A stretch of 9,055 bases of DNA from Candidatus Thorarchaeota archaeon (GCA_003345555.1 PRDJ01000054.1:1-9055), one strand, 5' to 3'; counted from the first letter of the stretch, positions 1 through 9,055 are shown. Numbers and translations are program-made. Notes: generated by a model from the letters alone, not told the origin.

Positions 1-409
1 CGAAGAGTGCAGCGATTCCTGTCAAGAATGTAGTTATGACTGCTACTTGAAAAGAAAAGATCAGGAACGGCACAATCAGTATCACTAACGCCAGCATTGT
101 TGACACGAAGGCGAGAACGCCGCTCATCCAAACCTCTCTGCGAGAGTGAACTCTGACCTCCTCGACATGAGTCTCCTGTTCATGCGCCTGCACGCTTTGC
201 TCTGTCAACTGGGAAGCAAAGAACCCGAAGGAGTTGCCCATTGCATCAGCCACTCCACCCACGACGGCGGCGACCAGAACGAGGGTAAGGTCTTGCGTTG
301 CCTGCGCAACACCAATGATGATTCCTAGAAAACAGATGACGCCATCTGTCATACCGAAAGCAACGCCTTCAAGGTTGTATCCGACTTGGACTACTGGCTC
401 TTTACTCAT
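1..409 (-). CDS. VIT1/CCC1 family Fe/Mn transporter (partial; 3' end runs off the window start)
   Basis: Manual translation of the minus strand from ATG 409 gives 136 codons with no stop: MSKEPVVQVGYNLEGVAFGMTDGVICFLGIIIGVAQATQDLTLVLVAAVVGGVADAMGNSFGFFASQLTEQSVQAHEQETHVEEVRVHSRREVWMSGVLAFVSTMLALVILIVPFLIFSFQVAVITTFLTGIAALF. It has the FGxxDG TM1 signature, a TM2 G..ADA..N..G motif, a His/Glu-rich cytoplasmic linker and further TM helices. An alternative in-frame ATG lies at 427. Absent from the ORF track because it has no stop inside the window. Confidence 0.85.
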   Translation of the reverse strand, partial: MSKEPVVQVGYNLEGVAFGMTDGVICFLGIIIGVAQATQDLTLVLVAAVVGGVADAMGNSFGFFASQLTEQSVQAHEQETHVEEVRVHSRREVWMSGVLAFVSTMLALVILIVPFLIFSFQVAVITTFLTGIAALF

Positions 410-444
410 CTCATGATCGCCGGGCATAGGGCAGAAGGCCGGAC

Positions 445-452
445 GTTAAAAA
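445..452 (-). promoter_or_regulatory. Putative archaeal TATA box for the VIT1/CCC1 gene
   Basis: Minus strand reads TTTTTAAC about 36-43 nt upstream of ATG 409. It is the only AT-rich patch in the 410-529 spacer. It could also act as an oligo-T terminator for the upstream GNAT gene. Confidence 0.4.
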
Positions 453-529
453 CCTCTAGGCTGCAGTCAAATGGATGGTTGGGAGGGCGTTCCACAAGGA
501 AGCCGCGCGTATCAGCAGACTCTCCGAGC

Positions 530-1021
530 CTAGATGCTCTTCTCAAGTTCTATCTCGTCCGAAATCGGAATACCATCTAACCCCGACACCGGTATCTCGG
601 GTTTTAGCTTTCTCGCTCGCTCGATGGCTTTCAGGCGAACCGCAACAATGTGAAAGCCTCTCTTCTGATAGAAGTGCAGAGCATTTGTGTTATCGTTTGT
701 TGTAATCAGCCTCATTCTCGTGCATCCTTCAAGCGATGCTCGGTGTTCGGCTGCTTGAACAAGAGCAGTGCCGGCTCCGGTATTCTCCGATACGCTGTTT
801 AGAGTGACAATCTCACATTCGTCCTCAGCTATCCTATAGGTAAGAAGACCTATTCTTCTTCCCTTGAGCACTGCGACCAAGGCCGGTAGTCGGCTGGCAT
901 CGTGAAGCTGTCCCCTTGATGCTATGTTCGTTGATGCCCAGTACTTTCTGAGCAGGCCCTTTATCCAATCCCGATCAGCTTCTGCCCCTTGTCTCACGAC
1001 TATACCAGATTCCCTTGGCAC
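530..1021 (-). CDS. GNAT family N-acetyltransferase
   Basis: 163 aa, GTG start (alternative GTG at 997). Motif A is EIVTLNSVSENTGAGTALV, followed by TTNDNTNALHFYQKRGF and a C-terminal ARKLKPEIP..G.DGIPISDEIELE tail typical of one widespread GNAT subfamily. Confidence 0.9.
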   Translation of the reverse strand: MPRESGIVVRQGAEADRDWIKGLLRKYWASTNIASRGQLHDASRLPALVAVLKGRRIGLLTYRIAEDECEIVTLNSVSENTGAGTALVQAAEHRASLEGCTRMRLITTNDNTNALHFYQKRGFHIVAVRLKAIERARKLKPEIPVSGLDGIPISDEIELEKSI

Positions 1022-1141
1022 AGGCTTTGTTCCTCACAGTCTCTTGGGAGAATGGTGGCACTAGTTCGCATTGGCAGAGTGGCGTCTGGTGCTCGCTATT
1101 TGCCCTGTGGTCTCCAATGAAAGGCTATTTGTTCCCCGTCC

Positions 1142-1154
1142 AAATACTTTATGT
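1142..1154. promoter_or_regulatory. AT-rich TATA-like element in the divergent GNAT/GNAT spacer
   Basis: AAATACTTTATGT, about 50-60 nt upstream of ATG 1204. It reads ACATAAAGTATTT on the other strand, so it could serve either gene. Confidence 0.3.
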
Positions 1155-1203
1155 CCAAATGGCCCTATTAGATGAAGACAGCTCACCGAAGGTCGGGTTT
1201 GCC

Positions 1204-1710
1204 ATGTATGACTATGCTGAAGTTTCGATTCGCCGTGCCGAGCTCGGTGAAGTGAACACGGTCCGGTCTATCCTGCAAGAGGCTTACGCAGGCCCAAAGA
1301 AGCGCTTGCCAAAGGAACCCACAGGCGTGCAAGATGGTCTAGATAAGATATCTCGGTCAATCCAGATGGGAAATGTCTACGTGGCAATCATCGGGGACTC
1401 TATAGTTGGAACAATGAAAGTGCAGCTTCAGGGTCAGGTAGGAACCATAAGCCGTGTTGCTGTCCTTGAGAGATTTCGTAATAGACGGGTCGGAACTTTC
1501 CTGGTGGAATACGCGGAGAATCTTCTGACTCACATGGGTGCAAAATCCGTTCAGCTCGAAGTGCTCAGCGCTAGGGACTCTCAGGCCAAGTTCTACGAGG
1601 GCATCGGTTACAAGCCCGTCGAACGTCATCAGAGTTCCGGAATAGATCTCATGGTAATGCAGAAGGACCTGTATGAGTCCGAACAGGAAGACAAGGAAGA
1701 GGATGTCTAG
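1204..1710 (+). CDS. GNAT family N-acetyltransferase
   Basis: 168 aa from ATG 1204 (MYDYAEVSIRRAELGEV...). It has the IRRA..D/E N-terminus, motif A ISRVAVLERFRNRRVGTFLV, then LEV...AKFYEGIGY and an acidic tail. The ORF-track extension 1015-1203 has no GNAT character and overlaps the opposite gene's start. An alternative ATG lies at 1159. Confidence 0.88.
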   Translation: MYDYAEVSIRRAELGEVNTVRSILQEAYAGPKKRLPKEPTGVQDGLDKISRSIQMGNVYVAIIGDSIVGTMKVQLQGQVGTISRVAVLERFRNRRVGTFLVEYAENLLTHMGAKSVQLEVLSARDSQAKFYEGIGYKPVERHQSSGIDLMVMQKDLYESEQEDKEEDV

Positions 1711-2822
1711 GGGATTATTTCACACCCATTGTTGAATTCAGGATAGTTGAAATCCTCAACCGCGACGGTACCGTCGTCAATCAGTTCCTTTACGTGAGGC
1801 ATCTTGATGCGAAGGCTCTCAATCAGGTGTCTGACGGTATTGCAGACCTTCTGATAGCCGCCTACTCCCCATAATCTCTCTTTGTTTGCGAACAGGCACC
1901 TTCCTCCGCACACCGTGAACTCTTCACACGATGGGCAAGGTTCTTCCACACTCATTTTGTTCCTAAGCAGGCTAGGTCTCGTTGTCCAAATATCTCCCAC
2001 AATCGAGAAAGGCCAGTCTGGTGATATGGGGCAGACGCCAATTGATCCGTCTACATGGATGGCAAACGTATCCAATCCAGATCCGCACCGGAGCCCCGAG
2101 GGTTTTCCTGTGAGCAGTGTGTAGGTAACAGGAAGAAATGGCACAATTCCTTCGACAATGCCGCCTTCCATTGTCCTGACCCAATCGTCGACAAGTTTCG
2201 TTATCCCCGGATTGTAAGATTCTGCGACCCAACCATCAAAGTCTGTCCAGTTGCCTTCGGCATCCCAGATGACGTTAAGCTGCCAGTGGACGTGGTCGAA
2301 TCTCGGCTCAGTTAGTCCTAGCAAGTGATGCACGTCTCTGTAGATGTCACTCTGCTGTGAGACTGCCATGCGTGCTACGACGTCCCCTTCGTATCTGATC
2401 TTTCTGAGCCATTTGACATTCTCGATGACATGGTCATACACACCGGGCGCCCTGTATCCATCGGTTGTGCTCCTTGTACCATCGATGGACACCAATATTG
2501 AGTGAAAGCGTTTGACATACGGCTCTGGGATTTTACTGAGCCGCAGGGCATTTGTCTGCAACTGGAATCGGGCGCTGGGAAACCTATCCATGATCTGAGC
2601 TATGAGGGGTATGCGCAAGGTTGGCTCCCCTCCATAGAGCATCAGTTGGACATCCTTGTCATGACTCAAGAATGAGGCAAGGTCGTCAAGAGAGTACTGC
2701 AGCTCCGCATCGGGCCCTCGTTCTTCCCCTCCGTGGCAATATGCGCAGTTGAGATTGCACTGCCGTGTGAGGACCAGATGGTAGTTCAAGGCAAGAGACC
2801 TCGTCTTCGAGCTGGCTCGCAT
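1707..2822 (-). CDS. Radical SAM/SPASM domain protein, AF0577/TIGR04084-like (putative peptide-modifying)
   Basis: C22xxxC26xxC29 (CNLNCAYC), GGEP motif, QTNA and SIDG motifs. SPASM cysteines: C246-x12-G-x4-C264, C296xxC299-x5-C305-x3-C309, C327. The C-terminus YPEFNNGCEIIP is one I recall for the archaeal AF0577 family. The true start may be TTG 2789 (MNYHLVLT...). Confidence 0.92.
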   Translation of the reverse strand: MRASSKTRSLALNYHLVLTRQCNLNCAYCHGGEERGPDAELQYSLDDLASFLSHDKDVQLMLYGGEPTLRIPLIAQIMDRFPSARFQLQTNALRLSKIPEPYVKRFHSILVSIDGTRSTTDGYRAPGVYDHVIENVKWLRKIRYEGDVVARMAVSQQSDIYRDVHHLLGLTEPRFDHVHWQLNVIWDAEGNWTDFDGWVAESYNPGITKLVDDWVRTMEGGIVEGIVPFLPVTYTLLTGKPSGLRCGSGLDTFAIHVDGSIGVCPISPDWPFSIVGDIWTTRPSLLRNKMSVEEPCPSCEEFTVCGGRCLFANKERLWGVGGYQKVCNTVRHLIESLRIKMPHVKELIDDGTVAVEDFNYPEFNNGCEIIP

Positions 2823-2889
2823 ACAGATTGACCAATAAGGATTTTCAAATGTAGAGGCACTTGTCCCAGATGAAAACGATTATGTTGTC

Positions 2890-2903
2890 AAGTCGCGCGA
2901 CTT
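2890..2903. promoter_or_regulatory. Perfect 14-bp palindrome AAGTCGCGCGACTT (candidate operator)
   Basis: Seen directly. It lies in the 95-bp divergent spacer, 14 nt upstream of the peptidase GTG and just downstream of an AT-rich GAAAACGATTATG patch. The regulatory role is inferred. Confidence 0.45.
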
Positions 2904-2917
2904 ATTCCTGACCAACA

Positions 2918-4411
2918 GTGAAGTATTCTGCAGCATCTATCCTCATCCTACTCATCCTTGGTAGTGCTCCGGTGGCGACTGCCAATTATGCAGTGAACGG
3001 ACCGGAGTCAGCCGGGGGAAGTACTCTTGCCGCTGACGGAGCAGTGATTCTTGAAGGTGTGCCCTACGTGTGGCAGGAGATAAATGGCCTATGCGCCTGG
3101 GCCACGCTTTCAATGGTTTGTCAATACTTAGGTGTTGACCTAGACCTGCATGACGTACTGGCTATCACTGGCGTTGGTTTCTCTTTTGCCTATATCAGGT
3201 ACAATGACACCTTGCTCATGGTTCCGGGAGCCCTCTATCAACAAGTGGAACCGACTGAGTTCCTCGCAAACCTGTATGGTCTAAACCAGACTGTTTACCT
3301 AGGTTCCGGGATCTCCAACCTCGAGGGACAGATTGGATACCTCAATTCACAGGGAATCAATGTTGGAGTGCTTTCCAGTCAGGAAGACGCAATGCAGTTG
3401 ATGAAGCAGCTCATTGACGACGGTAGACCTCTCATCATTAGCGTCGATCCTCGTTGGCTGCCCGCTCACGACTATGATGAATTCAGGATGCACAACAGTT
3501 CGAGCGGTGCCCACGGTGTCGTCGTTGTAGGCTACAATGATACTGATGGCACGGCCACCATCATGGATCCTGGCGTGGGCTCATTCGGAGACAGCTTTGG
3601 TTATCCGATTGACGGCCGGGGTAACTACACAAGAATCAGTTATCCGAACTTGGGCCTCGCATGGGGAAGCCGGGATTGGATTAGCGTTTCTTTGCTGCCG
3701 GGTGGAACGCCAGTGCAAGATGTGCCCTCATATCTGGGGCCTTACATCCGCGATAGGTTGCTTGGCAGCTCATCTTCGTATGCTCCTGGAAGTCCGTATG
3801 GGTACATCTGGGGCTTTGGCGAAGGTGCATTCAGGAGAATGAGTTCTGACATGACTCCGGATGGTCTGTCATCATATCTCAGTGTGTTCAATGGGATTCC
3901 GGATGAAGTCTATAACAAAGCGCTTCTGCTCCTCTTCATAGGACTTGGGCTGGAGGCCCAGACAACCCTTCAATATCTTTCCTTCAGGGCCGCCCTCGAG
4001 AAACTTTCGTTTCTCATGTCTACGGTGGATCTAGCAACCTTCAGCACTGAGGCTGCCAAAGCATTGCCGCATTTTGACGCCTTGGCAGATAACCGTAGCC
4101 TGACAAACCCGTTCAACATCACACCGCATGAGACTATTGTTTCAAACACGTTCCATCACTTGGTTGACATGTACAACTCAACGGGCAATCTGACTTCTGC
4201 ACTTGCCTCGGTTGCGGACAACCTGACAATCATCTCCGGTCACCTAGGTGCGATTGCAGACTCTTGGAAAGCGGCAGGGCTTGCCTTAGAATCGATATGG
4301 CCAACTAATCCGTTGATTGTTTATGCTCCATTCATTGTGGTCGGGGTGAGCGCAGGTGTGATTCTTGCAATAGGGATACTTCGCTGGATACGAAAGAAGC
4401 CCTCTCAGTAG
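2918..4411 (+). CDS. Secreted, C-terminally anchored papain-like cysteine peptidase/transacylase (C39-like / BtrH_N-like)
   Basis: 497 aa, GTG start. Signal peptide at aa 1-~22. VPYVWQ53..C59AWATLSMVCQYLG, GRPLIISVDPRWLP, H199GVVVVGYND and IMD217P give a Gln/Cys-His-Asp papain-like set. It has 10 N-x-S/T sequons and a C-terminal TM helix (IVYAPFIVVGVSAGVILAIGIL) plus a basic tail (RWIRKK). Confidence 0.85.
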   Translation: MKYSAASILILLILGSAPVATANYAVNGPESAGGSTLAADGAVILEGVPYVWQEINGLCAWATLSMVCQYLGVDLDLHDVLAITGVGFSFAYIRYNDTLLMVPGALYQQVEPTEFLANLYGLNQTVYLGSGISNLEGQIGYLNSQGINVGVLSSQEDAMQLMKQLIDDGRPLIISVDPRWLPAHDYDEFRMHNSSSGAHGVVVVGYNDTDGTATIMDPGVGSFGDSFGYPIDGRGNYTRISYPNLGLAWGSRDWISVSLLPGGTPVQDVPSYLGPYIRDRLLGSSSSYAPGSPYGYIWGFGEGAFRRMSSDMTPDGLSSYLSVFNGIPDEVYNKALLLLFIGLGLEAQTTLQYLSFRAALEKLSFLMSTVDLATFSTEAAKALPHFDALADNRSLTNPFNITPHETIVSNTFHHLVDMYNSTGNLTSALASVADNLTIISGHLGAIADSWKAAGLALESIWPTNPLIVYAPFIVVGVSAGVILAIGILRWIRKKPSQ

Positions 4412-4418
4412 GTATGGT

Positions 4419-6560
4419 CTACTTCCGACTTTTGAGAATGAATGCAAGGATTACCGAAGCTAGTGCGACAGCAGTCACAATTACGTACGGTGTCAGAGTC
4501 TGCCAGAAGTTAATAGTAGTTGTCGGACGAGAGTAGTAACCAGAGACGACGATGGCTGAGTTTCCCCAGATATCTGTGGCGTTGATTTCAAAATTGACAG
4601 TAGTTGCTGTTACTCTTGCAGGTATTGTTCCTTGGTACCCTAGGGCACCCAGCTCCATTTCCGAACTATAGCTGAAATTGGCAGAACCGACGCGATAGGT
4701 GTAGTGGAGCATTACATTTCTGATTCTGCTTCGGTCCTCAATGTAGGCCCGCAGCACGACGGTTTCAGCCGGAGTCGGAGATCCAGGTATAACATAGAAC
4801 GATTTCAGCTTGGGAGCTTCTGTATCTAGCACAGGGTAGTATTCTGAATTCGTGGTTAGCACCAAAGACGAATTGGGTTCAAATGAGAGAACTTTGAACG
4901 GTCCGGATCCGATAGCGTCTTGTACATTTGGTTCCCAGTTGAGCGGGTTCTTGCCTTCCCAGACATGCCTCGGGAGTATGGGCAAAGCACCTAGTAGACG
5001 AAAACTGAACATGTCAAGGTCGTCATAATTGATTCCTGCCACGTAGTCTCCTAGAGTCTTTACACCTGCTAACAAATTCGAGTAAGCAGTTACTGAGCTG
5101 TTGGCGTAGCACTCCAATGTGAAGCGATAGTCTTGAGCATCAACTGCAACGCCGTCTGTCCAGAGGGCATTGGGGTCGATGTAGAACTGAGTCCGGCATT
5201 GAGATGCATTAAGGTCCGGAACAAGACCAAGATAGAGCATCTCCCACGATGTGGCAAGACGAGGAACCGCTCGGCCATCAAGCGTTGTCTCCAGCGAGGA
5301 ATCGTAAACCAGTAGATATGGATTGAAGAAGCGTTTCGAGATCCAGTCACTGTTGATGACTATCCCTGTTCTGAAAAGATTGAGCGAACAGAAGAAGGAG
5401 TCGAAAAAAGCGGGCAAGACTGCAATTCTCATCTCGTTTGGCATTCCTGTTCTTGCGGTTATGCTAACGGGATTCCAAGGACCAAACGCTCCCGCAAGCG
5501 AGTCGTTCACCCATCCTTGGAACCGTGCATCATTGTAAACGGACAGCCACCTGTACGCGAACAACGGGATAATTGGACATAGGTCTCTGACTACTCTCAC
5601 CGCCTCCAGACCTATTGCTCTTGCTTGGTCGAGAAGGATGTTATCCATATACTCCCACGCCAACTGGTTGAGTCGCGAGTCATCTATGTTGGCCACGTTC
5701 TCGCCGTCCACTTCTCGCATCGAGCTGAGGAAGGTGGTTGCGATCCATTCGAAGCCATACTCGTCCATAGTCTGGTGGTAGAGTGCCAGACTGAAGCTTT
5801 CATTGTGTGTTTGGATTCTGTCCTGAAGAACTGCATACTCCATCGGTACAATTGTATTGTTGATGCCTGATGACAACAGATTCGCGGAGATAATGGCGGC
5901 TGTCTCATTCATTCCTTCCGTATCGTTAGGATACCAGAGCGTGAATGAAATCTCTGTGCCATTTGGAGCTTCAACCAAGGAGTCGTTATCGACATCTAGC
6001 ATCCCTGCCATGGCAAGCTCATTCATTGCGCTGCCCAGATTCGCATCGTAGAACAACCCGCCTTCATTCTTCTCTATCGAGAACTCGTTGCATAGGGGCA
6101 GGGCGAAGTCTATGGGATCGGCTTCTCCGTGCATTGCGGTGGAAGTAATCCATGTCTTGTTCGCTGCAAATGCCATCGCTCGTCTCAGGTGGGAGTCGTT
6201 GAGGGGGGCCATGCGACTGTTTATGACAAGCATGCATCCAAGGATGTCATACGCCCACTGCAATCTCAAGCTGCTATAGCTTCCGACGATGCCATAGTCG
6301 GTCGCGTTGATTCTATGGCCGAAGACATCGGCCTCGCCAGTATCAACTGCGGCCAATGCACTAGTCAGATTCAGATATTGAGTCACAATGATTCTGTCGA
6401 CAGTGCCGCCATGGTAAATCGATTCAGATTCCCCTTGGCTGGCAATCATATGTATAGGACATTGTCCACTGAATGCCGGAGCTTGCATAACTTGGCAGCT
6501 TGCTTGCGGCAGCAATATTGCTATCATGAATGCAATGACAATGAACCGAAGACTCTCCAT
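4419..6560 (-). CDS. ABC transporter family-5 (OppA/DppA-like) extracellular solute-binding protein with C-terminal Ig-like domain and TM anchor
   Basis: Likely start is ATG 6560 (MESLRFIVIAFMIAILLPQA signal peptide); the ORF track starts at TTG 6584. Family-5 motifs: VINSRMAPLNDSHLRRAMAFAANK, PIIPL, VYDSS..TLDGRAVPRLATSWE, WTDGVAVDAQDYRFT, LPILPRHVW, IGSGPFKV...LVLTTNSEYY. It has 16 sequons and a C-terminal TM helix followed by KSRK. Confidence 0.9.
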   Translation of the reverse strand: MESLRFIVIAFMIAILLPQASCQVMQAPAFSGQCPIHMIASQGESESIYHGGTVDRIIVTQYLNLTSALAAVDTGEADVFGHRINATDYGIVGSYSSLRLQWAYDILGCMLVINSRMAPLNDSHLRRAMAFAANKTWITSTAMHGEADPIDFALPLCNEFSIEKNEGGLFYDANLGSAMNELAMAGMLDVDNDSLVEAPNGTEISFTLWYPNDTEGMNETAAIISANLLSSGINNTIVPMEYAVLQDRIQTHNESFSLALYHQTMDEYGFEWIATTFLSSMREVDGENVANIDDSRLNQLAWEYMDNILLDQARAIGLEAVRVVRDLCPIIPLFAYRWLSVYNDARFQGWVNDSLAGAFGPWNPVSITARTGMPNEMRIAVLPAFFDSFFCSLNLFRTGIVINSDWISKRFFNPYLLVYDSSLETTLDGRAVPRLATSWEMLYLGLVPDLNASQCRTQFYIDPNALWTDGVAVDAQDYRFTLECYANSSVTAYSNLLAGVKTLGDYVAGINYDDLDMFSFRLLGALPILPRHVWEGKNPLNWEPNVQDAIGSGPFKVLSFEPNSSLVLTTNSEYYPVLDTEAPKLKSFYVIPGSPTPAETVVLRAYIEDRSRIRNVMLHYTYRVGSANFSYSSEMELGALGYQGTIPARVTATTVNFEINATDIWGNSAIVVSGYYSRPTTTINFWQTLTPYVIVTAVALASVILAFILKSRK

Positions 6561-6630
6561 GCGGGCGCCTGCTCCCAACTGCAAACTGGCTGATTCAACC
6601 TTTGGGCTAGGTCGGCTGGTCTGGTTCTAG

Positions 6631-6638
6631 ATATATGC
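6631..6638 (-). promoter_or_regulatory. Possible TATA-like element for the solute-binding protein gene
   Basis: GCATATAT on the minus strand, about 70 nt upstream of ATG 6560 (about 47 nt from TTG 6584). It is the only AT-rich element in the spacer. Confidence 0.3.
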
Positions 6639-6664
6639 GTAGCGAATGACGCGAATTCAAGTGA

Positions 6665-6678
6665 CCCTGCAACCAGGG
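6665..6678. other. Small GC-rich hairpin CCCTG-CAAC-CAGGG just after the phhB stop
   Basis: 5-bp perfect stem with a 4-nt loop, 9 nt downstream of TGA 6688. There is no following U-tract, so function is uncertain. Confidence 0.2.
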
Positions 6679-6687
6679 AGGCCAGTT

Positions 6688-7035
6688 TCATTTCATCTCG
6701 TCTATCTTCGCAGCCAGAATGAAGTCATTGTCGAAAAGACCTTTGATTGCATGTGTCCACAGCGTCAGCGTGACCTTGTTCCAATCAATCAGTATGTTTG
6801 GGTGATGCCCTTGTTCCTCTGCGATGTCAGCGACCTTATTGACAAAAATCATCGCCGCTTTGAAATCTTTGAACTTGAACTCCTTCCGTATTTTGTCGAT
6901 TCCTTCGTCCTTGATTCTTGTCCAACCGGGAACAGCAGGGAGCATCTCCCGTATCTTGAGGTCTCCAAGAGGCGGTACACCACCCCGACAGGGTACACAT
7001 TTCAGTGCAGCAAGTTCCTTTCGGTCTGTAGGCAT
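6688..7035 (-). CDS. phhB: Pterin-4-alpha-carbinolamine dehydratase (4a-hydroxytetrahydrobiopterin dehydratase, COG2154)
   Basis: 115 aa. The full catalytic pattern E-x3-H-H-P-x5-W-x9-H-x8-D is present (EEQGHHPNILIDWNKVTLTLWTHAIKGLFDND). It also has FKFKDFKAAMIFVNKVA, NDFILAAKID and an N-terminal CVPCRGG. Confidence 0.95.
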   Translation of the reverse strand: MPTDRKELAALKCVPCRGGVPPLGDLKIREMLPAVPGWTRIKDEGIDKIRKEFKFKDFKAAMIFVNKVADIAEEQGHHPNILIDWNKVTLTLWTHAIKGLFDNDFILAAKIDEMK

Positions 7036-7042
7036 ATCAAAT

Positions 7043-7047
7043 CCTCC
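7043..7047 (-). promoter_or_regulatory. Shine-Dalgarno site of phhB
   Basis: GGAGG with a 7-nt spacer before ATG 7035 (GGAGGATTTGATATG). Confidence 0.65.
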
Positions 7048-7067
7048 AACGGATTGTCTGTCCCCCT

Positions 7068-7083
7068 CAAAGCAAAAAGAAGA
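7068..7083 (-). terminator. T-rich tract (possible archaeal oligo-T terminator of the MBL gene, or TATA-like element for phhB)
   Basis: Minus strand reads TCTTCTTTTTGCTTTG, about 95 nt after the MBL stop and about 33-48 nt before the phhB ATG. Confidence 0.3.
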
Positions 7084-7123
7084 TATCGCTTGTGATGGCC
7101 TGCCTTATTGCAGTGGTCACGGT

Positions 7124-7135
7124 CACACGCGTGTG
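7124..7135. repeat. Perfect 12-bp palindrome CACACGCGTGTG, overlapped by tandem GGTCAC x2 (7115-7126)
   Basis: Seen directly in the MBL-phhB spacer. Confidence 0.35.
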
Positions 7136-7178
7136 GGGGCTTCCATCCATTTCAGCGAATCAGGACTGTGGCGCGTCA

Positions 7179-8096
7179 TCAAGGAATGGGCAGAAAATGC
7201 CCCTCACCGGTCTCGGCCAGCTTCCCGTGACTCACAAGCGACTTCAAGTGGTGCTCAATCATCCATCTCTCGAACTGGAGCATCACGGGACTTGATAACG
7301 AGGGGTAGATTATCGGGTTTACCATGATTTCATTGACGGACGTTGCCCCGCTTCTTACAGCTCTGAGGACCTTCTCTTCTCTTGCATCGAAGTGCATCAT
7401 GTATTCCTCCAGTGCTGCCTTGTAGTTCTGAATGGCGGGCTTCTCCAGATGACCGCTAATCAAACAACGATAGTCTGATTCCTGCAGTTTGCGAACCGTT
7501 TCTTTGAAGGATTCAATCGATGAGTTCGGATGACCATAGAATGGACCGAATGGCGTGCAGTCAATATCTGCGCCGAACAGGTAACGGGGTTCCACAATCT
7601 CAACGCACATATGATCGGGAAGGTGTCCAGGTGTCAGAATCATTTTGAGTGTAAGATTGTCGAGAGCTATCCTGTCACCATCTGAAAGGACTTCATCCAC
7701 GCGTCCGTCATCAAGTGCACCATGCATTCGTTCGTTAACCATATCTTCCCAGAGGCGGCGTACTGGATGCCCCTGATGGAATCCAAGGAATCTCTTCATC
7801 TCCTCTTTGTCGTTGAACAGAGGTGCAGTAATCTCATTCGCGGCAATCCTGCACTTTGAGATTCTGTTGAGCCTTACCGCATGGGTGATGTGATCAGGAT
7901 GAATGTGACTCAGCACAATCGTATCGATATCACGGAGTTCAAGACCTAGCTTCGCTAGAAGAGATCGCAGAGCTTCCACGGAGCATCCAGGGTCGACAAC
8001 GACGATTTCTCCTGATTGAACCACGAGCGTGTTGCACTTGGGGAAGGGTCCACCCACGACCACATAGATTCCATTTCCCATGTCAACGGTGCTCAT
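7179..8096 (-). CDS. MBL-fold metallo-hydrolase with probable C-terminal winged-helix domain
   Basis: 305 aa. Motifs: VVVDPG, SHIHPDH (HxHxDH), TPGHLPDH, GADID, ISGH. The C-terminal REEKVL...IEHHLKSLVSHGKL segment resembles a beta-lactamase-associated wHTH. Ends in tandem TGA TGA stops. Confidence 0.92.
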   Translation of the reverse strand: MSTVDMGNGIYVVVGGPFPKCNTLVVQSGEIVVVDPGCSVEALRSLLAKLGLELRDIDTIVLSHIHPDHITHAVRLNRISKCRIAANEITAPLFNDKEEMKRFLGFHQGHPVRRLWEDMVNERMHGALDDGRVDEVLSDGDRIALDNLTLKMILTPGHLPDHMCVEIVEPRYLFGADIDCTPFGPFYGHPNSSIESFKETVRKLQESDYRCLISGHLEKPAIQNYKAALEEYMMHFDAREEKVLRAVRSGATSVNEIMVNPIIYPSLSSPVMLQFERWMIEHHLKSLVSHGKLAETGEGHFLPIP

Positions 8097-8134
8097 CGCG
8101 ATATGTCTCCCGGGATCTGTAAGAGATGGACTAT

Positions 8135-8163
8135 CATCTGACTGTGGCTCATTAAGTCAGATG
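8135..8163. repeat. Perfect 9-bp inverted repeat CATCTGACT-N11-AGTCAGATG (operator or hairpin)
   Basis: Seen directly in the 81-bp spacer between the 3-TM gene stop (8178) and the MBL start (8096). Confidence 0.55.
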
Positions 8164-8177
8164 GCAGAGTGTTGTCA

Positions 8178-8567
8178 CTATGCCAGTGCTCGTACTCTCG
8201 TCTCAGCCGCACTTCTGACAGCCTGCCGCCACTTTCTGAAATGGCTCCAGATGACAGGCAGCATGGCCGCACTTAAGAACAGAATGATGAGCAGTGTATC
8301 AACTATCGGCGCTGTCGATGAGAAGGTGGCATGGACTAACCATCCGTCAATCCAATAGCCTGTTACGACACCGAGAGTGACAGGAATCATGGCCACCAGA
8401 AGGAGAAAGAAGACAAGAAATGACTTGCGAGCAGACGATTGTATGAACCTGGCGAATACACCTAGGAATTTGTGTTTCTGCCAACGCGTTCCTTCTGCCA
8501 CAATCCAGAAGACGACAAACAAGAAAATGACAATGAAGAATGGAATAAAGGCCAATTCGTAGTACAT
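8178..8567 (-). CDS. Hypothetical membrane protein, about 3 TM helices
   Basis: 129 aa, ATG start. Hydrophobic segments at about aa 5-24, 50-72 and 88-108, with Lys/Arg-rich loop 1 and C-tail (positive-inside). It fills the gap between lig and the MBL gene on the same strand. Confidence 0.8.
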   Translation of the reverse strand: MYYELAFIPFFIVIFLFVVFWIVAEGTRWQKHKFLGVFARFIQSSARKSFLVFFLLLVAMIPVTLGVVTGYWIDGWLVHATFSSTAPIVDTLLIILFLSAAMLPVIWSHFRKWRQAVRSAAETRVRALA

Positions 8568-8574
8568 CGCATGG

Positions 8575-8598
8575 CACTTCCCAAGCGTCTGGGGAGTG
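8575..8598 (-). promoter_or_regulatory. 5'-UTR hairpin containing an SD-like sequence
   Basis: mRNA strand CACTCCCCA-GACGCT-TGGGAAGTG forms a 9-bp stem with one C-A mismatch. The 3' arm holds GGAAGTG, 7 nt before ATG 8567. Confidence 0.3.
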
Positions 8599-8615
8599 TT
8601 GCGTTATGGCTTGGC

Positions 8616-8635
8616 ATATATATCCATTGCTTAAA
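8616..8635 (-). promoter_or_regulatory. TATA-like elements upstream of the 3-TM gene
   Basis: TTTAAG (8635-8630) and ATATATAT (8623-8616) on the minus strand, about 50-68 nt upstream of ATG 8567. Confidence 0.4.
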
Positions 8636-8734
8636 GCCGCCGAGTGACGGAGGCACAGAGTACCAACGGAGCTGTTGCTATTGCTTACCATTGTCAGCTA
8701 TCCCACACTGCCATATGACAGAATCATATTCGGT

Positions 8735-9055
8735 TCATTTCGCTTTGCGCTTGAACTGAGCATTGTATGCTCGTCTTAGCTCCTCAAGCGTTGTAGCATC
8801 TTCAGGCCGCCTGTCGTCCCTGATTGCCGTTATACGTGCAAACCTGAGAGCCATCCCCGCTTCGTACCGCGGACTGTCTTGAATGTCTGAAGCCAAAACC
8901 TCGACAACCACTTCTGGCCTCACCTTTACTATGTGACCATCCCGCCCAATCTGGATACCAAGCAGTCTGTCTGTCATGACTCCAAATTCATAATCTGTGA
9001 GACCCTTGAAGGTCTTGCCTACCATCACATAGTTGCCAGTCTCCTCATCTCTGAC
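8735..9055 (-). CDS. lig: ATP-dependent DNA ligase, C-terminal OB-fold domain (partial; 5' part beyond the window end)
   Basis: The frame is open to the window edge: VRDEETGNYVMVGKTFKGLTD...VRPEVVVEV...SPRYEAGMALRFARITAIRDDRRPEDATTLEEL. LRFARI..IR.D is ligase motif VI. The ORF-track start at 9028 is an internal GTG. Confidence 0.93.
   Translation of the reverse strand, partial: VRDEETGNYVMVGKTFKGLTDYEFGVMTDRLLGIQIGRDGHIVKVRPEVVVEVLASDIQDSPRYEAGMALRFARITAIRDDRRPEDATTLEELRRAYNAQFKRKAK

Follow-up and report, generated by a model that had tools for sequence, protein, structure and literature searches.

Textbooks use the binding proteins of ABC importers to illustrate recognition by hinge-bending, biosensors are widely built on them, and engineers have circularly permuted them by design. 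The locus described here raises the question whether nature has done the same. The window, a stretch of 9,055 nucleotides from a Candidatus Thorarchaeota archaeon (GCA_003345555.1; PRDJ01000054.1:1-9055), carries on its minus strand a gene for a family-5 solute-binding protein. An earlier note, made from the sequence alone, had claimed that the two halves of this protein are swapped, the normally internal and C-terminal blocks standing first and the normally N-terminal ones behind them. If this order is genuine it must further be asked where the fold was cut, how widely and how often the arrangement has arisen, and what such a protein might do at the archaeal cell surface.

The gene and its product

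The ORF list gives a long minus-strand reading frame (4419-6584) which is open from a TTG at 6584. The first in-frame ATG, at 6560, is residue 9 in the numbering of this ORF, which is used for all residues marked aa, and it is likely to be the true start since the orthologues begin there. The span of 4419-6560 given in the earlier note was found to be right when start and stop were checked, and the features of the gene are collected in Table 1. Between the window protein and P0002, the 713-aa representative of its cluster, there is a single difference (S719R), in the cytoplasmic tail. All nine motifs quoted in the earlier note lie at the residues it had named: VDRII (62), SALAAVDTGEAD (75), RRAMAFAANK (134) and CPIIPL (336) in the first half, and YDSS (427), DGRAVPRLATSWE (436), WTDG... 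(475), GSGPF (559) and NSEYY (579) in the second.

Table 1. Features of the permuted binding-protein gene and its product (residues in ORF numbering from the TTG at 6584; coordinates of the window)
Feature	Residues	Coordinates	Strand	Basis
Permuted family-5 (cluster C) solute-binding protein gene, 713 aa		4419..6560	-	ORF list, translation, start/stop check
Start ATG		6560-6558	-	Start/stop check
Stop TAG		4421-4419	-	Start/stop check
Putative signal peptide: basic residue, hydrophobic stretch, ...PQASC	9-30	6495..6560	-	Sequence reading
Segment A, normally C-terminal ~320 residues; contains the second lobe-1 stretch, all of lobe 2 (domain III) and the last lobe-1 strand	61-382	5439..6404	-	HMM 220-540; Pfam profile 148-345; VIA-align
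Junction of ancestral C-terminus with ancestral N-terminus	~379-386	5427..5450	-	Structural alignment ends, family consensus
Segment B, normally N-terminal ~200 residues; contains the first lobe-1 strand, the cluster C 'extra' domain and the GSGPF...NSEYY strands, where the binding core ends	383-587	4824..5438	-	HMM 62-223; Pfam profile 3-153; PDB-chain residues 68-190
Ig-like beta-sandwich 'stalk' domain	~590-692	4509..4817	-	Full-length model; specific to the ~715-aa subfamily
C-terminal transmembrane anchor, then basic cytoplasmic tail KSRK	~697-717	4422..4502	-	Hydropathy, model

The ends of the protein are those of an exported and tethered product. Hydropathy reaches a maximum of 2.1 within the first 45 residues, and the full-length model has a helix at 4-25 which is followed by a disordered linker; the cleavage site of the signal peptide is a putative one. 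At the other end the hydropathy maximum is 2.49 within the last 45 residues, the model of P0002 finishes in a C-terminal helix (685-712), and all 22 aligned orthologues keep a hydrophobic stretch with basic residues behind it. Between binding core and anchor stands the stalk domain, which is all-beta in the full-length model (pLDDT ~80) and gave no match when scanned against the Pfam and NCBIfam profiles. Its homologues are repeats of NosD/beta-helix surface proteins, themselves weak matches to Big_/DUF7743, and Atlas structure matches place the domain with Ig/LTD-like ones (TM 0.72-0.81). A hydropathy scan revealed hydrophobic C-terminal anchors in most of the permuted proteins described below (211 of 231), and three of the five canonical paralogues in the same genome also have both signal peptide and C-terminal anchor. 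Being tethered at the C-terminus is thus no peculiarity of the permuted proteins.

Order of the conserved blocks

The Pfam profile SBP_bac_5 (PF00496) matches the window protein with 129.5 bits (gathering cut-off 32.4), the match being split over two stretches. Scanned alone, aa 62-270 correspond to profile positions 148-345 (E 4e-18) and aa 440-598 to positions 3-153 (E 1e-18); the halves score 66 and 67.6 bits, so that each passes the cut-off singly. Two non-collinear partial matches had been predicted in the earlier note, and the scan of the halves yielded exactly these and no single collinear match. Comparison by sequence with proteins of solved structure gave the same picture: residues 265-506 of the Vibrio chitooligosaccharide-binding protein align with aa 127-362, and residues 68-190 of the same protein align with aa 465-585.

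As a reference for the canonical order we used our own HMM of 570 positions, which was built from 39 canonical relatives. On this model aa 61-382 of the window protein take up positions 220-540 and aa 424-595 positions 62-223. The pieces abut at 220/223 with an overlap of only 3 positions, and a second copy is absent. All of the structural elements, including the extra domain, are present as one complete copy, and their order departs from the collinear canonical one (lobe 1a, extra domain, lobe 1a, lobe 2, lobe 1a). Since the two pieces amount to exactly one copy in which nothing is repeated, the fold has been cut once and its order is truly swapped. At the level of the sequence a swapped block order is thereby confirmed, far beyond chance, with the first ~200 residues of the fold placed behind the last ~320.

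The point at which the old termini meet can be located closely. The structural alignments presented in the next section stop at model residues 325-328 (aa 378-381), and the family consensus has the canonical N-terminal 'GGxLR' strand a few residues past the junction. In other family members the second HMM piece starts at ~31, which is 0-10 residues after the first piece has ended at ~537; given so small a gap in these less diverged members, the old termini were joined almost directly. The earlier note had put the junction at aa 358-384, and of this range the upper end stands, the refined position being aa ~379-386 (nt 5427-5450).

For the new termini we refer to the domain limits of Escherichia coli DppA, which we take to be 1-33, 183-262 and 479-507 for lobe 1, 34-182 for the extra domain and 263-478 for lobe 2. 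The cut, which lies at canonical ~200-220 and on this scale at ~200-203, would fall within lobe 1, just past the return of the chain from the extra domain. With the cut inside lobe 1, both hinge crossings would be kept.

Predicted structure

A first AlphaFold model, made with 22 close orthologues, was good in its first half and fell below pLDDT 50 over aa ~429-532. A second was made of the binding core (aa 54-608, 555 residues) from an alignment of 102 diverse permuted sequences, and it reached a pLDDT of 94.3 and a pTM of 0.90, with pLDDT above 90 up to model residue ~530. The binding core is thus predicted to be one compact fold, modelled with confidence. All of the top 50 Foldseek matches to this model are cluster C binding proteins (AppA, chitin-oligosaccharide BP, NikA, DppA, TM1223 and others), each covered by at most ~340 alignment columns and with TM scores by query of 0.38-0.48.

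VIA-align, which aligns sequentially, laid model residues 1-326 on chains from ~185-240 to the C-terminus (Z 25-27.6), among them DppA 203-507 and AppA 213-520; some 300-320 of the 555 residues were superposed. That only model residues 1-326 were superposed follows from the method, because a sequential aligner must yield this for a circular permutant. A model with the unpermuted chain topology of OppA would, according to the earlier note, have refuted the permutation; with the sequential aligners, OppA/DppA/NikA-type chains are matched by only the N-terminal 326 residues of the model, and on their C-terminal parts. The remaining 229 residues probably represent the canonical N-terminal part, as judged from the profile matches and from the confidence of the model as a whole. 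The split Pfam match, the sequential structure alignment and the conserved permuted family described below all support the circular permutation that had been proposed.

Distribution and origin of the permuted form

The closest relatives of the window protein fall into ~30 clusters with 44-67% identity over the full ~715 aa, the named ones being Thorarchaeota and one Lokiarchaeota. Among the orthologues 90 columns are invariant, and these are spread over both halves and the tail domain. A library-wide search (50% clustering) gave ~80 further representatives at 20-28% identity, which are collinear with the window protein over aa ~50-580, while the canonical proteins in the same search align as two non-collinear stretches. 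The cut, at hmm 212-243 with a mode of 216-218, is common to 231 of the proteins that were fetched. When a profile of the junction alone was used, full-length matches turned up in 72 of the 76 genomes in the family of the window, most of these genomes having several; a number of other families in the phylum gave strong matches as well.

Beyond the Thorarchaeota the named members are from Lokiarchaeota (P0092), a Thermoprotei MAG (P0123), Bathyarchaeia (P0329 and P0335-P0337) and, among the bacteria, Synergistaceae (P0346, P0348, P0349, P0360 and P0362). The Synergistaceae proteins stop right behind the binding core, at ~565 aa, their second HMM piece reaching ~554. One Atlas structure match (TM 0.79 over 511 residues) belongs to a cluster labelled 'Bacillota'; the confirmed bacterial members are labelled Synergistaceae. 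The earlier note had suggested similar arrangements in Thorarchaeota-like archaea. The taxonomic survey bears this out insofar as there is a conserved family which is mostly Thorarchaeota, but the family is not confined to archaea.

For the trees the permuted sequences were re-ordered to the canonical order by way of the HMM, and quick maximum-likelihood searches were run under LG+G4. The class cut at ~220 made up one side of a single branch, with an SH-aLRT of 93 in the set of 49 permuted and 40 canonical rows, and of 97 in the set of 65 permuted rows which includes Bathyarchaeia and Synergistaceae. These sequence trees show a single origin of the ~220-cut permutation, in an ancestor from which hundreds of archaeal proteins and some bacterial ones also descend. 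The subfamily of the window protein is nested in the permuted class; it evolves fast, and its stem branch is long (1.27 substitutions per site).

Some other arrangements were encountered in this survey. Six rows of the tree set belong to a second permutation class, the cut of which is at hmm ~367. P0128, P0141 and others had been candidates for A-B-A duplication intermediates and were rejected, as on the HMM each is a single copy cut at ~367. P0149 was considered as a bacterial lipoprotein form and was likewise set aside: it overlaps with the ORF that follows on the contig, another SBP_bac_5 match, and going by the gene table P0149 is therefore probably a frameshift-broken gene. Permuted binding domains are also found as modules in giant surface proteins, one of which, P0045, is fused to a subtilase.

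Genomic context and proposed function

The genome contains seven family-5 genes, five canonical and two permuted, together with four Opp-type transporter gene sets (contigs 35, 39, 12 and 43). The second permuted paralogue, of 606 aa, is encoded on contig 39 (7007-8827) and aligns collinearly with the window protein (23% identity, E 1e-24). It is found directly after OppC- and OppB-type permease genes, with two oligo_HPY ATPase genes near, and its family has more than 500 members, annotated merely as ABC substrate-binding proteins. The clade member P0313 adjoins an Opp operon too. Since permuted members occur in OppBCDF-type operons, the permuted fold is a working component of importers. The window gene itself, as also the canonical gene on contig 1, is an orphan without an adjacent transporter. 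A search for ABC permease and ATPase genes found none in the window, nor any within 10 kb of the gene at four orthologous loci, and the link of the window protein to a transporter is therefore indirect. None of the NCBIfam equivalog models comes near its cut-off, the best being Opp4A with 56.7 bits against 650. Among the nearest relatives of known structure, the ligands are chitin oligosaccharides, mannosides, peptides or nickel.

From these data the following picture may be drawn. The chain would start at canonical ~203-220 in lobe 1, cross the first hinge into lobe 2 and return by the second hinge to the old C-terminus, there joined near-directly to the old N-terminus; it would then pass through the extra domain and end at canonical ~200-220, with the Ig-like stalk and the transmembrane helix coming next. 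With both hinge crossings preserved and every element present in one full copy, the protein would be expected to clamp a ligand between its lobes in the manner of a canonical binding protein. We are dealing with an exported, C-terminally anchored, circularly permuted cluster C protein which probably serves as an orphan surface-capture component for an Opp-type importer encoded elsewhere. The window gene would be a diverged orphan copy whose product most likely picks up a peptide or an oligosaccharide on the outside of the cell and passes it to that importer. The best candidate for a partner would be the OppBCDF-type system on contig 39, because it already uses a permuted binding protein. Orphan binding proteins that make use of a transporter encoded elsewhere are common, as in the case of MppA with OppBCDF. 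The long stem branch and the additional domain that was gained would also fit a changed function.

What such a changed function might be is suggested by the neighbourhood. Adjacent to the window gene, on the opposite strand and convergent with it, is a Peptidase_C39_2/BtrH_N gene, and this is so in the four orthologous loci, from three other genomes, as well; the C39-like protein of the window has a signal peptide, with a transmembrane anchor at its C-terminus. The orphan subfamily might therefore no longer serve an ABC importer, and instead be a surface receptor or capture module working with the C39-like peptidase or with the rSAM/GNAT neighbourhood, for example by holding peptides for processing or by sensing them. 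The recurrence of this neighbour, which is itself exported and anchored, carries less weight than it might, since the genes are convergent and hence not co-transcribed, and since the adjacency may be plain synteny: gene order is kept throughout the region across the orthologous loci (histone deacetylase, amidohydrolase, MBL, rSAM, GNAT). The absence of transporter genes from the window, and from within 10 kb in the four orthologues, would agree with a receptor, but orphan binding proteins with a distant transporter, such as MppA, are common and the genome has four Opp-type systems. The long stem branch, the gained Ig-like stalk and the modular use of permuted binding domains in giant surface proteins (as in P0045 with its subtilase) also speak for a receptor. 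On balance we think it unlikely that the subfamily has left the importers, and we rate the chances of a functional link with the C39-like gene as low because the gene order is kept regionwide and the two genes are convergent.

A more far-reaching proposal starts from the DppABCD complex of Mycobacterium tuberculosis, in which the contacts with the translocator lie in the hinge and in N-lobe residues 221-246 (PMC10954201). By approximate mapping these contacts closely follow the cut site, which suggests that the new termini may face the membrane. The permutation could then be an adaptation that puts the ends on the membrane or translocator side of lobe 1, where stalk, anchor and further domains can be added without disturbing the cleft, and the orphan subfamily could be a peptide receptor acting with the C39-like peptidase and not with an ABC importer. 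Taken together, this combination strikes us as very doubtful.

Hardly credible at all is that the swapped order is an artefact or the mark of a decaying gene (a mis-assembly, a fusion of tandem-gene remnants or an A-B-A intermediate with a partial duplication): family-5 genes do often stand in tandem, tandem fusion is the classical route to a permutation and metagenome-assembled genomes can be chimeric, but the order is identical in 231 proteins from many assemblies and sources, the two pieces amount to exactly one copy without a repeated segment, the frame is intact with signal peptide and anchor, conservation continues over the junction, and the model predicts a single compact fold with confidence.

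Significance

We thus keep to the reading of the window protein as a genuine permutant which probably captures substrate for an importer. Nature has here permuted the largest class of binding proteins, the OppA/DppA type, long ago and with great success. The result shows where new termini are tolerated in this fold, and it provides a scaffold whose ends already lie at another surface. Hundreds of proteins from Asgard archaea, Bathyarchaeia and Synergistaceae are only partly described by automatic annotation and by collinear profiles. The permuted class also marks a gene lineage that is common to archaea and Synergistaceae bacteria. For the biology of the Asgard archaea it means that the commonest peptide/oligosaccharide uptake receptor of the Thorarchaeota is of a rewired type. 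The window gene is one more member of this class, in an orphan subfamily.

Comparison with known systems

The canonical cluster C proteins with which the window protein is to be compared are Bacillus subtilis AppA (1XOC), the Vibrio chitooligosaccharide-binding protein (1ZTY/6LZV), E. coli DppA (1DPP/1DPE) and NikA (1UIU), and Thermotoga maritima TM1223 (1VR5). With these it shares membership of the PF00496 family, the fold of lobe 2 and the adjoining part of lobe 1, the conserved blocks including the extra domain, and export. It differs from them in that the equivalent of residues ~1-200 comes after the equivalent of ~203-507, the old termini being fused and the new ones lying inside lobe 1. 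It differs, too, in its Ig-like stalk and in having no adjacent transporter genes.

Sugar- and peptide-binding proteins of Sulfolobus and Pyrococcus have an N-terminal signal peptide and a C-terminal transmembrane anchor. The window protein resembles the anchored oligo/dipeptide class of archaea in its presumably cleavable signal, linker, C-terminal helix and basic tail. In that class the tether leaves the fold at the canonical C-terminus, whereas in the window protein it does so at canonical ~200-220.

In the literature searched we found no description of a permuted OppA/DppA-type (cluster C) protein, and the only precedent is one of cluster B. This is TpMglB-2 (Tp0684) of Treponema pallidum, the founder of the circularly permuted 'Type Ic / Cluster Bc' sugar-binding proteins (PMC4990184). 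Its authors remarked that most Cluster Bc members are membrane-tethered, and they speculated on a link between topology and tethering (PMC4990184). Like TpMglB-2, the window protein is a binding protein of ABC-importer type that was circularly permuted in nature, and it belongs to a conserved family; TpMglB-2 keeps its ligand binding, and by analogy the window protein may do so. By its description, TpMglB-2 is unlike the window protein in being of cluster B (glucose/galactose type), in having another cut site and in showing no sequence kinship; the listed sequence and structure matches of the window protein are all of cluster C.

Genes flanking the permuted binding-protein gene

The neighbour convergent with the permuted binding-protein gene encodes a Peptidase_C39_2/BtrH_N-like protein. 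Since this product starts with a signal peptide and has a transmembrane anchor at its C-terminus, it is a cysteine-peptidase-like protein of the cell surface. The adjacency of the two genes is retained in four orthologous loci of three other genomes. Beyond the C39-like gene lie an rSAM gene and GNAT genes.

Between the binding-protein and metallo-beta-lactamase genes are two overlapping ORFs of 149 and 167 amino acids, neither of which had a Pfam match. In two orthologous loci (L011 and L014) the order is metallo-beta-lactamase gene, DsbH-type thioredoxin gene (ca. 700 amino acids) and binding-protein gene, the thioredoxin gene being immediately upstream of the last. Pfam scans covering the longer ORFs of the window revealed no DsbH-type thioredoxin gene there.

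Coordinates of the features discussed
Feature	Location	Strand	Remarks
Peptidase_C39_2/BtrH_N-like protein gene	window 2918-4411	+	convergent with permuted binding-protein gene
Two overlapping ORFs	window 6646-7327	+	between binding-protein and metallo-beta-lactamase genes
Complete Opp-type ABC importer	contig 39 (L010), 1116-8827		gene content
Binding protein of this importer	contig 39 (L010), 7007-8827		606 aa
oligo_HPY match in Opp-type ATPase gene	contig 43, 12724-12843		in-frame TAG
P0149 and overlapping SBP_bac_5 ORF	L016, 6241-8911

Permuted units in importers and surface proteins

Elsewhere in the same genome, contig 39 carries a complete Opp-type ABC importer comprising two oligo_HPY ATPases, one OppC_N permease, one OppB-type permease and a binding protein which is itself permuted and has both a Thr-rich linker and an anchor at its C-terminus. 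On contig 43 one Opp-type ATPase gene has an in-frame stop codon inside its oligo_HPY match, which covers the domain only partially; this gene may be broken, or the stop may be a sequencing error. In locus L016 the permuted-type protein P0149 (549 amino acids) is followed by an overlapping 359-amino acid SBP_bac_5 ORF; judging from the gene table, a frameshift seems to have divided what was a single, longer multi-domain gene.

Outside the window the permuted binding domain also occurs as a module within giant surface proteins: P0040 (4308 amino acids) contains two units of each kind, permuted and canonical, within a single chain, P0038 (2427 amino acids) PKD/Big domains and two permuted units, and P0045 (2586 amino acids) a subtilase (Peptidase_S8) and PKD-like domains fused to one permuted unit.

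A second circular permutation

Eight further proteins from outside the window (P0128, P0141, P0155, P0159 and P0368-P0371) show this fold circularly permuted in a second, different way, the cut lying within lobe 2 at approximately position 367 of the canonical HMM. Several of them have bacterial lipoprotein-type signals. In trees these proteins occupy two separate positions among canonical proteins, so the permutation may have had two independent origins.
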